DNA of 34,930 nucleotides, taken from the NCBI GenBank assembly GCA_028690725.1, contig JAQVAR010000002.1:1-34930 (forward strand). Direction: 5' to 3'. This stretch comes from Candidatus Iainarchaeum sp. (GTDB taxonomy: Archaea > Iainarchaeota > Iainarchaeia > Iainarchaeales > JAAZKV01). Position 1 is the stretch's first letter; each line of letters begins with the position of its first letter. The translations under genes were made by a program, and so were the position numbers. Below are positions 1 through 34,930 of this stretch, piece by piece. A model generated the notes under the pieces. The model searched no databases and was not told where the DNA came from. It saw only the letters and a program-made list of their open reading frames with translations.

Positions 1-14
1 TAAAAAACAATACT

Positions 15-22
15 AAAAAAAA
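15..22 (-). terminator. T8 run immediately 3' of tRNA-Gln (archaeal oligo-T terminator)
   Basis: A8 on the plus strand at 15..22 gives T8 on the minus strand, directly after the discriminator base of the tRNA. Confidence 0.4.
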
Positions 23-163
23 TAGCCCCGCAGAGATTCGAACTCCGGTCTCAGGCTTACTACACCAATACCCATTGAGTGCGTAGCACAAAATAGTGCT
101 TCGTACCCACCAGGCGAAACTGGTGCCAAAGGCCTGCATCCTTAGCCACTAGACGACGGGGCT
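23..163 (-). tRNA. tRNA-Gln(UUG) with a 68-nt intron after position 37
   Basis: Hand-folded minus-strand cloverleaf. Acceptor AGCCCCG/CGGGGCT (A1-U72), D stem GTCT/GGAT, anticodon stem CAGGC/GCCTG, loop C-U-UUG-G. T arm CGGAG-TTCGAAT-CTCTG, variable AGAC, discriminator A. 5' exon 163..126, intron 125..58, 3' exon 57..23. CCA is not encoded. Confidence 0.85.
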
Positions 164-215
164 GAACGGCTTGCTCCGTTCAAACGCGGGCACCTTCGGT
201 AGCCCATTATGAACT
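164..215 (-). ncRNA. GC-rich two-hairpin element directly 5' of tRNA-Gln (structured leader or small RNA)
   Basis: Hairpin A is GAACGG(164-169)/CCGTTC(176-181). Hairpin B is GGGCACC(188-194)/GGT-A-GCCC(198-205). Both are far more GC-rich than the surrounding sequence. An A/T-rich TATA-like stretch lies around 232-243 upstream on the minus strand. Confidence 0.35.
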
Positions 216-251
216 TAACAAAATTAGCTTCAACAAAATTTAAAAATGCTC

Positions 252-1475
252 TCACTTGCTTATTTTAACTTCTTCAATTTTGTTTTGAGATGCTTTTGTT
301 ATCTCAAATTTTATATTATTAAAGTTAAACTTTTTACCTTTTTTTGGAAAATAATCAATTTTTTCTAACAAAAAACCAGCAATAGTATTAAATTTTTTGC
401 TAGAAAGATTCAAATTTAGTTCTTTATTAATTGTTTCCAATTCTGTACCACCCTCAACAATAATTGTTTTTTCATTAATAATCTTCATATCGTATTCATC
501 ATCTTTTGATTCAGTTATTTCACCAACCAATTCTTCTAAAATATCTTCTAATGTAATTAATCCTTGTATCCCACCATATTCCCCAACAACTATAGCAATA
601 TGAATTTTTTTTTCTTGGAACTTTTTTAAAAGAGAACCAATTTTTTTAGAAGATGGAATAAAAAGGGCCGATTCCATTAAAGAAGATACTTTAACATCCA
701 ATTTTCTATTAATAAATTTTAAGGCACTACGAACATTAAAAATACCAATAATCATATCAGTCTTAATATCATAAACAGGAATTTTTGAATAAGGAGTTGT
801 TTTCAAAAAATTTTTTAATTGATTCAAAGTTTTGTCTTTTTCAACAACAATCATTTCCATCCTAGGAGTCATTACTTGTTCAACACTTAAATCATCTAAT
901 CTAAAAACATTTTGAATCATTTCTTTTTCTTCTTCATCAATGGCCCCTTCTTTATGACCTAATGCAATAACCATTCTTATTTCTTCTTCAGTAAGAATAT
1001 CATTTGAATGAACTCCAACAAAAATTTTTGTTATTTTTTCTAAAAACCAAGTAATAGGCGATAATAAAAAAACAATCCAAGAAAGAATTGGTGCTATAAA
1101 AAGAATAAATTTTGTAGAATTTTTTGCAGCAAAACTTTTTGGAGTGATTTCACCAAAAATGAGTATTAATAAAGTCATTATAAAAGTTGAAACTGCAATA
1201 CCAATATTTTCGGGAAATATTTGTAACATTATTGAAGCAGCAATTGATGCAGCACCAATATTTACAACATTATTCATGACAAGAATAGTAATCAAAACCT
1301 TGTTTTGTTTTCTTTTTAATTCTTGCAACAAAATAGCATTAACCATTTTCTTCTTAACAAGTTTTTCTACTTTAAATCTATTAACAGAATAAAAAGCTGT
1401 TTCAGTAGCTGAAAATAAAGCAGATAAAATTAACAAAAAAAATAAAATTACTATTTGAATTAACATATAAAACAA
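252..1475 (-). CDS. CNNM/CorC/TlyC-family transporter-associated protein (DUF21 membrane domain, CBS pair, CorC_HlyC C-terminal domain)
   Basis: 407 aa. The N-terminal multi-TM region carries the SATETAF motif typical of DUF21. It is followed by CBS-like repeats and a C-terminal CorC/HlyC-like domain. Confidence 0.85.
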   Translation of the reverse strand: MFYMLIQIVILFFLLILSALFSATETAFYSVNRFKVEKLVKKKMVNAILLQELKRKQNKVLITILVMNNVVNIGAASIAASIMLQIFPENIGIAVSTFIMTLLILIFGEITPKSFAAKNSTKFILFIAPILSWIVFLLSPITWFLEKITKIFVGVHSNDILTEEEIRMVIALGHKEGAIDEEEKEMIQNVFRLDDLSVEQVMTPRMEMIVVEKDKTLNQLKNFLKTTPYSKIPVYDIKTDMIIGIFNVRSALKFINRKLDVKVSSLMESALFIPSSKKIGSLLKKFQEKKIHIAIVVGEYGGIQGLITLEDILEELVGEITESKDDEYDMKIINEKTIIVEGGTELETINKELNLNLSSKKFNTIAGFLLEKIDYFPKKGKKFNFNNIKFEITKASQNKIEEVKISK

Positions 1476-1581
1476 CTAAAAGAAAGCTAGTTATTAAGTA
1501 TTTTAAAGCTTTTCTAATGCAAATTTTATTGAAGAATAGCAAAGCAAATCTTTAATTAAATTATTGGAAAAAATTATTTTT

Positions 1582-1670
1582 GGGCGGGTAGCTTAGTGGT
1601 GGAGCACTCGACTGATATCGTTAAAACGATAGTAATCGAGCGGTCACGAGTTCAAGTCTCGTCCTGCCCA
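1582..1670 (+). tRNA. tRNA-Ile(GAU) with a 17-nt intron after position 37
   Basis: Acceptor GGGCGGG/CCTGCCC, D stem GCTT/GAGC, anticodon stem CTCGA/TCGAG, loop C-T-GAT-A. Intron is TCGTTAAAACGATAGTA. T arm ACGAG-TTCAAGT-CTCGT, discriminator A. Confidence 0.85.
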
Positions 1671-1736
1671 TTTTAATTCCAAAATTAAAATTGCAAAAGT
1701 ATAATAACTAATTTTGACTAATTTTAATGATAAAAA

Positions 1737-2330
1737 ATGATTGAAAATAATTTAGTTTGGATCCCTTTTATTCTACTAAGTTATTTTTTACTTGGTTTTT
1801 TATTAAAATTTGCTGACGCTAGTTTTGACGATAAATTATTCTCAAAAAAAAAATCTTTTTTTATAATGTTAATAGTTGCCGTTTTTTCAGCAATTTTAAT
1901 GTATTTGTCAGATGAAACAAAAATAATTTTTATTGCATTTATTATTGGATTGGTATTAGCAAAAAAAATTGATAATTATGCTTTTATCACAGCAGCATTT
2001 ATTTGTTTTACAATATTTTTTATTGTTGGAGGAACAATTGACATAATTTATTTCAACATAGAAATTTTTACAATATTATTTGTAGCAATTTTGTTAGAAG
2101 AAAAAATAAATTATAAAAAAGATAAATGGTTTAAAACAAAAAAAGGAAAATTATTTAGTTTTATTTTTGAATACGGAGTAATGGTAAAATTATCGGGATT
2201 TGTAGCATTTGTTATATTAAGTTATAATCCATTGTATTTTTTTGCAATAATATTATTTGACTTAGGATATGATTTAATGATATTGATAACACATAAAAAG
2301 CTTGGGAAAAAAATATTGTGGAACAGTTAA
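1737..2330 (+). CDS. hypothetical multi-pass membrane protein
   Basis: 197-aa ORF with about 6 hydrophobic segments. I recognise no family. Confidence 0.6.
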   Translation: MIENNLVWIPFILLSYFLLGFLLKFADASFDDKLFSKKKSFFIMLIVAVFSAILMYLSDETKIIFIAFIIGLVLAKKIDNYAFITAAFICFTIFFIVGGTIDIIYFNIEIFTILFVAILLEEKINYKKDKWFKTKKGKLFSFIFEYGVMVKLSGFVAFVILSYNPLYFFAIILFDLGYDLMILITHKKLGKKILWNS

Positions 2331-2343
2331 AAGAAAAAAAAAA

Positions 2344-2916
2344 TCAATTTTTTTCAAAATTTAAAACATATTCCTTATATGTTGAAGGATCACTTTCAAT
2401 CAATTCTGTTTCTTTTTTATTTAATCCTTCCAAATATTCCCTTATTATTCTTAATGAATTATTATGAGCACAAATTAAAACATTACAATTGTTTAATTGT
2501 AAAAATTTTATTAAATCATTCATAAATGAAAAAACCCTTTTCGAAACATCATGCAAATTTTCACCGTTTGGAATATTTGCATAATAAGAACGATGCACTT
2601 CATCATATTTTTCTGGAAAAAAATTTTTAAATAATTTTTTTTCATGACCAGAAAAAATCCCATAATTTCTTTCCCTCAAACGATGATCAATAATTATTTT
2701 TATTCCAACATGTTTTTTTGCAACTTCAAGCAAAGCCTGTTTACCCCTTAATTGATCAGAACAAAAAGCAAAATCAATTTTTTCTTTAGAAAGTGTTTTA
2801 GCAACCTCTCTAGCATTAAAAAATCCTTTTTCACTTAAAGGCAGATTTAACCAACCCAAAAAAATTTTTTCATTTGTTTTAACTTCTCCAGCCCTAAACA
2901 AAAATATCTTTTGCAT
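2344..2916 (-). CDS. histidine phosphatase superfamily (phosphoglycerate mutase-like) protein with RHG changed to RAG
   Basis: The N-terminus IFLFRAGEVKTNE aligns to the LxRHGETxxN motif. Downstream family residues are present (SDQLRGKQ, ERNYGIFSG, CAHNNSLR). The nucleophile His codon is GCT (Ala). Confidence 0.7.
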   Translation of the reverse strand: MQKIFLFRAGEVKTNEKIFLGWLNLPLSEKGFFNAREVAKTLSKEKIDFAFCSDQLRGKQALLEVAKKHVGIKIIIDHRLRERNYGIFSGHEKKLFKNFFPEKYDEVHRSYYANIPNGENLHDVSKRVFSFMNDLIKFLQLNNCNVLICAHNNSLRIIREYLEGLNKKETELIESDPSTYKEYVLNFEKN

Positions 2917-2964
2917 AATAATAATATGTTGTTATAGTTTAAAATCCTTTATTTTAAACAATTA

Positions 2965-3501
2965 TTACAATCCAAGTTCTTCTTCCCAAACAGAAACAAA
3001 ATTATCAACCATTGAATCTAAAAACGATTTTTTATAAACAATCAAATGTTCCAAAATTGGTTCTTTGTTAACAATAGAATAAAAGGTTTTTTCACCAATA
3101 TTTTTTTCAATAACTAAACCAGCAGAAATAATTTTTTTTAAATGAAAATTTACTATTGTTTTTGAAAGACTTGTTTCTTTAGAAATGTTATTTAAAGTTG
3201 ATCTTCTTTTTTCTAATAAAAAAATAAGTATTTTTCTCACTTGTTTTTGTCTTAATAAATTCATTATTTTCGAATCAACCGTTTTTTCTTGTAATGAATA
3301 AAAACGAGAAAATTTTCCCTCTTTTTCTTCTCTAATATAATTTTTTCTTTTTAAATAATCTAAATGATATTGAATTACCCCATTAACAAAACCAACTCTC
3401 CTTTGAATTTCTCTAAAATGCAAACCCGGATTTTTTATAATAATAGAATATATTTTGTCCCTTGGTGAAATAACCATTTCTTCTTCAATTTTTTTTTTCA
3501 T
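2965..3501 (-). CDS. transcriptional regulator with two ArsR-like winged-helix domains
   Basis: Two wHTH-like segments are present (PGLHFREIQRRVGFVNGVIQYHLDYLKRKNYI and STLNNISKETSLSKTIVNFHLKKIISAGLV). I chose the start at the ATG at 3501 (MKKKIEEE) because it avoids overlap with the upstream gene. The ORF itself extends to 3543. Confidence 0.7.
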   Translation of the reverse strand: MKKKIEEEMVISPRDKIYSIIIKNPGLHFREIQRRVGFVNGVIQYHLDYLKRKNYIREEKEGKFSRFYSLQEKTVDSKIMNLLRQKQVRKILIFLLEKRRSTLNNISKETSLSKTIVNFHLKKIISAGLVIEKNIGEKTFYSIVNKEPILEHLIVYKKSFLDSMVDNFVSVWEEELGL

Positions 3502-3511
3502 TTTCAACCAG

Positions 3512-3877
3512 CTATTTTTTGAATAATGCAATAAACAAAGCACTGATTATTATTAAATCAAAAACCCCTTGAACAGCAGGATTCATAAAAACCCCTGGAG
3601 AAAAATAAAAATCTATTAAATTAAGAAAACTCTGAAAAAAAATAAAACTAAATGCTATAAAAACAAGTAATAATCTTTTAGAATTTTTTTTTCTAAAAGA
3701 AAGAAAAGCAATTAGCAAAATAATTGATGAAAATATAATAACTAACCAAACAACAATTGGATTGATTATTTGTGCTACTTCAACTGGAAATCTTAAAAAA
3801 CCCCATGGTTTTGCAAAAACATTTTGCAAAAAAAACAAGACAAATAAAAAAACTGTTATTATTTTAAAATTATTCAA
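3512..3877 (-). CDS. hypothetical small membrane protein (signal/anchor plus 3 TM segments)
   Basis: 121-aa ORF with a hydrophobic N-terminus and further TM segments. It lies directly upstream of, and co-directional with, the double-wHTH regulator. Confidence 0.55.
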   Translation of the reverse strand: MNNFKIITVFLFVLFFLQNVFAKPWGFLRFPVEVAQIINPIVVWLVIIFSSIILLIAFLSFRKKNSKRLLLVFIAFSFIFFQSFLNLIDFYFSPGVFMNPAVQGVFDLIIISALFIALFKK

Positions 3878-4301
3878 TTATAATCACCACACCAACAATA
3901 AAATAATGCACAACCAATATAATAATTTGTTGTACGAACAACGAAAGGACAAAATATTGTTTTTTTATTGCTTATAAATCATTTTTGGTACAAAATTAAC
4001 AATATCAACAAACAATTTTTAAAAATAATTTTCTTTCTCTAGGGCCATCAAACTCTGAAAAAAAATTCAATTTCATTCTCATTAAATTTCGCGATGATAT
4101 ACCCCCAAACACCAACCAAAGATAAAATGAACTTATTAGCAAAAACATATCCCTCTTTTTTTAGAGAATTTTTTCTTTTAACAATACAAAAAACATATTC
4201 CAGAACAAATTTTTGATTTTGAAACGATTTTTTGAACTTCATTTGTAATATCAATTAATTCGTTTTTTTTACTTGTTTTTATTTGTATTTCTTCTAACAT
4301 T

Positions 4302-5729
4302 CTACTCACTAATTTTTTGTTTTAATTTTTCTAAAACTTCTTCTATTCTTGCAGAACCTTTTGTTTCTCTCATTACCAAACCAGCTAAAAAATTAATTAC
4401 TTTGTTATTACCTTTTTTATAATCAAGAACAGCATTATTATTTTTCTCTAAAACATTATTAATTATTGATTCCAAATCAATTTCTTTTATTAATAACCCA
4501 TTTTTTTCTAAGTATTCTTTTGGAGGAGTATTATCTCCAGAAATATAATTTATTAATGATTGTTTAACATTTTTGTCAGAAACTTTTCCATTTTTAATTA
4601 ATAAAATAAGTTCTTGTAAATCATTAATCTTGATTTTAACTTGATTTAATTTTAATGAATCATGATTTAAAATTGAAAGTAATTCTCTTGTTAATAAATT
4701 TGAAGTTATTTTTGCATCAACTTTTTTTTGCATTAATTCTTCAAATAATTTACTTAAATCAAAATTGTTACAAAGAACATTAGATTCATATTCATTTAAA
4801 TTGTACTCACTAACAAACCTTTGTATTTTTTGTTGCGGAAGTTCAGGCATTTCATTTCTTATTTTTTCTATTTGTTTATTATTCAAAAAAACTTTTACTA
4901 GATCAGGATCAAAAATATAACCATAATCTTCTTCAGTTTCTTTTTTTCTTGCTTCCACTGTTTGCCCAGTATCAGCATTGAAAAGCCTTGTACATTGTTC
5001 TATTTTGTTTCCAACTTTTTCTTGTTGTTTTTGTCTTGCTAACTCAAAAGCAAGTGCTTTTTCTGCAGCTTGAAAACCAGAAACATTTTTTATTTCTACT
5101 CTGTTACCACCATTAATTGAAATATTACAATCTGCTTTCATTGTCATATTTGGCATTAAAACATTTAAATAAGAAAGAATTGTTTCAAGTTGATTTAAAA
5201 ATCCTCTTGCTTCTAATGGAGAAGAAAAGTCTGGTTCAGTAACAATTTCTAATAATGGAAACCCACTTCTATTATAATCAATTAAAGAATAATTACTTTT
5301 CCCTAATCCTTGCGGATGAATTAATGCAGCAGGATCAAGTTCTAAATGAGCTCTTCGTATTCTAACTTTCTTTTCACCCAATTTAATAAAACCATTTTCT
5401 GCAACAGGAACTTCATATTGAGTAATTTGATAATTTGCACTCATATCAGGATAAAAATATGTTTTTCTAGAAAAAAAGAAATTATTATTTATTTTACAAT
5501 TAAGAGCTAAACCAACTTTTATTGCGTGTTCAACTGCTTTTGCATTTAACACAGGTTTGCTTCCAGGGTGTGCTAAACAAACTGGGCAAGTAACAGAATT
5601 TGGTTCTGCATTAATAATGTCTGTTGAACAAGAACAAAACAATTTTGATTTTGTATTTAAATAAACATGAATTTCTAACCCAATCATTACACTCGTCATT
5701 TTTTTATTTGGATTGTTTGTTTCATTCAT
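4302..5729 (-). CDS. gatB: Asp-tRNA(Asn)/Glu-tRNA(Gln) amidotransferase subunit B
   Basis: 475 aa. Family hallmarks include IGLEIHVYL, the FCSC...CPVCLAHPGSKP zinc-like motif, and a C-terminal YqeY-like tail. It is the last gene of the aspS-gatC-gatA-gatB string. Confidence 0.92.
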   Translation of the reverse strand: MNETNNPNKKMTSVMIGLEIHVYLNTKSKLFCSCSTDIINAEPNSVTCPVCLAHPGSKPVLNAKAVEHAIKVGLALNCKINNNFFFSRKTYFYPDMSANYQITQYEVPVAENGFIKLGEKKVRIRRAHLELDPAALIHPQGLGKSNYSLIDYNRSGFPLLEIVTEPDFSSPLEARGFLNQLETILSYLNVLMPNMTMKADCNISINGGNRVEIKNVSGFQAAEKALAFELARQKQQEKVGNKIEQCTRLFNADTGQTVEARKKETEEDYGYIFDPDLVKVFLNNKQIEKIRNEMPELPQQKIQRFVSEYNLNEYESNVLCNNFDLSKLFEELMQKKVDAKITSNLLTRELLSILNHDSLKLNQVKIKINDLQELILLIKNGKVSDKNVKQSLINYISGDNTPPKEYLEKNGLLIKEIDLESIINNVLEKNNNAVLDYKKGNNKVINFLAGLVMRETKGSARIEEVLEKLKQKISE

Positions 5730-5801
5730 TTTATCTTCACCAGCCGAGTAAAATCAATAATTTCATTCATATCAGAAACTTTTGCTTTTTTGTAAATAAT
5801 T

Positions 5802-7217
5802 TTACTCAAGTTCCATCACCTTTCCGAAACTATACAATTTTTGTTCTTGTAAATGTGGAGCAATTGCCATTAAACCAACTGGTAACCCTTTTGAAAAACC
5901 AGCATTACAAGAAGAGTGTGGTAAACCGGCAAGATTAGCAGGAATAGTACACAAATCCATTGCAAAATTTTCAAGAGGAGTCATTTTTTCTATTTCACTA
6001 AATTTTGGTGGAACCATAGGCATTGTTGGAGTCAATAATAAATCATATTTTTTGAACTGTTGATTAAATTCATTAATTAATTTTGTTCTCACTCTTAACG
6101 CTTTCAAATAATAAGCATCTCTAAAACCAGACATTCGTGTAAAAGTTCCAAGAATAATTCTCCTTTTTGTTTCTTCTGAAAAATAATTACTCCTTATTTC
6201 TGAAAAATAATCATCAAAATGTTTTCCAACAACATCTCCTTGAACACCATATCTTAAACCAGATAATTTTGCCAAATTTGTTGATGCTTCAGAAGTAGCA
6301 ATAATATAATAAGCGGAAAGCGCATATTCAGAATTCAATGGCAATTCAACTTCTTCAATTTTAACAAATTCTTTTAACTTATCAATTTTTTCCAAAACAA
6401 TTTTTTTTACTTCATCAGAACAATTTTCAAAAAAATTTTTTACAATAGCAATTTTTTGTATTGACCCTTCTTCTATTTCAAATTTTTTTCCAATATTAGT
6501 TGAATCAAAATTATCCTCACCACTAATAACATTCAATAATAATGCTACATCTTCAATATTTCTTCCTATAGAACCAATTTTATCTAAAGAATTAGCATAA
6601 TCAATCAAACCATATCTAGAAACCAAGCCATATGTAGGAGTAATACTTGTTACACCACAAAACGATGATGGACAAGCTATCGAACCACCAGTACTCTCAC
6701 CAATAGAAGCATGATACCTAGAAGTATAAGCAGTAAAAGCAGCTGAACTACCACTACTACCACCACAACTTCTTTCATTATCAAAAGGGTTTTTTGGAAT
6801 TTTTTCAGTATTTGTTGAAAAAGTACCAAAACCAAATTCATCTTGAGTTGTTTTTGCAAGAATAATTGCCCCTTCTTCCCTAGCTTTTTTTATTACAGTA
6901 GCATCAAACAATGGTTTGTAACCTTTTAATATTTTAGAACCGGCTTTTGTTTCTAAATCTTTAACACAAATGGAATCTTTTATTGTTAATGGAACACCAA
7001 ACAATTTTCCTTTACTACTATTTTTTTTTAAATCATTTAATTGTTGTAAAACATTTTTTTCATCATATTCTTCAATATAATTCAATTTTTTGTTTTGAGA
7101 TGCATTTAATTCTAAAATTATTTTGTGAAGATTTTCTTCAACCAATGAAAAATCTTTTTTTGAATTTTCAACAAAAAATTTTAAAGATTCTTTTCTACCC
7201 ACAAAAACCAACTTCAA
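5802..7217 (-). CDS. gatA: Asp-tRNA(Asn)/Glu-tRNA(Gln) amidotransferase subunit A (amidase signature family)
   Basis: 471 aa with the amidase signature GGSSGSSAA and a conserved Ser-cisSer-Lys context. The apparent start is TTG at 7217, 4 nt after the gatC stop. Confidence 0.9.
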   Translation of the reverse strand: MKLVFVGRKESLKFFVENSKKDFSLVEENLHKIILELNASQNKKLNYIEEYDEKNVLQQLNDLKKNSSKGKLFGVPLTIKDSICVKDLETKAGSKILKGYKPLFDATVIKKAREEGAIILAKTTQDEFGFGTFSTNTEKIPKNPFDNERSCGGSSGSSAAFTAYTSRYHASIGESTGGSIACPSSFCGVTSITPTYGLVSRYGLIDYANSLDKIGSIGRNIEDVALLLNVISGEDNFDSTNIGKKFEIEEGSIQKIAIVKNFFENCSDEVKKIVLEKIDKLKEFVKIEEVELPLNSEYALSAYYIIATSEASTNLAKLSGLRYGVQGDVVGKHFDDYFSEIRSNYFSEETKRRIILGTFTRMSGFRDAYYLKALRVRTKLINEFNQQFKKYDLLLTPTMPMVPPKFSEIEKMTPLENFAMDLCTIPANLAGLPHSSCNAGFSKGLPVGLMAIAPHLQEQKLYSFGKVMELE

Positions 7218-7221
7218 ACAA

Positions 7222-7521
7222 TCAAACCACTTTAGGTCCTTTAATATAACCCAAATCTCTTAAATCAATTTTTACATTCTCCAAAGCTTCTTCTTGAGAA
7301 AAACCCTTTTTTGGAATATCTTCCCTCAACTTATTTTTTTGTTCAATTGGTTGAAAAGAAGGTTCTTCTTCAGCAATAATTTCATCTAATTTATTAAACG
7401 CCTTTAATATTATCTCTCTTATTTGAGGAGTAAATTTTTTTAATTCTTCTTCTGTTAATTTTAAGCGTGCATTTTGTGCTACTTTTTGAACTAAAACTTC
7501 ATTTACAACAACATCAACCAT
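7222..7521 (-). CDS. gatC: Asp-tRNA(Asn)/Glu-tRNA(Gln) amidotransferase subunit C
   Basis: 99 aa. Size, position between aspS and gatA, and GatC-like sequence (VAQNARLKLTEEELKKFTPQ) support the call. Confidence 0.8.
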   Translation of the reverse strand: MVDVVVNEVLVQKVAQNARLKLTEEELKKFTPQIREIILKAFNKLDEIIAEEEPSFQPIEQKNKLREDIPKKGFSQEEALENVKIDLRDLGYIKGPKVV

Positions 7522-7635
7522 GAATATAATTAGTTGGAAAAAGCTTTTAAAAGTAAGAATTTTGTTTCAAAACAAAAAAAATAATAAAATTAAACAAAAC
7601 AAAAATATTAATTAATAATTAACTTAAAGTAAAAA

Positions 7636-9414
7636 CTATTTTTTTTTCGCTTCTTCTGGAAGAACAGAAATTAAGTTCAATTCATCCAATTGTTTTTTTG
7701 AAACAATTGAAGGAGAATTATCCATTGGCGAAGATGCAGATTTATTTTTTGGAAAAGCAATTGTTTCTCTAATATCATTTGAACCAGCAATTAACATTAC
7801 TAACCTGTCCAAACCAAATGCTAAACCACCATGAGGAGGAGCACCATATTTAAAAGCTTCTAAAAAGAAACCAAATTTTTCACTAGCTTCTTTATCAGAA
7901 ATTTTTAAAACATTAAAGATTCTTTTTTGTAATTCTGGATTGTGAATTCTTATACTCCCCCCACCGAGTTCAAAACCATTTAAAACCAAATCATAAGCAT
8001 TACTTTTAACAGAATAAGGATCAGACTCTAAAATATTTAAATGCTCTAATTTTGGAGATGTAAAAGGATGATGCAAAGCTTTTGGTCTTTGTTCTTCTTC
8101 ATCTAATTCAAACATTGGAAAATCAGTTACCCAAACAAAACACCATTTACTAATATCGATCAAATCAAATTTTTTTCCCAAATAATTTCTCAAATTTCCT
8201 AGAGAATCAAAAACAATTTTTTCTTTATCAGCAACAATCAACAAAATATCTCCTTCTTCAACTTTAGCAATTTTTATTAATTTTTTCAATGTTTCTTCCT
8301 TGAAAAATTTTGTAATATTACTTTCAAATTTTCCACCAACAAACTTTAATGTTGCCAAACCTTTTGCCTTATAAATTTTAATAAATTCTTCTAATTTTAA
8401 AATTTCATTTCTTGATAAATTTGCTTTTCCTTTTAGATTAATTCCTTTTATTAAACCTTTTTTTTCAACAATTGAATTAAAAACATTAAAATCGTCTTTT
8501 GACATTAATTCTGTTAAATCAATTAATTCTAAACCAAATCTTAAATCAGGTTTATCAATACCATATTTATTCATTACTTCATTATAAGACATTCTTTGAA
8601 AAGGAATTTTCAAATCAATATTCAAAATTTCTTTCCAAAGTTTTTTTATTAATTTTTCATGAACCAAAAAAATATCTTCTTGATTAACAAAACTCATTTC
8701 AACATCAATTTGAGTAAATTCGGGTTGTCTATCAGCCCTTAAATCTTCATCCCTAAAACATTTTGCTATTTGAAAATATTTATCAAAACCAGCAATCATT
8801 AACAATTGTTTAAATAATTGGGGACTTTGTGGCAGAGCATAAAATTTTCCCGGATTGACCCTACTTGGAACAAGATAATCTCTGGCCCCCTCAGGAGTAC
8901 TCTTTGCAAGAATAGGTGTTTCAATTTCAATAAAATTATTATCATTATAAAAATCTCGAACAACTTTAACAATATTGTGCCTTAAAAAAAATTTTTCTTG
9001 CATTTCTTTTTTTCTTAAAGACAAATATCTATATTTTAATAACAAATCTTCGTTAGTATTAGTTCTTTGAGTTAAATCAATTGGTAGTGGTTGCGCCTCA
9101 GCAATTATTTTAGATTCAACAACATTAATTTCAATTTCACCATTAAACATTTCCTTGTTTTCAGTTCCTAACGGCCTTTTTTTCACAATACCAATAATTT
9201 GTAAAATAAATTCTTTTCTCAACTTTTTTGCAATAATAGAAAGCTCTTTACTTTTTGAATGATCTAAAACTATTTGTGTAAAACCATACCTATCTCTTAA
9301 ATCAATAAAAGTTAAATTACCATGATCTCTTATAGTATCACACCAACCAACTAAAGTTACTTTTTTGCCAATATCTTTTAAAGATAATCCACCACAAGTA
9401 TTAGTTCTATACAT
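7636..9414 (-). CDS. aspS: aspartyl-tRNA synthetase, long bacterial-type form with insertion (GAD-like) domain
   Basis: 592 aa with an N-terminal OB anticodon-binding domain. Class II motifs are present (FRDEDLRADRQPEFTQID, GGGSIRIH, GLDRLVM). An insertion of about 130 aa starts at YGIDKPDLRFGLELIDLT. Confidence 0.92.
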   Translation of the reverse strand: MYRTNTCGGLSLKDIGKKVTLVGWCDTIRDHGNLTFIDLRDRYGFTQIVLDHSKSKELSIIAKKLRKEFILQIIGIVKKRPLGTENKEMFNGEIEINVVESKIIAEAQPLPIDLTQRTNTNEDLLLKYRYLSLRKKEMQEKFFLRHNIVKVVRDFYNDNNFIEIETPILAKSTPEGARDYLVPSRVNPGKFYALPQSPQLFKQLLMIAGFDKYFQIAKCFRDEDLRADRQPEFTQIDVEMSFVNQEDIFLVHEKLIKKLWKEILNIDLKIPFQRMSYNEVMNKYGIDKPDLRFGLELIDLTELMSKDDFNVFNSIVEKKGLIKGINLKGKANLSRNEILKLEEFIKIYKAKGLATLKFVGGKFESNITKFFKEETLKKLIKIAKVEEGDILLIVADKEKIVFDSLGNLRNYLGKKFDLIDISKWCFVWVTDFPMFELDEEEQRPKALHHPFTSPKLEHLNILESDPYSVKSNAYDLVLNGFELGGGSIRIHNPELQKRIFNVLKISDKEASEKFGFFLEAFKYGAPPHGGLAFGLDRLVMLIAGSNDIRETIAFPKNKSASSPMDNSPSIVSKKQLDELNLISVLPEEAKKK

Positions 9415-9492
9415 TATAACACAACAGAATCTTCTTCAAAAAAGTTTTTAAATAAAGCTAAAAATAACAAATTAAAAAAAATAATTAGAATT

Positions 9493-10464
9493 TTAAAAAT
9501 CAAACAAAACTTGTTGTTTATGATTTTTCAAAGGTTTTGAATTATAACCTAATCTATTTAGTTTTCTAGAAAATTCTTCACAAAAACCATGATCAGTTAA
9601 AACTATTTTTGGATTACTTTGTTCAACATAAGATACTAAATCATTAAAATCAGCATGATTACTAAGTGGAAATAATTTGTCATAACCTCTGGCAAAAGAC
9701 CACCCAGTAGCAAGTGCTGAAACAATTTTTCTTGAATCAAATTCTTTTAAAGTAGACAACAAAAATTTGTTTACTAATTGGGGAGGCATTATTAAAACAG
9801 AAAAATCTTTTAAATTATGATCTAATAATTCATAATCTCCTAAATTAATGTTATTAGAAGAATAAATTTTGTTCATTTCAAAAATACTTTCGTAAACAAG
9901 AGGGGTAAAACCAGCTTCATTAGAAATTTTTGTTAGTTCTTGTGCTTTTCCAAGAGAATATCCACTTAATAAAACAAGATTATTTTTGGCTTCTTTTGAA
10001 ATCCAAGAAACCATTTCGGAAACAACATCAAAATATTTTGGAAATTTATAAATAGGACTTCCAAAAGTAGTTTCTAAAACAAGTGTTTCTGAAGGCAAAG
10101 GAATTGCTCCTTTAAAAAAAAGAGAATCTTGTAATCTAAAATCAGAAGTAACAACAATCTCTTTATTATTAAAAATTTTTAATTGAGAAGAACCAAGTAT
10201 GTGCCCATTGGGATACAATTCTAATTCAAAATCATCAAACGTTTTTTTTGAAAAAAAATTAATTTCATTAAACTTAGTCTTCTTTCTAAAAAACCTTTTT
10301 TTTATTAAATCAATTGTTGGAGGAGTTGCAAAAAAATTTGATTTGTCTGAAAATTTAACGTGATCAGCGTGAGCATGAGTAAAAATAACATTTTTGTCAG
10401 TTGGAGATCTTGTCGGATCAATACACAAATTCCTAAAATTAATACCATTTTTTTGCTTAATCAT
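9493..10464 (-). CDS. metallo-beta-lactamase-fold, beta-CASP-like nuclease (short form, DNA-ligase-associated-exonuclease-like)
   Basis: 323 aa. Contains the HxHxDH motif (THAHADHV) and a C-terminal SNHADFNDL...LTDHG motif, as in beta-CASP enzymes. Confidence 0.7.
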   Translation of the reverse strand: MIKQKNGINFRNLCIDPTRSPTDKNVIFTHAHADHVKFSDKSNFFATPPTIDLIKKRFFRKKTKFNEINFFSKKTFDDFELELYPNGHILGSSQLKIFNNKEIVVTSDFRLQDSLFFKGAIPLPSETLVLETTFGSPIYKFPKYFDVVSEMVSWISKEAKNNLVLLSGYSLGKAQELTKISNEAGFTPLVYESIFEMNKIYSSNNINLGDYELLDHNLKDFSVLIMPPQLVNKFLLSTLKEFDSRKIVSALATGWSFARGYDKLFPLSNHADFNDLVSYVEQSNPKIVLTDHGFCEEFSRKLNRLGYNSKPLKNHKQQVLFDF

Positions 10465-10614
10465 AATTAGTTTTTATACTAATCAAAATAAAACACTTAT
10501 TAAACCACAAAAAAATATTAGCACAATTTCTTGAAAAAGCTTATTTTGATTAATAAGTTATTAAACTCAATTTGTTTAAGTAAATATTAAATACTTGAAA
10601 TTTGTAATAGTATC

Positions 10615-11658
10615 ATGAGTATTCTTGAAGAAAACGTAAATCTTACAATACAAAAAATTAATGCATTACATGATTTTGTAAACAAACAAGATTGGGGCGA
10701 ATTAAAAAGAGACGGATTTGTTTTTGAATTAGAAAAAAGTGTTGAAAAAATAAAAGAAGTTTTTGAGTTAATGAAACAAATTAATAAAGAAACTATAATG
10801 TTGTTAGAAAAAAATACTCCTGATATTAATCCTTTTTTGGAAAAAATAGAAAGAGAAATTATTATTTTTGAATCAAATATAAAAATGGAAAAAACTAAGA
10901 GAATGCGAATAGAACTAATAAATGAGAATGAACAAGTAGATGTTCCAGAATTATACAGAACACTACAAAACAAGTTACTTGAATTGAGTTTGAAAGCAAG
11001 ATATGAAATAGAAAAAATAAACAAATTTATGATTTCAAGAAAAACTCATTTCGTAAAAAAGGGAAGCACAGCAAAAGCATTAATAGAAATATTACAAAAA
11101 AGAGAAGAAGAGCTATCAGAAATAAGAAAAAAAAATGTTGAATTAAAAAGAAAAACTTTTTTTAAAGCAGAAGAAGCTAGCATAGCAGAAATAGAAGAAG
11201 AATTACATGAAAAGGACAAAGTATTAGAAGAATCGGTAAAAGAAACTAAAAAAGCATTGAAAACTCATTTAGCACAAATTAACTACGTTGAAGGAAGTTT
11301 TTCAAATTTAGAGAAAAAAATTTCATACATTGAAAGTATTCACTCAGATTTTACAAAAAAAACAATACAATTAATAATAGGATTAAAAAAAGAAAGAGAT
11401 TACGCAAGAAAAACGGCTTTAGAAATTGAAGAAGAAACATTAAAAGTAAGACAAGAACACACTAACCAAATAATTAATTTAAATGATCAAAAAAACATTT
11501 TAAAAGAAGAAATGGAAAAAAATTATTCGAGAGAAATAAAAAGATTAAAAAAAGAATTAGAAGAAAAAAATATTCCTATAAAAAACATGCAAAATTTAAT
11601 AGAAATGCAGGAAAAAGAAATAAAAAAATTAAAAGAAAAAACAAATTTTAAAAAATAA
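10615..11658 (+). CDS. hypothetical K/E-rich coiled-coil protein
   Basis: 347-aa ORF with heptad-like charged low-complexity sequence throughout. No catalytic motifs seen. Confidence 0.6.
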   Translation: MSILEENVNLTIQKINALHDFVNKQDWGELKRDGFVFELEKSVEKIKEVFELMKQINKETIMLLEKNTPDINPFLEKIEREIIIFESNIKMEKTKRMRIELINENEQVDVPELYRTLQNKLLELSLKARYEIEKINKFMISRKTHFVKKGSTAKALIEILQKREEELSEIRKKNVELKRKTFFKAEEASIAEIEEELHEKDKVLEESVKETKKALKTHLAQINYVEGSFSNLEKKISYIESIHSDFTKKTIQLIIGLKKERDYARKTALEIEEETLKVRQEHTNQIINLNDQKNILKEEMEKNYSREIKRLKKELEEKNIPIKNMQNLIEMQEKEIKKLKEKTNFKK

Positions 11659-11664
11659 GAAAAA

Positions 11665-12078
11665 TTATAAACCAAAATCTTTATCTTCAGGTTCAAACTC
11701 AACCTCATTAAAAAGAATATTAACAATCAAATCAACATATTTTTCAACCAACAAATCTTTTTGTTCAAAAAATTCTTCTTCGCCCAAATCCGAAAAATCA
11801 TCTATTTCAATCGCCTTTAATATCCTAATACCAGTTTTTAATTCAACATCAACTAGTTTTTCTAAAATAAAACTTTTTTGATCTTCATTGGTTGATACAA
11901 AAACAAAAATAAAATCACTTTCTTCTGTCTCTTCCAAAGCAACTATTGGCAAATCTTCCAAAAAAGGAACAAATCTTTCATTTAATTCTAAACCAGAAAC
12001 TTTTTTTGATAATTTTTCAGCAACATCTTTGAAAATATTAATTGAATCCTCTTTACAACCAACAAAGGAAATCTTCAT
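11665..12078 (-). CDS. hypothetical acidic protein
   Basis: ORF 11665..12111, with the likely start at MKISFVG (12078). The C-terminal half is acidic. No family is confidently recognised. Confidence 0.5.
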   Translation of the reverse strand: MKISFVGCKEDSINIFKDVAEKLSKKVSGLELNERFVPFLEDLPIVALEETEESDFIFVFVSTNEDQKSFILEKLVDVELKTGIRILKAIEIDDFSDLGEEEFFEQKDLLVEKYVDLIVNILFNEVEFEPEDKDFGL

Positions 12079-12235
12079 AAAAATAAAAATGAATAGAAGA
12101 AAATATAACATTTACTATTAAAAAAAACTAAAAAAAAAAGCAAAACAAATACAACAAAAAAAGATATAAACCAAATTTTTGAAGAAAAGAGTAACATTTA
12201 TAAAAATAAAAAACATATTTATTGCAGTGATTTAG

Positions 12236-13723
12236 TTGTTTGATAAAAGTTTTGATGAACCAAATTTTGGAAGTGATTATGATTCTTATGGAGAATATGA
12301 CTCTAATAAGAAGGATTTCAAAAAATATTTACCATTAATAATAATAGGAATAGTTGCAATAGTGATAATTGGTTTTGTATTAATGTTTTTTGGTTCACAA
12401 AAAGAAGTAACATTTAATATTAAAGAGTTGGATGGAGGGAGTGTTTCTAACGCAACATTAACTATTCGTTCTGGAAATGTTATTATTTATGAACCAAAAC
12501 AAGGCTCAACACACACAATGACATTAATGGTTGGGGAATACACATACACAGTTCTTTCTCCAGAGCATGACGCAAAAAGAAACGAAATATTAATAGTTGA
12601 CGACAAAATGACAGAAACAGTGACTCTTGAAAAAAATATTGATGCAACGCTAAGAGTTTTAGAAGGAATTAATAAAATATATTATGGACAAAAATTATCT
12701 GGGAAGATTCTTGTTGACGAAATACAACTTCCTTTAAGTGATCAAGAAATTGTTGCAAGCGATTCTGAAGAATTGTTAAAAATAAGTTTGAACCCAAACA
12801 AAATTTCTGCACAAAGTGGAGCAATAACAATTGATTATGAAATTGAAGTAACTAACAATAATTTTACAAAAAGTACTGATACTACTTTAACGTTTAGTTT
12901 GAAAGGAACAAAAAAAGCTTCTACAAAAGATAGTTTTGTTATAAACGTTAACCCAACTATAAGAGCATCTGAATTAGAAGAGACTAAAAGAGAAAAAAAT
13001 AAGCTTATAACTGATACAGACTTAGTTGCGGGAGAAGAAAAACAAATTGAATTAAAATTTAAGAACACTAATAAAAATATTAATGTTGAGAATGTTTCTT
13101 TTGAAATAATACCTGATTCAGGATATGAAGATCATGATTGGGAAATTTATTTAACAGGAAACGGAATAATTAACAAAATAGAAGCAAACAAAGGGGAAGA
13201 GACAATACAATTAAGAGTAAAACCAGCAATTACTGCTAATGTAGGAGATGAATTTAAAGGAAAATTAATAGTTAGTTCAAACAGTTTAGAAGAAAATAAA
13301 GAATATTTAATGATATTAAAAGTTTCAAGCGCAGTAGGCGTAAGTTTAGAATTAACAAACACAAATCTTCCTGAAATTGATTGTGGATACGAATGTGGAA
13401 ATATTAGAACATCAGCTCAAAGTAAACCATTAACACTTGAAAATAATGGAAATATTGAAGCAACAGATGTTAGAATAGAATTGGATTATGAAATGTCATT
13501 AGAATGTCGTGATTGGTTTGATATAATAAGTAGTTCCTTTGATGAAATAGAAGCAGGTGGAGAAAGAATATTAGACATTAAAATTCAACCATTATTTATA
13601 ACAGAAACAAAAACGACTCCTTGCTATTTGAAAATAACATATGTTGACCCAACAAAAACAGGAAGACAACTTTTGAGTGACACAATATTAAGAATAGAAA
13701 CGGATTATACAGAACCAAAGTAA
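12236..13723 (+). CDS. membrane-anchored surface protein with beta-rich (carboxypeptidase-regulatory/Ig-like) repeats
   Basis: 495 aa with a TTG start. A short acidic cytoplasmic tail precedes one TM segment (LPLIIIGIVAIVIIGFVLMFF). The long extracytoplasmic region is rich in T/N/E with beta-sandwich-like periodicity. Confidence 0.65.
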   Translation: MFDKSFDEPNFGSDYDSYGEYDSNKKDFKKYLPLIIIGIVAIVIIGFVLMFFGSQKEVTFNIKELDGGSVSNATLTIRSGNVIIYEPKQGSTHTMTLMVGEYTYTVLSPEHDAKRNEILIVDDKMTETVTLEKNIDATLRVLEGINKIYYGQKLSGKILVDEIQLPLSDQEIVASDSEELLKISLNPNKISAQSGAITIDYEIEVTNNNFTKSTDTTLTFSLKGTKKASTKDSFVINVNPTIRASELEETKREKNKLITDTDLVAGEEKQIELKFKNTNKNINVENVSFEIIPDSGYEDHDWEIYLTGNGIINKIEANKGEETIQLRVKPAITANVGDEFKGKLIVSSNSLEENKEYLMILKVSSAVGVSLELTNTNLPEIDCGYECGNIRTSAQSKPLTLENNGNIEATDVRIELDYEMSLECRDWFDIISSSFDEIEAGGERILDIKIQPLFITETKTTPCYLKITYVDPTKTGRQLLSDTILRIETDYTEPK

Positions 13724-13767
13724 AAAAAATAGAAATTATTAAATAGTCTTAATTCCTTTTAAATAAT

Positions 13768-14748
13768 ATGGATGATAATGTAACAGTTGGAATATACCTT
13801 TCAATATTAACAATAATTATAATAATATCAGGATACTTTTTTTCTTTAACTGGAATAAGATTAGAAAATTTTTTAACAATAAATTTGTTTCCATTAATAG
13901 ATTCAGTATTAACAATAAACTTTTTAATTTTCATTATTTTTGCATCAATTTCACTTTCAATAATAGGATTAATTATAAGAAAATTTAAAACAAAAATAGC
14001 AATGATATTAAGTTCTACAGGATATGCTATTGGGATTATTATTTCCTGTGCAATCTTTGGTCTTTTTGATTTTTTAATACCATTACTTTTTGGAATAATA
14101 GGAATAGTTTTTGCAACAATAACACAAGATAAAAAAGAAAAAGAATACAAATCAATGCCAATTTTAAGATCAGGAATGGCATCAAGCGGAAAAATTATTT
14201 CATTTATAGCTATAGGAGCAGTATTATTTACATTAACAATGACTTTAACAAACCAAAGTTCTTATGAAAAAAATTTTACTGATGGTTTTCTTAGTTTGTC
14301 TATAGGAGAAGAAGGAGATTTACAAAGTACTATAAAAGAACCATTGATTAATGCAATAGTAGATTCACAAAAACAAACAATTAATTCAATAAAAAATTTA
14401 AATAGTTTTTCAAAATTAAATGAAAAAAATGATTCGGAAGTTCTCACTTTTTTAATTGAATTTCAAACATTTGAAGCAACAATAAATTCAGAAGCATACA
14501 AACAAATAATGGAAGAACAATTTGATTTACAACAAGACCAAGGAATTAGTGAAAAAATAATGACAACAATACCTTTAGTAAATAATTTATCAAAAATGGC
14601 ATGGCTATTTTATACTTTAACAATATTTATTTTTATATTGATGATTGGAAATTTATTAGTAAAAAATATTTCAGGAATAATTTATTCAATTGTTATTTTT
14701 TATATTAAAGAAAAAGAAAATGAAACCTTAGAAAATACAAATTATTAA
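13768..14748 (+). CDS. hypothetical multi-pass membrane protein
   Basis: 326 aa. An N-terminal block of 4-5 TM segments is followed by a soluble loop of about 120 aa and a C-terminal TM pair. Confidence 0.6.
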   Translation: MDDNVTVGIYLSILTIIIIISGYFFSLTGIRLENFLTINLFPLIDSVLTINFLIFIIFASISLSIIGLIIRKFKTKIAMILSSTGYAIGIIISCAIFGLFDFLIPLLFGIIGIVFATITQDKKEKEYKSMPILRSGMASSGKIISFIAIGAVLFTLTMTLTNQSSYEKNFTDGFLSLSIGEEGDLQSTIKEPLINAIVDSQKQTINSIKNLNSFSKLNEKNDSEVLTFLIEFQTFEATINSEAYKQIMEEQFDLQQDQGISEKIMTTIPLVNNLSKMAWLFYTLTIFIFILMIGNLLVKNISGIIYSIVIFYIKEKENETLENTNY

Positions 14749-14773
14749 AAATAAGAGACAATAAATTTTTATT

Positions 14774-15352
14774 ATGGAAACAAAATTTGTTTTGGATGAT
14801 AAGAGCTTTAAAGCATTATCTGCTGAAAGTAGAGTTAACATATTAAAAAAATTAAAAGAAAGAAGAATGACTTTAAGTGAGCTAAGTAAAAAACTAATTT
14901 TAAAAAATTCAACAGTAAAAGAACATTGTGGTTTGCTAATTGAAGCAGAATTAGTAAAAAAAATAGACGAAGGAAGAAAATGGAAATATTATGAACTAAC
15001 AAACAAAGGGAAAAAAATAATTTCACCAAATCCCCTTGAAGAAATAAAAGTTTTAATTACACTAAGTTTTGGGGCAATAATATTTTCAATAATACTTTTA
15101 ATTTTGTTACAAAACAATATTTTTGAAACAAATAATGAAATGGGAACAGACCAATACTTAATACAAGGAGAACAAAATAGCATAATAAAAACTGATTTAG
15201 ACGACACAATAAGTTCAACGACAACATTAAGAGGAGTAAATTATAATTTGTATGCAACAAGCATAATTTTTGCTTTAATTATAGGAATATTTGTTGGTTG
15301 GTTTGTCAAAAAAAGTATAGCAACAAATAAAAGAATTGCTGATTCTTCTTAA
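14774..15352 (+). CDS. membrane-tethered ArsR-family winged-helix regulator
   Basis: N-terminal wHTH (SRVNILKKLKERRMTLSELSKKLILKNSTVKEHCGLLIEAELV...WKYYELTNKG). Two predicted TM segments follow (IKVLITLSFGAIIFSIILLILL and IIFALIIGIFVGWFV). Confidence 0.7.
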   Translation: METKFVLDDKSFKALSAESRVNILKKLKERRMTLSELSKKLILKNSTVKEHCGLLIEAELVKKIDEGRKWKYYELTNKGKKIISPNPLEEIKVLITLSFGAIIFSIILLILLQNNIFETNNEMGTDQYLIQGEQNSIIKTDLDDTISSTTTLRGVNYNLYATSIIFALIIGIFVGWFVKKSIATNKRIADSS

Positions 15353-15355
15353 TTT

Positions 15356-16228
15356 ATGTATGATGTAATAATTATTGGGGCTGGACCAGCAGGACTAACA
15401 GCTGGGTTATACTGTGCAAGATATGGTTTAAAAACAATAATATTAGAAAAAGGAATTATTGGAGGAACAGCAACTCTAGCAAGTACAATACAAAATTGGC
15501 CAGGAATTAAAAATATTTCTGGTTTCGAGTTAATGAATAATTTTAAAGAACAAGTAATATCTTTAGGAGTAGAAATAAAACAAGAACAAGTTTTAGAAAT
15601 AAAAGAAAAAAAAGTAATAACACAAGATAGGGAAATAGAATCAAAAGCAATAATTATTGCTGTTGGAAGTAAAAGTAAGTGGTTAAAAGTTAAAGGAGAA
15701 AAAGAATTTTTAAATAAAGGAGTTCACTTTTGTGCTACTTGTGATGGAGCAATGTACCAAGAAAAAGAAATTGTTGTAATAGGACATAATAACAGAGCAG
15801 TAGAAGAAGCAAATTATTTAAAAAAGATGGCAAAAAAAGTTTATTTGATTTCTTCAAAAAATGAATTAACTGCTGAAAAAGCAAAACAAGATTCTTTAAA
15901 AGGAGTTGAAATAATGCTTAATACGAATGTAATACGATTTGAGGGAACAAAATTTTTAGAAAAAATTGTTATAAAAAATAATTTTGGAAAAGAAAGTGAA
16001 ATTAGAGCAAATGCTGCTTTTGTTTATATTGGAACAGAACCAAACAGTGATTTTGTAAAAGTCAAAAAAGATAAATTGGGAAGAATAATAGTTGATGAAA
16101 AAATGCAAACAAATAAAAAAGGAATTTTTGCAATAGGAGATTGTATAAAAAAGGATTTAATGCAAATAATAACCGCTAGCGCAGAAGGCGCAATTGCAGC
16201 ACATTCAGTAGCAAACTATTTAAAATAA
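15356..16228 (+). CDS. thioredoxin reductase-like flavoprotein lacking canonical NADPH-binding motifs
   Basis: 290 aa. The FAD motif GAGPAG, the redox CATC motif and the C-terminal GD motif (FAIGDC) are present. GHNNRA sits where GGGxxA is expected, and SSKNELTA sits where HRRxxxR is expected. Confidence 0.85.
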   Translation: MYDVIIIGAGPAGLTAGLYCARYGLKTIILEKGIIGGTATLASTIQNWPGIKNISGFELMNNFKEQVISLGVEIKQEQVLEIKEKKVITQDREIESKAIIIAVGSKSKWLKVKGEKEFLNKGVHFCATCDGAMYQEKEIVVIGHNNRAVEEANYLKKMAKKVYLISSKNELTAEKAKQDSLKGVEIMLNTNVIRFEGTKFLEKIVIKNNFGKESEIRANAAFVYIGTEPNSDFVKVKKDKLGRIIVDEKMQTNKKGIFAIGDCIKKDLMQIITASAEGAIAAHSVANYLK

Positions 16229-16251
16229 TCTTTTAATCAAATAAAAAAAAG

Positions 16252-16722
16252 TTAATCAATTCTTTTTGCTGAAAAATCATTTTGTTTTTCATCAAAATCT
16301 ATTTTAACACCTTTTAAAAAACGTCTAACCTTTTCATTTATCACAATTTTAAAACCTTTTTCCAAAATTATTTCATCACTAAATTTTTTATTAGTAGTAT
16401 TGAAATCAAAACCACCAAAAATAGGAAAAATTCTAATATATTTATTATTACTCTCATTTAACTTTTGTTTCAGTTTAGAAAATGCTTTTTTAGTAAAATC
16501 AAAATCTGGTAAAGAATCAAATTTTTTAATCTGTTCATTTGCTTCTTTAATCAAATTATCAATTTCTTTGGCATTTAAACTGTGTGCTTTACAACCATCT
16601 TCAATTGATTCCATTGCAGAAACATGACAACTAGCACAATGCAAACCAAATTTAACTAAAATAGGACTAACTTCTGGAAAATTATCTACTACTTCCTTTA
16701 AATTATCTTTTTTATCAATCAT
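16252..16722 (-). CDS. DUF1858 (hybrid-cluster-protein-associated redox disulfide) domain protein with a HesB/IscA-like C-terminal domain
   Basis: The N-terminus (VVDNFPEVSPILVKFGLHCASCHVSAMESIEDGCKAH) matches the DUF1858 CxxC pattern. The C-terminus (IRIFPIFGGFDF...IDFDE) resembles the HesB/IscA fold but has no Cys ligands. Confidence 0.6.
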   Translation of the reverse strand: MIDKKDNLKEVVDNFPEVSPILVKFGLHCASCHVSAMESIEDGCKAHSLNAKEIDNLIKEANEQIKKFDSLPDFDFTKKAFSKLKQKLNESNNKYIRIFPIFGGFDFNTTNKKFSDEIILEKGFKIVINEKVRRFLKGVKIDFDEKQNDFSAKRID

Positions 16723-16821
16723 AAATAAAATTAATAACAGAAATAATATATACTTAATGGAGAAGAAAAAATTTTAAAAAAAACTTGTTTGAATATTTTA
16801 ACAAATTTTTTAAATAATTTT

Positions 16822-17019
16822 TTACTTACTAACCTTTTTTATTTTTTTTAAAATTAAATTTTTTTGCTTTCTACTAGTAAAAGTTTTTCCAAACCTTACT
16901 AAAATAGGATTAATATTATTCCATTTATTTTTAGGAAAAAAATTCTTCAAATCTTCTTCAATCTTTCTTGTATTTTTATTTTTTGTCCAACCAAGTTTTC
17001 TTGAAATATAAAAAACATG
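16822..17019 (-). pseudogene. relic 3' fragment of an endonuclease III-like gene (65 codons plus stop, no start codon, no 5' part)
   Basis: Minus-strand translation is HVFYISRKLGWTKNKNTRKIEEDLKNFFPKNKWNNINPILVRFGKTFTSRKQKNLILKKIKKVSK*. It aligns colinearly with residues 140-203 of the intact gene at 18056..18667. By hand count about 36 of 64 positions are identical. Homology stops abruptly 5' of the His codon. Confidence 0.75.
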
Positions 17020-17056
17020 ACATAATAATAAAAGTATTTTGGATTAAAATATTTTA

Positions 17057-18055
17057 ATGAATGAAATAACTCTTGAAAAACTTAACAAAAAATCAACTAA
17101 AATAAGAGTTGAACTTAATAAAGATTTCTTGAAAAAATTAATGAATAAAGCATCAAATTCTAATCAACCACACACAAAAAACCAATTTATTAAAAAACTT
17201 GAACTTAAAAAATCTAATAAATATTGTTGTTCCACAATATATAGTTGGATGTATCATAATAACACAATTCCATTAGATAAACTAGGAATAATAGTAAAGG
17301 TATCTAAAACAGACTGGAAAATAGTTAATAAACTGCCAACTACCTTAAAATCTGGTTTTAGAGGCACTAAAATTAATCTTCATTTCCCAATAAAAGTAAA
17401 TGAGGAGCTTGGATCAATTGTCGGGCATATATTGGGAGACGGATCAATAGACAATAAATATCAACAAGTCTTTTATTCAAATTCAAACAAAGACTTATTA
17501 AGAGAATTTTCTAAAAATATGAAAAAAGTATTTAACACCAAACCACGCATATGGATGCAAAAAACAGCTACTTTTGAAGGGCAAACAAGATGGGAAAAAA
17601 GATTAAATTCAATAAATGAGTTAAAACATAAAAGAAACTGCGGATTATTTTATCCAACAATTTGTGGAGTGATATTAAATAATTATTTTGGAACTTTTGC
17701 AATTGGAAAAAACAAGAAAATAACCAACGAAATAATTAATTGCCCAAAAGAATTTAAAAAAGGATTTGTACGTGCATTTTACGATGATGAATGCACAATT
17801 GGGGACAAAAGTATTAGAGTTTTTCAAGACCAATATGAAATTCTAAAAGAAATAAAAAATATGTTAATTGAATTTGAAATACTCTCACAACCAATTAAAA
17901 CAACTATTAAAAAAAATAAAGAAAGATTTTATTTTGATATATTTAGAAAAAGTAATTTAAAATTGTTCTATTCAAATATTGGGCTTATTTCGTCACAAAA
18001 AAAGAAAAAATTAAAAAAAATAGTAAATAAAAAACCACATGGGAACGACAAATAA
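17057..18055 (+). mobile_element. free-standing double-motif LAGLIDADG homing endonuclease gene
   Basis: 332 aa with two LAGLIDADG-type motifs (IVGHILGDGSID and FVRAFYDDECTI) about 120 aa apart. An N-terminal extension of about 110 aa precedes them. Its stop TAA (18053-18055) directly abuts the stop of the convergent nth-like gene. Confidence 0.85.
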
Positions 18056-18667
18056 TTATTTTATTTTTTTAATACAATCTAAAATCTTATTTTTCTCTTT
18101 TCTATTAGTATAAGACTTACCAAAACGCACAACAACAGGGTTTACTAATCGCCAATAATTTTTAGGAAACAAATTTTTTAAATCCCGTTCAATCACAACG
18201 GGGTTTTTATGTTTACTCCAATTTAAATATTGCGACACGTAACTTAGATGCGTATCCACCCCAATAGTATCTTTTCCTTTTTCCGACAAAAAAACATTAG
18301 CGGTTTTTCTTCCCACCCCTGGCAAATTAATTAATTTATTAAAATCCATTGGAACTTTGCAATCATAATCTTTTAACAAAATTTTGGCACAATTAATAAC
18401 GTTTTTTGCTTTTGTTTTATTATAATTAAGACTCTTAAAAACTTTTAGAACATCAAAATAATTTGCTTTAGAAAGTTTTTTTAAAGTAGAATATTTTTTA
18501 AACAAAGAATTCGCAACAATAATAGTTGTCTCATCCCTTGATTGAGCAGACATTATTATAGAAACTAATATTTTCCAATCAGAATCCCATTCCTCTGCAG
18601 CAAGACGCATTTTTAAAGATTTTTTTCTCAAAAATTCTAACTGTAATAACACTTTTTTTTTATCCAT
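18056..18667 (-). CDS. nth: endonuclease III-like HhH-GPD DNA glycosylase without the C-terminal 4-Cys iron-sulfur cluster loop
   Basis: 203 aa. The HhH-GPD motif LPGVGRKTANVFL includes the catalytic Lys position, and the GVDTH Asp motif is present. The C-terminus lacks a CX6CX2CX5C cluster. Confidence 0.85.
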   Translation of the reverse strand: MDKKKVLLQLEFLRKKSLKMRLAAEEWDSDWKILVSIIMSAQSRDETTIIVANSLFKKYSTLKKLSKANYFDVLKVFKSLNYNKTKAKNVINCAKILLKDYDCKVPMDFNKLINLPGVGRKTANVFLSEKGKDTIGVDTHLSYVSQYLNWSKHKNPVVIERDLKNLFPKNYWRLVNPVVVRFGKSYTNRKEKNKILDCIKKIK

Positions 18668-18780
18668 AAAAACACTATTTTTAATTATTTATTTTCAATT
18701 AAATTGTTAACCAATTCATTTTTTTCCATAAAATAATTTGAAACAAGGCTCTTTTAATTTTTCCTAAAAACAATATTTTA

Positions 18781-19548
18781 ATGAATAATGAAAAAAAAGA
18801 AAAACTTGTTCAAAAATTATATGAAAAATATCCTTACCCAAACAGAGGTAAAAAAAACAGAGAAGAATTATTGAAGTATGGAAAATGGGTTTCTAATATT
18901 TTTGGCGAAAAAACAGATTTTTGGAGTGGAAAAAAAGTTTTAGAATTGGGTTGTGGAACTGGAGAATTAGCTAATAGTCTAGCAATTTTTGGAGCAAAAA
19001 TAAAAGCGATTGATTTTAGTGAGAATTCAATAAGAGAAGCAAAAAAACTTTCAAAAAAGATTGGTAATCAAGAAACTGTTTTTTTGAAAAAAAATATTTT
19101 AGAAATTGAATTTGAAGAAAAATTTGACGTTGTTATTGCTTTGGGTTCATTACACCACACAATAAATGCAAGAAAAGGATTTGATATTGCTTATAAACAT
19201 TGTAAAAAAAATGGTTTGATAATAATTGGTTTGTATAACAAATATTCTAGGTTTAGACACAGAGTAAAAAGAGTTATCTTATTTTTATTTGCAGGAAATG
19301 ATTTTGAGAAAAGAATTAGTCTTGGAAAAAAAATTTTTGGAGGAAAAAATATTTATTGGTGTGCTGACAAATACGGGCAAGTACATGAAAGTTATCATAG
19401 TGTAAGTGAAGTATTAAAATGGTTTAAAAAAAATAAAATTGAATTTGTAGCATCAAAACCAAAATTTGTTTCACCAATAATTGATGAATTAAAATGGTTA
19501 TTAAGAAAAGAAAATGCTTTTTTTGTAATGATTGGTAGAAAGATATAA
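18781..19548 (+). CDS. class I SAM-dependent methyltransferase
   Basis: 255 aa. Motif I is VLELGCGTGELA, with acidic post-I (IDFSE) and motif-II-like (DVVIALGSLHH) segments. Confidence 0.8.
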   Translation: MNNEKKEKLVQKLYEKYPYPNRGKKNREELLKYGKWVSNIFGEKTDFWSGKKVLELGCGTGELANSLAIFGAKIKAIDFSENSIREAKKLSKKIGNQETVFLKKNILEIEFEEKFDVVIALGSLHHTINARKGFDIAYKHCKKNGLIIIGLYNKYSRFRHRVKRVILFLFAGNDFEKRISLGKKIFGGKNIYWCADKYGQVHESYHSVSEVLKWFKKNKIEFVASKPKFVSPIIDELKWLLRKENAFFVMIGRKI

Positions 19549-19646
19549 AGAGATTAATTATATTAATTGGTTTGAATTCCAAACTAGTAATAATTAATTA
19601 TTAATGAAAATTAATGGTTACAGATGCATATTAAAGGTATGTGAAA

Positions 19647-19723
19647 AGAACAAGGGGTGTAATCTGGTCCGGTTTGGACTTCTATCCCAACAGATAGTAT
19701 TTGTAAGACACCCCCTCTGTTCC
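19647..19723 (+). ncRNA. unassigned GC-rich nested-stem element (candidate small RNA or 5' regulatory RNA)
   Basis: Pairings seen: GAACA(19648-52)/TGTTC(19718-22), GGGGTGT(19654-60)/ACACCCC(19708-14), ATCTG(19662-66)/CAGAT(19691-95), GTCC(19667-70)/GGAC(19676-79). A T7 run lies at 19731-19737 and a TATA-like TATTAAA at 19629-19635. The strand assignment is tentative. Confidence 0.35.
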
Positions 19724-19809
19724 AAAAAGCTTTTTTTATAAAAATCATTTTTTTTCTTTTTGAAAAGGTTTTTTAAAACAAAGCTTTCTTATTGTTTTGG
19801 TGATAATTT

Positions 19810-20055
19810 ATGAGTATAATAGTATATTCTACAAGTACTTGTCCATTTTGTAATTTAGCAGAAGAATGGTTGAAAGAAAAAAAAATTGTTTTTCAAAAAA
19901 TCAATGTTGGAATTGATCAAGAAAAAGCAAAAGAAATGATTGAAAAAAGTGGACAAATGGGAGTACCCGTAATTGATGTTGAAGGAATAATAATAATTGG
20001 TTTTGACAAACCAAAATTAGAAGAAGCATTAAAAGAAAAAGGATTTTTGAAATAA
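19810..20055 (+). CDS. glutaredoxin/NrdH-like small redox protein
   Basis: 81 aa with a CPFC active site at residues 11-14. Thioredoxin-fold pattern includes GVPVIDVEG. Confidence 0.85.
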   Translation: MSIIVYSTSTCPFCNLAEEWLKEKKIVFQKINVGIDQEKAKEMIEKSGQMGVPVIDVEGIIIIGFDKPKLEEALKEKGFLK

Positions 20056-20064
20056 AAATTCTTA

Positions 20065-20493
20065 TTATTTTTTTATTTTATTATAAAAAAATTTTTCATA
20101 AGCCATTCCAACAAGCATTAAAAAAATTAGAAAAAACAACCATTTTTTCCAATCAATAACTTCAACTAAACCAATAAAATCAAAAATATAAAATATAATA
20201 ACTATTGATAACCAAATAACAAAACCTTTTAACAAACCTTTTTTCCACCAAACATTTTTGAACAAACCTTTACTTCTTAAATGATTTGAAACAGGCAATT
20301 CATTTTCATTAGAATCATCAAATTCAGAAGGAGAATCTTCGTCTGAAAACTCATCATTTTCATTAAAAGAATCATCCTCAATATCTTCTGAAGAATCAAT
20401 TTCATCAGATTCAATTGTTTTAAGCTCTCTATTAACACCATATCTAGCATATTTACTTTTATTAGAATTAATTTTTTTTAAAGATTTTACCAT
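20065..20493 (-). CDS. hypothetical protein with acidic N-terminal region and two C-terminal TM segments
   Basis: 142-aa ORF. A D/E/S-rich segment is followed by the hydrophobic stretches FVIWLSIVIIFYIFDFIGLV and LFFLIFLMLVGMA. Confidence 0.5.
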   Translation of the reverse strand: MVKSLKKINSNKSKYARYGVNRELKTIESDEIDSSEDIEDDSFNENDEFSDEDSPSEFDDSNENELPVSNHLRSKGLFKNVWWKKGLLKGFVIWLSIVIIFYIFDFIGLVEVIDWKKWLFFLIFLMLVGMAYEKFFYNKIKK

Positions 20494-20554
20494 AATAAGA
20501 ATTGTAAGAAAGAAGTATTTAATTCTTATGTTAGTTCAGAAAAAACAAAAAATA

Positions 20555-21316
20555 TTAATTAACTTTTTCATTATTAGAAATAGAAATTATCTTTACAAAA
20601 ATATCCCCAAAAAATTCTTCTTGATATACAAGAATTTTTCCAGAGTTCATTAAAAACAAAACAGGCAAAAAAGTATTAATTATTGTTTCATTATCTTTTC
20701 TATTCAATAAAGAATTAAACATTACTAACCCTTGGCTATCAACTTTTTGTTTTATTAAATCTAATACTTCTTCCAACCTTTTTTCTATAGAAATAGTATC
20801 AAAATTAAATTCCATTTTTGGAATATCCCTAAAAGAACTTTTTGAAGGAGTAGTATTTTGAATTATTCCTTCAATACTCTCAACTAATTCATCCAAAGAT
20901 ATTCTACCCTCACGCATTGAACGAGACGCCATCAAATCAGGAATTTCTTCAAGCAAATGAATTTTTTGTTCTTCAGTTAAAACATTATTATCATCAACAT
21001 CATCATCAATACTACTTAATTTCAAATAACGACTCTTTGTTTTAACTAAAATAGCACAAGCAAGTATTGCATTTGCAGGAACATGCAAAGAACAAGTATC
21101 CAAATTATTTATTTTTTCAATATATTTTTCAGTCAACAAAGAAACATCAATATCCCAAGGATTCATCTTATTACTTTTAACCAAATCAATAAGAATTGTT
21201 TTCCAAGCGGGTTGTTCAATTAAATCAACTAAATCAATTTTAGAATAATCTCTCTCATATTCAATATCCTCTTGTAAGTTAGAATCAATAATAGGCAAAC
21301 TAGGCATAATTAACAA
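20555..21316 (-). CDS. scpA: segregation and condensation protein A (kleisin)
   Basis: 253 aa. The ScpA-like N-terminus reads DLVDLIEQPAWKTILIDLVKSNKMNPWDIDVSLLTEKYIEKI. Confidence 0.75.
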   Translation of the reverse strand: MLIMPSLPIIDSNLQEDIEYERDYSKIDLVDLIEQPAWKTILIDLVKSNKMNPWDIDVSLLTEKYIEKINNLDTCSLHVPANAILACAILVKTKSRYLKLSSIDDDVDDNNVLTEEQKIHLLEEIPDLMASRSMREGRISLDELVESIEGIIQNTTPSKSSFRDIPKMEFNFDTISIEKRLEEVLDLIKQKVDSQGLVMFNSLLNRKDNETIINTFLPVLFLMNSGKILVYQEEFFGDIFVKIISISNNEKVN

Positions 21317-21425
21317 AGTATATGAAGAAGTTTATATTTTTTTCCAAAAGACAAAAAAATACAAGAAACACTTAAATATAAGTAAAACTTAATATAAATA
21401 GAAAAATTTGTTTAAAGGTGGTTTA

Positions 21426-22136
21426 ATGGAAAAAACAAAAACCGGAATACCTGGATTGGATGATCTACTGAATGGAGGAATACCAACCGGAAGTAACGTA
21501 TTAATAGCAGGAGGAGCAGGAACAGGAAAAACAATATTAACAACACAATACTTATACAATGGAGCAACACAATTTGGAGAAGCAGGATTATTCGTAACAT
21601 TAGAAGGAAATATAAGAGACATAAGTTGGAATATGGAAAGTTTCCAATGGGATATTAAAACACTACAAGAACAAAAATTAATGACTATTTACAGAATTAA
21701 TTTAGACTATTTAAAAGACAGAACAATGATAGAAGAAAGAATACAAGAACAATTAATGGAAATTGAAAAAGAAGTAAAAGAAATAAATGCAAAAAGATTA
21801 GTAGTTGATTCAACAACAGTTCTTGGGGCATATTTAGATTCAAGCATACTAAGAACAACATTATTCAAATTTTCAGACAGACTAAAAGAAATGGGTTGCA
21901 CAACAATGCTAACCACTGAAACACAACCAACAAAAACATCCTTTTCAGCATTCGGAGTAGAAGAATTTGTAGCAGATGGAATAATAGCACTATATTTCAC
22001 ACCCCCAAACAGAAGTATTTTTGTTAGAAAAATGAGAGGAACAAAACACGATAAAGACCCACACCCATTAGACATAAATGAAATGGGAATAACAATAAAT
22101 TCAAGAGACAAAATAATTTGGGAAGCAATCAAATAA
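21426..22136 (+). CDS. single-domain KaiC/RadA-like (RecA superfamily) ATPase
   Basis: The sequence TGIPGLDDLLNGGIPTGSNVLIAGGAGTGKT contains Walker A, and Walker B is RLVVDS. I chose the ATG at 21426, which is preceded by GGTGG. The ORF itself opens at 21408. Confidence 0.85.
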   Translation: MEKTKTGIPGLDDLLNGGIPTGSNVLIAGGAGTGKTILTTQYLYNGATQFGEAGLFVTLEGNIRDISWNMESFQWDIKTLQEQKLMTIYRINLDYLKDRTMIEERIQEQLMEIEKEVKEINAKRLVVDSTTVLGAYLDSSILRTTLFKFSDRLKEMGCTTMLTTETQPTKTSFSAFGVEEFVADGIIALYFTPPNRSIFVRKMRGTKHDKDPHPLDINEMGITINSRDKIIWEAIK

Positions 22137-22196
22137 CCAAATTCGAAAAACAAAAAAATACACAAAAATAAAAGCTTTTATAAGCAAATAATTATC

Positions 22197-22850
22197 ATGA
22201 AGATAACTAAATTTGCACAATCATGTATTATGATTCAAACTAAGGGTGAAAAAATACTAGTTGATCCTGGAGTTATTAGCCTTAGTGAAGAAATAATTGC
22301 AAAATGGAAAAACCCAGATGCCATCCTAATTACTCATAAACATTCAGATCACTGTGATATTAATTCAATACAAAAAATACGTGGAGAAAATACAAAAATT
22401 TATACAAGTAAAGAAGTTCTAAAAACTTTTCCAGATTTAAAATCAGAAATTGTACAACCAGGTTATAAAATTTCTATTGGTGAAATTAATATCGAAGTTA
22501 CAAAAGCTGTTCATGGATACACTCCTTTCTTACAAGGAGGAAATGAAATTATTGAAAATTTAGGTTTTATTGTAGAGCGAGGAAAAAGAGTTTATTTTGT
22601 TGGAGACAGCATTGGTTTTAAGAACGAATACAAATGTGATATAATTTTTGTCCCAGTTTGTAATCATGGCCTTGTAATGGGTCCATTTGAAGCAGCATTG
22701 TTTGCAAAAGAAACAAATGCAAAACTTGTAATACCTTATCATACTGACAACCCAAAATATCCTGCTGAAATGAATAAAGTAAAAATTGAGTTCGAAAAAG
22801 CTGGGCTTAATTATAAAATTCTTCAAATTGGTGAAGAAATAGAATTTTAA
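22197..22850 (+). CDS. metallo-beta-lactamase-fold metal-dependent hydrolase
   Basis: 217 aa with the motif ITHKHSDHCD (HxHxDH) and downstream His/Asp ligand positions. Confidence 0.75.
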   Translation: MKITKFAQSCIMIQTKGEKILVDPGVISLSEEIIAKWKNPDAILITHKHSDHCDINSIQKIRGENTKIYTSKEVLKTFPDLKSEIVQPGYKISIGEINIEVTKAVHGYTPFLQGGNEIIENLGFIVERGKRVYFVGDSIGFKNEYKCDIIFVPVCNHGLVMGPFEAALFAKETNAKLVIPYHTDNPKYPAEMNKVKIEFEKAGLNYKILQIGEEIEF

Positions 22851-22866
22851 AAAAACCAAAGAAGAA

Positions 22867-23532
22867 CTATTCTAGTCCTTCTATTAATTTTTCTGCTGCT
22901 TCAATTGATTCTTGTGGTGGAACATTTCCATCATATGCTTTTAGCAATCCTTTTTCTTTATAATAATTAATTAAAGGAGCTGTTTTTTCATTATATTGAG
23001 CAAGCCTAGCCTTTATTGTTTCTGGTTTATCATCATCTCGTTGAAACAAATCTGCACCATCAACATCACACTTACCTTCAACTTTAGGAGGAACCGACAA
23101 AGTGTTGTAAATTTTTTTACATTTTGAACAAGTCCATCTACTTGATAATCTTTTTACAATATTTTCTTCACTTGATTCAATATTTATTACTGCTTTTAAT
23201 TCTTGTTCAATTCTTCCAAAAATATTTGCTAATTCATCCGCTTGTGGGACAGTTCTTGGAAAACCATCTAAAATAACTCCATTAAAATTTTCTTGTGATG
23301 AGAGTTCTTTTAATTTTAATTCAAGCATTTGAGCCATTTGCTCATCACTTATAAGTTCTCCACGATTAATTATTTCACCAAGTTCTTTTCCAAGTTCTGA
23401 ACCAGAAGAAACCTCTTCTCTAATTAAATCCCCTGTTGAAATTTGAACAAGAGAGTATTTTTTACTTACTGCTTGCGCAACAGTTCCTTTACCAGCACCA
23501 GGCGGCCCCAAAAAAATCAAATTCAAAACCAT
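22867..23532 (-). CDS. adk: adenylate kinase, long bacterial-type with zinc-lid motif
   Basis: 221 aa. P-loop GPPGAGKGT, LID with CSKCKKIY...CDVDG, and the DGFPRT motif. Confidence 0.92.
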   Translation of the reverse strand: MVLNLIFLGPPGAGKGTVAQAVSKKYSLVQISTGDLIREEVSSGSELGKELGEIINRGELISDEQMAQMLELKLKELSSQENFNGVILDGFPRTVPQADELANIFGRIEQELKAVINIESSEENIVKRLSSRWTCSKCKKIYNTLSVPPKVEGKCDVDGADLFQRDDDKPETIKARLAQYNEKTAPLINYYKEKGLLKAYDGNVPPQESIEAAEKLIEGLE

Positions 23533-23609
23533 AACAAACTCAAAATAAATAAAACCTTTTTATTTAAAAAATGAACTCAAAGTGTCCTATAAATTGTGTT
23601 TTTATTATT

Positions 23610-24467
23610 TTATATTATTCCTAATTTTAACAAACTTCCCAAACCCGTTGCTAACCCCAATATTATTATTATTATTTTTATAAATCCTATTTTATTTTTG
23701 TTTTTTGTTTCTTTTGCAAAATCATCCAAACTCCAACACAATAATATTGCAACAAATAGTTTTATCATAATGAAAAGAATTGGGTGTATTTTTATGAGTA
23801 TATTTGAGAATACGTGTTGTTCTGTAAATGAAAAAAAAGTAATTGCTATTGTTGAAGCAATACTATCAATTGCTTGACCAAGCACAATAAAATAATTTAA
23901 TTTGTCATCCAAAATTTTGTATTTGGCATATTTGTTAATTGTTTTTGTAACTATTGTTGTTATTATTATTATAAGTATTACAATCATTAAAAAACAAAAC
24001 CAATTATTATAATTTATTAAATTAAAGATAAAAGGAATTATTGTAATAATTACTCCAAAATAAAAAACTTTTTTGTAATCTAATTTCTTCCAAATTTTTC
24101 CAATCAACAAACCGATTATTACCATTGTAAATGTTAACACCCATATTCCAGGTGTAAAAAACCAAAATCCTAATTCTAATGGATTTGCAGTTTTTATTAT
24201 TCCTGGCAAAAACAATTTTCCAGCTTCTATTTGATGCATTATGACTCTTAATGACACTCCAAAAAAAATGTAAGGTATTATTGCAATAAAAAAATTTGAA
24301 TTAAATTTTATTTTTTTGTTTAGTAATTTGTATATTATTATACAAGCAATAATTAAAATTATTATAAAAATAATCGTATTTACTAAATTGTACCCTTGAA
24401 CACTCGGATTAGTTATTGGTTCCACAAAATATTTTTGAAAAAAATCCATAAAAAAGTAACAAAGCAT
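23610..24467 (-). CDS. multi-pass membrane protein (archaeal DUF63-like)
   Basis: 285 aa with about 7 TM segments. The N-terminus FQKYFVEPITNPSVQGYNLVNT resembles DUF63 proteins from memory, so the family call is tentative. Confidence 0.6.
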   Translation of the reverse strand: MLCYFFMDFFQKYFVEPITNPSVQGYNLVNTIIFIIILIIACIIIYKLLNKKIKFNSNFFIAIIPYIFFGVSLRVIMHQIEAGKLFLPGIIKTANPLELGFWFFTPGIWVLTFTMVIIGLLIGKIWKKLDYKKVFYFGVIITIIPFIFNLINYNNWFCFLMIVILIIIITTIVTKTINKYAKYKILDDKLNYFIVLGQAIDSIASTIAITFFSFTEQHVFSNILIKIHPILFIMIKLFVAILLCWSLDDFAKETKNKNKIGFIKIIIIILGLATGLGSLLKLGII

Positions 24468-24501
24468 GTTTATTTAAGTTTTTGCAGATTTAATTGTTTT
24501 T

Positions 24502-25362
24502 ATGCAAAAACCAAGAAATTTGAAAGAAGCTTTAAAAAATAAATTATCAAAAAAAGATTTTGCTTTTGCTCCAAAAGCATTTGATTCTTTTGGAAGTATT
24601 GCTGTTATTGAAATTCCAAAGGAATTGGAAAAAAAGAAAAAGATTATTTGCGAAACCTTACTGGATTTGCAACCTCGTTTTGAAACTGTTTGTTCTATTG
24701 AAAGTAATCATGAAGGAGAATTTCGTATTCAAAAAATTAGAGTAATTGCTGGTAAAAAAAAGACTATTGCCAAGTATAAAGAAAGTGGTTGTTCTTTTTT
24801 AATCCCATTAGGAAAAGTTTTTTTTTCTCCAAGACTATCTAGTGAAAGATTAAGAATCGCAAAAGAAATAAAAAAAGGAGAAATAGTTGGTGCTTGGTTT
24901 TCTGGTGTTGGTCCTTATCCAATAATTTTTGCAAAAAATTCTTTAATGGAAAAAGCTATTGCTATTGAATTAAATCCTATTGCACACAAATTTGCTTTAA
25001 AAAATACTGAATTGAATAAAATAAATTGTGTTAAAGAAAAAAATTGTAAAAAAATTGATTTTATTAATGGTGATGTAAAAAAACAATTTAAAAAATTTCA
25101 AAAATATTTTGATAGGATTGTAATGCCTTTGCCACACACAGGTTATCAATTTTTAAAAGAAGCATTTTTTTGTATAAAAAAAAATGGATTAATTCATTTT
25201 TATGAAATTGTTGAAAAAGGAAATTTTGATTTACCTTTAAAACAAATAAATGAGGCAGCTAGTAAAGAAAATAGGAAAATTAAAATTGTTAGAGTAAAAA
25301 AAGTCAGACAATTTTCTCCTTCAAAAGAACAAATTGTTTTTGATATAAAAATAACAAAATAA
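24502..25362 (+). CDS. Met-10+/Trm5-Taw2 family tRNA methyltransferase
   Basis: 286 aa. Family pattern includes FDSFGSIAVIEIP and FSPRLSSERLRIA, with a class I SAM-binding region (GVGPYPI) and the NPxxH-like LNPIAH. Confidence 0.8.
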   Translation: MQKPRNLKEALKNKLSKKDFAFAPKAFDSFGSIAVIEIPKELEKKKKIICETLLDLQPRFETVCSIESNHEGEFRIQKIRVIAGKKKTIAKYKESGCSFLIPLGKVFFSPRLSSERLRIAKEIKKGEIVGAWFSGVGPYPIIFAKNSLMEKAIAIELNPIAHKFALKNTELNKINCVKEKNCKKIDFINGDVKKQFKKFQKYFDRIVMPLPHTGYQFLKEAFFCIKKNGLIHFYEIVEKGNFDLPLKQINEAASKENRKIKIVRVKKVRQFSPSKEQIVFDIKITK

Positions 25363-25435
25363 TAAAAACACAATTTATAGGACACTTACTTTGGCATATT
25401 AAAAACTTTTTGATAAATAAATATTTTGATTAAAG

Positions 25436-26194
25436 ATGTTTTATTTAATAGGAATAGGATTAAAACCAAAACAATTGACTTTAGAAGCACTAGAAATATT
25501 AAAAAATTGTGACCAAATATTTTTAGAAAAATATACTTCAGAATATTCTGAAGGATTGATAAAAGAATTAATTGAAATAATTGGGAAAAAATTTAAACTT
25601 CTCGGAAGAGAAGAAATTGAGACTAATTTTGATTCAGCATTATTAAGTGCTAAAAAAAACAATATTGCATTAATGATATTTGGAAATGCATTAACAGCAA
25701 CAACACACATACAATTATTAATAGACGCAAAAGAAAAAGGAATAAAATATAAAATAATTCCTGGGATAAGTATAACAAACACTATTAGTGAATCTTGTTT
25801 AGATGAATATAAATTCGGAAGAACAATAACAATATGTTATCATGAAAAAGATTATGAACCAGAAACTTTCTATAATCAAATATTAGAAAATGAAAAAAGT
25901 GGTTTACACACATTATGTTTATTAGATATTAAAAAAGATGAAAAACCAAAAAGATTAATGAATTGCAAAGAAGCTATAGAAGTAATAGAAAAAATTTCTT
26001 TAAAAAAAAATGAAACTATTCATTTAGATTACATTGCATTACTTGGGATGTCAAGTGAAAAACAAAAAATTGTTTTTGGGCGAGAAAAAATTTTTTCAGC
26101 AAAAGAAATTAATGAAATATTTCCCCAAACAATGATTATCCCAGGAAAAATTAATGAAAAAGAAAAAGAAGCTATTGAAAAATTGGTGAAATAA
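25436..26194 (+). CDS. dphB: diphthine synthase
   Basis: 252 aa of the tetrapyrrole-methylase family. The N-terminus MFYLIGIGL, the size and the GNALTATTH segment are typical of archaeal Dph5/DphB. Confidence 0.85.
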   Translation: MFYLIGIGLKPKQLTLEALEILKNCDQIFLEKYTSEYSEGLIKELIEIIGKKFKLLGREEIETNFDSALLSAKKNNIALMIFGNALTATTHIQLLIDAKEKGIKYKIIPGISITNTISESCLDEYKFGRTITICYHEKDYEPETFYNQILENEKSGLHTLCLLDIKKDEKPKRLMNCKEAIEVIEKISLKKNETIHLDYIALLGMSSEKQKIVFGREKIFSAKEINEIFPQTMIIPGKINEKEKEAIEKLVK

Positions 26195-26475
26195 TGGAAG
26201 ATATAATAAAAAAAGTTGAAAAATACGAAGAAACAACAAGAAAAGGATTGGAAAAAATAAAAAAAAAAGAAAAATTATCTGAAAAAGAAGAAAAAATTGC
26301 CGAAGATTTTTTATCAATGGCAAAAAATTATTTTGAAGATGGAAAATTTTTCAAAAAAAAAGAAGATTATTATACTGCTTTAGCAAGTTTTTCATACGCA
26401 CATGCGTGGTTAGATGCAGGAGTAAGAGCACATTTGTTTGAAACAAATGATGACCAATTATTTACTTTACCATAA
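26194..26475 (+). CDS. small helical protein, DUF357-like
   Basis: 93 aa. Its start overlaps the dphB stop (TAATG). The YFEDGKFF...ALASFSYAHAWLDAGVR pattern matches DUF357 proteins from memory. Confidence 0.5.
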   Translation: MEDIIKKVEKYEETTRKGLEKIKKKEKLSEKEEKIAEDFLSMAKNYFEDGKFFKKKEDYYTALASFSYAHAWLDAGVRAHLFETNDDQLFTLP

Positions 26476-26513
26476 AATCAAATATTAAAAAATTCTTTAA
26501 AATTTCTATTAAA

Positions 26514-27056
26514 TTGGCTAATACAAAAAAAAACTATTACCACAAAAATTATAAAAGCCAAAAACATAATATTAGCATGTCAATATACGGCCCAAGAATA
26601 AGATTACCAAGAATAAGCATCCCAAAAATTTCTTTTGGAATACCAAATATTGGTTTGAAAACAATTTTTGCGCTATTATTAATAATACTTGTAATTGCAA
26701 CATTCTTATTTATATTTTCTAATCCAAAAAGTTTTAATCCACACATTAGCGTTTATTGGAAAAACAATCCATTAATTTTAGAAGATGATTTAACAAAAAA
26801 TGCTGAATTAAAACTAATAATAATAAATAATAAAGAAACTATACAAGACATTAATTTAGAAATTAATTCTGAATCAAAAGAAATAATTATTTTTTGCCCA
26901 GATAAAGAATTTCCAAACGTTGCACCAAACCATAAAAGAGAAACTATTTGTTTAATAAGAGTAAATCCCGGTGAAAAAGTTTTTTCTGGGACATATCAAA
27001 TAAATGTAAAAACTAACTTGGGAGAAACAACATCTACTTTAGAAATAATAAAATAA
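26514..27056 (+). CDS. hypothetical membrane-anchored protein
   Basis: 180-aa ORF with a TTG start. It has one TM segment (LKTIFALLLIILVIATFLFIF) and then a beta-rich extracytoplasmic domain. Confidence 0.5.
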   Translation: MANTKKNYYHKNYKSQKHNISMSIYGPRIRLPRISIPKISFGIPNIGLKTIFALLLIILVIATFLFIFSNPKSFNPHISVYWKNNPLILEDDLTKNAELKLIIINNKETIQDINLEINSESKEIIIFCPDKEFPNVAPNHKRETICLIRVNPGEKVFSGTYQINVKTNLGETTSTLEIIK

Positions 27057-27061
27057 ACCTT

Positions 27062-27550
27062 GTGATTCAAAAAAATAATATGAATAATTATAACAATTAT
27101 CTAACAAAAAAAGCTGCTGAATTAATAAGAGAAAATTTTTCTGAAAAAGGAATAACAAACTTATTAGTGATTAAAGTTGGAAAAAAATGTAAAAGAAAAT
27201 TAGGGCACATAAAAGCAATAAAAAATTGTGAATATGGTTCTCTAATAGAAATAAATCCAATGCTCTTTGATTTAGATGTTCCAGAATTTGTTTTAGATTA
27301 TGTTATAATGCACGAATTAACACATTATTTCCAAGGGTTCGGCAGTAATCATGAAAAAAAGTTTAAATACCCTCACAAGGGAAAAATAGTTGAAAAAGAA
27401 TTAACAAAAAAAGGTTGGAAAGAAATACAAGAAAAATCAGATAAATGGTTAAAAGAAAATTGGGCAAAAATATTAATAAAAAATAATTTAGATCCCACCA
27501 TAAAAAGAAAAAGAAGAAAAATATTTTTATACAAAAATTTTTTTAGATAA
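27062..27550 (+). CDS. DUF45/SprT-like zinc metallopeptidase-fold protein
   Basis: 162 aa with the HExxH motif (VIMHELTHY). The context resembles the YgjP/DUF45 family. The start is either GTG at 27062 or ATG at 27080. Confidence 0.6.
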   Translation: MIQKNNMNNYNNYLTKKAAELIRENFSEKGITNLLVIKVGKKCKRKLGHIKAIKNCEYGSLIEINPMLFDLDVPEFVLDYVIMHELTHYFQGFGSNHEKKFKYPHKGKIVEKELTKKGWKEIQEKSDKWLKENWAKILIKNNLDPTIKRKRRKIFLYKNFFR

Positions 27551-27559
27551 AAAAATAAT

Positions 27560-28612
27560 TTATTTTTTAGAATATTTTTTTTCTAAATATTTTATTACAT
27601 TTTTCTTGAATTTATTAAAATGTTTTTTTGGAAATCTTGCAGCACTAGCAGGAAAATGCCCCCCTGCTGAAGAATCATCAAAACCATTTATTGAAAATTT
27701 TGCTAATTCATCACAATTAACATTAAAATCTTGTCTTCTAAAAGAACATTTAACAAAATTTTTTTCAAAACAATAAACTATAAAAGTTTTTTTATGATTT
27801 TTTGAAGAAAATAAGGTACTTAATTTTGAAGGAAGTCTCGGTTTCGTTTCAAAAAAAATTAAATCAACATAATCAAAAAATTCTCCTTTTTTTTCTAAAT
27901 TTTTAATTTCATGGTTTAATAAATTTTGAAAATTTTTGTTTAATTTTGCAAAATCAGATTTTAAAATTTTTTTAGGATTATTGATTTTACACAAAAAATC
28001 AAACAATTCTTTTATTTTTTTTTCATGCATTGAAACTATACAAGAACAAATTTCTGTTATTTCAAATAATTCTTTTTTTGAAAAATTATTACAAATATCA
28101 TTAATAAAATTATCCCATTGATTAAAAGAAAAATCCCCTATAACCCCTATTCCCGCAACCCATTTTTTTCCACCAAATAAATCAAAAACCATTTTACTTG
28201 CAGGGTATTTTGATGATTCTATGTTAGAAAAATCGTTTGGTTTAATAACTAAATAATTTTGAGAAATATTAACTAGCTCAGTTCCCTGATGATGATCAAT
28301 AACAACAAAATCTGTTATAACATTATTAATATCTTGAACTATATCAAAAACAAAATTCTCATTCAAATCAAAAAAAAGAGTTTTATCAGGTTTAAATAAA
28401 TTAAATGGTTTTACAAAAGATTCAGAATTTCTATTAGAATGATCATAAAAAAAAACCATAACTTCTTTTCCATTTGATTCAAAAAAGAGTTTTCCATTTA
28501 CAGCAGCGGTTAAACCATCTTCATCATTATCAGAAATAATTGCTACCTTTTTAATATTATCTAAATCAAGAAAATCAAATAATTTTTTTTTAACAAGCTT
28601 AATATTCTGCAT
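27560..28612 (-). CDS. DHH-family phosphoesterase (RecJ/GAN-like)
   Basis: 350 aa. DHH motifs are present: VAIISDNDEDGLTAA, VVIDHH, and the DHHA1-like SAGGH. Confidence 0.75.
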   Translation of the reverse strand: MQNIKLVKKKLFDFLDLDNIKKVAIISDNDEDGLTAAVNGKLFFESNGKEVMVFFYDHSNRNSESFVKPFNLFKPDKTLFFDLNENFVFDIVQDINNVITDFVVIDHHQGTELVNISQNYLVIKPNDFSNIESSKYPASKMVFDLFGGKKWVAGIGVIGDFSFNQWDNFINDICNNFSKKELFEITEICSCIVSMHEKKIKELFDFLCKINNPKKILKSDFAKLNKNFQNLLNHEIKNLEKKGEFFDYVDLIFFETKPRLPSKLSTLFSSKNHKKTFIVYCFEKNFVKCSFRRQDFNVNCDELAKFSINGFDDSSAGGHFPASAARFPKKHFNKFKKNVIKYLEKKYSKK

Positions 28613-28695
28613 TAACTCACCAGTTAAAAATTAACGTTTAATAGCATTTTTATTACTTTCCCAAATTAAGATTATTGAACATAATAGTGATATTG

Positions 28696-30192
28696 ATGAA
28701 AGAAACACAAAAACAATTTCAAATAGAATTATCAAAATATTTGGCTGAAAAAGATTTTATTTATGGCCCAGAACCAGAATTATATTCACCAATTGCTGGT
28801 TTTTACACATATGGATTATTAGGAAAAGCAATGAAAAATAATTTAGAAAATGAAATACGAAAAACTTTTACAAAAAACAATTTTTTTGAAATAGAATTTC
28901 CAATAATTTCGCCAGAAATAATTTGGAAAGCATCAGGACATTTAGATGGTTTTAATGACCCAGTAATAATTTGTTCAAAATGCAATAATTCTTTTAGAGC
29001 AGACAAATTAATAGAAGAAAAAACAGGAATAATAGCAGATTCTTTTGAAGACAAAAAATTGTTAGAAACAATAAAAGAAAAAAATGTTACTTGCCCTTCG
29101 TGCAAAGGAAGATTTGAATTAAAAATAACACGACACAGTTTGATGATGAAAACAACAATTGGAAAAAATATTGTTGCTTACAACAGACCAGAAACTGCTA
29201 CAACAACCTATTTACCATTCAAACATTATACAAATTTTTTTAGAGGAAAATTACCTTTTACTGTTTTTCAAATAGGAAAAGCTTTTAGAAATGAGATTTC
29301 TCCAAGACAATTATTATTAAGACAAAGAGAATTCACGCAAGCAGAAGCACAAATTTTTTTAAGCAAAGAACAAAAACAAAATTTTGAATTGTTTTGTGAA
29401 ATTGAAAAAGAAGAATTATTATTGTGGACAGAAGAATTACAAAAGAAAGAAGAAAAACCATTAAAGATTTCTTTAAAAGAAGCAATTTCAAAAAAAGTTT
29501 TGAAAAACAAGGCTTACGCATGGTCAATTGGTATTACTTACAAAATGTTTTGTGATATTGGAATACCAAAAGAAAAGATTAGGTTAAGACAACATTGGCA
29601 AAATGAAAAAGCTTTTTATGCAGATGATGCTTGGGATTTGGAAATTGAATTAAACTCTTTTGGTTGGACAGAATGTTGTGGAATACATGATAGAACAACA
29701 TATGATTTAACACAACACCAAAAATTTTCAAACCAAGATTTGACAGTTAGAACAGAAAAAGGAGAAAAAATTATTCCAGATATTATAGAAATTGCTTTTG
29801 GAATTGATAGACCCTTTTTTGCTTTACTTGACATAGCATTTTTTAAAAGAGAAGATGCAAAAAGAACTGTTTTAAGTTTGCCATACCAAATAGCACCAAT
29901 ACAAATTGGTTTATTTCCATTATTAAAAAAAGATGGATTACCAGAAAAAGCAAAAGAAATAAGAAAAGAATTAAACGATTTTAGAATTTATTATGATGAT
30001 TCTGGAAGCATAGGAAAAAGATATTCTAGATTAGACGCTATAGGAGTCCCTTTTTGTATTACAATAGATCATCAAACCTTGAAAGATGACACAGTAACAA
30101 TAAGAGAAAGAGATTCTTTAAAACAAATAAGAGTAAACAAAAAAGAATTACCGCAAAAACTAGGACAATTTTTTGTAAATGGATTTAAGTGA
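28696..30192 (+). CDS. glyS: glycyl-tRNA synthetase (archaeal/eukaryotic alpha2 type)
   Basis: Class II motifs are present (FRNEISPR, GIDRPFFALL). A Zn-ribbon-like insertion reads CSKC...CPSC, and the C-terminus is an anticodon-binding domain. I chose the ATG at 28696. The ORF opens at TTG 28675. Confidence 0.9.
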   Translation: MKETQKQFQIELSKYLAEKDFIYGPEPELYSPIAGFYTYGLLGKAMKNNLENEIRKTFTKNNFFEIEFPIISPEIIWKASGHLDGFNDPVIICSKCNNSFRADKLIEEKTGIIADSFEDKKLLETIKEKNVTCPSCKGRFELKITRHSLMMKTTIGKNIVAYNRPETATTTYLPFKHYTNFFRGKLPFTVFQIGKAFRNEISPRQLLLRQREFTQAEAQIFLSKEQKQNFELFCEIEKEELLLWTEELQKKEEKPLKISLKEAISKKVLKNKAYAWSIGITYKMFCDIGIPKEKIRLRQHWQNEKAFYADDAWDLEIELNSFGWTECCGIHDRTTYDLTQHQKFSNQDLTVRTEKGEKIIPDIIEIAFGIDRPFFALLDIAFFKREDAKRTVLSLPYQIAPIQIGLFPLLKKDGLPEKAKEIRKELNDFRIYYDDSGSIGKRYSRLDAIGVPFCITIDHQTLKDDTVTIRERDSLKQIRVNKKELPQKLGQFFVNGFK

Positions 30193-30817
30193 GATTATGG
30201 ATAGAAATGATTTAAGAAAAAGATTATTAAAAAAAACAAGAGAACAAATAGCTGAGTCTCTTTCTGAAAAAGAGGTCCATATAATAAAAACAATAAAATT
30301 GATTGAAGATTTAGATGAAGTAAATAATTTGTTAATAGAAAATGTTCTTGATTGGGAAAAAAGAAATCCTTCTGGAAACGCTTTAAGAATATTAGCAAAA
30401 CTAAAATTACAATTAAATAATTTGGAAAATGAAAAAGAAGAAGCAAACCAATTTATTAAAGAAGAAATGACTAGTGAAATGCCAGAATTTTCAAAAATAG
30501 CAGGCGAAATTATTGCAGCAAAATTATTATCAGAAGCTGGTTCTAAAAGAAAATTGGCTTTTATTCCATCATCAACAATACAAGTTCTTGGAGCAGAAAA
30601 ATCATTATTTAATCATTTGAAAAAAAGGGGTAATTGTCCAAAACACGGTCACATATTTAATCACCCATTATTACAAAAACTACCAAAACAAAAAAGAGGA
30701 AAAGCAGCAAGAATAATATCAGGAAAACTAAGTATCGCTGCCAAATTAGATTATTTTGGAAAAAAATCTGAAAAAAACTTGTTAGAAGAAGTAGAGAACA
30801 AAATATCAAAATTATAA
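30179..30817 (+). CDS. Nop5/Nop56/58-family protein with coiled-coil and Nop domain only, lacking the N-terminal domain
   Basis: 212 aa. The Nop domain reads AAKLLSEAGSKRKLAFIPSSTIQVLGAEKSLFNHLKKRGNCPKHGHIFNHP...RGKAARIISGKLSIAAKLDYFG. It lies upstream of fibrillarin, as in the archaeal nop5-flpA operon. An alternative start is ATG 30197. Confidence 0.85.
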   Translation: MDLSEIMDRNDLRKRLLKKTREQIAESLSEKEVHIIKTIKLIEDLDEVNNLLIENVLDWEKRNPSGNALRILAKLKLQLNNLENEKEEANQFIKEEMTSEMPEFSKIAGEIIAAKLLSEAGSKRKLAFIPSSTIQVLGAEKSLFNHLKKRGNCPKHGHIFNHPLLQKLPKQKRGKAARIISGKLSIAAKLDYFGKKSEKNLLEEVENKISKL

Positions 30818-30897
30818 AAAAGTATTTAAGGGTTTTAAAAAAATAATTTAAATTTTTAAAAAAGTATTGTTAAAATTTTTAATAAAGAGTGTTCTAT

Positions 30898-31554
30898 ATG
30901 AAAGAATTATTTGAAGGAGTTTATTCTGATGGAAAAAATATTTTTACAAAAAACCTTTTGCCAGGAAAAAAAGTTTATGGTGAAAAATTAATTCAAAAAA
31001 ATGGTATTGAATATAGAACGTGGAATCCATTCAAATCAAAATATTGTGCAGGAATAAAAAACGATTTGAAAAAAAACATTTTTTTTAAAAAATCTATTGT
31101 GTTATACTTGGGTTCTGCAGAAGGAACAAGCGTTTCACACGTTTCAGATATAATTGGAGAAAAAGGAATAATTTTTTGTGTTGATTTAAGCAATATTGCA
31201 ATGCAAAAACTAGCCAAATTGGCAGAAGAAAGAAAAAATTTGTTTCCCATTCTTAGCGATGCTAACAAAATAGAAAATTATTTAGAATTTATTGAAAAAA
31301 ATAGTATTGATATTTTGTTTCAAGATATTTCCCAAAGAAATCAAATAGAAATATTTTTAAAAAACTCAATTTTTTTGAAAAAAAATTGTTTTGGAGCATT
31401 ATCATTAAAAACAAAGAGTATTTCACAAGAAAATGCAAAAAAAACTCTTGAAATAGAGAAAAAAAAATTAGAAGAAAAATTTGAAATAATACAAATAATA
31501 AATTTAGAACCTTTTGAAAAAGAACATTACTTAATAATAGTAAAAAAGAAATAA
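30898..31554 (+). CDS. flpA: fibrillarin-like rRNA/tRNA 2'-O-methyltransferase
   Basis: Contains YGEKLIQKNGIEYRTWNPFKSKYCAGI and the SAM motif VLYLGSAEGTSVSHVSDI. I chose the ATG at 30898. The ORF opens at GTG 30889. Confidence 0.9.
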   Translation: MKELFEGVYSDGKNIFTKNLLPGKKVYGEKLIQKNGIEYRTWNPFKSKYCAGIKNDLKKNIFFKKSIVLYLGSAEGTSVSHVSDIIGEKGIIFCVDLSNIAMQKLAKLAEERKNLFPILSDANKIENYLEFIEKNSIDILFQDISQRNQIEIFLKNSIFLKKNCFGALSLKTKSISQENAKKTLEIEKKKLEEKFEIIQIINLEPFEKEHYLIIVKKK

Positions 31555-31625
31555 AAAATTGACCGTGGTATAGAACTTACAAAAAAATTATAAACCTTGT
31601 TATATACTAATTATATGGTGATTAT

Positions 31626-31853
31626 ATGGTAGAAGTGACAACTATTCAACTAACTAAACCAGTAGTTGAAAAATTAAAAAAAGTCAAAAAATATCCAAGA
31701 CAAAGTTATTCAGAAGTTATTTCAGAGCTTATTGACGTTATTAATAACACAAAAAGAGAAAATCAATATGATGAATTTTTACACAATGTTCAAAAAAGAA
31801 AGATGAAAGAATTATGGGATAACAAAGAAGATGAAGATTGGGAAAGCGCATAG
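31626..31853 (+). CDS. putative antitoxin (ribbon-helix-helix-like)
   Basis: 75 aa. An N-terminal beta-strand plus helices (TTIQLTKPVVEKLKK...SYSEVISELIDV) is followed by an acidic C-terminus. It lies immediately upstream of a MazF/PemK-like ORF. Confidence 0.55.
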   Translation: MVEVTTIQLTKPVVEKLKKVKKYPRQSYSEVISELIDVINNTKRENQYDEFLHNVQKRKMKELWDNKEDEDWESA

Positions 31854-31861
31854 GTGAAAAA

Positions 31862-32185
31862 ATGATTTATTCTAGTGGAGAAGTTATTCTAGCAAATATT
31901 CAATTTTCTGATTTAATTGGAATAAAAAAAAGACCAGCAGTAGTATTATTTGAAGAATTAGGAAATATTGTTGTGGCAGGAATAACCAGTAATACTAAAA
32001 TGAAAGGTATTCCATTAACAAAAAAAGACGGGGCAATAAAAGAATCTGTAATAAAAACAAATTACATTTTTACAATAGCAAATAATTTAGTTGAAAAAAA
32101 ATTATTTTCCCTAACAAAACAAAAAAAAATAATTTTGTACAAAGAATTAGAAACAAAAATATCTAAGCTAAAAAGCCCACAATAA
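31862..32185 (+). CDS. MazF/PemK-family toxin (putative endoribonuclease)
   Basis: The sequence GEVILANIQFSDLIGIKKRPAVVL...VVAGITSN matches the PemK/MazF pattern. The ATG at 31862 is preceded by AGGTGA. Confidence 0.7.
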   Translation: MIYSSGEVILANIQFSDLIGIKKRPAVVLFEELGNIVVAGITSNTKMKGIPLTKKDGAIKESVIKTNYIFTIANNLVEKKLFSLTKQKKIILYKELETKISKLKSPQ

Positions 32186-32266
32186 TTTCAAATTCAATAA
32201 ATCCAAACGACTTAAAAATATTCCCAAAAATTATTGTTAATACAAGCAATTAATATTGCGTTTAAA

Positions 32267-32338
32267 GGATCTGTAGTATAGTGGATAGTACAAAGGATTC
32301 CTAATCCTTTGACGGGAGTTCGATTCTCCCCAGATCCG
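32267..32338 (+). tRNA. tRNA-Arg(CCU), no intron
   Basis: Acceptor GGATCTG/CAGATCC, D stem GTAT/GTAC, anticodon arm AAGGA-TTCCTAA-TCCTT. Variable TGAC, T arm GGGAG-TTCGATT-CTCCC, discriminator G. 72 nt. Confidence 0.9.
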
Positions 32339-32341
32339 TTA

Positions 32342-32369
32342 AATTAACATGTTAATTACTCTTTTTTTT
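32342..32369 (+). terminator. perfect 16-bp palindrome plus T8 run downstream of tRNA-Arg
   Basis: AATTAACATGTTAATT (32342-32357) is its own reverse complement. It is followed by T8 at 32362-32369. Confidence 0.35.
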
Positions 32370-32512
32370 CGTTTTAATTTATCAAAATAATAAAACCCAA
32401 TTTTTTTCAAAAATAACAAAACAAAATTTAATAAAAAAGTGTCGTAAAAATAACTAATTAAAAATGACAATTGACGAAAGCCTTTTTAAGGTTTTTTGAT
32501 TAAATAATTGTT

Positions 32513-33226
32513 ATGGATAAATTGGCAATGACTATTGCTGGTGAAATTACTCTTTCTTCTGATCCCGGTGGGAGTATGAAGAAGTGGAGAGAAATTTTTG
32601 CTATACACCAAACAGAATTAGCATCTCATTTAAAAGTTTCTTCTTCAACAATAAGCGATTATGAAGGTGGGAGAAGGAAGAATCCAGGAATAGGTGTTAT
32701 TTCTAGACTAGTAAAAACATTAATAGATATTGATAAATCAAGAGGGGGAAAAGTAATAAAACAATTAGAAAAAGATTTTAAGCAGGATGAGAGTAAGGCT
32801 TTTGAAAGCCACGAATTTTCTTCAGGAGTAAAAGCAATAGAAATGGTAAGAAAAATTAATGGAAATGTTATTTGTTTGCCGCACAAACTGAAAGAAGAAC
32901 AAATATTTGGTTATACTATAATAGACTCTTTAAAAGTTATTCTAGAAGTTCCAGTTCATGAATACATGATGTTATATGGTAAAACACCAAACAGAGCATT
33001 ATTATTTAGACATGTTGAAAATGGAAGAAGTCCTCTTATCGCAGTAAAAGTTGGTAGATTTAGTACAGATATGAAACCAAATTTAATAATATTACACGGA
33101 GATTTTTCCAAAAAAGAAGTTGACCCAATAGCAATAAAAATTGCTGAGAGTGAAAAAATTCCTCTTGTAACAACAAACATGCCAATGGAAGAAATAATAA
33201 AAAAACTAGGTTCTTTTGAAGAATAA
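32513..33226 (+). CDS. XRE-type helix-turn-helix transcriptional regulator with conserved archaeal C-terminal domain (COG1709-like)
   Basis: 237 aa. The HTH reads HQTELASHLKVSSSTISDYEGGRRKNPG. The C-terminal domain of about 150 aa has unknown function. Confidence 0.7.
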   Translation: MDKLAMTIAGEITLSSDPGGSMKKWREIFAIHQTELASHLKVSSSTISDYEGGRRKNPGIGVISRLVKTLIDIDKSRGGKVIKQLEKDFKQDESKAFESHEFSSGVKAIEMVRKINGNVICLPHKLKEEQIFGYTIIDSLKVILEVPVHEYMMLYGKTPNRALLFRHVENGRSPLIAVKVGRFSTDMKPNLIILHGDFSKKEVDPIAIKIAESEKIPLVTTNMPMEEIIKKLGSFEE

Positions 33227-33269
33227 AAATTATTCAAATTACAAAAATAATAATTTTTTAAATTACTTT

Positions 33270-33971
33270 TTACAATATTTTTATACAAAAAGTGTGTCTA
33301 TATTTTCTTTCACCACTTTTTTCTTCACCAATAAGTTTTTTTGAAACAATTATTTTAACATTATAAATTCGTGCTAATTCTCTTGAAACCTTTGAAGCTG
33401 CTTTTTTTGAACCAATCCACAAATCAAAACCATTTTTTGTTTTAATAATGTTTGATGTTCCACTAAGAGAATCTTTTAACATTTCTTTTTTTAACAAATT
33501 TTTTGTTAATTGTAACATTTCAAAAGAATCTTTTTCACTTTTTGCTCTCAATTGTAAAATAGCTTCTCTGTACGAAGCATTTAATTTCATACAAGAATCA
33601 CAAGTCGTTTCTCTTAATTGAAAATTAATTTCCTTTTCTCTTTCAACCAATGTTTTTGATAACAAACCTCTTACTTGTATTAATGCTTTATAATCTAATC
33701 TAGATTTTTTTTCTAATTCAATAAATATTTTTGGTTGTTTTAATTCTTTGATAATATTAACATTTAAAGCAATTTCTTTTGCAATTGATTCATCATTAAA
33801 ATCAACCCACTTATTTTTGAATAATAATTTCAAACAATACTTGCATAAAAAAAATTTTGGTTTCTCCACTTCAAACAATTCTTTTTTTTTCAAAAAACAA
33901 TCCAAACAAATATTTTCAACGAATTGTTCTGTTTCTTTTCCACATTTTGGACAAAATTTTTTAAAACTCAT
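33270..33971 (-). CDS. NMD3-family (ribosome export/assembly factor-like) protein
   Basis: 233 aa. The N-terminal zinc-binding pattern CPKCG...CLDC...CKYC is characteristic of the NMD3 N-terminal domain. It is shorter than typical archaeal homologues. Confidence 0.65.
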   Translation of the reverse strand: MSFKKFCPKCGKETEQFVENICLDCFLKKKELFEVEKPKFFLCKYCLKLLFKNKWVDFNDESIAKEIALNVNIIKELKQPKIFIELEKKSRLDYKALIQVRGLLSKTLVEREKEINFQLRETTCDSCMKLNASYREAILQLRAKSEKDSFEMLQLTKNLLKKEMLKDSLSGTSNIIKTKNGFDLWIGSKKAASKVSRELARIYNVKIIVSKKLIGEEKSGERKYRHTFCIKIL

Positions 33972-33994
33972 AAAAATAATTATTGTATTGGTAC

Positions 33995-34516
33995 TTAAAA
34001 AGAGTACTTTTTTTTGTAATATTTAAATAAGTCAAAACTATTCCAAGTCTTAATGTTTTTTGATGATAACCCTAACAAAGAAATTATTTCTCTTATTTTT
34101 TTTTCACTTTTTGCTTCTATTTCCAAAAAAACAGGAATATTTGAATATTCGTCAATTTCTATCAAAGCATTTTTTAGTTCAAAAGTAATCCTGTGTTTTT
34201 TTGTAAAAGAATATGGAATTAAACCAATTTTTTCTAAAAATAATTTTGATTTTTCAAAATCACTTACAATAAACTCTATTTCCTCTGCTTTTCTAGCAAA
34301 ACCCCTTGTTTCTTTTCCCTTAAAAGTAAAATAACAACAATCATTCTTTTTTCTTAACCTAATAAGATTTTTTTTCTTAGAAAACTTTTTGTTTGAGGTA
34401 TCAAACAACATTGCTTCAATATTATACTCGCCAATTTTTTTTGCTTTTAATTCTTTTAATTTTTTAATAATTTTTTTCTTATCAATTTCAATTACTTTTA
34501 CTTCAATTTCTTTCAT
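33995..34516 (-). CDS. CYTH-domain protein (class IV adenylyl cyclase / triphosphate tunnel metalloenzyme family)
   Basis: 173 aa with the N-terminal EIEVK signature (ExExK). Alternating charged beta-strand pattern includes LRLRK and IEIDEY. Confidence 0.75.
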   Translation of the reverse strand: MKEIEVKVIEIDKKKIIKKLKELKAKKIGEYNIEAMLFDTSNKKFSKKKNLIRLRKKNDCCYFTFKGKETRGFARKAEEIEFIVSDFEKSKLFLEKIGLIPYSFTKKHRITFELKNALIEIDEYSNIPVFLEIEAKSEKKIREIISLLGLSSKNIKTWNSFDLFKYYKKKYSF

Positions 34517-34518
34517 AA

Positions 34519-34930
34519 TTACTCAAATTCAATTTTTTTATCTAATTCCAAAATACTTGTTTCTATCCCAAGTTTCTCTTGAATTTCTTTCTTAAAAATA
34601 GGCATTACTTCTTTGTCACCATGAACCAAAAAAACTTTTTTAGGAGACCATTTTTTTAGAGTGCCAATCATTTCTTGTTGACTAGGGTGTGCACTTAAAT
34701 CATATTTCTCATATTTACAAGAAACTTTTAACAATTTTTCTTCTGGGCCATAAGGAAGAACTCCTTTTTCTTGTAACATTCTACCAGGAGTACCAATTGC
34801 TTGATAACCACTCAAGTGAATTTTACTATTGGAATCATTCATTAATTTTTGAGCATAACCAACTACTGGTCCTCCTTTCATCATTCCACTTGTTGTTACT
34901 ATAACACAAGGTTTTTTCAAAATTTTTTTT
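34519..34930 (-). CDS. beta-CASP ribonuclease (aCPSF-like), C-terminal part only; the gene continues past the window edge
   Basis: The reading frame is open to position 34930. C-terminal beta-CASP motifs are present: VIVTTSGMMKGGP, LSAHPSQQEM (motif B-like) and FLVHGD (motif C). Confidence 0.8.
   Translation of the reverse strand, partial: KKILKKPCVIVTTSGMMKGGPVVGYAQKLMNDSNSKIHLSGYQAIGTPGRMLQEKGVLPYGPEEKLLKVSCKYEKYDLSAHPSQQEMIGTLKKWSPKKVFLVHGDKEVMPIFKKEIQEKLGIETSILELDKKIEFE

What the first reader, a model, noticed from the sequence alone, without database searches (positions are those of the whole stretch)
16822..18667. Homing-endonuclease cassette inserted at the VDTH motif of an endonuclease III-like gene, carrying a replacement 3' end and stranding the native one
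Three observations fit one model.
1) The nth-like gene (18667 to 18056, minus strand) ends stop-to-stop against a convergent double-motif LAGLIDADG gene (TAA at 18053-55, TTA at 18056-58, zero spacer).
2) A start-less open frame lies 37 nt beyond the other end of the endonuclease gene (17019 to 16822, minus strand). It encodes a second, colinear copy of nth residues 140-203, with about 36 of 64 residues identical by hand alignment. Shared blocks include EDLKN, FPKN, NP and VRFGK, and the stop falls within one or two residues of the same alignment position.
3) Homology begins exactly at the His of the conserved catalytic GVDTH motif. Upstream of it the relic reads SKIFLLLC, unrelated to KDTIGVDT.
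The in-use copy of this segment uses many G/C-rich codons (ACG, GTG, TCG, CCC, CGG, CGA, CGT). The relic uses the AT-rich codons typical of the rest of the window.
The simplest reading is a 1231-bp cassette (17020..18250). It comprises a foreign nth 3' end plus an antisense homing endonuclease gene, and it invaded a conserved site of the host gene. The insertion keeps the host gene intact, presumably makes it cleavage-resistant, and displaces the original 3' end.
From memory, insertions that bring a replacement C-terminus are known for free-standing endonucleases in fungal mitochondrial genes. Archaeal LAGLIDADG enzymes are normally found in inteins or rRNA/tRNA introns. A free-standing one targeting a DNA-repair gene would therefore be unusual.
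Basis: partly seen in the sequence, partly recalled or inferred. Interest (0 to 1): 0.8.

Follow-up and report, generated by a model that had tools for sequence, protein, structure and literature searches.

The report
Homing endonuclease cassette replacing nth's end
A selfish endonuclease gene sits inside a DNA-repair gene (endonuclease III) of a tiny DPANN archaeon and keeps that gene whole by bringing its own spare 3' end; the same design recurs in 20 of 23 related archaeal loci examined, although it was previously described only in fungal mitochondria.

Summary

**In the window**
- The nth-like gene (18667..18056, minus strand) abuts a convergent double-motif LAGLIDADG gene (17057..18055) stop-to-stop.
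- A start-less second copy of nth codons 140-203 lies at 17019..16822. It matches the in-use copy at 36/63 residues (E 8e-27), starting at the His of VDTH.

**Comparative evidence**
- A syntenic endonuclease-free relative (L002) has an nth whose 3' end resembles the relic, not the in-use copy.
- An unrelated contig (L001) shares 94% DNA identity with the in-use 3' end and with 57 nt of the endonuclease tail. Its nth 5' part is only 72% identical, and the endonuclease body is deleted.

**Beyond the window**
- All 23 full-length relatives of this endonuclease found in archaeal genomes sit next to an nth gene, and 20 are convergent.
- 18 of those 20 show a decayed nth 3' remnant. In 16 it starts at the same His codon, 19-62 nt (mostly 37-42) from the endonuclease start, behind a TATA-like box.

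**Verdict**
This is a family-wide, splice-free homing cassette. It is a new archaeal variant of the fungal mitochondrial "mobile ORF plus foreign C-terminus" elements. Cleavage activity, the exact target and the immunity of occupied alleles are inferred, not shown.

The parts
18251..18667 (-). Native 5' part of the endonuclease III-like (HhH-GPD, FeS-less) gene, codons 1-139. It includes the HhH motif (GVGRKTA, catalytic Lys121) and VDT of the VDTH motif (catalytic Asp138).
   Evidence: Pfam HhH-GPD 6e-18. Best PDB match is Endonuclease III 9nzc, 9.5e-32. It is 77.9% nt identical to the syntenic endonuclease-free L002 and 72.2% to L001. The last about 9 nt (GTG GAT ACG, 18259..18251) are identical to L001 and may be co-converted.
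18056..18250 (-). Replacement (foreign) 3' end of nth, codons 140-203 plus the stop codon. It is in frame with the native 5' part and is the copy in use.
   Evidence: It is 94.3% nt identical to L001 but only 65.1% to L002. GC3 is 0.234, in the top 2% of the window's coding 64-codon windows. The full-length hybrid is 203 aa, like its relatives.
17057..18055 (+). Free-standing double-motif LAGLIDADG homing endonuclease gene (332 aa), antisense to nth, with its stop codon abutting the nth stop codon.
   Evidence: Pfam LAGLIDADG_3, two stretches. D128 is invariant and E245 at least 90% conserved across 31 relatives. AlphaFold2 pLDDT is 92.6. Foldseek matches TliVMA and PI-PfuI intein endonucleases and I-DmoI, with TM about 0.7 relative to I-DmoI. 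There are 155 relatives, all in DPANN archaea where a source gives a name.
17020..17056 (+). 37-nt promoter spacer of the cassette. It contains a TATA-like box, ATAATAATAAAAG, at 17022-17034, about 29 nt upstream of the endonuclease ATG.
   Evidence: In 16 related loci the equivalent spacer is 19-62 nt (mostly 37-42 nt) and carries a conserved TTTATATA-like box about 10 nt from the relic His codon. Promoter function is inferred from general knowledge of archaeal TATA spacing.
16822..17019 (-). Stranded native 3' end of nth (the relic): codons equivalent to 140-203 plus the stop codon, with no start codon at its 5' end and no promoter of its own.
   Evidence: 36/63 identical to the in-use copy, E 8e-27. 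It is 72% aa identical and 71.9% nt identical to the 3' part of L002, against 63.5% nt to L001. GC3 is 0.138, near the window median.
17020..18250 (.). The mobile cassette as a whole (1231 bp): replacement nth 3' end, antisense endonuclease gene and promoter spacer.
   Evidence: Direct repeats are spaced 1231 bp apart. The same three-part layout is found in 18 of 20 convergent related loci.
16252..16722 (-). DUF1858 gene, the conserved downstream neighbour of nth. It is the synteny anchor that defines the empty site.
   Evidence: Pfam DUF1858 3e-14. It lies directly downstream of nth in L002, L004, L149, L001, L010 and L013.

Best explanation
This is a splice-free homing cassette.

**Proposed mechanism**
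1. A monomeric two-motif LAGLIDADG endonuclease recognises the highly conserved nth sequence that encodes the catalytic VDTH motif (about GGN GTN GAY ACN CAY GTN ...). It cuts alleles that lack the element.
2. The break is repaired by copying from an occupied allele. The nth 5' part serves as the left homology arm. The displaced 3' end (or the downstream DUF1858 region) serves as the right arm.
3. What is copied in is a 1.2-kb unit made of three pieces:
   - a replacement nth 3' end that keeps the host gene intact;
   - the endonuclease gene on the opposite strand, abutting it stop-to-stop;
   - a spacer of about 40 nt that carries the endonuclease's own TATA-type promoter.
4. The recipient's original 3' end is pushed downstream. 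Without a promoter or a start codon, it decays there.

**What is shown**
- The architecture itself.
- The foreign origin of the in-use 3' end.
- The native origin of the relic.
- An empty syntenic site.
- An allele in which the endonuclease has been deleted.
- Recurrence of the same design across the endonuclease family.

**What is inferred**
- That the enzyme is active.
- That it cuts at or near the D-T-H codons.
- That the relic serves as the downstream homology arm.
- That occupied alleles are immune.
For: **The window and its two reference alleles**
- Anatomy of the window.
- Recombination breakpoint at codons 137-140. Between the window and L001, nt identity jumps from 72% to 94% and continues 57 nt into the endonuclease gene. 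Between the window and L002 it drops from 78% to 65%, while the relic stays at 72%.
- Empty site in full synteny (L002).
- Second independent pair, L011 against L148: 87%, 64% and 76% nt for N-part, in-use C-part and relic.

**The family**
- 23 of 23 full-length relatives in GTDB genomes are adjacent to an nth gene, and 20 of 23 are convergent.
- The two stop codons abut with 0 nt between them in 10 of those 20, plus the window.
- 18 of 20 show an nth 3' remnant beyond the endonuclease start. These range from full length (L011, L012) to a few codons.
- In 16 of them the remnant begins at (T/C)-His-(V/F), 19-62 nt (mostly 37-42 nt) from the ATG, behind a conserved TTTATATA box.
- Both FeS-less and FeS-type nth genes are hosts.
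- Endonuclease distances correlate with nth C-part distances (r = 0.30, p = 0.05) but not with N-part distances (r = 0.06, p = 0.36).

**The enzyme**
- The catalytic acidic residues are conserved and the fold model is confident.
- Truncated members and the deleted L001 allele fit an invasion-decay-loss cycle.
Against: - No cleavage data exist, and the target is reconstructed only from junctions.
- The closest full endonuclease relative is 56% identical. No recent donor of the whole cassette was found, only the L001 footprint.
- How the occupied allele escapes cutting is unclear. The in-use site differs from the reconstructed empty site at 10 of the first 18 nt after the His codon. However, the simple His-Leu versus His-Val distinction fails in L010 and L013 and in several putatively occupied alleles. 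His-Leu alleles also occur without any endonuclease (L068, L149).
- The codon-usage contrast is not significant pairwise (p = 0.18).
- The Mantel signal is weak.
- Three family members (L017, L025, L026) lie downstream of nth on the same strand with no relic.
- Long-term conservation of intact ORFs at 45-55% identity could also reflect a host-beneficial role.
Confidence: 0.85

Rival explanations
1. Intergenic 'intronless homing' with an accidental relic. In this reading the endonuclease normally lives in the nth-DUF1858 spacer, as phage T4 Seg and Mob enzymes live between genes. It cuts nth nearby and is copied in together with the donor's nth 3' end. The relic in the window is then a by-product of one imprecise (end-joining) repair event. 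It is not a designed part of the element or its homology arm.
For: L001, L010 and L013 have the endonuclease, or its footprint, directly followed by DUF1858 with little or no relic. The L001 tail aligns with the window's endonuclease 5' end plus spacer, running straight into the DUF1858 ATG (shuffle p about 0.02). Most relics are heavily decayed, so they are poor homology arms.
Against: Remnants starting at the same His codon, at a mostly constant 37-42 nt from the endonuclease ATG, occur in 16 loci. Their endonucleases are only 42-60% identical, and the host genes belong to two different nth families. Independent accidents would not produce one conserved junction.
Confidence: 0.08
2. Local tandem duplication of the nth 3' end, followed by unrelated insertion of an endonuclease gene between the copies and by divergence in place. 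No foreign 3' end is involved.
For: The two copies are colinear, of equal length, and 1231 bp apart.
Against: The in-use copy is 94% nt identical to the copy in L001, whose 5' part is only 72% identical. The relic, not the in-use copy, matches the orthologue in L002. The same asymmetry is seen for L011 against L148. In-place divergence cannot give a 94% match to another lineage.
Confidence: 0.02
3. A domesticated LAGLIDADG protein (comparable to WhiA) that works with or regulates endonuclease III. On this view its strict linkage to nth reflects function rather than selfish homing.
For: 23 of 23 relatives are next to nth. Intact ORFs persist at deep divergence. WhiA appears among the fold matches. 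The extra N-terminal domain of 114 aa has only a weak, non-significant resemblance to helix-turn-helix domains.
Against: The distribution is patchy: L002, L149 and L068 lack it. Stranded nth 3' remnants are insertion scars. The catalytic Asp and Glu are retained. A deleted copy (L001) and truncated copies exist. Homing endonucleases score better than WhiA in the fold search.
Confidence: 0.04
4. A metagenome assembly chimera that joined two strains' nth alleles.
For: The window is a single metagenomic contig.
Against: The same layout appears in about 20 independent assemblies from different studies.
Confidence: 0.01

Closest known systems
Fungal mitochondrial mobile ORF elements (mORFs) that carry a foreign C-terminus: Allomyces macrogynus atp6, Glomus sp. 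atp6/atp9/cox2/nad3, Rhizopus atp9, Mortierella cox2 (PMC3630166)
   Same: An endonuclease ORF (mostly LAGLIDADG) is inserted into a conserved protein gene together with a replacement 3' end. The native C-terminus is stranded about 1 kb downstream. The native copy is closer to relatives than the inserted copy, so the result is a hybrid gene created by horizontal transfer.
   Different: Here the host is an archaeal chromosome rather than an organelle. The endonuclease is on the opposite strand with its own TATA-type promoter, instead of in phase with or co-transcribed with the host gene. The target is a DNA-repair glycosylase. The design is fixed across a whole endonuclease family of at least 155 proteins.
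Intronless homing by free-standing phage endonucleases (T4 SegF, SegG, MobE; cyanophage F-CphI). From my own knowledge, plus titles and abstracts listed.
   Same: A free-standing endonuclease gene lies next to the gene it targets. It spreads by double-strand-break repair with co-conversion of flanking host sequence, which produces mosaic genes.
   Different: The phage enzymes are GIY-YIG, HNH or EndoVII types that sit between genes and leave no duplicated gene end. Here a LAGLIDADG enzyme sits inside the gene and supplies a substitute end.
Archaeal LAGLIDADG endonucleases in inteins and rRNA introns (PI-PfuI, TliVMA intein, I-DmoI, I-Tsp061I)
   Same: These are the best structural matches. They share the monomeric two-motif fold and target highly conserved, active-site-coding or rRNA sequence.
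   Different: There is no intein (Hint) domain and no intron. Pfam finds only LAGLIDADG_3, and Rfam finds no intron. The ORF is antisense to the host gene, so neither RNA nor protein splicing can remove it.
'Fractured genes': a free-standing endonuclease gene between split-intein halves (PMC2677866, seen)
   Same: A free-standing endonuclease gene interrupts a conserved gene in environmental prokaryotes, and a device restores host function.
   Different: In that case function is restored by trans protein splicing of two gene halves. Here it is restored by a spare 3' end, and one half is discarded.

Membership tests
LAGLIDADG homing endonuclease (monomeric, two-motif) | Two LAGLIDADG motifs in one chain | tested here: met
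   Pfam LAGLIDADG_3 matches in two stretches. The motifs read ...HILGDGS... and ...FYDDEC....
LAGLIDADG homing endonuclease (monomeric, two-motif) | Conserved acidic catalytic residue at the end of each motif | tested here: met
   D128 is invariant and E245 is at least 90% conserved in 31 relatives.
LAGLIDADG homing endonuclease (monomeric, two-motif) | Alpha-beta-beta-alpha-beta-beta-alpha pseudo-dimeric fold | tested here: met
   AlphaFold2 pLDDT 92.6. Foldseek matches TliVMA intein endonuclease (1.9e-9), PI-PfuI and I-DmoI (TM about 0.7 relative to the target).
LAGLIDADG homing endonuclease (monomeric, two-motif) | Site-specific cleavage of the allele that lacks the element | not testable with these tools
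   Requires an enzyme assay. The target is inferred from junctions only.
LAGLIDADG homing endonuclease (monomeric, two-motif) | Patchy presence at one fixed genomic site, with empty and decayed alleles | tested here: met
   Empty syntenic sites: L002, L149. Deleted copy: L001. Fixed junction in 16 loci.
mORF-type element with replacement C-terminus (fungal mitochondria) | Endonuclease ORF inserted together with a duplicated host 3' end, with the native 3' end left downstream | tested here: met
   for the window. 18 of 20 convergent related loci show the same.
mORF-type element with replacement C-terminus (fungal mitochondria) | The inserted C-terminus is foreign and the downstream copy is native | tested here: met
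mORF-type element with replacement C-terminus (fungal mitochondria) | ORF on the same strand as, and often in phase with, the host gene | tested here: not met
   The endonuclease is antisense and convergent in the window and in 20 of 23 loci.
mORF-type element with replacement C-terminus (fungal mitochondria) | Resides in a mitochondrial genome | tested here: not met
   The host is a DPANN archaeal chromosome: neighbours and relatives are named Pacearchaeota, Woesearchaeota or Nanoarchaeota.
Intein-borne or intron-borne endonuclease | Embedded in a self-splicing intein or group I/II intron of the host gene | tested here: not met
   Pfam finds no Hint or intein domain. Rfam finds only two tRNAs in the window. 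The ORF lies on the opposite strand to nth.
Endonuclease III (Nth) / HhH-GPD glycosylase (host gene) | HhH-GPD domain with catalytic Lys in the hairpin and Asp in VDTH | tested here: met
   Pfam HhH-GPD 6e-18. PDB Endonuclease III 9nzc 9.5e-32. K121 and D138 are invariant in the alignment.
Endonuclease III (Nth) / HhH-GPD glycosylase (host gene) | C-terminal Cys-X6-Cys-X2-Cys-X5-Cys [4Fe-4S] loop | tested here: not met
   The motif is absent in the window protein and in all 120 closest relatives. It is present in the nth hosts of L015-L020 and L022-L025. The window gene therefore belongs to an FeS-less endonuclease III-like subfamily.

The most novel reading that the evidence does not exclude
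The three-part unit (spare 3' end, antisense endonuclease gene, promoter) may be an ancient, self-contained alternative to introns and inteins for invading protein-coding genes in archaea. In this reading it uses the stranded relic as its downstream homology arm. It moves between distantly related DPANN lineages and even between the FeS-type and FeS-less endonuclease III families. L010 supports the last point: it carries an FeS-type relic behind an FeS-less gene. If so, the element would repeatedly swap the C-terminal module of a repair enzyme and would act as a natural marker of DNA exchange among DPANN archaea.
Probability: 0.35. Interest if true: 0.75.

Novelty: new variant of a known kind. 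Interest (0 to 1): 0.62.

Why it matters
- **A third route into protein genes.** It shows a way, besides introns and inteins, for a homing endonuclease to occupy the most conserved part of a protein-coding gene without killing it. That route exists in cellular (archaeal) chromosomes, not only in fungal mitochondria.
- **Candidate enzymes with a predicted target.** It provides dozens of natural, compact LAGLIDADG enzymes with a predictable target of roughly 20-25 bp in a universally conserved motif. This is useful for studying how specificity evolves and for meganuclease engineering.
- **A marker of gene exchange.** Nearly identical cassette DNA sits in nth genes whose remaining sequence is only 72% identical. 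This is direct evidence of recent DNA exchange between DPANN lineages, whose gene flow is poorly understood.
- **A caution for phylogeny and annotation.** The nth genes of these organisms are mosaics, so their 3' ends should not be used naively in phylogenies or functional annotation.

Tried and rejected
- **Metagenome scan with an nth alignment.** The conserved GVGRKTANV pattern pulled in hundreds of bacterial nth genes and only one close relative (L068). Occupancy frequency therefore could not be measured. The rough figure of at least 8 occupied among the 119 closest nth proteins rests only on matching contig lengths.
- **Viral contig scan with the endonuclease alignment.** No relatives were found, so there is no sign of a viral vector.
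- **Immunity from a single base.** I tested whether occupied alleles are immune through one G-to-C change after the His codon (His-Val to His-Leu). This was rejected as a general rule: L010, L013 and several putatively occupied alleles keep His-Val, and L068 and L149 are His-Leu without an endonuclease.
- **Sequence search of the endonuclease against PDB.** Nothing significant; only the fold search worked.
- **N-terminal 114-aa domain.** The AlphaFold2 model is confident (pLDDT 92.4), but no PDB fold match is significant (best E 1.6, weakly Cro/C1-like).
- **Possible endonuclease footprint after the L149 stop codon.** Only about 8 nt are shared, which is not distinguishable from chance.
- **Literature searches.** No description was found of a LAGLIDADG or nth element in DPANN or other archaea. 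The library lacks most subscription journals, so absence is not proof.
Full report
**1. What is in the window**

ORF listing and sequence reading give three features:
- a 203-aa ORF on the minus strand, 18667..18056;
- a 332-aa ORF on the plus strand, 17057..18055;
- a start-less open frame on the minus strand, 17019..16822.

The two stop codons of the first two ORFs abut with no spacer. Pfam assigns the first to HhH-GPD (6e-18, with an HhH motif) and the second to LAGLIDADG_3, in two stretches (1.9e-12).

The third frame translates to HVFYISRKLGWTKNKNTRKIEEDLKNFFPKNKWNNINPILVRFGKTFTSRKQKNLILKKIKKVSK*. It aligns without gaps to nth residues 140-202 with 36/63 identities (BLASTP E 8e-27).

At the DNA level, similarity starts at the His codon CAT and is absent upstream. 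The repeat finder reports the two copies as direct repeats spaced exactly 1231 bp apart.

The only slip is that the residues upstream of the relic read SKILLLLC, not SKIFLLLC.

**2. The host**

The closest nth proteins are named Pacearchaeota, Nanoarchaeota, Aenigmarchaeota, Iainarchaeum or simply "archaeon". The window has 25% G+C and carries two tRNAs. The host is a DPANN archaeon.

The nth protein is an endonuclease III-like enzyme. Its best PDB match is Endonuclease III 9nzc (9.5e-32). It lacks the C-terminal four-cysteine iron-sulfur loop, as do all 120 closest relatives. The catalytic Lys121 (GVGRKTA) and Asp138 (VDTH) are present and invariant.

**3. Which copy is native**

*An empty site.* Protein P0003 lies on a 113-kb contig (L002, GCA_964619405.1) with the gene order glutaredoxin - methyltransferase - DinB - nth - DUF1858 - thioredoxin-reductase-like. 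The window has the same order, with the DinB gene missing and the endonuclease plus relic added. L002 is thus an empty site in synteny.

*Codon-aligned DNA identities:*

| Segment | Window vs L002 | Window vs L001 |
|---|---|---|
| N-part (codons 1-139) | 77.9% | 72.2% |
| In-use C-part | 65.1% | 94.3% |
| Relic | 71.9% | 63.5% |

*The foreign copy.* L001 is a 1057-bp contig carrying P0002. Its identity with the window rises abruptly at GTG GAT ACG CAT. It reaches 60/60 in one block and continues past the nth stop codon through 57 nt of the endonuclease 3' end. The endonuclease body is then missing, and the DUF1858 start codon follows. The remaining 40 nt of L001 align with the window's endonuclease 5' end plus promoter spacer (shuffle p about 0.02; suggestive only).

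L001 is therefore an allele that once held the same cassette and has lost most of the endonuclease gene.

*Wider protein comparison.* Among the 20 database proteins closest to the window in the N-part, the relic matches their C-termini better than the in-use copy does in 15.

*A second independent pair.* L011 is occupied and has a full relic. L148 has an N-part 92.8% aa identical to it. The nt identities are N-part 86.8%, in-use C-part 64.0% and relic 75.7%.

*Composition.* This agrees, but weakly. GC3 is 0.234 for the in-use end, in the top 2% of coding 64-codon windows in the window. It is 0.138 for the relic, near the median. The direct comparison gives p = 0.18.

**4. The endonuclease and its family**

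The protein search found 155 relatives, the best only 56% identical. All that carry a source name are from DPANN archaea. An exhaustive search of 50%-identity cluster representatives found 31 clusters at E below 1e-30.

D128 is invariant and E245 at least 90% conserved in 31 relatives. The AlphaFold2 model is confident (pLDDT 92.6). Residues of about 115-325 match archaeal intein endonucleases (TliVMA, PI-PfuI) and I-DmoI, and WhiA less well.

The N-terminal 114 residues form a separate, confidently modelled domain with no significant structural match. No viral relatives were found.

**5. The architecture is shared by the family**

A scan of one genome per GTDB species gave 23 full-length relatives, L005-L027.
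- **Adjacency.** All 23 have an nth-like gene adjacent. In 20 it is convergent.
- **Stop-to-stop spacing.** In 10 of those 20, plus the window, the two stop codons abut with no spacer.
- **Relics.** Reading the nth-sense strand beyond the endonuclease start shows nth 3' remnants in 18 of the 20:
  - full length in L011 and L012;
  - internally deleted or frameshifted in L005, L006, L007, L010, L023 and L024;
  - only a few codons in L008, L009, L013 and L014;
  - iron-sulfur-type remnants in L015, L016, L018-L020 and L022-L024.
- **A fixed junction.** In 16 loci the remnant begins with (T/C)-His-(Val/Phe). The His codon lies 19-62 nt, mostly 37-42 nt, from the endonuclease ATG. A conserved TTTATATA-like box sits about 10 nt from the junction.
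- **Promoter (inferred).** From general knowledge of archaeal promoters, a TATA box about 25-30 nt upstream of a leaderless start would serve the endonuclease. This is an inference.
- **Two host families.** The nth hosts fall into two families that share only about a third of their residues, one FeS-less and one FeS-type. Both share the VDTH-coding motif.
- **Co-variation.** Within the FeS-less host group, endonuclease distances correlate with nth C-part distances (r = 0.30, p = 0.05) but not with N-part distances (r = 0.06, p = 0.36). This is weak, but it points toward a C-part that travels with the endonuclease.

**6. Mechanism**

*Shown:*
- a unit made of replacement 3' end, antisense endonuclease gene and promoter spacer sits between nth codon 139 and the displaced native codons 140-203;
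- the replacement end is foreign and the displaced end is native;
- empty and decayed alleles exist;
- the junction is the same in deeply diverged family members.

*Inferred:*
- The enzyme cuts empty alleles in or next to the D-T-H codons. The junction often reads (A)TACT-CAT on both sides, so the insertion point is ambiguous by about 5 nt.
- Repair copies the cassette from an occupied allele, with nth 5' sequence as the left arm. The right arm is either the donor's relic, which would leave the recipient's own 3' end as the new relic as seen in the window, or the downstream DUF1858 region, which would leave little or no relic as in L001, L010 and L013.
- The conserved junction across the family argues that the relic-bearing layout is inherited rather than a one-off accident.

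*Unresolved:* how occupied alleles avoid being cut.
- In the window, the in-use site differs from the reconstructed empty site at 10 of the 18 nt after the His codon.
- In 9 of 11 FeS-less-host loci, the base after CAY is C or T rather than the G found in all 11 relics.
- L010 and L013 keep G, and His-Leu alleles occur without any endonuclease (L068, L149).

**7. Comparison with known systems**

The closest described analogues are the fungal mitochondrial mobile ORFs. These bring a foreign C-terminus and strand the native one. Examples are Allomyces macrogynus atp6, Glomus atp6/atp9/cox2/nad3, Rhizopus atp9 and Mortierella cox2 (PMC3630166, read).

This case shares the logic but differs in four ways:
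- the genome is an archaeal chromosome;
- the endonuclease is antisense with its own promoter;
- the target is the catalytic motif of a DNA glycosylase;
- the design is fixed across a whole family.

It also resembles phage intronless homing in its co-conversion of flanks. It is not intein- or intron-borne: there is no Hint domain, no intron RNA, and the ORF is on the opposite strand.

Six literature searches found no description of such an element in DPANN or other archaea. The library is incomplete, so this absence is provisional.

**8. Verdict**

The boundaries are refined, and the claim that a free-standing archaeal LAGLIDADG enzyme is unusual is replaced. It is in fact a sizeable, consistently nth-linked family.

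I rate this a new variant of a known kind, of moderate to high interest. Enzymatic activity, target and immunity remain to be demonstrated.

Noticed in passing
L010:3830-3945 (minus strand): The relic behind the endonuclease in L010 is of the iron-sulfur type (…CTARNPKCGGCFLNKKKLC…). Yet the in-use nth of L010 is FeS-less and 64% identical to the window's N-part, and the locus keeps DUF1858 next door. This suggests either a jump between nth families or carry-over of an older relic.
   Followed up: partly
L001:769-866: L001 keeps 57 nt of the endonuclease 3' end (about 95% identical to window 18055..17999) and possibly its first codons plus the promoter spacer. These run directly into the DUF1858 ATG. 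It looks like an internal deletion of about 930 bp of the endonuclease gene, with no relic.
   Followed up: partly
window 18668-18780: The window has only 113 nt between nth and the methyltransferase gene. L002, L149 and L013 have a DinB/IMS (Y-family polymerase) gene there, and L001 retains its 3' trace. The DinB gene is absent at this position in the window.
   Followed up: no
window 18056-18667 (5' part 18251-18667): The native 5' part of nth also has raised GC3 (0.20, against a mean of 0.138 for long ORFs in the window). This may reflect earlier rounds of co-conversion or a gene-specific bias.
   Followed up: no
window 1581-1671: The tRNA-Tyr call is 91 nt long with a reported anticodon of 'ata'. 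It probably contains an intron or the anticodon is mis-assigned.
   Followed up: no
window 19575-19800: The intergenic stretch between the methyltransferase and glutaredoxin genes has 32-34% G+C, against 25% for the window. It has no Rfam match above noise.
   Followed up: partly
L006, L009 (beyond the endonuclease start); L017:5090-5500: An Ogg2-like glycosylase gene (…ELCFCILTANS…) flanks the endonuclease in three loci. In those genomes the cassette therefore sits between two base-excision-repair genes.
   Followed up: no
L017, L025, L026: In three of the more divergent family members (34-42% identical to the window's endonuclease), the endonuclease lies downstream of an FeS-type nth on the same strand. 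No relic was detected. This may be a different or ancestral arrangement.
   Followed up: partly
window 17057-17398 (endonuclease residues 1-114): A conserved extra N-terminal domain is modelled confidently (pLDDT 92) but has no significant structural relative. Its resemblance to Cro/C1-type helix-turn-helix domains is weak. It may extend DNA recognition.
   Followed up: partly
L068:1630-2238; L149:3001-3618: These endonuclease-free nth alleles carry the His-Leu-Ser-Tyr type of 3' end that several cassettes also carry. They may be former hosts that lost the element, or the natural source of that 3' end.
   Followed up: partly
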